Source of the DNA: Escherichia coli | GTDB taxonomy: Bacteria > Pseudomonadota > Gammaproteobacteria > Enterobacterales > Enterobacteriaceae | NCBI RefSeq assembly: GCF_003334385.1 | Contig: NZ_QOWN01000108.1 | Direction: 5' to 3' (one strand) | DNA: 1,818 nucleotides | Part shown: in pieces, positions 1-1,818 of the stretch | Layout of the letters: each line of letters begins with the position of its first letter | How positions within the stretch are numbered: position 1 is the first letter of the stretch | Position numbers and translations under genes: made by a program | The notes under the pieces: model-generated | What the model saw: the letters and a program-made list of their open reading frames with translations, nothing else | The model's database searches: none | What the model was told of the DNA's origin: nothing

Positions 1-632
1 GCCTGCCGGGGCAGCAGTATGATGAGGAGTCCGGCCTGTATTACAACCGCCACCGCTATTATGACCCGCTGCAGGGGAGGTATATCACTCAGGATCCGAT
101 TGGGCTGAAGGGGGGATGGAATTTTTATCAGTATCCGCTGAATCCGGTTCAGTATATAGATTCAATGGGACTGGCATCAAAATATGGACACTTAAATAAT
201 GGCGGATATGGAGCGAGACCCAACAAACCGCCTACGCCCGATCCAAGTAAATTGCCGGACATAGCGAAACAATTAAGACTGCCATATCCTATTGACCAGG
301 CCAGTAGTGCGCCTAATGTTTTCAAAACATTCTTCAGAGCATTAAGCCCTTACGACTACACACTGTATTGCAGGAAGTGGGTAAAACCAAATCTGACTTG
401 TACGCCACAGGATGATTCCCAGTATCCAGGGATGGATACAAAGACAGCAAGTGATTACCTGCCACAGACAAATTGGCCAACAACTCAATTACCACCAGGA
501 TATACTTGTGCAGAACCCTATTTATTCCCAGACATTAATAAACCCGATGGGCCAGCAACAGCAGGGATAGATGATTTGGGTGAAATTTTAGCTAAGATGA
601 AACAGAGAACATCGAGAGGAATAAGAAAATGA
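1..632 (+). CDS. Rhs-family polymorphic toxin, 3' end (5'-partial; codons in phase from position 3): conserved Rhs core terminus plus variable C-terminal toxin (CT) domain; stop TGA 630-632
   Basis: The frame is open from the window start to 632. Translation begins [57 protein letters not shown], which matches the conserved terminal block of the RHS repeat-associated core domain (E. coli RhsA-type cores end ...[30 protein letters not shown]...NP....DPLGL). The ATG at 165 given by the ORF track is internal (Met inside the demarcation motif), not the true start. Whether this is a full-length rhs or an orphan fragment (possibly ybfO/rhsO of E. coli K-12) cannot be decided from the window. Confidence 0.9.
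54..173 (+). other. Rhs core C-terminal signature block, ending in the core/CT demarcation motif [10 protein letters not shown] (144-173), a variant of the canonical PxxxxDPxGL
   Basis: Direct translation: [40 protein letters not shown]. Established knowledge: in Rhs/YD-repeat toxins the PxxxxDPxGL motif marks the end of the conserved core and the start of the variable toxin domain. Confidence 0.85.
174..629 (+). other. Variable C-terminal toxin (CT) domain of the Rhs protein, about 152 aa, activity unknown
   Basis: Sequence after DSMGL: [42 protein letters not shown]...[22 protein letters not shown]. It is proline-rich, has 3 Cys, and shows no HNH, HxxD, deaminase or other catalytic motif I can recognise by eye. 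Hand-counted GC is about 42% in 241-300, against about 59% in 1-120. Confidence 0.7.
614..619 (+). promoter_or_regulatory. Ribosome-binding site for the immunity gene, located inside the 3' end of the toxin ORF
   Basis: AGAGGA at 614-619, 9 nt before ATG 629. Confidence 0.6.
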
Positions 633-685
633 AAAGAGTTTTGTTCTTTTTGCTGATGATATTTGTTAGTTTTGGTGTTATAGCT
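629..685 (+). other. Predicted Sec signal peptide (19 aa) of the immunity protein; alternatively an uncleaved N-terminal membrane anchor
   Basis: [19 protein letters not shown] followed by DCEIQA. There is no lipobox (no L-x-[GAS]-C; an Asp separates Ala from Cys), so it is not a lipoprotein signal. Confidence 0.55.
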
Positions 686-1198
686 GATTGCGAAATACAA
701 GCTAAAGATCATGATTGTTTTACTATTTTCGCTAAGGGTACTATTTTTTCCGCGTTTCCTGTCTTAAATAATAAAGCCATGTGGAGATGGTATCAGAATG
801 AGGACATCGGTGAGTATTATTGGCAAACAGAACTGGGTACATGTAAAAATAATAAATTCACACCAAGCGGGGCGAGACTCTTAATTCGCGTCGGGTCACT
901 ACGCCTTAATGAAAATCATGCCATCAAAGGAACGTTGCAGGAGTTGATAAATACAGCAGAAAAAACGGCGTTTCTCGGCGATCGGTTTAGAAGTTATATA
1001 AGAGCGGGTATCTATCAAAAAAAGAGCAGTGATCCAGTTCAGTTGTTGGCAGTCCTTGATAATTCAATCATGGTAAAATATTTTAAAGATGAGAAACCAA
1101 CTTATGCTCGAATGACAGCACATCTCCCGAACAAAAATGAGTCTTACGAATGTTTAATAAAGATACAGCATGAACTAATTCGTAGTGAAGAGAAATAA
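629..1198 (+). CDS. ybfC: Putative Rhs immunity protein (RhsI-like), 189 aa, with N-terminal signal-peptide-like segment; uncharacterised
   Basis: ATG at 629 overlaps the toxin stop (ATGA, 629-632). A Shine-Dalgarno-like AGAGGA lies at 614-619, 9 nt upstream of the ATG. The N-terminus [22 protein letters not shown] has a basic n-region, hydrophobic core and V-x-A before the predicted cleavage site. Position immediately 3' of an Rhs CT domain is the canonical immunity-gene location. Hand-counted GC is about 30% in 631-720. The symbol ybfC is a tentative recollection of the E. coli K-12 189-aa YbfC downstream of ybfO and needs BLAST confirmation. Confidence 0.85.
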
Positions 1199-1357
1199 AA
1201 TCTCTTCCTGAGAAAACAAATTAATCATTGTGAAAAATTATATAACTCATGGAATAGGTGTTTATTTTGCGTTCCATTTGCAGGGAAAGATCACGTAACG
1301 CTACTTTTTTGTACTAAATAATTCGAATTTTAAGTTCAACAATTGAGATACTACTTA

Positions 1358-1388
1358 TTGTCTAAAGCTGTTTTTCATAGCTTATACA
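1358..1388 (+). promoter_or_regulatory. Candidate sigma70-like promoter for the H-rpt ORF (speculative)
   Basis: TTGTCT (1358-1363) and TATACA (1383-1388) each match consensus at 4/6, with a long 19-nt spacer, about 36 nt upstream of the ATG. In copy 2 the -35-like hexamer reads TTACCT. This is weak and unverified. Confidence 0.2.
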
Positions 1389-1413
1389 TGATCAAATACT
1401 CCTTACATAAATA

Positions 1414-1418
1414 AGGTG
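1414..1418 (+). promoter_or_regulatory. Ribosome-binding site for the H-rpt fragment ORF
   Basis: AAGGTG, 5 nt upstream of ATG 1424; the same sequence recurs at 1794-1798 before ATG 1804. Confidence 0.55.
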
Positions 1419-1423
1419 AACAA

Positions 1424-1678
1424 ATGGAACTTAAAAAATTGATGGAACATATTTCTATTACACCCGATTACAGACAAGCCTGGAAAGTGGTGCATAAATT
1501 GTCAGATATTCTACTGTTGACTATTTGTGCCGTTATTTCTGGTGCAGAAGGTTGGGAAGATATAGAGGATTTTGGGGAAACACATCTCGATTTTTTGAAG
1601 CAATATGGTGATTTTGAAAATGGTATTCCTGTTCACGATACCATTGCCAGAGTTGTATCCCAGGGAAAGATCACGTAA
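1424..1678 (+). pseudogene. ybfQ: Truncated H-rpt transposase N-terminal fragment (84 aa: 79 native codons plus 5 junction-derived codons QGKIT, then TAA)
   Basis: ORF 1424-1678 with RBS AAGGTG at 1414-1418. The last five codons are read from the leader of the second element copy. The symbol ybfQ is a tentative recollection of the 84-aa H-rpt fragment next to ybfC in E. coli K-12. Confidence 0.75.
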
Positions 1679-1818
1679 CGCTACTTTTTTGTACTAAATA
1701 ATTCGCATTTTATGTTTAAAAATTGAGATATTCCTTATTACCTAAAGCTGTTTTTCATAGCTTATACATGATCAAATACTCCTTACATAAATAAGGTGAA
1801 CAAATGGAACTTAAAAAA
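1661..1818 (+). mobile_element. H-rpt element 5' end, copy 2 (leader plus start codon), continuing beyond the window
   Basis: 1661-1818 aligns base for base with 1281-1438, with 8 mismatches in 158 nt by hand alignment, all between 1326 and 1361. Confidence 0.8.
1661..1818 (+). repeat. Direct repeat, copy B (158 bp, truncated by the window end), partner of 1281-1438
   Basis: Hand alignment at offset 380; the repeat probably extends beyond the window. Confidence 0.9.
1804..1818 (+). CDS. 5' start of a second H-rpt (ISAs1-family) transposase gene, 3'-partial; only MELKK is visible
   Basis: ATGGAACTTAAAAAA is identical to the start of ORF 1424, with the same upstream RBS (AAGGTG at 1794-1798). 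Intactness downstream is unknown. Confidence 0.6.

Follow-up and report, generated by a model that had tools for sequence, protein, structure and literature searches.

[quoted passage not shown] In both, a carrier of about 1,400 amino acids (aa) combines a YD-repeat core with two DPxGL motifs 17 residues apart, and a non-homologous tip of lower GC content is followed directly by a small, translationally coupled open reading frame (ORF), the cognate immunity gene. The two motifs, at this same spacing, are the sites of the autoproteolysis that frees Rhs toxins (PMC8636562). Tips of this kind can also come to stand apart from an intact carrier, as formulated in the C-terminal displacement model for rhs tips (Jackson et al. 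2009, PMC2935791).

Here we analyse the ybfO-ybfC region of Escherichia coli, which shares all of these features with Rhs1-Tre23 and RhsA, the full-length carrier of its tip being found in other strains. The window, that is, the whole stretch of DNA analysed, measures 1,818 bases. A first-pass annotation had proposed an Rhs C-terminal tip (CT) toxin/immunity pair of unknown activity at positions 174-1198; each feature it described was borne out at the positions given, conserved synteny across divergent loci supports the pairing, and null results in family searches support the remainder of that description. We conclude that this segment is probably an Rhs polymorphic-toxin module, composed of an exchangeable tip and its cognate immunity gene ybfC, which would be delivered by a T6SS and would act in the periplasm or on the envelope. 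Systems of this kind are well known; for the present toxin/immunity family, which is uncharacterised, no relatives could be detected.

Results

The window matches the chromosome of K-12-type E. coli (O16:H48) with 100% identity, running from the 3′ end of ybfO through ybfC to ybfQ, and many other E. coli strains match it at 99.9% identity. This match, together with the annotation of the corresponding record, bears out the identity with K-12 ybfO/ybfC that had been suggested from the sequence alone. The gene order in the annotated record is kdpFAB, ybfA, rhsC, ybfB, an rhs fragment (ybfO), ybfC, ybfQ and ISAs1, of which the window takes in the final 57 codons of the orphan Rhs core, then the tip, ybfC and ybfQ, and the beginning of the IS copy that follows (Table 1). 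RefSeq describes ybfO as 'RHS repeat-associated core domain-containing protein, missing N-terminus' and marks it as a pseudogene, and three broken ISAs1 copies (ybfQ and two more transposase genes) lie 3′ of the rhs fragment and ybfC. K-12 rhsC bears a different tip, accompanied by ybfB, and the YbfO tip stands behind it on a truncated core. Scans for promoters and terminators gave signals at background level. Because both ORFs have conserved homologues and the entire window recurs in K-12, their features are not a product of chance.

The core terminates in two motifs of the DPxGL type, DPIGL and DSMGL, which are spaced by exactly 17 residues and directly precede the tip. In the second motif Ser replaces Pro, and homologues read DPMGL, DSLGL or DALGL; the close homologue P0002 contains PF03527 and PF25023. 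The tip had been predicted to comprise about 152 aa after the core demarcation motif and to be coupled through ATGA to a 189-aa ORF, and both predictions agree with our translation, in which 152 codons follow DSMGL and the stop codon of the CT overlaps the ybfC start codon. Within the Shine-Dalgarno sequence that precedes this overlap, GAGG occupies positions 616-619, 9 nt before the ybfC ATG. The junction GAGAGGAATAAGAAAATGA is also present, identical, in Phytobacter ursingii (locus L021), and in Burkholderia diffusa (L025) the tip and the ybfC homologue overlap through TGATGA. GC content is 0.605 in the part of the orphan core that lies upstream of the window and 0.526 over the last 173 nt of that core, then drops to 0.432 for the CT and 0.367 for ybfC, confirming that the tip and the downstream ORF are far more AT-rich than the Rhs core.

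Table 1. Features of the ybfO-ybfC segment, with positions counted from the first base of the window.
Feature	Position (nt)	Strand	Basis
Last 57 codons of the ybfO Rhs core (aspartyl autoprotease plug)	3-173	+	Translation, RefSeq annotation
DPIGL motif	93-107	+	Translation from nt 3
DSMGL motif	159-173	+	Translation from nt 3
Whole CT, 152 codons	174-629, stop 630-632	+	Translation
CT residues 1-37, Pro-rich, weakly conserved linker, predicted disordered	174-284	+	pLDDT <50; variable in alignments A1 and A4
CT residues 38-152, conserved toxin core	285-632	+	Alignment A4, 19 members, down to 27% identity
Translational coupling region	614-632	+	Shine-Dalgarno GAGAGGA (614-620) within the CT coding sequence; ATGA (629-632)
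ybfC ORF, 189 aa	629-1198	+	Translation
YbfC signal peptide (residues 1-19); AXA site of the signal-peptidase-I type ahead of Asp20	629-685	+	Hydrophobicity, conservation in homologues
Mature YbfC, 170 aa, predicted beta-rich sandwich, proposed periplasmic immunity protein	686-1198	+	

We then asked how widely the tip occurs and what accompanies it. In a word-indexed search, close tip homologues (at least 66% identity) were confined to Rhs fragments from Escherichia, Salmonella and Phytobacter. When 1.84 billion representatives were searched exhaustively with a profile, the search returned 28 CT matches, one of which (P0098, a 2,084-aa repeat protein) was judged spurious and about a dozen of which are divergent members with 27-39% identity. 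Every true match with recovered N-terminal context sits after an Rhs DPxGL motif. The CT/YbfC family is very small and occurs solely with Rhs proteins from Gamma- and Betaproteobacteria.

At all seven divergent CT loci (27-39% identity) assessed for forward synteny, the tip is followed directly, and usually with an overlap, by a YbfC homologue that bears a signal peptide of its own. These homologues align with YbfC by blastp at 24-34% identity (E 4e-31 to 1e-7), and hmmsearch recovered loci that had been left out of YbfC profile building with E values of 1e-43 to 2.5e-12. No other small ORF common to the divergent loci was found between or after the CT and the YbfC homologue. The neighbourhood of one distant locus (L003) contains VgrG, DUF2169 and a PAAR-like gene.

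The reverse search, in which a YbfC profile was run against one named genome per species, recovered ten loci. Half of them, including those of Phytobacter ursingii, Comamonas sp. and Burkholderia diffusa, carry an intact CT directly upstream of the ybfC homologue, the Rhs ORFs being long wherever the contig extends far enough. Degraded tip remnants are found at two loci (Citrobacter youngae and Phytobacter), and an intact ybfC homologue stands without a tip at the remaining three (L018-L020); in Pseudocitrobacter vendiensis, an ISAs1 copy occupies the expected tip position beside the lone ybfC homologue. Strict linkage of toxin and partner, combined with the survival of immunity-only loci, follows the pattern of a toxin-immunity pair and not that of an accidental neighbour. 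Judged from these sequence comparisons, the pairing of CT and YbfC is strongly supported.

Searches for known relatives returned no characterised family for either protein. Pfam gave no significant match for the CT, for YbfC or for any member of alignments A4 and A5; NCBIfam, PADLOC and PHROGs yielded nothing for CT or YbfC, and sequence and profile searches of the PDB with both proteins produced chance-level matches only. Across Pfam, NCBIfam and PADLOC, the CT matched none of the described toxin domains (HNH and other nucleases, deaminases, ADP-ribosyltransferases, Ntox/Tox domains, peptidoglycan hydrolases and lipases), and YbfC had no significant profile match in Pfam or NCBIfam to described immunity families (Imm, SUKH, NTF2-type and others). 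Fold searches found no neighbour for the CT, and Foldseek against AFDB50 returned uncharacterised family members only, including proteins from Salmonella, Paracidovorax, Delftia and Lentisphaera. A literature search on ybfO/ybfC found no functional study. Published I-TASSER assignments for the Rhs tips of EHEC (PMC7216683) were set aside, as their TM-scores are low and the RhsC tip in that work is unconfirmed as the YbfO tip. The first-pass annotation had held that assigning the CT to a well-characterised toxin family would count against an uncharacterised pair; its description stands on this point, because no profile, sequence or fold search placed either protein in a characterised family.

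The CT had been described as Pro-rich with three Cys, and we counted 21 Pro (13.8%), eight of them within the first 45 residues, and Cys at positions 66, 76 and 112; the single His lies in the non-conserved linker. Along the conserved core run the motifs YPID and SPYDYTxYCxKW, a second Cys, PG.D.KT..DY.P, LPxGYxC.EPYxFP, an AG(I/L)DD..E helix and a cationic RGxRK C-terminus. Across 19 family sequences, P59, C66, W69, C76, P97, P107, G109, C112, A130 and D134 are invariant or nearly so, and each of the three core Cys is kept in at least 90% of the sequences. The same alignment contains no conserved His and no signature of a hydrolase, nuclease, ADP-ribosyltransferase or deaminase, which, with the null Pfam result, upholds the earlier view that the CT has no recognisable catalytic signature. 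AF2 predicts a small three-stranded sheet with helices at a mean pLDDT of 53.7 (70-87 for the sheet alone). When mature YbfC and the CT core were modelled as one chain joined by a GS linker, YbfC was predicted confidently, and the pLDDT of the CT sheet rose only slightly, from 70-80 to 80-87.

At its C-terminus, the CT carries a conserved acidic amphipathic helix, formed by the AG(I/L)DD..E motif, and then a cationic tail, with the last 12 residues having a net charge of +5 or +6 in all six pairs examined. Hydrophobicity analysis detected no transmembrane or other hydrophobic segment in the CT, so a classical pore-former is unlikely. Because the core lacks His and any recognisable catalytic set, yet ends in an acidic amphipathic helix and a strongly cationic tail, its sequence hints, weakly, at binding or perturbation of the envelope rather than at a classical hydrolase. 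With the toxin fold poorly predicted and lacking a fold neighbour, this non-enzymatic lean draws only on a shallow alignment in which no catalytic residues are conserved.

A serious rival is that the CT is a novel enzyme whose catalytic set has gone unrecognised (Cys112, Asp134 or Asp61, for instance) and which breaks down a substrate in the periplasm, such as peptidoglycan, lipid II or phospholipid, with YbfC acting as an active-site blocker. Most characterised periplasm-acting T6SS effectors are hydrolases whose immunity proteins carry signal peptides, Tae5/Tai5 being one example, and among the 19 sequences C112 and D134 are invariant while C66, C76 and D61 are nearly so. Against an enzyme speak the missing conserved His, the absence from the CT of any Ser/His/Asp, HExxH, HKD or Cys-His arrangement, the size of the core (only about 115 aa), and the failure to obtain a Pfam match for any member, a PDB profile match or a structural neighbour. 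We regard this explanation as possible but doubtful.

Within E. coli, the tip-ybfC unit (nt 174-1198) is present as a single copy in 3,518 of 5,426 complete genomes, at 96-100% identity. In strain 300709 (L002) and in O157:H7 (L015), the tip ends a full-length, 1,399-aa 'RHS element core protein' at the rhsC locus, and in strain P31_YH1 (L014) it ends an Rhs protein beside nikR, at the nikR/rhsB locus. The tip is thus exchangeable, occurring at two rhs loci and, in K-12, as an orphan behind a different rhsC tip; since a full-length Rhs bears it in other strains, the K-12 copy can be recognised as an orphan that has been displaced. The full-length carrier starts with MSGKPAARQGD and contains DUF6531 (E 6e-18) and RHS repeats; its PAAR match is weak (Pfam E 0.21), and no vgrG was found beside the E. 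coli tip loci. In O157:H7, ybfC is frameshifted while the full-length Rhs keeps the YbfO tip, a combination that would not be expected of a toxin that kin actively exchange.

Comparison of the K-12 allele with the 96% allele gave dN/dS values, each from small counts, of 0.10 for the CT (8 synonymous and 3 non-synonymous changes) and 0.26 for ybfC (13 and 14, respectively), and both genes appear to be under constraint, that is, purifying selection. In an STEC transcriptome, rhsC and ybfC (the latter as 'putative secreted protein') were upregulated alongside T6SS genes, in a comparison between groups that differed in gene presence (PMC6033998). The unit is therefore transcribed in some strains.

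These data bear on the explanation that, in K-12-type genomes, the segment is an evolutionary relic, an undeliverable toxin fragment and a leftover ORF amid IS debris, with neither gene functional now. Such a relic would fit the pseudogene call on an rhs fragment without its N-terminus, the three broken ISAs1 copies that follow, the fact that K-12 has no T6SS, the frameshift in O157:H7 ybfC, and the degraded copies in Citrobacter youngae and Phytobacter. It sits poorly, however, with two ORFs that are intact and 96-100% conserved in 3,518 genomes, with the low dN/dS of both genes, and with the retention of intact ybfC where the toxin is gone. Orphan tips, moreover, can be re-attached by recombination (PMC2935791) or, reportedly, expressed internally (PMC7043789). 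We consider the relic explanation unlikely.

Turning to the partner, the N-terminus of YbfC consists of MKR, 15 hydrophobic residues and VIA↓D, with a Kyte-Doolittle 19-residue maximum of 2.24. An n-region, an h-region and an AXA pattern with small residues at -3 and -1 recur in all 21 close and all 8 distant homologues. The 189-aa ORF in the immunity position had been called secreted-looking, and it does have an N-terminus like that of a Sec signal peptide, with cleavage judged by rules rather than by a trained predictor. Cys30 and Cys175 are invariant throughout the family, a second pair, Cys21 and Cys72, is found in the enterobacterial subgroup, and mature YbfC also carries the motif WxW...EYxWxxExG. 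An AFDB entry from Salmonella, 67% identical to YbfC, carries the name 'Periplasmic protein'.

The position of Cys21, directly after the hydrophobic segment, and the lipobox-like sequences AIAAC, ALASC and AIGAC in some homologues raise the alternative that YbfC is an outer- or inner-membrane lipoprotein acylated at this residue rather than a soluble periplasmic protein. The residue preceding Cys21, however, is D in E. coli and N, T, A, S or Y across other homologues, so that the lipobox [LVI][ASTVI][GAS]C is not conserved, and distant subfamilies lack Cys21 altogether, their signal peptides ending in AFA↓E, ASA↓M or AIA↓N. We dropped this reading as very improbable.

The AXA-type signal peptides kept by all YbfC homologues, the YbfC Cys pairs and the three conserved Cys of the CT together point to the periplasm or envelope as the probable site of action. 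That the CT instead acts in the cytoplasm, as a nuclease, ADP-ribosyltransferase or NADase, with YbfC an unrelated exported protein linked by chance, would agree with the site of action of most characterised Rhs tips (PMC8636562, PMC8765631) but is scarcely credible in view of the YbfC homologue directly downstream, usually overlapping, at seven of seven divergent loci, the lack of any other small ORF common to them, the absence of nuclease, ADP-ribosyltransferase or deaminase profile matches, and a conserved Cys triplet that suits an oxidising compartment.

Discussion

Read as a polymorphic-toxin module, the ybfO-ybfC unit would operate as follows. In strains with a full-length Rhs, marked by its PAARQGD start and N-terminal DUF6531, the toxin tip would be encapsulated within the Rhs shell, and the T6SS would fire the Rhs toxin into a neighbouring cell. 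Aspartyl autocleavage after DSMGL would release the tip, which would then act at the envelope or within the periplasm, surroundings in which the three conserved Cys of the tip could become oxidised. Exported YbfC would bind and block the tip in the periplasm, and sibling cells would thereby be protected. As the PAAR match is weak and the E. coli loci have no adjoining vgrG, delivery by the T6SS is inferred by analogy with other Rhs systems.

In K-12, the toxin half is probably silent, because the fragment lacks delivery domains and the strain lacks a T6SS. K-12 ybfC, if it acts at all, may serve as orphan immunity against E. coli attackers that bear the YbfO tip on a functional Rhs, a role made plausible by the existence of immunity-only loci in other genera.

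A bolder version of the polymorphic-toxin reading, which is speculative and in our estimate unlikely, is that the YbfO tip is a new, small, disulfide-locked, non-enzymatic Rhs toxin that kills from the periplasm, and that YbfC represents a new beta-sandwich immunity fold. The tip would then bind an essential envelope component, or perturb the membrane through its acidic-helix/cationic-tail C-terminus, and YbfC would sequester it. Were this so, the module, carried by 65% of E. coli genomes and reduced to immunity alone in some lineages, would actively shape competition between E. coli strains, a role overlooked so far in K-12.

Many Rhs tips lack an assigned function; the YbfO tip is one of the few Rhs tips with a clearly exported partner, and this export suggests a target in the envelope. 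The YbfO/YbfC pair also belongs to the bacterial genome that has been studied best, and roughly two thirds of the complete E. coli genomes carry it. Knowing what the tip does might uncover a novel means by which Gram-negative cells are killed from the periplasm and could provide functions for two K-12 'y-genes', and the immunity-only remnants and the frameshifted O157:H7 allele offer natural genotypes for a role in strain competition.

Comparison with known systems

The likeness to Rhs1-Tre23 and RhsA set out at the beginning extends to the architecture of carrier, tip and coupled ORF. The YbfO tip has no similarity to Tre23 or to any described toxin domain. Whereas both described systems employ cytoplasmic immunity proteins, YbfC is predicted from its signal peptide and conserved Cys pairs to be exported, and the E. 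coli carriers, with their weak PAAR match, lie outside a vgrG/eagR island.

In its exported partner, the unit resembles the periplasmic T6SS pairs, for which we compared the Tae/Tai amidases, Tle/Tli lipases, Tlde1/Tae5-type L,D-carboxypeptidases and the C-terminal metallopeptidase of VgrG2b (PMC6899460 and bioRxiv 10.1101/2020.02.18.954545). As in those pairs, the gene of the effector is followed immediately by one for an immunity protein that carries a signal peptide, and the effector would be expected to be harmless in the cytoplasm of its producer. Those effectors, however, have recognisable catalytic motifs and folds, whereas the CT has none and is much smaller, with its core of about 115 aa. 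In contrast to free or VgrG-fused T6SS cargo, the CT would travel as an Rhs-encapsulated tip.

A counterpart exists in K-12 itself: Vlazny and Hill are said to have described, in 1995, a viability-block pair formed by the E. coli K-12 RhsA tip and dsORF-a1, in which the downstream ORF counteracts the tip. That pair reportedly shares with ours a clade I E. coli Rhs tip followed by a small ORF, but it is said to act intracellularly; the sequences are unrelated, and the YbfO tip has an exported partner.

A further parallel, in genomic arrangement, is with displaced orphan rhs tips (PMC2935791; for Salmonella orphan Rhs, PMC7043789). As in those cases, K-12 carries a partial core, a tip and an immunity gene downstream of an intact rhsC-ybfB, the same tip is found on intact rhs genes at two loci elsewhere, and IS (H-repeat) elements flank the unit. 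The architecture is identical, and to it the ybfO-ybfC locus adds an undescribed tip/immunity family together with immunity-only remnants.

Genomic context of the tip and its putative immunity gene

The clearest physical connection between the tip/YbfC family and a type VI secretion (T6SS) island is at L003, the locus of a divergent tip homologue, where a tip/YbfC pair lies within an array of orphan Rhs tips immediately upstream of VgrG (Gp5_C), DUF2169 and PAAR-like genes. Coordinates of this and the other features are collected in the table.

Two O157:H7 genomes carry a ybfC frameshifted by one additional T, which converts GTTTTGTTCTTTTT into a T9 run inside the signal-peptide codons, while the full-length Rhs retains the tip. 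A putative immunity gene has thus been lost next to an intact toxin gene; a possible reason why this is tolerated is that the toxin does no harm in the cytoplasm of the cell that makes it. Three loci recovered in the reverse search with the YbfC profile (L018, L019 and L020) harbor intact ybfC homologues (71-72% identity) that look like orphan immunity genes, with the upstream toxin tip absent and, at L019, an ISAs1 transposase fragment occupying its expected position. In Comamonas sp. BIGb0152 (L008), a single orphan tip is followed by two YbfC paralogues in tandem, and the immunity gene has therefore been duplicated; the same contig also encodes a full-length Rhs of 1643 aa, and the 188-aa ORF downstream of that gene is unrelated. 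Where the tip sits on a full-length Rhs in E. coli, in strain P31_YH1 (L014) and O157:H7 (L015), ybfC is followed by more small genes, annotated as 'NTF2 fold immunity protein' and 'DUF6258 family protein', which form a further series of orphan immunity genes. K-12 has no such series at the position downstream of ybfC.

Coordinates of features in the window and in related loci
Feature	Location	Remark
Divergent tip/YbfC pair in orphan-tip array	L003 6195-8981	adjoins VgrG/DUF2169/PAAR-like genes
ybfC frameshift site	window ~636-649 (ybfC codons 3-7); L015 6456-7026	O157:H7 vs window sequence
Tip-less ybfC homologue	L019 1343-3067	Pseudocitrobacter vendiensis
Tandem YbfC paralogues	L008 4735-5301 and 5404-5976	Comamonas sp. 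BIGb0152; L024 is the same region
Small genes downstream of ybfC	L014 7269-9406; L015 7297-8353	annotation
Direct repeat, 158 nt	window 1281-1438 and 1661-1818	95% identity, spacing 380 nt
ybfQ	window 1424-1678	84 aa, shortened ISAs1 transposase

Nested insertion sequences and a possible internal start

The direct repeat corresponds to the ISAs1/H-repeat left end, including the initial transposase codons (MELKK...). The transposase gene of the first copy is interrupted where the second copy starts, which cuts it down to ybfQ; the ybfQ product matches positions 1-51 of the NF033564 ISAs1 transposase (E 6e-18); the arrangement is a nested, IS-into-IS insertion.

A promoter scan for an internal tip ORF (window 165-632) gave no evidence above background. 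The Met codon of DSMGL is an ATG in frame with the tip, and the 155-aa ORF that starts there would encode the released tip almost exactly. This ATG might offer a route to internal expression of the orphan toxin. Internal expression has been reported for orphan Rhs in Salmonella (PMC7043789).

Follow-up and report, generated by a model that had tools for sequence, protein, structure and literature searches.

The Asp-Ser-Met-Gly-Leu (DSMGL) sequence that closes the Rhs core in the stretch of Escherichia coli DNA analyzed here (1,818 nucleotides, hereafter the window) is a naturally occurring minority variant of a known consensus, PxxxxDPxGL; it is fixed, is linked to the tip, and lies in a well-known locus. 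We consider it quite probable that DSMGL is the native core/tip junction of one family of toxin tips (the ybfO type, with YbfC as its partner), that the C-terminal plug carrying it would most likely still be autoproteolytic on full-length PAAR-Rhs proteins, and that the copy in K-12 is an orphan left by displacement.

The window is 100% identical over its whole length to the chromosome of E. coli O16:H48 (K-12 lineage; NZ_CP043185.1) and represents the rhsC locus of E. coli K-12, with the 3′ end of an orphan Rhs gene (ybfO/rhsO), ybfC, and ISAs1 remnants. The gene order in the O16:H48 record is kdpFAB, ybfA, rhsC (1397 amino acids), ybfB, the Rhs fragment, ybfC, ybfQ, further ISAs1 remnants, and ybgA; in the locus retrieved from that record (L001), rhsC occupies positions 3562 to 7755, ybfB 7755 to 8081, and the orphan Rhs 8112 to 9632. 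The annotation of NZ_CP043185.1 labels the orphan as a pseudogene “missing N-terminus.” In the window, where all features described here lie on the + strand, the 3′ end of the orphan spans 3 to 632 (209 codons and a stop), with a translation that matches NZ_CP043185.1 at 100%. It is followed by ybfC (629 to 1198; 189 residues in the open reading frame list and the annotation), the presumed cognate immunity gene, and by ybfQ (1424 to 1678), annotated as an N-terminal fragment of an ISAs1-family (H-rpt) transposase and matching positions 1 to 51 of 314 of NCBIfam NF033564. A 158-nt direct repeat was also found, with one copy at 1281 to 1438, the 5′ end of an ISAs1 copy, and the other at 1661 to 1818, which holds the start (1804) of the next ISAs1 pseudogene. 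The two copies are 95% identical and 380 nt apart, and they span the upstream region and start of ybfQ and of the next ISAs1/H-rpt pseudogene. An Rfam scan of the window gave no match, and promoter and terminator sites in it were no commoner than in shuffled controls.

Translation of positions 3 to 632 bears out the preliminary description, which had reported a noncanonical motif at 144 to 173 with Ser where the consensus has Pro. The motif runs from Pro48 (144 to 146) through the second catalytic Asp, Asp53 (159 to 161), Ser54 (TCA; 162 to 164), Met (165 to 167), and Gly56 (168 to 170) to Leu57 (171 to 173), so that a Gly-Leu pair (168 to 173) stands directly before the tip, at the place of the usual Gly plus Leu, Trp, or Phe. 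The 57 codons at 3 to 173 are the last of the Rhs core, as judged from the profile ends and from alignment to solved plugs, and correspond to the C-terminal plug, or aspartyl autoprotease region. Their product matches positions 1205 to 1261 of 1261 of the NCBIfam RHS_core profile NF041261 (E value of 7.7e-32) and positions 20 to 76 of 76 of TIGR03696 (Rhs_assc_core; 72.7 bits against a cutoff of 32.5), and it aligns with the C-terminal plug of the solved Rhs proteins 7q97, 8uy4, 8h8a, and 8cp6. Because both NCBIfam profiles end on the Leu at 171 to 173, the DSMGL site is the boundary between core and tip, as had been claimed from the sequence. The score of the window fragment against NF041261 is 110 bits, where the full-length equivalog calls for at least 2000, and the complete K-12 orphan open reading frame is a 507-codon fragment without an N-terminus. 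Downstream of Leu57 lies the toxin tip (Rhs-CT) at 174 to 632, with 152 residues and a stop. A separate tip-only reading frame at 165 to 632 (155 codons, starting at the Met within DSMGL) was also considered; no obvious Shine-Dalgarno sequence was read upstream of it.

Release of the Rhs C-terminus is an aspartyl autoproteolysis that needs both Asp residues of a DPXG-X18-DPXG motif, whose spacing has been described (PMC2935791). Cleavage is abolished in the mutants RhsA D1324N/D1346N, Tse5 D1141A/D1164A, TseI D1407A/D1429A, and Rhs1 D1338N, and the toxicity of these uncleavable proteins is strongly attenuated. The cut falls after the last residue of DPxG[LWF], between L1168 and I1169 in Tse5 and after W1350 in RhsA; Rhs1 is cut after its second DPLGL motif, five residues past D1338, with the toxin domain beginning at A1343. 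The window keeps the Asp dyad. Its first motif is DPIGL (93 to 107). The Asp of this motif (D31; 93 to 95) lines up with the one that is replaced in the cleavage-dead form of Tse15 (8uxt, ...KNPIGL...) and corresponds to the first catalytic Asp, the equivalents of which are RhsA D1324, Tse5 D1141, and TseI D1407. D31 and D53 (159 to 161) lie 22 positions apart and align with residues mutated in 8uxt and 8h8b, and the cleavage-dead PDB constructs differ exactly at the two catalytic Asp residues. The spacing in the window is DPIG-X18-DSMG, with Pro after the first Asp and Ser after the second.

The window thus resembles the DPXG-X18-DPXG[LWF] autoproteases (Pseudomonas protegens RhsA, Pseudomonas aeruginosa Tse5, A. 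dhakensis TseI, P. laumondii Rhs1, A. baumannii Tse15, and TcC/YenC2) in its position at the core end and in its X18 spacing, and it shares with them the two Asp residues, the Gly, and the Leu that closes the motif. It differs from them in the Ser that replaces Pro after the second Asp, in that cleavage here is predicted from sequence, and in that the K-12 motif lies in a fragment without an N-terminal delivery domain. Because both catalytic Asp residues are kept with the DPIG-X18-DSMG spacing, cleavage is probably retained where DSMGL stands on a full-length Rhs protein. In a full-length PAAR-Rhs protein, the plug would act through the Asp residues encoded at 93 to 95 and 159 to 161 and cut after the Leu encoded at 171 to 173 (L1247 of the full-length protein). 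By homology, the predicted scissile bond joins Leu57 and Ala58 (171 to 176, with Ala58 at 174 to 176), and the cut would free the 152-residue tip inside the Rhs cocoon. Papers on Rhs cleavage mutants yielded no mutant of the Pro, and for that reason we infer the tolerance of Ser from conservation only.

Full-length proteins of this kind exist in E. coli. In all five strains checked, an intact 4200-nt gene finishes with the same DSMGL junction and tip, at the rhsC locus in E2865 (protein WP_126347089.1), O157:H7 611, and ECONIH4 (WP_104457498.1) and at the rhsB locus (between nikR and yhhJ) in MLI106K1 and MS 69-1. Each of the five genes encodes 1399 residues with the N-terminal start MSGKPAARQGDMTQYGG. 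The E2865 protein matches the RHS_core equivalog from end to end (2641 bits; cutoff of 2000), and the profile ends at L1247 of DSMGL. In an evenly spaced sample of 60 carriers of the tip, 20 bear the annotation “RHS element core protein”; all five carriers with this label that we opened were full length, and all three opened under the other label (K-12, ATCC 8739, and HUSEC2011) proved to be K-12-type orphans behind rhsC-ybfB. The tip therefore sits on a full-length Rhs in roughly a third of carriers. The tip DNA of the K-12 orphan (456 nt) is identical to that of E2865 and ECONIH4, and the rhsC-locus and rhsB-locus alleles of the tip are separated by eight synonymous and three nonsynonymous changes, a pN/pS of about 0.1 from small counts. 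Full-length Rhs proteins fall into 90% clusters defined by the core. Our first protein search matched proteins only up to about 1.7 times the query length and so gave no full-length context. A 900-residue query for full-length carriers in other genera brought back mostly E. coli fragments, and loci from complete genomes were used instead.

Homologous tips from other organisms were compared. Ser follows the second Asp in Salmonella enterica (TDSMGL), in two metagenomic proteins, and in an orphan of Phytobacter ursingii; Ala is found in a 1383-residue full-length Rhs of P. ursingii (IDALGL; RHS_core, 2053 bits), which lies directly downstream of a VgrG gene, and in Acidovorax defluvii (FDAMGL); and Pro occurs in Salmonella salamae, one metagenomic protein, Burkholderia diffusa, Acidovorax, and Ralstonia. 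The open reading frame that holds the Pro-form tip of B. diffusa is about 1,700 codons long. The Asp, Gly, and Leu of the boundary motif are invariant in all homologous tips compared. In the ybfO-type family, the residue after the second catalytic Asp thus appears to be tolerant, with Ser, Ala, or Pro accepted. The P. ursingii DALGL gene (L007, 2404 to 6555) also has DPIRL, not DPIGL, as its first motif, so that a single VgrG-linked gene, apparently intact, departs from the consensus twice, and an orphan farther downstream at this locus has a further DALGL junction, which leads into an unrelated tip. Copies of the E. coli tip with 97 to 99% identity were seen on short contigs of metagenome-assembled genomes labeled Flavobacterium psychrophilum and Candidatus Nanosynbacter (L005 and L006), and a 70%-identical copy was seen on a contig labeled Erysipelotrichia (L009); the tip copies on such oddly labeled contigs are most likely binning contamination by enterobacterial DNA.

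The alignment of Rhs core ends that the preliminary description had proposed as a check gave a frequency for the Ser form. TIGR03696 has 97,559 representative hits at an E value of 0.001 or less; the best 150 representatives (50%-identity clusters) matched with the last 104 core residues were taken, a sample skewed toward relatives of the E. coli, or enterobacterial, core. The residue after the second Asp could be read in 132 of these: 112 had Pro (85%), 14 had Ser (11%), and the others (4%) were two cases of Ala and single cases of Val, Phe, Arg, and Thr. Counted by distinct tip starts among all fetched sequences, the tally was 126 Pro, 8 Ser, 4 Ala, and 5 others. Another E. coli tip, found at the rhsE locus, likewise has Ser following the Asp (FIDSLGL followed by KFHVNGDP...HEFAH; L022, 6001 to 9696; P0278). 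It shares the Ser with the tip studied here but is unrelated to it, with a weak match to Peptidase_M91 (E value of 0.002). In the clusters examined, the RhsE-locus proteins that we inspected start inside the core and are therefore N-terminally truncated; a DSLGL tip on truncated proteins counts against the reading that cleavage is retained.

The tip itself has no match in Pfam, and an AlphaFold2 model built on a 14-sequence tip alignment (mean pLDDT of 55 and pTM of 0.36) did not have the quality needed for a fold search. In the tip alignment, 26 columns are invariant, among them three Cys residues and an SPYDYTxYC motif, and conservation of the family extends over Enterobacteriaceae and Burkholderiales. 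The stop codon of the tip overlaps the start of ybfC in K-12 (ATGA; 629 to 632). YbfC has no match in Pfam or NCBIfam, but a YbfC-like reading frame with a hydrophobic N-terminus follows the tip at each locus for which downstream sequence is available (Phytobacter, Acidovorax, Ralstonia, and Burkholderia), and this synteny is kept across six or more genera of Enterobacteriaceae and Burkholderiales. YbfC is accordingly presumed to be the cognate immunity protein of the tip, and its signal-peptide-like N-terminus, as read from the sequence, suggests an extracytoplasmic site of action. A literature search on ybfO and ybfC returned no functional study.

One feature of the pair fits poorly with a released toxin. 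In all three O157:H7 strains checked (L002, 7498 to 8068; L019; L021), ybfC is frameshifted by a C-to-T change and an extra T, which together create a T9 run at codons 6 to 9, and the upstream full-length Rhs gene is intact; in the related O55:H7 strain DEC5A, ybfC is intact. A tip that was silent, inactive, or not released would make an intact toxin gene beside a frameshifted ybfC less of a burden, and the pairing counts against the explanation that we prefer. It would fit a harmless toxin, as expected if Ser weakened or abolished C-terminal autoproteolysis so that the tip was released poorly or never and the toxin was crippled or conditionally activated. Such a loss would also agree with Pro being the majority residue (85% of the 132 representatives) and with the presence of DPxG[LWF], Pro included, in every solved or biochemically tested Rhs/Tc protein that we retrieved. 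Literature searches for DSMGL, DSLGL, and DALGL gave nothing relevant, and we found no published cleavage of a DSxGL or DAxGL Rhs protein. Pei et al. (2020) describe the residues for C-terminal cleavage as conserved “except for RhsA in E. coli EDL933,” an exception that may concern the tip studied here and, if so, would argue against retained cleavage.

We nevertheless regard a loss or weakening of cleavage as unlikely. The motif has both of its catalytic Asp residues, an unchanged X18 spacing, and the Gly-Leu pair; there are few nonsynonymous changes in the tip reading frame; and the tip is kept together with an intact ybfC at the remaining full-length loci that were checked. Orthologous tips vary between Ser, Ala, and Pro, with Ala on the VgrG-linked full-length DALGL Rhs, and about 15% of the diverse Rhs core ends sampled have a residue other than Pro. 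The uncleavable mutants of other Rhs proteins are strongly attenuated, so a fixed tip that did not cleave should decay. Rather less credence still is due to the suggestion that Ser or Ala in place of Pro tunes autoproteolysis, making it slower or conditional so that the tip stays tethered until delivery, although tuning of this kind, if true, would likewise explain how O157:H7 can keep its toxin gene intact next to a frameshifted ybfC.

The preferred reading, a native junction that most likely still cleaves, has also to account for the state of the K-12 copy. Compared with the main rhsC of the same genome, the orphan is 96% identical over 1068 nt, and the identity collapses just after the Asn-Pro codons at 141 to 146. 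Because the break comes right after Asn-Pro, xxxxD(S/P)xGL belongs to the exchangeable module, which by windowed identity between rhsC and the orphan covers 147 to 632 of the window and includes xxxxDSMGL. Inheritance of the final eight residues of the “core” motif thus follows the tip and not the core. The main RhsC has a core near-identical to that of the orphan up to the Asn-Pro codons but differs beyond them: it has a canonical DPLGL (NPISNIDPLGL followed by ETLKC...), and neither its tip nor its immunity gene, ybfB, is related to that of the orphan.

This arrangement is that of orphan rhs-CT/rhsI modules such as STM0292 of Salmonella Typhimurium LT2 and the orphans of Dickeya dadantii, which lie downstream of a full-length rhs with their own immunity gene. 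The K-12 copy has the corresponding position (rhsC, ybfB, and then the orphan), keeps core homology (1068 nt at 96%) without a translation start or N-terminus, as the RefSeq label also records, and is followed by a small, presumably cognate reading frame; the same tip is carried by full-length Rhs proteins elsewhere. It differs from the known modules in that its reloading and its toxin and immunity activities are putative. ECONIH4 (L015, 1287 to 7793) has the downstream layout of K-12 (ybfC, ybfQ, and ISAs1) but carries the tip on its main gene, of 1399 residues, and has no rhsC-CT/ybfB; this arrangement is likely to represent the state of the K-12 locus before displacement. Under the C-terminal displacement model (Jackson et al. 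2009; PMC2935791), another tip/immunity module, RhsC-CT/ybfB, would have taken over the main gene in K-12 and left the old tip downstream as a displaced orphan that retains about 1.07 kb of homology to the core but lacks an N-terminus. The orphan would then not be made as an Rhs protein, and its Ser would be without consequence unless recombination reloaded the tip onto rhsC, as was demonstrated for an orphan tip of Salmonella (PMC3967940). Because the fragment lacks the N-terminus and its delivery domain, the question of autocleavage does not arise in K-12.

The suggestion that the Ser marks a degenerate or orphan tip therefore holds in one part only. The copy in the window is an orphan, labeled “missing N-terminus” by RefSeq and placed downstream of rhsC-ybfB, but the Ser is not a sign of decay or of orphan status, for the same DSMGL stands on intact 1399-residue genes with identical tip DNA and no Pro form was found. 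Orphans can decay, as illustrated by a Phytobacter orphan with a broken 3′ end (L008), and the K-12 copy does lack its N-terminus; yet a decay mutation gathered in the nonexpressed K-12 pseudogene is a very improbable source of a codon shared by thousands of genomes, carried in identical tip DNA on full-length genes, and common to the roughly 70%-identical tips of Salmonella and Phytobacter. With a 61-nt query centered on the Ser codon, matches came from 3559 of 5426 complete E. coli genomes and were exact in 2891, and the variants sampled differ synonymously (Leu CTG to TTG or TTA and a downstream Ser TCA to TCT). A 32-mer around the TCA codon, designed so that each 28-nt seed spans the Ser codon, was found exactly in 3520 of the 5426, and its Pro version (CCA) had no match among these genomes even at an E value of 10 or less. 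A sequencing or assembly error in the window, which had been raised as a possibility, is ruled out by the 100% identity to K-12 and by exact matches in thousands of complete genomes sequenced independently.

On the sequences sampled, PxxxxDPxGL is a consensus and not a rule, with Ser as a minority of about 10%. If Ser changed the kinetics of cleavage, it would offer a natural handle on the control of Rhs toxin release, and nothing except the O157:H7 oddity points in that direction. Beyond annotation hygiene, little is at stake. The DSMGL tip occurs in about two thirds of complete E. coli genomes, and it belongs to the tips that in silico cutting of Rhs proteins at DPxG[LWF] would overlook, about 15% of the total judging by the sampled core ends (20 of 132).

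Follow-up and report, generated by a model that had tools for sequence, protein, structure and literature searches.

Genes and features of the rhsC locus

The stretch of DNA analysed here (the window, 1818 bases in length) is 100% identical to the chromosome of K-12-type E. coli (O16:H48), in which it lies at the rhsC locus, flanked by kdp/ybfA and ybgA/phrB. The reference annotation divides this region into an RHS fragment, ybfC and ISAs1 fragments. Bases 1-632 are the 3' part of an Rhs gene that lacks its N-terminal region; the annotation gives it as an incomplete RHS repeat-associated core protein, and in K-12 it is known as an 'orphan' (ybfO) located 3' of rhsC-ybfB. Bases 629-1198, on the plus strand, encode a protein of 189 aa that is E. 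coli ybfC (WP_000832338.1). The Rhs gene ends in a variable C-terminal tip (CT), here the candidate toxin, and the features of the window are, in order:

1-173, plus strand: 3' end of the Rhs core, in reading frame 3, recognised by NCBIfam matches
93-107, plus strand: DPIGL motif within the Rhs core end
159-173, plus strand: second motif, DSMGL, at the boundary of core and tip
174-344, plus strand: CT linker, proline-rich and poorly conserved, variable in alignments A2 and A4, with AlphaFold2 pLDDT below 50
345-632, plus strand: candidate CT toxin domain, a conserved core of some 95 aa followed by the TGA stop, from alignment A4
616-632, plus strand: putative translational coupling signals, with a Shine-Dalgarno GAGGA at 616-620 and an ATG at 629-631 overlapping the toxin TGA at 630-632
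629-685, plus strand: predicted Sec signal peptide of YbfC, residues 1-19, from a rule-based assessment and its conservation in all 27 members
686-1198, plus strand: mature YbfC, 170 aa plus stop, a predicted beta-sandwich and presumed periplasmic immunity protein
1424-1660: ISAs1/H-repeat fragment ybfQ
1804 onwards: start of a further ISAs1 copy

The translation of bases 3-629 matches the NCBIfam models RHS_core (E = 7.7e-32) and Rhs_assc_core (E = 2.5e-20) over residues 1-57, and these matches stop before the variable tip, the DPxGL motifs closing the core. Since the core ends at residue 57 (DPIGL...DSMGL, to base 173), the polymorphic CT is assigned to bases 174-629. The core has a GC content of 55%, and the CT, ybfC and spacer only 30-44%, a drop commonly seen at Rhs tips. 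We interpret bases 174-1198 as a single cassette for toxin and immunity protein in an E. coli Rhs element, namely the 'ybfO-ybfC' module of the rhsC locus; this forms part of an overall explanation, developed below, that we judge as a whole to be fairly probable.

The cassette of CT and ybfC is present in 3615 of 5426 complete E. coli genomes, as a single chromosomal copy, and in some strains it terminates an intact Rhs gene: in strain 300709 the CT and ybfC close a full-length Rhs of 1399 aa at the rhsC locus, and in strain AR_0015 a copy with 96% identity closes an Rhs of 1395 aa at the rhs locus next to nik. The CT-ybfC pair is thus found at two different E. coli rhs loci, and moves as a unit. 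Both genes are under purifying selection between the 300709 and AR_0015 alleles, with dN/dS of 0.10 for the CT and 0.26 for ybfC, rough estimates from a single allele pair. The N-terminus of the full-length E. coli Rhs contains DUF6531, and its match to Pfam PAAR is not significant (E = 0.18). As the K-12 arrangement lacks the N-terminal part of the toxin, the toxin would not be deliverable from it, and ybfC would be a stand-alone immunity gene; to our knowledge, K-12 also has no type VI secretion system (T6SS).

The C-terminal tip and its linkage to ybfC

Read as an ORF of 155 aa (bases 165-632), the CT contains 21 prolines and, as the original prediction had stated, three cysteines, an odd number, at residues 69, 79 and 115 (codons 369-371, 399-401 and 507-509). 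Its conserved core carries the motif SPYDYT.YC.KW (S-P-Y-D-Y-T-x-Y-C-x-K-W). Seven positions are invariant in alignment A4 (P61, C68, W71, P109, C114, A132 and D136) and six more are nearly so (S60, D63, Y64, C78, D96 and G111); C68 and C114 are kept in all sequences and C78 in 18 of 19, and the aspartates Asp63, Asp96 and Asp136 are conserved. The domain has a basic C-terminal tail (..RGIRK) and is devoid of any hydrophobic or glycine-zipper segment (maximum KD19 0.14).

Very few proteins belong to the CT family: a profile search of 1.84 billion representative proteins recovered just 28, and wherever the N-terminal part of a match is recorded, the match is joined to an Rhs core. Neither the single sequence nor the profile gave a significant match in Pfam, NCBIfam or the PDB. 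As text strings, SPYDYT, EYYWQTE and the name ybfC are absent from the accessible portions of the supplements of a Salmonella T6SS effector survey (STox families). The AlphaFold2 model of the CT is poor (pLDDT 58.7) and this low-confidence model gave no fold match, so that no activity can be named; it does contain a helix at 134-151 (DSSP), which corresponds to a conserved, amphipathic and basic C-terminal segment. The CT had earlier been argued not to be a cytoplasmic nuclease-type toxin, and what is found agrees with that: the three cysteines are kept, no conserved histidine appears in the family alignment, and no nuclease, deaminase or ADP-ribosyltransferase signature was found in the domain. 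This evidence argues against the usual nuclease, deaminase and ADP-ribosyltransferase types of tip.

The gene following the CT is closely bound to it. A Shine-Dalgarno sequence, GAGGA, lies 8 nt 5' of the ybfC ATG, and the start codon overlaps the toxin stop codon as ATGA at 629-632, which together point to translational coupling of ybfC to the toxin gene; the 4-nt overlap recurs in three homologous loci (L004, L007 and L008). Five loci with distant CT homologues (34-40% identity) were fetched, and in each of them the toxin gene is directly followed by one for a YbfC homologue; the products are 188-207 aa long with 22-33% identity to YbfC, and the gene overlaps the end of the toxin gene in four of the five loci and starts 2 nt after it in the fifth (L011). 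In L007 two YbfC homologues stand in tandem, and none of the diverged loci examined has another candidate immunity gene between the CT and the YbfC homologue. A scan for promoters and terminators returned no more sites than shuffled sequence, and an independent ybfC promoter can therefore not be claimed. The proposal that the 189-aa ORF is the immunity candidate gains from the overlap, the Shine-Dalgarno sequence and the recurrence of a YbfC homologue after the CT in diverged loci, and the ORF is supported as the candidate cognate immunity gene of the CT.

The YbfC family is narrow: a word-indexed search of 5.8 billion proteins returned 49 matches, all from Enterobacteriaceae and none with a Pfam-defined relative. 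One Salmonella homologue bears the name 'Periplasmic protein' in the AlphaFold database (AFDB). YbfC has no significant match in Pfam, NCBIfam or the PDB, by sequence or by profile, and its structural model retrieves only generic Ig-V-like sandwiches from the PDB and uncharacterised proteins of about 190 aa from AFDB. So generic a fold would also suit a secreted protein that has nothing to do with immunity, such as an Ig-fold protein of accessory or adhesin-like function carried along with the Rhs tip as a passenger, and the pairwise identities of toxin and immunity proteins do not co-diversify significantly (Mantel r = 0.25, p = 0.22, n = 6), a result compatible with such a passenger but one that we do not use as evidence either way. 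Against a passenger stand the position of a YbfC homologue directly 3' of the CT and translationally coupled to it in every diverged locus examined, with no rival immunity gene in between, the resemblance of the L007 tandem duplication to an immunity array, and the joint movement of the pair between rhs loci. We consider it very unlikely that YbfC is unrelated to immunity.

The N-terminus and cysteines of YbfC

The original prediction read the N-terminus of the 189-aa ORF as a Sec signal or membrane anchor. We assessed this with a rule-based script and by conservation among family members. The n-region of YbfC (MKR) has a charge of +2, and the charge is +1 or +2 in all 27 members examined; the h-region consists of 16 uncharged hydrophobic residues (best 8-residue Kyte-Doolittle mean 3.45), with lengths of 9-18 residues among relatives; and the -3/-1 site V-I-A|D after residue 19 conforms to the AXA rule, with no proline at +1. 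Equivalent sites (AIA, ALA, AMA, ASA, AFA and LYA) occur at positions 18-23 in 27 of 27 members. No second hydrophobic segment is present, the maximum KD19 past residue 28 being 1.0 in YbfC and at most 1.3 in every member, and in the AlphaFold2 model residues 1-18 are unstructured or of low confidence. The signal-like architecture is found in all 27 members, including six with 22-33% identity, and its persistence down to 22% identity is more than would be expected by chance. Furthermore, three metagenomic variants (P0099-P0101) have nearly identical mature parts and N-terminal peptides that differ in sequence while retaining the same physical character, a pattern typical of signal peptides.

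Whether the N-terminal segment is cleaved or retained bears on where the toxin would act. Were it an uncleaved signal anchor, it would keep a domain in the periplasm tethered to the inner membrane, at or in which the toxin would act, for example by a pore or ion leak; membrane-embedded immunity proteins are typical of pore-forming toxins, the CT ends in the amphipathic, basic helix already described, and the 16-residue hydrophobic stretch of the window's YbfC is near the lower limit for a membrane span. In many homologues, however, the uncharged stretch ends at an Asp (FDAIA) after only 9-13 residues, a length insufficient to cross the bilayer, and this makes a cleaved signal more likely than an anchor; small residues at -3 and -1 are found in all members; and the CT itself offers no hydrophobic or glycine-zipper segment. 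We regard the tethered form as unlikely. Of the two options originally put forward, the Sec signal is thus borne out by its n-, h- and c-regions and its AXA-type site, and the anchor becomes the less likely one. YbfC is predicted to be secreted and probably cleaved after Ala19 by signal peptidase I. An export signal on ybfC is not new in itself, as the gene was already listed as a 'putative secreted protein' (PMC6033998).

The four cysteines of YbfC were correctly located in the original prediction, at residues 21, 30, 72 and 175 (codons 689-691, 716-718, 842-844 and 1151-1153) in the contexts DCE, DHDC, GTCK and YEC. As Cys21 adjoins the predicted cleavage site, we also considered that YbfC might be a lipoprotein processed by Lgt and LspA at this residue. 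A formal lipobox ([LVI][ASTVI][GAS]C) is matched in 4 of 27 relatives (ISAC, LASC or IAAC, in P0020, P0029, P0030 and P0031), but most relatives have D, N, T or Y at -1, which is incompatible with a lipobox, and Cys21 is missing from four distant members and covaries with Cys72. For the window's own YbfC, which reads I-A-D-C and does not match the motif, the lipoprotein reading was rejected on account of the Asp at -1; lipid modification at Cys21 appears extremely improbable.

In 21 full-length members (59-92% identity) all four cysteines are invariant, and the N-terminus has the form M-K/R-R, a hydrophobic stretch, then A-x-C. Cys30 and Cys175 are kept in every member, distant ones included. 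Cys21 and Cys72 vary as a pair: the enterobacterial members and two distant ones have both, and four distant members have neither. This pairing suggests that one disulfide joins Cys21 to Cys72 and another Cys30 to Cys175, and so points to an oxidising compartment, with the reservation that the covariation may represent only one or two evolutionary events. Invariance, or covariation in pairs, is what such bonds would lead one to expect, and in silico it favours the periplasmic, disulfide-bonded character that had been proposed for this protein.

Proposed site of toxin action and comparison with known systems

A periplasmic target is routinely assigned to an effector from a signal peptide on its downstream gene (PMC10469887). 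By this standard logic, which is well supported here in silico, an exported and putatively disulfide-bonded immunity protein suggests an envelope-acting Rhs toxin, in line with the original prediction of a periplasmic, cell-wall or membrane target. A prior against a periplasmic Rhs toxin arises from two recent surveys, according to which the cytoplasm is almost the sole site of action of Rhs and PAAR-Rhs effectors (bioRxiv 10.1101/2024.02.26.582050; PMC12994826). That predominance lends some weight to a different arrangement, in which the toxin is cytoplasmic and a periplasmic YbfC intercepts it after T6SS delivery, blocking its import across the inner membrane. Many T6SS effectors may also be released into the periplasm first. 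An exported immunity protein would nevertheless leave the producer's own cytoplasm unprotected, the CT shows no recognisable signature of a cytoplasmic enzyme and conserves its cysteines, and we know of no Rhs system in which a cytoplasm-acting toxin is intercepted in the periplasm. Interception on the way to the cytoplasm therefore seems to us quite unlikely. Literature searches returned no functional study of ybfC or ybfO, and no experimental data on localisation, toxicity or binding of the CT/YbfC pair.

We hypothesize that an Rhs cage carries the CT (about 150 aa) as its cargo, which, in strains with a full-length Rhs, would presumably be fired by a T6SS into the periplasm of a neighbouring cell. 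The link to type VI secretion draws on general knowledge of enterobacterial Rhs systems and on the VgrG-type (Gp5_C) and DUF2169 genes that adjoin the homologous module in L004. The small, cysteine-containing core of the CT would fold in the periplasm, probably with a disulfide supplied by the target's DsbA, and would then damage or block some component of the envelope. In immune cells YbfC, its translation presumably coupled to the toxin gene, would be exported by Sec, cut after Ala19 and oxidised to a two-disulfide beta-sandwich (Cys21-Cys72 and Cys30-Cys175) that may neutralise the toxin in the periplasm by direct binding; in K-12-like genomes, the main role of ybfC would be to protect the cell, on its own, from kin with the full-length version. 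Taken as a whole (Rhs cassette, periplasmic toxin, exported and disulfide-bonded YbfC), this is the explanation we favour, with reasonable confidence. More tentatively, and with slightly more doubt than conviction, we suggest that the CT may be the founder of a new and rare toxin fold, non-enzymatic or unconventional, that is carried in a PAAR-type Rhs cage, folds oxidatively in the periplasm and attacks an envelope target, and that YbfC may represent a new two-disulfide, Ig-like immunity family.

The proposed pair resembles several periplasm-acting effector/immunity systems. Tse1-Tsi1, Tae-Tai, Ssp2-Rap2a, Ssp4-Sip4 and Tox-Act1/Imm-Act1 likewise have a small immunity gene with a signal peptide directly 3' of the toxin. 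Cysteine-containing effectors of periplasm-acting T6SS pairs can require the DsbA of the target cell, as do Serratia Ssp2 and Ssp4, in contrast to the cytoplasmic Rhs2 (PMC5792426), and Tox-Act1 is toxic only when sent to the periplasm (PMC12994826). These toxins, however, are free-standing cargo with known enzymatic folds (amidase, acyltransferase and others), whereas the CT described here, a candidate toxin, is the tip of an Rhs cage and shows no recognisable fold or catalytic motif.

In its genetic organisation the cassette follows the classical Rhs-CT/RhsI modules (Dickeya RhsA/B, Salmonella Rhs-main and Rhs-orphan, Serratia Rhs2 and E. coli RhsA), with the same core ending in DPxGL, a polymorphic tip, a low-GC cassette, a downstream immunity gene and orphan copies able to recombine onto the main gene. 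The classical tips are nucleases, ADP-ribosyltransferases or deaminases, and their immunity proteins are cytoplasmic and without signal peptides; YbfC differs from these RhsI proteins in being predicted to be exported and disulfide-bonded.

An Rhs-encapsulated toxin with envelope action, a membrane-depolarising pore, and an envelope-located immunity protein is known from Pseudomonas aeruginosa, in the pair Tse5 (RhsP1)/Tsi5. The tip of Tse5 is a hydrophobic pore-former and Tsi5 is integral to the membrane, whereas no hydrophobic segment is found in the present CT and YbfC resembles a soluble protein of the periplasm. Colicin M/Cmi and pesticin/Pim also combine periplasm-acting toxins with exported immunity proteins; these toxins differ in their receptor- and Ton-dependent import and their known enzymatic activities, and no relation of sequence or fold to the CT/YbfC pair was detected. 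The architecture and logic of the pair are those of known periplasmic effector/immunity pairs and Rhs cassettes, and it is their combination that is unusual.

Rhs tips have been treated almost by default as cytoplasmic toxins. If the more tentative reading, that of a new toxin fold and a new immunity family, is true, the tip studied here would be a clear exception to the rule that they are cytoplasmic enzymes, one present in two-thirds of E. coli genomes, laboratory strains among them. A widespread periplasmic tip would broaden the known cargo of Rhs cages, and could reveal a new vulnerability of the envelope. The gene ybfC is carried both by K-12 and by a BL21(DE3)-derived record (Nico21(DE3)), so that assays of a periplasm-directed CT in standard E. 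coli could read falsely negative unless ybfC is deleted.

Expected immunity of laboratory hosts and a frameshifted O157:H7 pair

The module formed by CT, the putative toxin tip of Rhs, and ybfC, the presumed immunity gene directly downstream, is present in K-12 strains and, at 98.8% identity, in Nico21(DE3), an E. coli strain for protein expression that derives from BL21(DE3) (H38, NZ_CP053600.1); common laboratory hosts would therefore be immune in toxicity assays of CT. A derivative of E. coli O157:H7 86-24 carries the following pair:

L013 3249-8014: full-length Rhs with the same CT, and ybfC

Frameshifts are annotated in both of these genes, that in ybfC consisting of one additional T in a T-run within the signal-peptide codons (MKRVLFFF...), so that toxin and immunity appear to be jointly inactivated in this one record.

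Signal peptides and lipoboxes in the YbfC family

Since Ala or Ser precedes the conserved Cys21 in four YbfC homologues from Kluyvera and other sources (P0020, P0029, P0030 and P0031), these contain a formal lipobox (ISAC, LASC or IAAC), and some members of the family could be lipoproteins. For E. coli YbfC itself this is ruled out by the I-A-D-C context at Cys21. Among the relatives of the YbfC-family protein encoded at L009 1496-2065 (P0099-P0101), near-identical mature domains are joined to quite different N-terminal signal peptides, a pattern that suggests recombination or rapid turnover restricted to the signal-peptide region.

Neighboring Rhs tips and an orphan module

Two further loci contain the following features:

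L001 3562-8081: rhsC and ybfB, K-12-type
L007 3735-4301 and 4404-4976: a pair of YbfC-like genes in tandem

The main RhsC protein ends in a very cysteine-rich tip (about 11 Cys within the last ~150 residues), and the 108-aa product of ybfB, downstream of the main rhsC, has several strongly hydrophobic segments (19-residue Kyte-Doolittle means up to 2.7); the toxin of the main RhsC, too, may therefore be directed at the envelope or a membrane. At L007, a full-length Rhs (1643 aa) bearing a different tip is followed by a single orphan CT homologue and then by the two YbfC-like genes, an arrangement that is a putative orphan toxin and immunity array.

H-repeat elements downstream of ybfC

Downstream of ybfC, the window contains:

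1281-1438 and 1661-1818: 158-nt direct repeat, copies 95% identical, 380 nt spacing
1424-1678: ybfQ, first ISAs1/H-repeat transposase copy, cut off after ~79 codons

Each repeat copy comprises the upstream region and first codons of an ISAs1/H-repeat transposase gene, two such genes lying in succession. The truncation point of ybfQ is the exact start of the second repeat copy, which suggests nested or tandem insertion of H-repeat elements, or a deletion between them.

Follow-up and report, generated by a model that had tools for sequence, protein, structure and literature searches.

The closest described counterparts of the locus studied here are the Rhs-CT/RhsI cassettes of Salmonella LT2 (STM0291/STM0292) and Dickeya (RhsA/RhsB). 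They have the same arrangement, in which a tip follows the core and the motif DPxG-(18)-D(P/S)xGL and a small ORF lies directly 3' (PMC3150448, PMC3967940, PMC7043789). In ancestral cells of Salmonella LT2, expression of the orphan rhsI is insufficient for protection (PMC3967940). The Salmonella orphan tips can be transcribed from an internal promoter, P2, which starts 89 nt 5' of the PxxxxDPxGL-coding sequence (PMC7043789). The E. coli ybfO-ybfC locus resembles these orphan Rhs-CT/RhsI modules in that ybfO lies 3' of a main rhs gene, shares core sequence with it and could recombine. It differs from the known Rhs-CT/RhsI pairs in that the ybfO tip and YbfC fall outside the described families, and in that YbfC has a predicted signal peptide. 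It also differs from the Salmonella LT2 orphan, as K-12 ybfO is without a proper start and the P2-equivalent sequence is degraded.

A second point of comparison is provided by gene pairs coupled across a -4 overlap, such as trpB-trpA and the E. coli pairs of Huber et al. (2019, 2023). These are co-directional, overlap by ATGA and carry a Shine-Dalgarno (SD) sequence in the last 15 nt of the upstream gene. Of 14 native overlapping pairs from E. coli and Haloferax volcanii, 13 were strictly coupled, with a gene-dependent contribution of the SD (PMC6728339), whilst coupling is nearly lost once stop and start are about 20 nt apart (PMC6728339; PMC10666635). The same geometry was found at ybfO-ybfC, where the genes are co-directional, overlap by -4 and have an SD in the 3' end of the upstream gene. 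Unlike the described pairs, ybfO and YbfC are not expected to form a stoichiometric complex in the cytoplasm (the toxin would be held in the Rhs shell and YbfC would be exported), and in K-12 the upstream partner, ybfO, is a fragment.

The third comparison is with the Tsi1, Tsi3 and Tli types, which are periplasmic immunity proteins of envelope-acting T6SS effectors. YbfC is like them in being small, predicted to be exported and encoded beside a presumed effector. No sequence similarity or specific structural similarity was found between YbfC and these types.

The ybfO'-ybfC cassette in the rhsC locus

The window, by which we mean the whole stretch of 1,818 nt that was analysed, matched the rhsC locus of E. 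coli K-12-type chromosomes at 100% identity. The RefSeq gene order at this locus is rhsC, ybfB, a ybfO fragment, ybfC, ybfQ and more ISAs1 pseudogenes. RefSeq labels the ybfO fragment as an RHS repeat-associated core domain-containing pseudogene, incomplete and 'missing N-terminus'. The following features were assigned in window coordinates.

3..632, + strand: 3' end of ybfO (orphan Rhs ORF), in frame 3 and open at the left window edge, with a TIGR03696 match
93..173, + strand: motif DPIG-(18 aa)-DSMGL demarcating Rhs core from toxin, read from the translation; relatives have DPxGL/DSxGL at the equivalent position
174..629, + strand: polymorphic C-terminal tip of 152 aa, the presumed toxin, Pro-rich, with three invariant Cys and the basic tail RGIRK
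614..620, + strand: Shine-Dalgarno GAGAGGA for ybfC, made up of the Arg-Gly codons (AGA GGA) of the toxin tail and the preceding base
629..632, + strand: ATGA, in which the ybfC start ATG (629-631) overlaps the ybfO stop TGA (630-632)
629..1198, + strand: ybfC, 189 aa, presumed cognate immunity protein, predicted to be exported; 'protein YbfC' in RefSeq, directly 3' of the tip family
629..685, + strand: signal-peptide-like N-terminus of ybfC, 19 residues followed by DC, from its n/h/c regions and an alignment of 21 homologues
1424..1678, + strand: ybfQ, 5' fragment of an ISAs1-family (H-repeat) transposase gene, with an NF033564 match at residues 29-79

Our preferred reading, which we hold to be reasonably probable, is that the locus is an Rhs C-terminal toxin/immunity cassette, ybfO'-ybfC, forming an 'orphan' module 3' of rhsC-ybfB with stop and reinitiation at the ATGA. 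The ybfQ fragment lies outside this module.

The right-hand part of the window contains a direct repeat of 158 nt, at 1281-1438 and 1661-1818, whose copies are 95% identical and 380 nt apart. The repeat comprises an ISAs1/H-repeat left end together with the opening codons of the transposase gene. Its first copy gives rise to ybfQ, a fragment of 84 codons that reads directly into the second copy. Some E. coli genomes aligned the whole window within 1660 nt and so have a single copy of the repeat, indicating either a duplication of 380 nt or a nested IS remnant at this site in K-12.

The Rhs origin of ybfO was clear from its residues 2-57, which matched TIGR03696 (Rhs_assc_core) at 72.7 bits against a cut-off of 32.5. 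The fragment also matched positions 1205-1261 of NF041261 (RHS_core), and its full-length relatives carry PF05593, PF25023 and PF03527. The conserved core ends with DPIG, 18 residues and DSMGL (93-173), after which the tip starts with ASKYGHL. The second half of this demarcation and putative autoprocessing motif, DSMGL (159-173), has Ser for the usual Pro in E. coli, Citrobacter and Pseudocitrobacter; members from Kluyvera and S. salamae keep DPKGL or DPMGL. The Met codon of DSMGL (ATG, 165-167) is the first in-frame ATG that would give the whole tip, and it is without an SD.

Sequence and profile searches of Pfam, NCBIfam, PADLOC, PHROGs and the PDB returned no match that would name the tip family. 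The AF2 model of the tip had a pLDDT of 37 and was unusable, and no literature was found on this tip or on the function of YbfC. The tip and YbfC form a rare candidate toxin/immunity family, with putative activities, outside any described family.

In O157:H7 (at the rhsC locus), in AREA_499 (beside nikR) and in most relatives, the same tip ends a full-length Rhs protein of about 1400 aa, and VgrG is encoded upstream of rhs in some of the relative loci. In K-12, the open frame of ybfO begins directly behind the ybfB stop codon, the first ATG comes 39 codons into it and no convincing start was found.

Geometry and conservation of the ybfO-ybfC junction

The earlier note had described an overlap of the immunity start codon with the toxin stop codon, and this was borne out. 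The upstream ORF in frame 3 (...QRTSRGIRK*) ends with TGA at 630-632 and the next ORF starts with ATG at 629-631. The note was also right to place the SD inside the toxin coding sequence but gave its position as 614-619, one base off, as AGAGGA occupies 615-620. The full purine run, GAGAGGA, covers 614-620 and leaves a spacing of 8 nt from GGA to AUG. There is no alternative upstream start for ybfC because an in-frame TAA lies at 593-595. The last toxin codons, AGA GGA ATA AGA AAA, are thus also the ribosome-binding site of ybfC. The predicted SD duplex with the 16S 3' end had an energy of -6.0 kcal/mol in K-12 and of -7.6 to -12.5 kcal/mol in relatives. A consensus scan of the window found no promoter-like or terminator-like site between the ybfO and ybfC ORFs, and 'ybfOC' is given as a single operon (PMC3946193).

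An overlap of this kind is neither rare nor a hallmark of toxin/immunity genes. The tetranucleotide ATGA occurred 24 times in the window, against 22.75 expected. A 70-kb sample of the same genome, composed of the 20-kb neighbourhood and a random 50-kb slice, held 47 other co-directional pairs of neighbours, of which 9 overlapped by exactly 4 nt; examples were ybgA/phrB and the majority of the ccm and nap genes. The -4 (ATGA) distance is the most frequent one among 2,987 unidirectional E. coli pairs and across 1,695 species (Huber et al., PMC10666635). Other Rhs toxin/immunity junctions in the fetched loci were -1 (rhsC/ybfB), +8 and +13. The description of the overlap as typical of toxin-immunity operons was therefore not upheld, ATGA being the modal junction of E. 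coli operons generally. For the same reason the overlap says little about toxin-immunity pairing and adds little to the support that the earlier note drew from it. It is unfit as evidence for the pairing, which rests instead on the constant adjacency of the two families. The overlap is real and conserved, but it was already known as the junction of two annotated E. coli K-12 genes. Its importance is small, given that ybfO and ybfC are presented as one operon and that a 4-nt overlap is the default bacterial junction.

Conservation of the junction was followed through the homologues of YbfC, which a word-indexed search found only in Enterobacteriaceae, down to 58% identity. Contexts were fetched from E. 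coli (the rhsC locus and a second locus beside nikR), E. albertii, Pseudocitrobacter, Citrobacter, Kluyvera, Salmonella salamae and metagenomic contigs. In every close-relative context fetched, a tip of the same family was followed by a YbfC homologue with an ATGA overlap. The ATGA and the AGAGG core were invariant in 10 lineages (YbfC at least 59% identical), and the junction consensus of the close relatives was GAGAGGAnnnAGAAAATGAA.

In a codon alignment of 11 sequences, the Arg codon of the SD was AGA in 11/11 and the Gly codon GGA in 10/11; the Arg at codon 3 of ybfC varied between AGA, CGA and CGC. This pattern hints at selection on the SD at the nucleotide level and is suggestive only. 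The codon evidence is weak: 47% of all Arg in these genes is encoded by AGA, the sequences come from related lineages, and the Arg-Gly residues show conservation of their own. Selection on nucleotides is moreover inseparable from selection on the toxin tail, as Arg-Gly-x-Arg-Lys is conserved as protein too. The 21 nt of the junction ranked 92 for conservation among 1011 windows in the cassette. The junction is thus conserved, yet its constraint does not exceed that of the coding stretches with the best conservation.

A profile of the tip, run against 1.84 billion representative proteins, matched 26 proteins, among which were distant Rhs tips with 33-40% identity to that of the window. Tip residues P60, Y63, C67, W70, C77, D95, P108, G110, C113, A131 and D135 were invariant even with these distant members included. 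Four of the distant loci were readable, and each encoded a signal-peptide-bearing protein directly 3' of the tip that was 21-34% identical to YbfC (E-values 7e-8 to 3e-26). The junction was ATGA at two of them and a +1 gap (TAGtATG) at another; at the last, the predicted start was a GTG that lies 14 nt within the toxin ORF. All four had an SD-like run in the last toxin codons. Judged by the refuting condition of the earlier note, homologues without the overlap, its claim stands in a weaker form, with ATGA present in 10/10 close lineages and the exact ATGA in only 2/4 distant loci. Across the full set the genes overlapped or lay within one base in 14/14 lineages. On this comparison, the long-range constant is close abutment with an internal SD, and the exact ATGA is dispensable.

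A YbfC-family gene was found directly 3' of this tip family in 14/14 lineages examined, and it is this constant co-occurrence that is the evidence for pairing. Like the anatomy of the cassette and its conservation, the co-occurrence was observed directly; the toxin and immunity activities we infer.

The toxin tail was basic in all relatives, even at 33-40% identity (RGRK, GARK, NIRR and RARK at loci L023, L024, L026 and L027). The residues of the tail are those encoded by the purine-rich SD and the A-rich spacer. It may be the ribosome-binding site of the downstream gene, and not the function of the toxin, that has shaped the tail. A basic tail is kept even at L024, where the genes do not overlap. 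At L026 (1-2698), a full-length Rhs gene with a different tip (...CEPKCE) lies upstream of the orphan cassette, and an ORF of 188 aa without similarity to YbfC is called 53 nt inside it. The two are probably another toxin/immunity pair with a mis-called start.

YbfC as a candidate exported immunity protein

The N-terminus of YbfC combines a basic n-region with a hydrophobic core, and the residues at -3 and -1 are small. The signal peptide was assessed in 21 homologues by a manual check of the n-, h- and c-regions and of the (-3,-1) rule with a signal peptidase I site. Position -1 was A, G or S and position -3 was V, A, T or S throughout. Four Cys after the signal peptide were invariant (C21, C30, C72 and C175). 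A YbfC homologue is titled 'Periplasmic protein' in AFDB, and the AF2 model of YbfC is a beta-sandwich with a pLDDT of 74. Family searches returned no match for the YbfC family.

Because it combines a signal peptide with four invariant cysteines, YbfC is probably periplasmic, and it probably acts in that compartment. Export of YbfC would in turn imply that the toxin is envelope-acting, with immunity directed against toxin delivered by siblings and not against the cell's own cytoplasmic toxin. Taken together, the predicted export of YbfC and the invariant Cys of both proteins (four in YbfC, three in the tip) suggest an Rhs toxin that acts on the envelope and whose immunity protein is exported. 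Both rhsC and ybfC are up-regulated in the HUS group of STEC (PMC6033998).

Downstream of ybfC in O157:H7 (L002 7469-8525) and AREA_499 (L003 7442-8617) we observed 'NTF2 fold immunity protein' and DUF6258 genes. These had no adjacent toxin tips and look like an orphan immunity array.

Probable translational coupling and alternative explanations

By analogy with the described overlapping pairs, ybfO and ybfC are likely to be translationally coupled, which is plausible since strict coupling was the outcome for 13/14 such pairs in H. volcanii and E. coli. A ribosome ending at UGA 630-632 would sit on AUG 629-631 and could reinitiate there, aided by the SD 8 nt 5'. O157:H7 and many relatives have the cassette joined to a full-length rhs, and there translation of the toxin would always bring synthesis of YbfC with it. 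In K-12 there may be little upstream translation to couple to, because ybfO is without an N-terminus or a proper start. Expression of ybfC in K-12 would then come from de novo initiation at its moderate SD, or from weak internal expression. If the immunity protein is exported, coupling would serve to have both proteins expressed together, not to neutralise the toxin one-to-one in the cytoplasm.

The main alternative is that the junction reflects compact packing only and that YbfC is made by ribosomes initiating de novo at its own SD, independently of toxin translation. The ATGA would then have been kept because the ybfC start and Lys2 dictate ATG-A(AA), with no indel having occurred. Such initiation is credible in that the SD is adequate for it and strong in most relatives (-7.6 to -12.5 kcal/mol), and the -4 overlap is the default geometry genome-wide. 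The +1 gap at one distant locus and the different start at another fit packing as well, as does K-12, where the upstream ORF is without a proper start although thousands of genomes have an intact ybfC ORF. Coupling is favoured instead by the strict coupling of nearly all native overlapping pairs (PMC6728339) and by the spacing itself. The genes were overlapping or abutted by at most one base in 14/14 lineages, whereas gaps of 8-13 nt or more are tolerated between the genes of other Rhs/immunity pairs. We regard packing alone as the less probable account, although it keeps an appreciable chance of being right. A different objection is that YbfC is some other exported protein travelling with the Rhs tip, in which case the overlap would be unrelated to neutralisation. 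Against this, T6SS effectors that act on the envelope as a rule have immunity proteins that are exported. YbfC also occupies the canonical immunity position directly 3' of the tip and co-varies with that toxin family only, in 14 lineages and at several rhs loci including orphan copies, so we consider a role other than immunity very unlikely.

Coupling could also depend on RNA structure, with a hairpin that hides the SD until the ribosome finishing the toxin opens it, leaving orphan immunity silent until fusion to rhs. The minimum-free-energy fold of K-12 contains a 13-bp G-U-rich helix that pairs the SD (614-626) with U-rich Phe/Leu codons of the signal peptide (639-651). The 121-nt stretch had a z-score of -2.3 and the K-12 SD a pairing probability of 0.99, and expression of the Salmonella LT2 orphan rhsI is too low to protect ancestral cells (PMC3967940). 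Across the family, however, covariation was absent (the share of paired cells was 86%, compared with 85% in column shuffles, 79/500 of which were as high), and the helix was absent from the RNAalifold consensus. Mean SD pairing probability was 0.57 in the 14 lineages, compared with 0.58 at nine unrelated E. coli ATGA junctions. A helix in K-12 is expected, because the purine run faces U-rich Phe/Leu codons, and we regard it as a by-product of composition. On these grounds an SD-hiding hairpin was rejected as a family feature, and structure-dependent coupling appears highly improbable. Stop and reinitiation at the ATGA, as described above, remains the preferred reading.

A broader proposal combines two ideas. 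In orphan Rhs modules, coupling would tie immunity to toxin translation and keep it nearly silent until fusion to an expressed rhs, so that unrecombined siblings would be sensitive, as in the phenotype of LT2. The second idea is that ybfO-CT/YbfC would be a family not yet described, whose toxin acts on the envelope and whose immunity protein is an exported beta-sandwich. We think this combination unlikely. Orphan modules such as ybfO'-ybfC offer a simple natural system in which to ask whether coupling limits the expression of orphan immunity.

The stretch homologous to P2 lies at 19-55 of the window, with ATGATG (19-24) in the -35 position, TACAAC (42-47) in the -10 position and an expected start near 55. 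A consensus promoter scan of the window did not pick up these P2-equivalent hexamers. Internal transcription of the orphan cassette in K-12 is doubtful, because the hexamers are weaker than the TTGACG/TACAAT of Salmonella. The strongest complement to the anti-SD in nt 1-1198 was GGGGAGG at 73-79 (-12.5 kcal/mol, minimum over 20-nt windows). It falls within the conserved Rhs core, just 5' of the DPIGL codons, and is followed by no canonical in-frame start codon; its placement is near that of the internal ORF1 start of Salmonella.

Follow-up and report, generated by a model that had tools for sequence, protein, structure and literature searches.

Layout of the locus

The DNA analysed here, which we call the window, is a stretch of 1,818 nucleotides from Escherichia coli. 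Genome comparison shows that it is 100% identical to chromosomes of the K-12 lineage, where it belongs to the RhsC element. In an annotated K-12 record the genes are ordered kdpFAB, ybfA, rhsC, ybfB, ybfO (an RHS core fragment that is truncated at its N-terminus), ybfC and ybfQ; 3′ of ybfQ lie two more ISAs1/H-rpt pseudogenes and then ybgA. The window corresponds to the locus described by Hill and co-workers in the 1990s (rhsC-ybfB-ybfO-ybfC-ybfQ-ybfL-ybfD) and has the same structure throughout, with a GC-rich core, an AT-rich core extension, a small downstream ORF and H-rpt. To that description we add two observations: the GC change point is located ~58 nt inside the core, and the tip of ybfO is, elsewhere, the attached tip of a full-length rhs gene. 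The features of the window are as follows.

1-173, + strand: 3′ end of ybfO, an orphan (dissociated) Rhs core fragment, in the frame that starts at base 3, identified by RHS_core and TIGR03696
116-173, + strand: last 58 nt of the conserved core, AT-richer, beginning at the GC change point after base 115
159-173, + strand: DSMGL, a variant of the core-ending DPxGL motif, from the translation and an alignment of K-12 paralogs
174-632, + strand: variable C-terminal tip of 152 aa, presumed toxin domain, with the stop codon TGA at 630-632
about 211-270, + strand: proline-rich, GC-richer linker within the tip
629-1198, + strand: ybfC, 189 aa, presumed cognate immunity protein, from the ORF list and the RefSeq name "protein YbfC"
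629-691, + strand: coding sequence of the hydrophobic N-terminus of YbfC (GC 0.30 and AT skew -0.43 at 631-690)
1281-1660, + strand: truncated first H-rpt (ISAs1/ISEc1-family) copy, which carries ybfQ, from the direct repeat and transpos_ISAs1
1424-1678, + strand: ybfQ ORF, which continues into the next H-rpt copy
1661-1818, + strand: left end of a second H-rpt copy, incomplete because the window stops here

Bases 3-632 hold the final part of the orphan rhs ORF. The orphan core fragment of K-12 is 1062 nt long and not a full core, the window carries only its last 57 residues, and RefSeq describes the ybfO stretch as an RHS core fragment without an N-terminus. The residues encoded by 3-173 match positions 1205-1261 of the 1261 positions in the NCBIfam model RHS_core (NF041261, E 7.7e-32), and TIGR03696 is matched with E 2.5e-20 (72.7 bits, against a cut-off of 32.5). 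Both matches end at residue 57, i.e. at base 173 of the window.

The 3′ part of the window is made up of insertion-sequence remnants. Two H-rpt copies stand in tandem, the first just 380 nt long, and their left ends are recognisable from a direct repeat of 158 nt (1281-1438 and 1661-1818) with 95% identity. The ybfQ product matches the NCBIfam family transpos_ISAs1 with E 5.7e-18, and is described in RefSeq as an ISAs1-family transposase that lacks its C-terminus. H-rpt elements, which belong to the ISAs1 family, are common but not universal downstream of Rhs elements. As a source of the AT-rich region discussed below H-rpt can be ruled out, as it begins only at 1281. A 16-nt inverted repeat with 88% complementarity was also observed here, between 1265-1280 and both 1421-1436 and 1801-1816. 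One arm abuts the left end of H-rpt and the other spans the start codon of the transposase; this repeat is probably due to chance. A search of the window against Rfam gave no match, and promoter-like and terminator-like sites were no more frequent than expected from shuffled sequences.

Position of the GC step in the Rhs core

An original prediction, made from the window alone, described a sharp compositional break at the boundary between the Rhs core and its C-terminal tip, with a drop in GC content that begins near the DSMGL motif, at positions 160-200. The hand-counted values on which it was based are exact, at 59.2% for 1-120, 41.7% for 241-300 and 30.0% for 631-720. The drop is also real. 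Once the upstream context is included, GC content falls from 0.618 to 0.395, a change that none of 500 shuffled sequences reached.

The place of the drop is another matter. A likelihood-ratio test on 1-720 alone puts the best change point after base 115, where GC content goes from 0.60 to 0.407 (permutation p about 0.007). Because the window contains just 173 nt of core, we extended the test to the full orphan core fragment of the K-12 locus, together with its tip and ybfC. The change point again fell at window position 115, with a 2LLR of 103.9 and a support interval (2 lnL units) of 76-123. This interval excludes 160-200, a site that is about 45-85 nt too far downstream. A GC profile in 60-nt windows agrees, with 0.583 at 61-120, 0.383 at 121-180 and a return to 0.50-0.55 over 181-270; a step down at 160-200 is not seen, and the change does not coincide with the DSMGL codons (159-173) either. 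Thus, of a break at the core/tip boundary, the break stands and the location does not, as the change lies ~58 nt before the core ends at 173.

The same test does not bear out a staircase of three levels (59%, 42% and 30%). A second change, at window position 566, is not significant (2LLR 6.8; matched in 96 of 500 shuffles). Two local features explain part of the profile beyond the core. GC content rebounds to 55% at 211-270, which codes for the proline-rich linker, and the 30% stretch at 631-720 is T-rich sequence (AT skew -0.43) coding for the hydrophobic N-terminus of YbfC, while ybfC as a whole has 36.7% GC.

The contrast between a GC-rich core and an AT-rich tip is confirmed when whole modules are compared. 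The full rhsC core has 61.3% GC (0.64/0.49/0.72 at the three codon positions) and the orphan core 60.5%, with a third-position GC content (GC3) of 0.73. The corresponding values are 41.3% for the rhsC tip, 31.2% for ybfB, 43.1% for the ybfO tip (GC3 0.34) and 36.7% for ybfC (GC3 0.34). In short, cores are at 60-61% and GC3 0.72-0.73, against 43% and 37% for the tip and ybfC, both with GC3 0.34; across the transition from core to tip GC3 goes from 0.73-0.76 to 0.34-0.40. The H-rpt region has 38.6% GC and the flanking housekeeping genes 50-56%. The core and tip modules are both atypical for E. coli, in opposite directions, which agrees with published descriptions of Rhs elements (PMC7259588, PMC2935791).

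Sequence homology ends at a different point from the step in composition. The segment 1-173 is 80-97% identical to the eight other core ends of K-12. All nine can be aligned as far as the D(P/S)xGL codons; homology is lost between 146 and 173, and the sequences are unrelated beyond. When the orphan is compared with rhsA, rhsB and rhsC in 50-nt windows, identity from about -850 to +100 is mostly 0.92-1.00 (lowest 0.88), then 0.76-0.96 in 101-150, and it is at the random level (0.16-0.44) past 150. The corresponding genes of E. coli O157:H7 and strain AR_0015 match the orphan at 0.94-1.00 right through the tip.

The motif at the end of the core is itself variable. The sequence PxxxxDPxGL demarcates the variable C-terminus, and orphan toxin/immunity modules are known (PMC3150448). 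Here the motif is DSMGL, in which Ser replaces the Pro of DPxGL, and the K-12 paralogs have DPLGL, DPMGL or DPQGL. Homologs of the ybfO tip carry D(S/P/A)xGL, with DS, DP or DA in other genera. This variation among tip homologs indicates that the form of the motif goes along with the tip family instead of the core.

We next consider why the step falls inside the core. The last 60 nt of core (114-173) have 33-47% GC in all eight K-12 copies, and the preceding 113 nt have 56-61%. In these copies GC3 is 0.20-0.50 in the last 20 core codons versus 0.57-0.76 upstream; since third-position GC falls too, the change is not purely one of amino-acid composition. We applied the change-point test to eleven Rhs ends, namely eight from K-12, those of O157:H7 and AR_0015, and one from a metagenomic contig of a different genus. 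In nine of the eleven the break lies 48-58 nt before the last core base, whatever tip comes next. The two exceptions are ylbH, which offers just 100 nt of core for testing, and the metagenomic contig, with its break at -137. The GC step is a constant feature of the core's 3′ end and not a signature of the junction in this window. It lies ~58 nt before the core end because 116-173 (about 19 codons) has a tip-like composition in every copy. Because composition and homology change at different places, a picture in which foreign DNA starts exactly at the junction is too crude. The tip-like segment might be ancestral tip sequence that has become "core".

The tip, its partner and their distribution

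The presence/absence polymorphism that a displaceable tip implies is found across strains, with the tip present in 3615 of 5426 complete E. coli genomes. The whole window, including the core end and H-rpt, has a median of 8 matching places per genome. The tip and ybfC (174-1198) occur essentially once per genome, and the best match reaches 95% identity or more in 3614 of the 3615 genomes.

The tip occurs in three different settings, which bears out the claim that it is displaceable. In K-12 it is dissociated and follows rhsC-ybfB, so that the rhsC-CT/ybfB pair comes first and the orphan second. In O157:H7 strain 86-24 it ends an rhs gene of full-length size (4.2 kb) at the same kdp-ybfA locus, with neither rhsC-CT nor ybfB in between. 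The copy in AR_0015 is 96% identical and forms the end of an intact full-length rhs gene at the nikR-yhhJ (rhsB) locus. The displacing cassette of the K-12 type, which comprises rhsC-CT, ybfB and their junction with the orphan core, is present in 2537 genomes. As a side observation, the O157:H7 86-24 record used here (L006 3261-8026) is that of a mutant isolate, and in it the tip-bearing rhs gene and ybfC are both annotated as frameshifted. A gene for an NTF2-fold immunity protein and a DUF6258 gene occupy, in this record, the downstream place that ybfQ has in K-12.

This arrangement is the C-terminal displacement with dissociated tips described by Jackson et al. 2009 (PMC2935791), in which a core fragment and its tip are shunted downstream of an intact rhs gene with a different tip. 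As in that work, orthologous tips are attached or dissociated depending on the strain, and a GC peak lies on the core fragment; such peaks were used there to delimit dissociated tips, and a circular intermediate was proposed for tip displacement. Set against those data, the RhsC locus of K-12 clearly exemplifies a dissociated tip in clade I.

Relatives are also found outside E. coli. Salmonella, E. albertii, Citrobacter, Kluyvera, Phytobacter and Pseudocitrobacter have homologs of both proteins, with 63-76% identity for the tip and 58-89% for YbfC. On a metagenomic contig from another genus the tip and a ybfC homolog lie side by side and close a VgrG-DUF6531-Rhs gene string, with rhs fragments downstream. 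The core of this contig has 61% GC, the tip 45% and the ybfC homolog 37%, with flanks at 49-56%. The cassette keeps its own composition in different hosts, which fits a shared mobile pool and points to no donor. A "foreign origin" of the tip cassette would fit its composition and patchy distribution. In the metagenomic contigs (L008-L010, about 2400-12500) we also observed several small ORFs after the ybfC homolog, followed by another rhs fragment. The rhs genes there are broken up into numerous ORFs, which may stem from sequencing frameshifts.

The tip has no homology to the other K-12 tips in alignments, and no family in Pfam, NCBIfam or PADLOC. For YbfC there is no NCBIfam or PADLOC family, and nothing in Pfam better than E 0.43. 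Neither protein has a relative among PDB sequences in profile searches. When 1.84 billion representative proteins were searched exhaustively with a profile, the tip fell into a family of 27 clusters, in which every complete member inspected is an Rhs C-terminus that comes after a core end with DPxGL. The motifs of this family are SPYDYxxYC, a second Cys, PGxDxK, PxG(Y/F)xCxxPx(Y/L)FP(D/E) and a basic C-terminal end; three Cys are conserved and no His. An AlphaFold2 model of the tip (pLDDT 43.6) is unusable for fold assignment.

The AlphaFold2 model of YbfC is a beta-sandwich (pLDDT 74), and the protein has an N-terminus that resembles a signal peptide and four invariant Cys. YbfC would be a soluble periplasmic protein or a lipoprotein. 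We also note that the residues before Cys21 are lipobox-like in several homologs (IAAC, LASC, MASC) and are IADC in E. coli. The ATG of ybfC (629-631) overlaps the TGA stop codon of the tip (630-632) by 4 nt, as ATGA, which suggests translational coupling of the two genes. Furthermore, ybfC lies directly 3′ of the tip both in E. coli and in another genus, and the taxonomic ranges of the two proteins match. From composition, distribution and gene order, a role of YbfC in "immunity" seems plausible. We infer that it may be an exported immunity protein for a toxin that acts in the periplasm. That the ybfO tip and YbfC make up an uncharacterised class of Rhs toxin acting in the periplasm, with an exported immunity protein, is a tentative proposal that we would put at somewhat under even chances.

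A literature search on ybfO and ybfC found no functional study. An in-silico study of Rhs proteins in EHEC that covered the same tip arrived at no reliable functional assignment (PMC7216683); primer rhsCR of that study maps to 215-234 of the window. The closest parallels are the orphan cdiA-CT/cdiI and rhs-CT/rhsI modules (PMC3150448; PMC3967940), in which, as here, a promoter-distal tip has a short stretch of upstream homology and is followed by a small cognate ORF. However, Poole et al. 2011 and Koskiniemi et al. 2014 demonstrated toxin and immunity activities in those modules, whereas for ybfO-CT/YbfC such activities are presumed. The present pair also differs in the signal-peptide-like N-terminus of YbfC and in the DSMGL motif.

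Interpretation of the break

The compositional break is very probably the seam between the modules of an Rhs polymorphic-toxin gene, here the RhsC element of E. coli K-12. The upstream module is the conserved, GC-rich rhs core (about 61%, GC3 about 0.73), with 80-100% identity among all rhs paralogs, and the downstream module an AT-rich cassette made up of the variable, presumed toxin tip (43% GC) and a probably translationally coupled ybfC (37% GC). Such a cassette would be exchanged among rhs genes and strains through homologous recombination in core sequence, a process termed C-terminal displacement. In K-12 an incoming rhsC-CT and ybfB would have shunted the core fragment, tip and ybfC downstream, where they would persist as a silent orphan. 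In a full-length Rhs protein, autoproteolysis of the core would free the tip after D(S/P)xGL; the freed tip would be delivered via a VgrG-linked type VI system, and YbfC, as an exported beta-sandwich protein, would neutralise it in the periplasm. We infer these steps of exchange, release, type VI delivery and neutralisation from earlier work (PMC2935791, PMC3150448, PMC8636562).

Could the break be something else? A chance fluctuation in a short window is so improbable that we give it next to no weight. It is true that the sampling SD of a 60-nt window is about 6.5 GC points, and that the second step, from tip to ybfC, is within the range of shuffled sequences. Yet the main step was reached in none of the 500 shuffles, has a 2LLR above one hundred (103.9, as given above) and recurs in every Rhs end tested. 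Amino-acid composition alone, with core and tip of the same origin, is an explanation that we consider very unlikely. The tip is rich in Asn, Tyr, Phe and Lys and the signal peptide of YbfC is hydrophobic; the GC minimum at 631-720 encodes the Phe/Leu/Ile-rich signal peptide, the rebound at 211-270 encodes the proline-rich linker, and GC at codon positions 1 and 2 also drops in the last 20 core codons. But third-position GC is roughly halved from core to tip, which already points to a difference in synonymous codon choice. The tip is also non-homologous between paralogs, a third of genomes lack it, and it occurs at more than one rhs locus.

A third alternative concerns where the seam lies. In this account resident DNA gives way to incoming DNA at about 115, the break is the exact recombination point, and the final 58 nt of "core" are always carried along with the tip. 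The regular spacing of change points in nine of the eleven ends is in its favour, as is the comparison of rhsB with the orphan, where identity is 96-98% in 1-100 and just 76% in 101-150, and the D(S/P/A)xGL variant co-varies with the tip family. Against this, the orphan, rhsC, rhsA and yibJ, which carry four unrelated tips, are nearly identical to about 146, so that crossovers must also have occurred downstream of 115. Moreover, the low GC content of 114-173 is common to all copies and to both subfamilies, for which an old, fixed property is a better fit than repeated import. We therefore consider a junction at 115 unlikely, though less so than the two explanations above, and retain a seam between core and tip cassette whose compositional edge lies within the core.

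K-12 is not known to have a type VI system. Since the orphan also has no N-terminal delivery region, its tip is probably silent, or at least not deployed, in this strain. The ybfC gene of K-12 could at most be a stored immunity gene.

The original prediction read the break as the classic Rhs mosaic, and this interpretation is supported: the end of the core, the loss of homology, the change in composition, a displaceable tip and polymorphism among strains were all found at this locus. That said, the GC break is already known. It has been recognised since the 1990s, at a locus that is fully annotated in K-12, and is a textbook property of Rhs elements; in the part of PMC7259588 that summarises Hill et al. 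1994, E. coli Rhs elements are described as having a GC-rich core and an AT-rich core extension. As originally stated the break changes nothing, as it re-describes this known trait of E. coli Rhs.

Its practical value is modest. GC plots will misplace the start of the toxin by ~19 codons, since the change point precedes the DPxGL boundary by 48-58 nt. The GC change point is a reliable marker, though one that is offset from that boundary. In addition, the K-12 RhsC locus provides a clean case of tip displacement that is documented at the level of populations. Finally, two thirds of complete E. coli genomes carry ybfO-CT/YbfC, and the apparently exported partner makes the pair a reasonable target for toxin/immunity assays.

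Follow-up and report, generated by a model that had tools for sequence, protein, structure and literature searches.

How does the 5′ part of one insertion sequence come to be joined, base for base, to the left end of another copy of the same element? This question is raised by a stretch of Escherichia coli DNA of 1,818 nt (the window), in which a transposase reading frame loses its homology within the gene and runs directly into a second element. The window is 100% identical to chromosomes of E. coli O16:H48 (K-12-type), where the gene order is kdpFAB-ybfA-rhsC-ybfB-orphan Rhs C-terminal fragment-ybfC-ybfQ-ybfL (full-length ISAs1 pseudogene)-ybfD-ybgA-phrB. It belongs to an array that we take to be H-rptC1, H-rptC2 and H-rptC3 of the K-12 RhsC element (ybfQ, ybfL and ybfD), from which it shows no sequence difference, being the same DNA. 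The structure of this array is already known and annotated: three tandem defective H-rpt copies at RhsC were reportedly described by Zhao, Sandt, Feulner, Vlazny, Gray and Hill (J Bacteriol, 1993), and the RefSeq annotation lists, in order, ybfQ with its C-terminus missing, an ISAs1 pseudogene interrupted by an internal stop, and ybfD with its C-terminus missing. What is added here is a reconstruction at population level, which covers the hybrid nature of copy 2, a duplication of 10 bp seen in other strains and the repeated collapse of the array. Positions outside the window are given for locus L001, which is the window with 9-kb flanks (window coordinate = L001 coordinate − 9000).

Table 1 Features of the 1,818-nt window.
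Feature	Position	Strand	Basis or content
Rhs core end, orphan Rhs C-terminal fragment (rhsO/ybfO)	3..173	+	TIGR03696, NF041261
Variable C-terminal tip of orphan Rhs fragment, ~152 aa, presumed toxin	174..632	+	continuous frame 3-632
ybfC, 189 aa, WP_000832338.1	629..1198	+	ORF list and annotation
Spacer, 82 bp, ybfC to copy 1	1199..1280	.	homology with L006/L007
H-rpt/ISEc1 copy 1 (H-rptC1), element positions 1-380	1281..1660	+	left inverted repeat, 143-nt leader, transposase codons 1-79
Left terminal inverted repeat, copy 1, CAGGGAAAGATCACGTAA	1281..1298	+	pairs with copy 2 right end
ybfQ ORF, 84 codons	1424..1678	+	79 transposase N-terminal codons, then 5 codons and stop from copy 2 inverted repeat
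Copy 1/copy 2 junction, element position 380 joined to position 1	1660..1661	+	alignment
H-rpt/ISEc1 copy 2 (H-rptC2, ybfL), first 158 nt	1661..1818	+	element continues past window
Left terminal inverted repeat, copy 2	1661..1678	+	inverted-repeat pair
Start of copy 2 transposase pseudogene (ybfL)	1804..1818	+	stop at codon 18 just past window

The Rhs region upstream of the array

The left half of the window carries the end of a displaced Rhs gene, annotated as an RHS repeat-associated core domain protein with its N-terminus missing. Residues 1–57 of this fragment match TIGR03696 (Rhs_assc_core) with 72.7 bits (cutoff 32.5) and also NF041261 (RHS_core, profile positions 1205–1261), and no NCBIfam family was found in the tip past the core. 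The tip ends with a TGA stop at 630–632, which the start of ybfC overlaps (ATGA), and an NCBIfam search with ybfC returned no family; ybfC occupies the place where the immunity gene cognate to the tip would be expected. The layout of an orphan Rhs tip is present, with the core end motif (TIGR03696), a variable tip and a small ORF 3′ of it. Rhs loci with displaced C-terminal tips (Jackson et al. 2009, BMC Genomics 10:584, PMC2935791; E. coli W genome, PMC3032704) share with the window the rhs main gene, the orphan tip, the immunity-like ORF and H-rpt, the last of which PMC2935791 does not mention; unlike the work on those loci, our findings concern IS debris and not toxin/immunity modules. Within the spacer that follows ybfC, the first ~39 bp are common to other ybfC loci, homology with L006 and L007 stopping at L001 10237, and the last ~43 bp (1238–1280) constitute a copy 1-specific left flank, the 43-mer being confined to loci with that flank.

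Termini and family of the elements

Copy 2 is a complete element of 1,290 bp (L001 10661–11950) running from CAGGG to CCCTG, a length within the ~1.2–1.5 kb of the ISAs1 family, and is bounded by inverted repeats of 18–19 nt (CAGGGAAAGATCACGTAA / TTTCGTAATCTTTCCCTG(C)) which are 89% complementary. Used as a query, it matches independent loci from first to last base, among them yhhI, ydcC, a copy beside ybgA in O55:H7, and others; the CAGGG/CCCTG termini recur at no fewer than five independent loci, with independent copies of 1,290–1,291 bp. ISAs1-family elements listed in ISfinder likewise end in CAGGG...CCCTG, and their target-site duplications are of 8–10 bp. The 18-nt inverted repeats and the independent loci which share both end bases indicate that CAGGG is the true left terminus, as had been supposed from the window by itself.

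The family assignment made in the original prediction is borne out by the full-length transposase of yhhI, which scores 412 bits against NF033564 and contains PF13808 (DDE_Tnp_1_assoc, residues 8–94) and PF01609 (DDE_Tnp_1, residues 102–343). By these profile matches, the elements are classified as H-rpt/ISEc1, members of the ISAs1 family. ISEc1 (= H-rptB, yhhI) has the same termini and length of 1,290 bp and 96% nucleotide identity with copy 2; it encodes a single 378-aa transposase with both domains, whereas the window holds a 5′ fragment of 380 bp and the beginning of a pseudogene copy, neither of which encodes a catalytic domain within the window. H-rpt-bearing tips are listed in ISfinder, yet transposition has not been observed (PMC3032704), and our search of the literature on H-rpt, ISEc1, ISAs1/IS1358 and ybfQ/ybfL/ybfD found nothing mechanistic. 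No target duplication was found around the yhhI, ydcC, O55:H7, pF138-4 or yafV copies, nor at 1660/1661. Plasmid copies, considered as independent recent insertions that might calibrate the target duplication, turned out to be mostly chromosomal fragments, none with a duplication.

Copy 1 and ybfQ

The two copies in the window form a direct repeat (1281–1438 and 1661–1818) of 158 nt that is 95% identical, has a spacing of 380 nt and reaches the window end. Aligning the 20 nt upstream of each repeat copy revealed no similarity before CAGGG, so both begin at the identical base, confirming the earlier observation that a second leader starts at 1661 on the same base as at 1281. Equally, ORF and alignment agree that transposase homology (MELKKL...IARVVS) ends with codon 79 (TCC, Ser) at 1660, and the tail of ybfQ, QGKIT followed by a TAA stop, is encoded by the left inverted repeat of copy 2.

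ybfQ, annotated as a pseudogene with its C-terminus missing, contains Pfam DDE_Tnp_1_assoc (PF13808) on residues 8–80 (E=4e-27), and the Pfam search found no DDE domain in it; against NF033564 it scores 65.1 bits, under the cutoff of 70, as a fragment of an ISAs1-family member. With the N-terminal DDE_Tnp_1_assoc domain only, ybfQ is predicted to be incapable of catalysing transposition, and the array to be functionally IS debris. A promoter scan of the leader gave no sigma-70-like site on the + strand, with a count below the shuffle expectation.

The junction between copies 1 and 2

The 120-nt junction is present in 2,440 of 5,426 complete E. coli genomes, with at least 99% identity in 2,430 of them and as a single occurrence in nearly every case, and a pattern scan recovered the real junction from 21 metagenome contigs. 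It is therefore a real inherited structure, and not a product of chance or an assembly artefact. One divergent carrier, VCSW8, has a variant 2 nt shorter. Inspection of the sequences by eye revealed no microhomology at the junction.

From the window alone, the junction had been read either as a nested insertion of one H-rpt into another at codon 79 or as the product of recombination or deletion between tandem copies. A nested insertion led to the expectation that the remainder of copy 1 (...CISPAKFHE) would resume ~1.3 kb further on and that a short duplication would flank copy 2. Both are absent. In K-12 the sequence next to the right end of copy 2, CTTTTTGTACTAAAT..., belongs to copy 3, which begins there at element position 25, and the flanks of copy 2 are ...AGTTGTATCC on the left and CTTTTTGTAC... 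on the right. Copy 3 has its own leader and ATG, an internal deletion of ~313 bp and its own right end 75 bp before ybgA. The reciprocal junction that a nested insertion predicts was searched for with a query made of the right end, AGTTGTATCC and TGTATCAG..., under an E-value cutoff which passes solely junction-spanning alignments. It occurs in 0 of 5,426 complete E. coli genomes, the same design returning 2,440 for the real junction, and a right end followed by resumption at position 381 occurs in 0 contigs of a metagenome collection which does contain the locus. Of the three features that define an intact nested insertion, then, the exact terminus is present, and host resumption and flanking duplication fail, so the copy 1/copy 2 junction is not one. 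The downstream K-12 sequence and the absent reciprocal junction leave practically no room for a simple intact nested insertion of copy 2 in copy 1.

Nested insertion of copy 2 in copy 3

An intact nested insertion, sought in vain for copy 2 in copy 1, does exist for copy 2 in copy 3, solely in other strains. At locus L006 (FDAARGOS_1277), 11142–11175 correspond to host positions 1–34, 11176–12465 to a full copy, and the host resumes from position 25 at 12466. In this L006-type arrangement both termini are exact, host sequence lies on either side and a target duplication is present; the host overlap is of 10 bp (CTTTTTGTAC) and, as read from the sequence, is a textbook target-site duplication, the whole being an intact nested insertion of copy 2 in copy 3. 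The stub-bearing form (34-nt stub, copy 2, copy 3 from position 25) is found in 71 genomes, including ATCC 8739. The copy 2/copy 3 junction is common to K-12 and 1,355 genomes in all, and because K-12 shares it, copy 2 must at one time have transposed into the forerunner of copy 3.

The flanks in BL21 are those of L006 without the 34-nt stub, for which the simplest reading would be that a perfect 34-nt tandem repeat has lost one of its units. The reverse order, with the stubless BL21 type as the original and the L006 stub as a later duplication, is unlikely, as the stub end at 34 and the copy 3 start at 25 overlap by exactly 10 bp.

Copy 2 of K-12 as a hybrid

K-12 copy 2 and the copy 2 of L006/BL21 differ at 41 alignment columns, 32 of which lie within the first 363 nt. 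Over positions 150–380, K-12 copy 2 is identical to an element at yafV, which we call Y (232/232, 100%), compared with 94.4% identity to the FT130 element and 94.0% to L006 copy 2, whereas over positions 381–1290 the corresponding values are 98.0%, 99.7% and 98.9%. These opposite identity patterns identify copy 2 as a Y/resident hybrid. The Y match over 150–380, seen at the yafV and pptA Rhs loci, includes the TAA at codon 18. Y constitutes an independent lineage: its tract (positions ~184–364) is found at 4,550 places in 2,696 genomes, and independent Y elements lie downstream of other Rhs loci, beside yafV/ivy and pptA/yddH.

K-12 copy 2 changes from Y to resident sequence between columns 364 and 406. 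An insertion at 380 would produce a repeat starting exactly there, which we counted in favour of an insertion model. In VCSW8, the second element is of Y type over columns 184–849 and of copy 3 type afterwards, and its copy 1 carries neither the clusters private to copy 1 nor the Y markers. A Y tract that extends past 380, next to a copy 1 that is not Y, argues that the two units are different elements rather than a self-duplication.

The first ~138 nt of copy 2 (left end ACGTAACGCTAC; 84A, 97C, 100A) resemble copy 1, unlike the two sampled Y copies, and this sequence is specific to the RhsC array locus. Import of the first 180 nt of copy 2 together with Y was ruled out, the sequence being found at one locus only. 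The copy 1-like start of copy 2 thus calls for an extra, patchy gene conversion or for a Y variant outside our sample.

Structural forms of the array

In E. coli the locus exists in at least seven structural forms. The K-12 form has copies 1, 2 and 3; the 503025 form has copy 1 followed by a copy 2/3 hybrid with a crossover at columns 653–657; the O26:H11 form has a single element with crossovers at columns 137–182 and 653–657; and the NT1N28 form has a copy 1/2 hybrid, with a crossover at columns 271–315, followed by copy 3. FT130 and Ec40743 carry an element uninterrupted through position 380, BL21 and ATCC 8739 have copies 2 and 3 and no copy 1, without and with the 34-nt stub respectively, and VCSW8 combines its 2-nt shorter junction with the longer Y tract. 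At least four classes of crossover can be distinguished (O26 at 137–182; NT1N28 at 271–315; FT130 at ≥363; copy 2 × copy 3 at 653–657 and 849–883), a pattern indicating that the array collapses repeatedly through homologous recombination between its copies.

The FT130 element has the same left flank as K-12, is of copy 1 type through column 363 and then of K-12 copy 2 type; the elements of Ec40743 and PM22 resemble it. Exchange between copies 1 and 2 has eliminated the stop at codon 18 in FT130 and NT1N28, and the resulting transposase of 378 aa (WP_124047000.1 in FT130) is uninterrupted, with 98% identity to YhhI. The FT130 flanks are 100% identical to K-12 over 2,606 nt, compared with a difference of ~2% on the ybgA side for other junction carriers, so FT130 may have reverted recently instead of preserving the original target; against this, a reversion would need a crossover inside the last 17-nt identity block. 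The single element of O26:H11 was considered as the ancestral target and rejected, since its sequence combines K-12 copies 1, 2 and 3 in a three-way mosaic, with the private variants of copy 2 and the stop codon included, and it is thus a collapse product.

Origin of the junction

We consider that the junction is most likely the scar of an H-rpt-into-H-rpt insertion, the other half of which was later erased by recombination, and we give this reading a probability of roughly one half. Of the two possibilities raised originally, the simple nested model does not hold, and a combination of both, insertion followed by recombination between copies, provides the best reading. The starting point would have been a resident full-length H-rpt, X (type a+b+d, as uninterrupted in FT130), situated 82 bp downstream of ybfC, which would earlier have entered the forerunner of copy 3 and duplicated 10 bp there. 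An H-rpt of the second lineage, Y, would then have transposed into X, in the same orientation and just after position 380 (codon 79), joining its exact left terminus CAGGG to ...GTTGTATCC. This would have placed Y(381–1290) beside the displaced X(381–1290) as two direct repeats of ~910 bp, between which homologous recombination or single-strand annealing may have deleted the 3′ part of Y, the right junction and any target duplication. The outcome would be a copy 1 consisting of X(1–380) and a copy 2 consisting of Y(1–380)+X(381–1290), parts of whose first ~140 nt would subsequently have been homogenised by gene conversion between the adjoining copies; in the VCSW8 lineage, the structure would have been resolved by recombination with copy 3 instead.

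The uninterrupted element of FT130 and Ec40743, with the same left flank, a copy 1-type 5′ part and a K-12-type 3′ part, was counted in favour of a resident target X, and the insertion of copy 2 in copy 3 with its 10-bp duplication indicates that the family can insert into its own kind. A junction that falls on the first base of the element, free of visible microhomology, and the frequent recombination between the copies likewise speak for this history. Since no genome or metagenome contig retains the intermediate, we infer the insertion and the order of events rather than observe them. Nested IS insertions and IS-flanked recombination scars likewise place an exact terminus inside another copy and lose direct repeats by homologous recombination; here, in distinction, one of two junctions survives and the intruder is now a hybrid with its host. 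For the ISAs1 family, IS-mediated rearrangements in Aeromonas salmonicida (e.g. PMC3661141) offer a parallel.

An exact terminus would also result from one-ended or intramolecular transposition, in which the left end of a full copy downstream attacked an upstream H-rpt at 380/381, within one molecule or across sister chromatids, and the intervening DNA was deleted without a right junction or duplication ever being formed. Such an adjacent deletion explains why the reciprocal junction is nowhere found equally well as the nested model does, and it predicts what K-12 in fact lacks, namely the ~1.6 kb separating ybfC from copy 2 in BL21/ATCC 8739-type strains (an NTF2-fold immunity gene, a DUF6258 gene, an RHS fragment and the 34-nt stub). 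Copy 2 should then, however, be of BL21/L006 type throughout, and instead its first 364 nt differ at 32 sites, where it is of Y or copy 1 type; more conversion events would have to be invoked than under the nested model, and the Y tract of VCSW8 up to column 849 would be unexpected. We regard an adjacent deletion as unlikely. Improbable, in our view, is a tandem duplication of the first 380 bp through illegitimate recombination or slippage, independent of transposase and followed by gene conversion from other H-rpts. The head-to-tail arrangement of the units, the locus-specific sequence that copies 1 and 2 have in common (first ~45 nt and columns 84–138) and the gene conversion and mosaicism evident across the array all suit this explanation, but an endpoint on the exact terminus would be expected by chance in only ~1 in 1,290 cases, with no microhomology to guide it. 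Moreover, the units differ at 22/380 sites, in the form of a Y-lineage block that in VCSW8 continues for ~470 nt past the duplicated segment; a plain tandem duplication fits poorly with a copy 2 whose 5′ part comes from another element lineage than copy 1.

Consequences for the reading of ybfQ, ybfL and ybfD

The locus provides footprints of past transposition by H-rpt/ISEc1, an element supposed to be immobile, in the form of the 10-bp duplication (71 genomes) and the terminus-exact junction (2,440 genomes). The locus also illustrates how quickly homologous recombination and gene conversion can rewrite such an array, even rebuilding a 378-aa gene from two defective copies, and it leaves the current understanding of Rhs and IS biology unchanged.

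With its intact leader and start codon, and the N-terminal (putative DNA-binding) domain alone, ybfQ could conceivably act as a trans-dominant inhibitor or regulator at ISEc1 ends, like truncated transposase regulators of other IS. We consider this very improbable; if it were true, inhibition by ybfQ would help to account for the unobserved transposition of H-rpt in K-12-type strains. A related and similarly speculative idea is that two same-orientation H-rpt-into-H-rpt insertions at one locus might reflect self-targeting and not neutral survival. Because ybfQ, ybfL and ybfD all derive from a single IS array, of which they are three parts, and are not independent genes, phenotypes of ybfQ deletions (e.g. 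PMC12655312) should be read with that in mind. ybfQ is carried by 45% of complete E. coli genomes.

Transposition, decay and rebuilding of the H-rpt copies

Direct evidence of past H-rpt transposition is provided by copy 2 of the array beside RhsC, which is nested in copy 3 and bounded by a clean 10-bp target-site duplication, CTTTTTGTAC (71 genomes; FDAARGOS_1277 in the Table). This duplication was the sole ISEc1 insertion footprint among the copies inspected. At the Rhs locus of GB089 that adjoins yafV/ivy, we also observed a lone 15-nt left-end motif, CAGGGAAAGATCATC, which lies 99 bp upstream of a full element of the Y type, the separate H-rpt lineage found at other Rhs loci. The sequence following the motif is unrelated, and the motif may be another stub or scar.

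Although nominally the same element, copy 2 lost function independently in K-12 and BL21. Its inactivating stops differ: that of K-12, at codon 18, is a Y-lineage variant, whereas that of BL21 is at codon 93. FT130 and NT1N28 encode an uninterrupted 378-aa ISEc1 transposase (WP_124047000.1), identical to the full-length transposase YhhI at 372/379 positions. This open reading frame is the product of recombination between a defective copy 1 and a defective copy 2; two dead ISEc1 copies have yielded one rebuilt gene that is potentially live.

Table. Coordinates of features in and around the H-rpt array.
Feature	Locus	Coordinates	Strand
34-nt stub / target-site duplication around copy 2	FDAARGOS_1277 (L006)	11142-11175 / 12466-12475	
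Lone left-end motif	GB089 (L016)	2731-2745	
Copy 2, transposase pseudogene	K-12 (L001)	10804-11940	
Copy 2, transposase pseudogene	BL21 (L010)	3414-4550	
Uninterrupted transposase	FT130 (L012)	3184-4320	
Uninterrupted transposase	NT1N28 (L013)	3184-4320	
Copy 1/copy 2 junction	VCSW8 (L020)	4003-4012	
ATGA overlap	window	629-632	
ybfC	window	629-1198	
Inverted repeat, arm TTTTGCGTTCCATTTG	window	1265-1280	
Inverted repeat, arm CAAATGGAACTTAAAA	window	1421-1436 (also 1801-1816)	
Sigma-70-like match	window	1237-1264	minus

Array size and spread of the flanking module

In our survey of E. coli genomes, approximately 10 carried the copy 1/copy 2 junction at 95-99% identity. The junction of VCSW8 is 2 nt shorter (...GTTGTAT/CAGGG versus the usual ...GTTGTATCC/CAGGG), probably because the CCC run underwent slippage. 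As many as four copy 2/copy 3 junctions were counted in one genome, suggesting that unequal crossing-over has expanded the array in some strains.

We also compared the flanks of four loci (L001, L008, L009 and L020), taking the 1,400 nt ending at window position 1280 as the left side and ybgA/phrB as the right. The module of Rhs tip, ybfC and spacer is 100% identical across K-12, O26:H11, 503025 and VCSW8, and the ybgA side of the latter three differs from K-12 by about 2%. The module appears to have moved between lineages by recombination.

Features of the left flank

The orphan Rhs tip and ybfC overlap: the stop codon of the first shares bases with the start codon of the second (ATGA). The N-terminus of YbfC is hydrophobic and signal-peptide-like; neither YbfC nor the 152-aa tip matched any NCBIfam family. 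The sole sigma-70-like promoter match in 1150-1818 (TAAACA-16-TATAAT, 10/12) lies in the ybfC/H-rpt spacer, directed back at ybfC, and is probably meaningless, since the match count is below shuffle expectation. A 16-nt inverted repeat (88% complementary) pairs the left flank of copy 1 with the transposase start region, and is possibly a chance match.

Follow-up and report, generated by a model that had tools for sequence, protein, structure and literature searches.

Organization of the RhsC 3′ end

The stretch of DNA analysed here (the window, 1,818 nt) is the 3′ end of the RhsC locus of Escherichia coli K-12 and was found to be 100% identical to K-12-type chromosomes. The RefSeq annotation of an identical K-12-type record gives the gene order rhsC-ybfB-orphan tip-ybfC-ybfQ-ybfL-ybfD-ybgA, and this annotation together with repeat analysis placed three H-rpt copies in tandem (C1-C2-C3) between ybfC and ybgA, downstream of rhsC. 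We take these copies to be H-rptC1, H-rptC2 and H-rptC3 of the K-12 RhsC element, whose description by Hill and co-workers reportedly dates from the early 1990s; the window is that locus, with no difference in kind. The features of the window are listed below.

1..632, + strand: 3′ end of an orphan Rhs C-terminal tip (ybfO pseudogene), from the RefSeq annotation of the identical record; the ORF ends at 632
629..1198, + strand: ybfC, 189 aa, with a 4-nt overlap with the stop of the Rhs tip
1281..1660, + strand: H-rptC1 (ybfQ), a 380-bp 5′ fragment of an ISAs1-family element, element positions 1-380; blastn against H-rptB covers 1-381
1326..1361, + strand: the patch, element positions 46-81, between the terminal inverted repeat and the candidate promoter
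1372..1400, + strand: candidate sigma-70 promoter TTTTCA-17-AATACT of the C1 leader (PMC3946193), the same in both copies
1424..1678, + strand: ybfQ ORF, 84 aa; transposase codons 1-79, then read-through into the C2 left end
1661..1818, + strand: left end of H-rptC2 (ybfL), 158 bp, cut by the window end; from annotation and inverted repeats
1706..1741, + strand: counterpart of the patch in C2, equal to the family consensus (same as H-rptC3, H-rptB and H-rptE)
1752..1780, + strand: second copy of TTTTCA-17-AATACT, in the C2 leader, by sequence match

The stop of the Rhs tip overlaps the start of ybfC in the tetranucleotide ATGA at 629-632. The N-terminus of YbfC carries a hydrophobic signal-like segment with a cysteine at its end, as expected of a partner protein of an Rhs toxin tip. 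H-rptC1 opens with the left end CAGGGAAAGATCACG and stops exactly at the start of the C2 left end, and a Shine-Dalgarno-like AAGGTG is present at 1412-1417 ahead of ybfQ. In the genome, H-rptC2 is 1,290 bp long; it has both inverted repeats and an internal stop, and is annotated as an ISAs1 transposase. H-rptC3 (ybfD) lacks its first 24 bp and has an internal deletion; it begins at element position 25, directly after the right end of C2. Both ybfQ and ybfL are pseudogenes.

Assignment of H-rpt to the ISAs1 family

The H-rpt transposase matched NF033564, the full-length ybfC-adjacent copy of NT1F34 scoring 417.8 bits (cut-off 70). The 84-aa ybfQ fragment scored 65.1 bits over profile positions 1-51, and it fell under the cut-off solely because it is truncated. 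H-rptB and H-rptE are 1,291 bp each with ends matching at 10/11 positions, and the C2 ends CAGGGAAAGATCACG and CAGGGAAAGATTACG match at 14/15. An element length of ~1.29 kb and terminal inverted repeats CAGGGAAAGAT...ATCTTTCCCTG likewise agree with the ISAs1 family (ISEc1 group), from which C1 differs in being a 380-bp left-end fragment only, with no right end. The median number of matching places for H-rpt was 8 per E. coli genome. No direct repeats were seen flanking B, E or C2; these copies are old and possibly rearranged, so that this absence is uninformative. According to one paper, H-rpt transposition has not been observed (PMC3032704).

Distribution of mismatches between the C1 and C2 leaders

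Copy 1 (1281-1438) and copy 2 (1661-1818) could be aligned without gaps over 158 nt, and exactly eight mismatches were obtained, at 1326, 1333, 1337, 1340, 1351, 1353, 1360 and 1361 (1706-1741 in copy 2). They comprise four transitions and four transversions, with no indels. A first-pass annotation of this DNA had stated that the 45 nt before and the 77 nt after the patch are identical between the copies, and this was found to be so. It had further described the divergence as confined to the 36-bp patch, which holds true for the leader but not for the repeat, since 14 more mismatches lie past the window end. In the genome, the C1/C2 homology covers 380 bp at 94.2% identity, with eight mismatches at element positions 46-81, none at 82-180 and the 14 further ones at 181-362. 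Copy 2 is cut by the window end, and the apparent confinement is thus partly a window-edge effect.

That uniform drift simply happened to put eight differences close together is scarcely credible to us. It is true that the window end exaggerates the confinement, as the mismatches in the coding part make clear, but the p-values, although modest and partly post hoc, argue against it: eight mismatches randomly placed in 158 nt span 36 nt or less with p ~1e-4, and scan statistics over the 380 bp gave P = 0.02 for at least eight mismatches in a 36-nt window, P = 0.024 for an identical run of at least 99 nt and 0.0017 for cluster and run jointly. A comparison of 8/36 mismatches in the patch with 0/144 in the identical flanks gave a Fisher p of 1.3e-6, and 8/8 changes fell on one lineage, as described below. 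The heterogeneity is significant both in the window and over the 380 bp, which bears out the earlier statement that the pattern is not one of uniform drift.

Past the window end, C2 has a private cluster of its own, with seven substitutions in 53 nt at element positions 195-247 (L001:9855-9907). This cluster includes the internal stop (T195), and C1 equals the family consensus there except at one position. At the last four C1/C2 differences (270-362), the C2 haplotype is common to other copies.

The patch is a private haplotype of H-rptC1

To see which copy deviates in the patch, the leaders of five K-12 copies, namely C1, C2, C3, H-rptB (yhhI) and H-rptE (ydcC), were aligned. It is clear from the alignment that C2, C3, H-rptB and H-rptE are the same throughout the patch and that C1 alone deviates, at 8/8 sites, with the haplotype A46 A53 C57 C60 C71 A73 G80 T81. 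The patch is a private haplotype of this one copy. As C1 alone differs and the others agree, it is neither a variable region of the whole family nor a sub-family marker. The flanks gave a different picture, with the sub-terminal CGTAACGCTAC as well as C96, A99, A131, T137 and a 1-nt deletion at 142, before the ATG, common to C1 and C2 and absent from C3, B and E; A23 is a further rare flank marker of the two copies. Mismatches spread uniformly over other H-rpt copies had been named at first pass as the outcome that would speak against patchy divergence, and this was found in part: the differences of the other copies from C1/C2 were spread along the leader, but none of them fell within the patch.

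An H-rpt copy beside ybgA in E. whittamii, at roughly the same site, was found to carry flanks of the C1/C2 type and a consensus patch except for C57. Against C2, C3, B, E and this E. whittamii copy, all eight differences polarise to C1. The eight states are not equally private. C57 is the usual state in E. whittamii and Escherichia sp. MOD1-EC7003; some of those Escherichia copies also have C60 and G80, as does plasmid pNJS001-2 in a copy that is 73% identical; two other haplotypes have T81, and a single Citrobacter copy has C71. Among the E. coli, metagenome and plasmid samples, A46, A53, C71 and A73 were restricted to C1, and A46, A53 and A73 were found in no other sequence sampled. Of the eight C1 states, four are also found as polymorphic variants in the unselected sample, as against 19 of 108 possible changes (p = 0.037, again a modest and partly post hoc value). 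On these sequence comparisons, the mild excess of shared states would fit a partly old patch better than eight fresh random mutations.

Several H-rpt copies of Escherichia sp. MOD1-EC7003 (L010:2939-3100, L011:1-200 and 776-861) are internally deleted; in these, the first ~86 bp, reaching to just past the patch region, are joined to element position ~864 onward.

Distribution of the C1 patch

A 44-nt query comprising only the patch found a match in 2,658 of 5,426 complete E. coli genomes, at a median of one place per genome and a maximum of two, and at 99% identity or more in 2,635 genomes. The sampled C1 haplotypes always adjoin ybfC, and the full eight-state haplotype is kept in ~97% of the genomes with a ybfC-adjacent H-rpt. 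When a synthetic query made of the ybfC flank and a C2-type leader was used, 76 genomes matched at 99% or more, having a consensus patch beside ybfC. These data show that the C1 haplotype is a single-locus allele, carried as a block of eight states by about half of all E. coli genomes.

A scan of metagenomes was anchored on the start codon, and was thus unselected for the patch. It covered 120 loci with 82 distinct leader-plus-5′-coding haplotypes, and the C1 patch was present only with the ybfC flank TTCCATTTG, being absent from the 74 other distinct leader haplotypes. The first-pass annotation had offered sub-family differences as one possible source of the divergence; with a haplotype that occurs about once per genome, in 0/74 other leader haplotypes, and with C2, C3, B and E alike in the patch, this idea had to be dropped.

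The whole C1 patch was not found elsewhere among the 5,426 E. coli genomes, 72,556 plasmid records, the 120 metagenome loci and the GTDB species representatives, the last being scanned as one genome per species with a degenerate pattern, so that this part of the result is pattern-limited. Specific candidates for a donor were also rejected. Outside the species, the C1 haplotype occurred only on E. coli-like contigs within mislabelled MAGs. Among the plasmid records, all matches at 99-100% were chromosome-sized records filed as plasmids; the next-best leader was 90.7% identical, and no intermediate was present in these records. The K-12 relic yncI, a 67%-identical ISAs1 relative, was considered as a source of the clustered changes, and its states do not match.

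With regard to the mislabelled MAGs, E. coli contigs of RhsC, RhsB or RhsE (L005-L007, L017, L018) were encountered in bins labelled Flavobacterium psychrophilum, Bacillota and Candidatus Nanosynbacter. Over the window flank, L007 equals K-12 and L018 is 98.4% identical there. These contigs are probably contamination of the bins.

Recombination among H-rpt copies

Several natural isolates were found to carry rearranged forms of the tandem. In NT1F34 there is one full-length copy; it has the C1 patch, and its coding markers are those of C1 as far as ~272 and those of C2 beyond. In SF4-1, C2 markers lie downstream of the C1 patch in a copy that is also fused to C3. These are C1/C2 and C1/C3 crossover products. 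In FORC 064, C1 is wholly lost and C2 adjoins ybfC.

Shorter exchanges were seen within the patch itself. LD93-1 has a left-half patch, with C1 states at 46-60 and consensus at 71-81, and NCTC9967 has the same form (exact 100-nt match). EC2 and ws5-3 show the reverse, a right-half patch only, and HCP30S3_I2 likewise (exact 100-nt match). CRE1540 retains seven of the eight C1 states, while the patch of PSS-13 is fully consensus. In LD93-1, EC2, ws5-3, CRE1540 and PSS-13, the variant patch lies within a 380-bp C1 that keeps most or all C1 coding markers. The downstream C2 is normal in LD93-1 and EC2 and has mixed or C3-type 3′ markers in CRE1540 and ws5-3; in the C2 of PSS-13 (L024:4462-4500), element positions 33-152, that is, most of the leader, are deleted. 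Left-only and right-only forms cannot both lie on one stepwise mutational path, and thus at least some of them are conversion products.

The metagenome leaders were also mosaic, one and the same chromosomal site having different segment haplotypes in different strains. At the RhsE-linked site with flank GTTAAACA, the ribosome-binding-site segment was either E-type or C1/C2-type, varying by metagenome sample, with AATTAAGGAGAACAAAATG or the C1/C2-type AAATAAGGTGAACAAATG ahead of the start codon. Judged from these segment sequences, the variants indicate that H-rpt copies undergo conversion even when they lie at distant loci. The other source suggested at first pass, gene conversion within the H-rpt family, is in general supported by the shared rare flank markers, the mosaic leaders and the half-patches. 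Together, these forms show that recombination among the copies is active, and that it includes short conversion tracts ending inside the patch.

One might then suppose that conversion acted on the patch and not on its flanks, C1 having received these 36 bp from an unsampled or lost ISAs1 element of divergent sequence. Such an import would be in keeping with the short-tract conversion that demonstrably acts on the patch segment and with the mosaic nature of H-rpt leaders in general. Yet it calls for a donor that is 22% divergent in the patch but identical in the flanks, which is implausible; no donor turned up in any collection searched, and the next-best leader after C2 was just 90.7% identical. 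We regard an imported tract as unlikely.

A partial-patch match in HNSQ2209 (L145, ~2000-3000) proved to be no recombinant: an IS903B copy interrupts its C1 leader at the patch. Other strains, in which the window match comes in two parts, have an annotated IS903B beneath it, and IS1 or ISKpn26 is present nearby in further strains.

Promoter and RNA-folding analysis of the two leaders

As the first-pass annotation had noted, the hexamer at 1358-1363 reads TTGTCT in copy 1 and TTACCT in copy 2. It was, on the other hand, mistaken in calling no other hexamer -35-like: eight in the C1 leader match TTGACA at four or more of the six positions, including a TTGAGA (5/6) that is common to both leaders. 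TTGTCT can be paired only with TATACA, over a 19-nt spacer and with 8/12 matches. A consensus scan (16-18 nt spacing, at least 9/12 matches) found no sigma-70-like promoter on the + strand of either leader. Among the constitutive promoters listed from genomic SELEX with the RpoD holoenzyme, one is placed in the ybfC-ybfQ spacer, and TTTTCA-17-AATACT was proposed for it (PMC3946193). This sequence falls within the identical 77 bp and, with 8/12 matches, under the threshold of our scan. The sole promoter-like site of the scan was TAAACA-16-TATAAT (10/12) at 1264-1237 on the minus strand, in the spacer between ybfC and H-rpt and directed toward ybfC.

In the predicted RNA, T53A and T57C together make the stretch 1328-1337 fully (10/10) complementary to codons 2-4 at 1427-1436, and the helix 1328-1337/1427-1436 is present in the minimum-free-energy fold of C1 only. 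Other patch changes create the small palindromes AATTCGAATT and CAATTG. The leaders nevertheless folded no better than their shuffles (z = -0.48 and +0.25), and 56-67% of random sets of eight substitutions gave an equal or lower folding energy. A search of 8 kb on either side found no local template of 11 nt or more for the patch, and there was no Rfam match at E <= 1. A templated or quasi-palindrome origin and an mRNA fold-back were both rejected, the self-complementarity being no better than chance and the folds no better than shuffles.

Complementarity to the start region was seen at other places as well. The 16 nt just outside the C1 left end (1265-1280) are 88% complementary to the ribosome-binding-site/start-codon region 1421-1436 (and 1801-1816), with a perfect match between GTTCCATTTG and CAAATGGAAC inside this pairing. 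In H-rptB, the B/E-type sub-terminal left end pairs with the ribosome-binding-site/start region in the predicted fold. Such pairings are reminiscent of a fold-back block to read-through translation, but the folding z-scores are not significant.

A selected regulatory divergence, in which the patch alters a promoter, a site for transposase or a host factor, or the mRNA structure, so that ybfQ is expressed unlike ybfL, would draw on several of these observations: A80G makes the TTG of TTGTCT, the complement to codons 2-4 appears in the C1 fold only, RpoD holoenzyme binds the ybfC-ybfQ spacer in SELEX (PMC3946193), and the patch is near-invariant across the 2,635 genomes. We consider it quite unlikely all the same. 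No + strand promoter was predicted in either leader, TTGTCT has no well-spaced -10 while seven other hexamers fit the -35 consensus at least as well, and the SELEX candidate sits in the identical region; furthermore, the folds do not exceed shuffles or random mutants, such invariance is ordinary within E. coli, and both genes are pseudogenes. The first-pass annotation had supposed that the copies might differ in expression, which is possible, although the sequence does not suggest it.

Truncated transposases act as inhibitors in other insertion sequences. By analogy, the patch could be a selected change setting the expression of ybfQ, whose 84-aa fragment would be a domesticated DNA-binding inhibitor of H-rpt transposition or recombination. 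If true, this would explain why the eight-state haplotype is kept in ~97% of the genomes with a ybfC-adjacent H-rpt; we hold it to be very improbable.

Origin of the patch

Taken together, these results make it most likely that recombination between the repeats left the patch behind. More specifically, the reading that we favour as on balance probable is that the patch is an island whose history is separate from that of the leader around it, the rest of the leader having been homogenised with C2 by gene conversion. The two copies, both defective, lie side by side, and recombination or gene conversion between them would account for the identity of their leaders over element positions 1-45 and 82-180. 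The intervening 36 bp would have escaped homogenisation and retained the haplotype private to C1. The recurrence of C57, C60 and G80 in distant H-rpt lineages suggests that the patch is partly old sequence. From what is generally known of homology-dependent recombination, the mismatches of the patch may themselves impede exchange across it. As to the direction of events, we infer that the flanks were homogenised rather than the patch changed. There is no need to invoke a function: C1 and C2 are both pseudogenes, and their leaders do not differ in the best candidate promoter, the ribosome-binding site or the start codon.

The main weakness of this reading is that the collections searched hold no second sequence with the C1 haplotype. 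In addition, H-rpt leaders typically differ by much less than the 22% seen over these 36 bp, and the escape of the patch from homogenisation therefore needs an old or unusual ancestor.

With no donor found, a rival reading is clustered mutation on C1, by which the leaders would be identical by descent and the eight substitutions would have arisen through one multi-nucleotide event or local hypermutation. This is a possible, if rather unlikely, course of events. It would agree with the polarisation of all eight differences to C1, the four states seen in C1 only in the E. coli, metagenome and plasmid samples, the inheritance of the block of eight in 2,635 genomes and the empty donor search. Against it, there are no indels and no mutational signature among the four transitions and four transversions; self-complementarity did not rise beyond chance, which speaks against templated quasi-palindrome mutation, and no local template of the length searched for lies within 8 kb on either side. 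Moreover, three to four of the states match distant H-rpt lineages.

Significance and comparison with known systems

The locus and the process are both already well known, and the patch has little importance outside the RhsC H-rpt locus. No mention of a 36-bp island private to C1 was found in the searchable literature. With the island taken as the remnant of incomplete homogenisation, as we prefer, it is an instructive case of pseudogenised insertion-sequence copies in which sharp islands of divergence are left by gene conversion, and it carries the lesson that a short window can exaggerate how confined divergence looks. In practical terms, the patch is a unique tag by which reads or probes can be assigned to H-rptC1/ybfQ over the other near-identical H-rpt leaders, and in E. 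coli the half-patch variants provide naturally occurring marks of conversion over short tracts.

In IS10 and IS50, transposase translation is inhibited by fold-back. H-rpt likewise has upstream sequence complementary to the start region (1265-1280; 1328-1337 in C1; the left end of H-rptB). However, its folding energies are no better than those of shuffles and random mutants, and the likeness is thus a resemblance only, unsupported as a mechanism.

The closer parallel is with the mosaics left by ectopic gene conversion among IS copies, rRNA genes and Rhs core repeats. The C1 island differs from these in being unusually divergent (8/36) and without an identifiable source. In other respects H-rpt behaves as they do: diverged islands interrupt the tracts of identity, neighbouring copies have rare markers in common, and both tandem crossover deletions and short conversion tracts are found in natural isolates.
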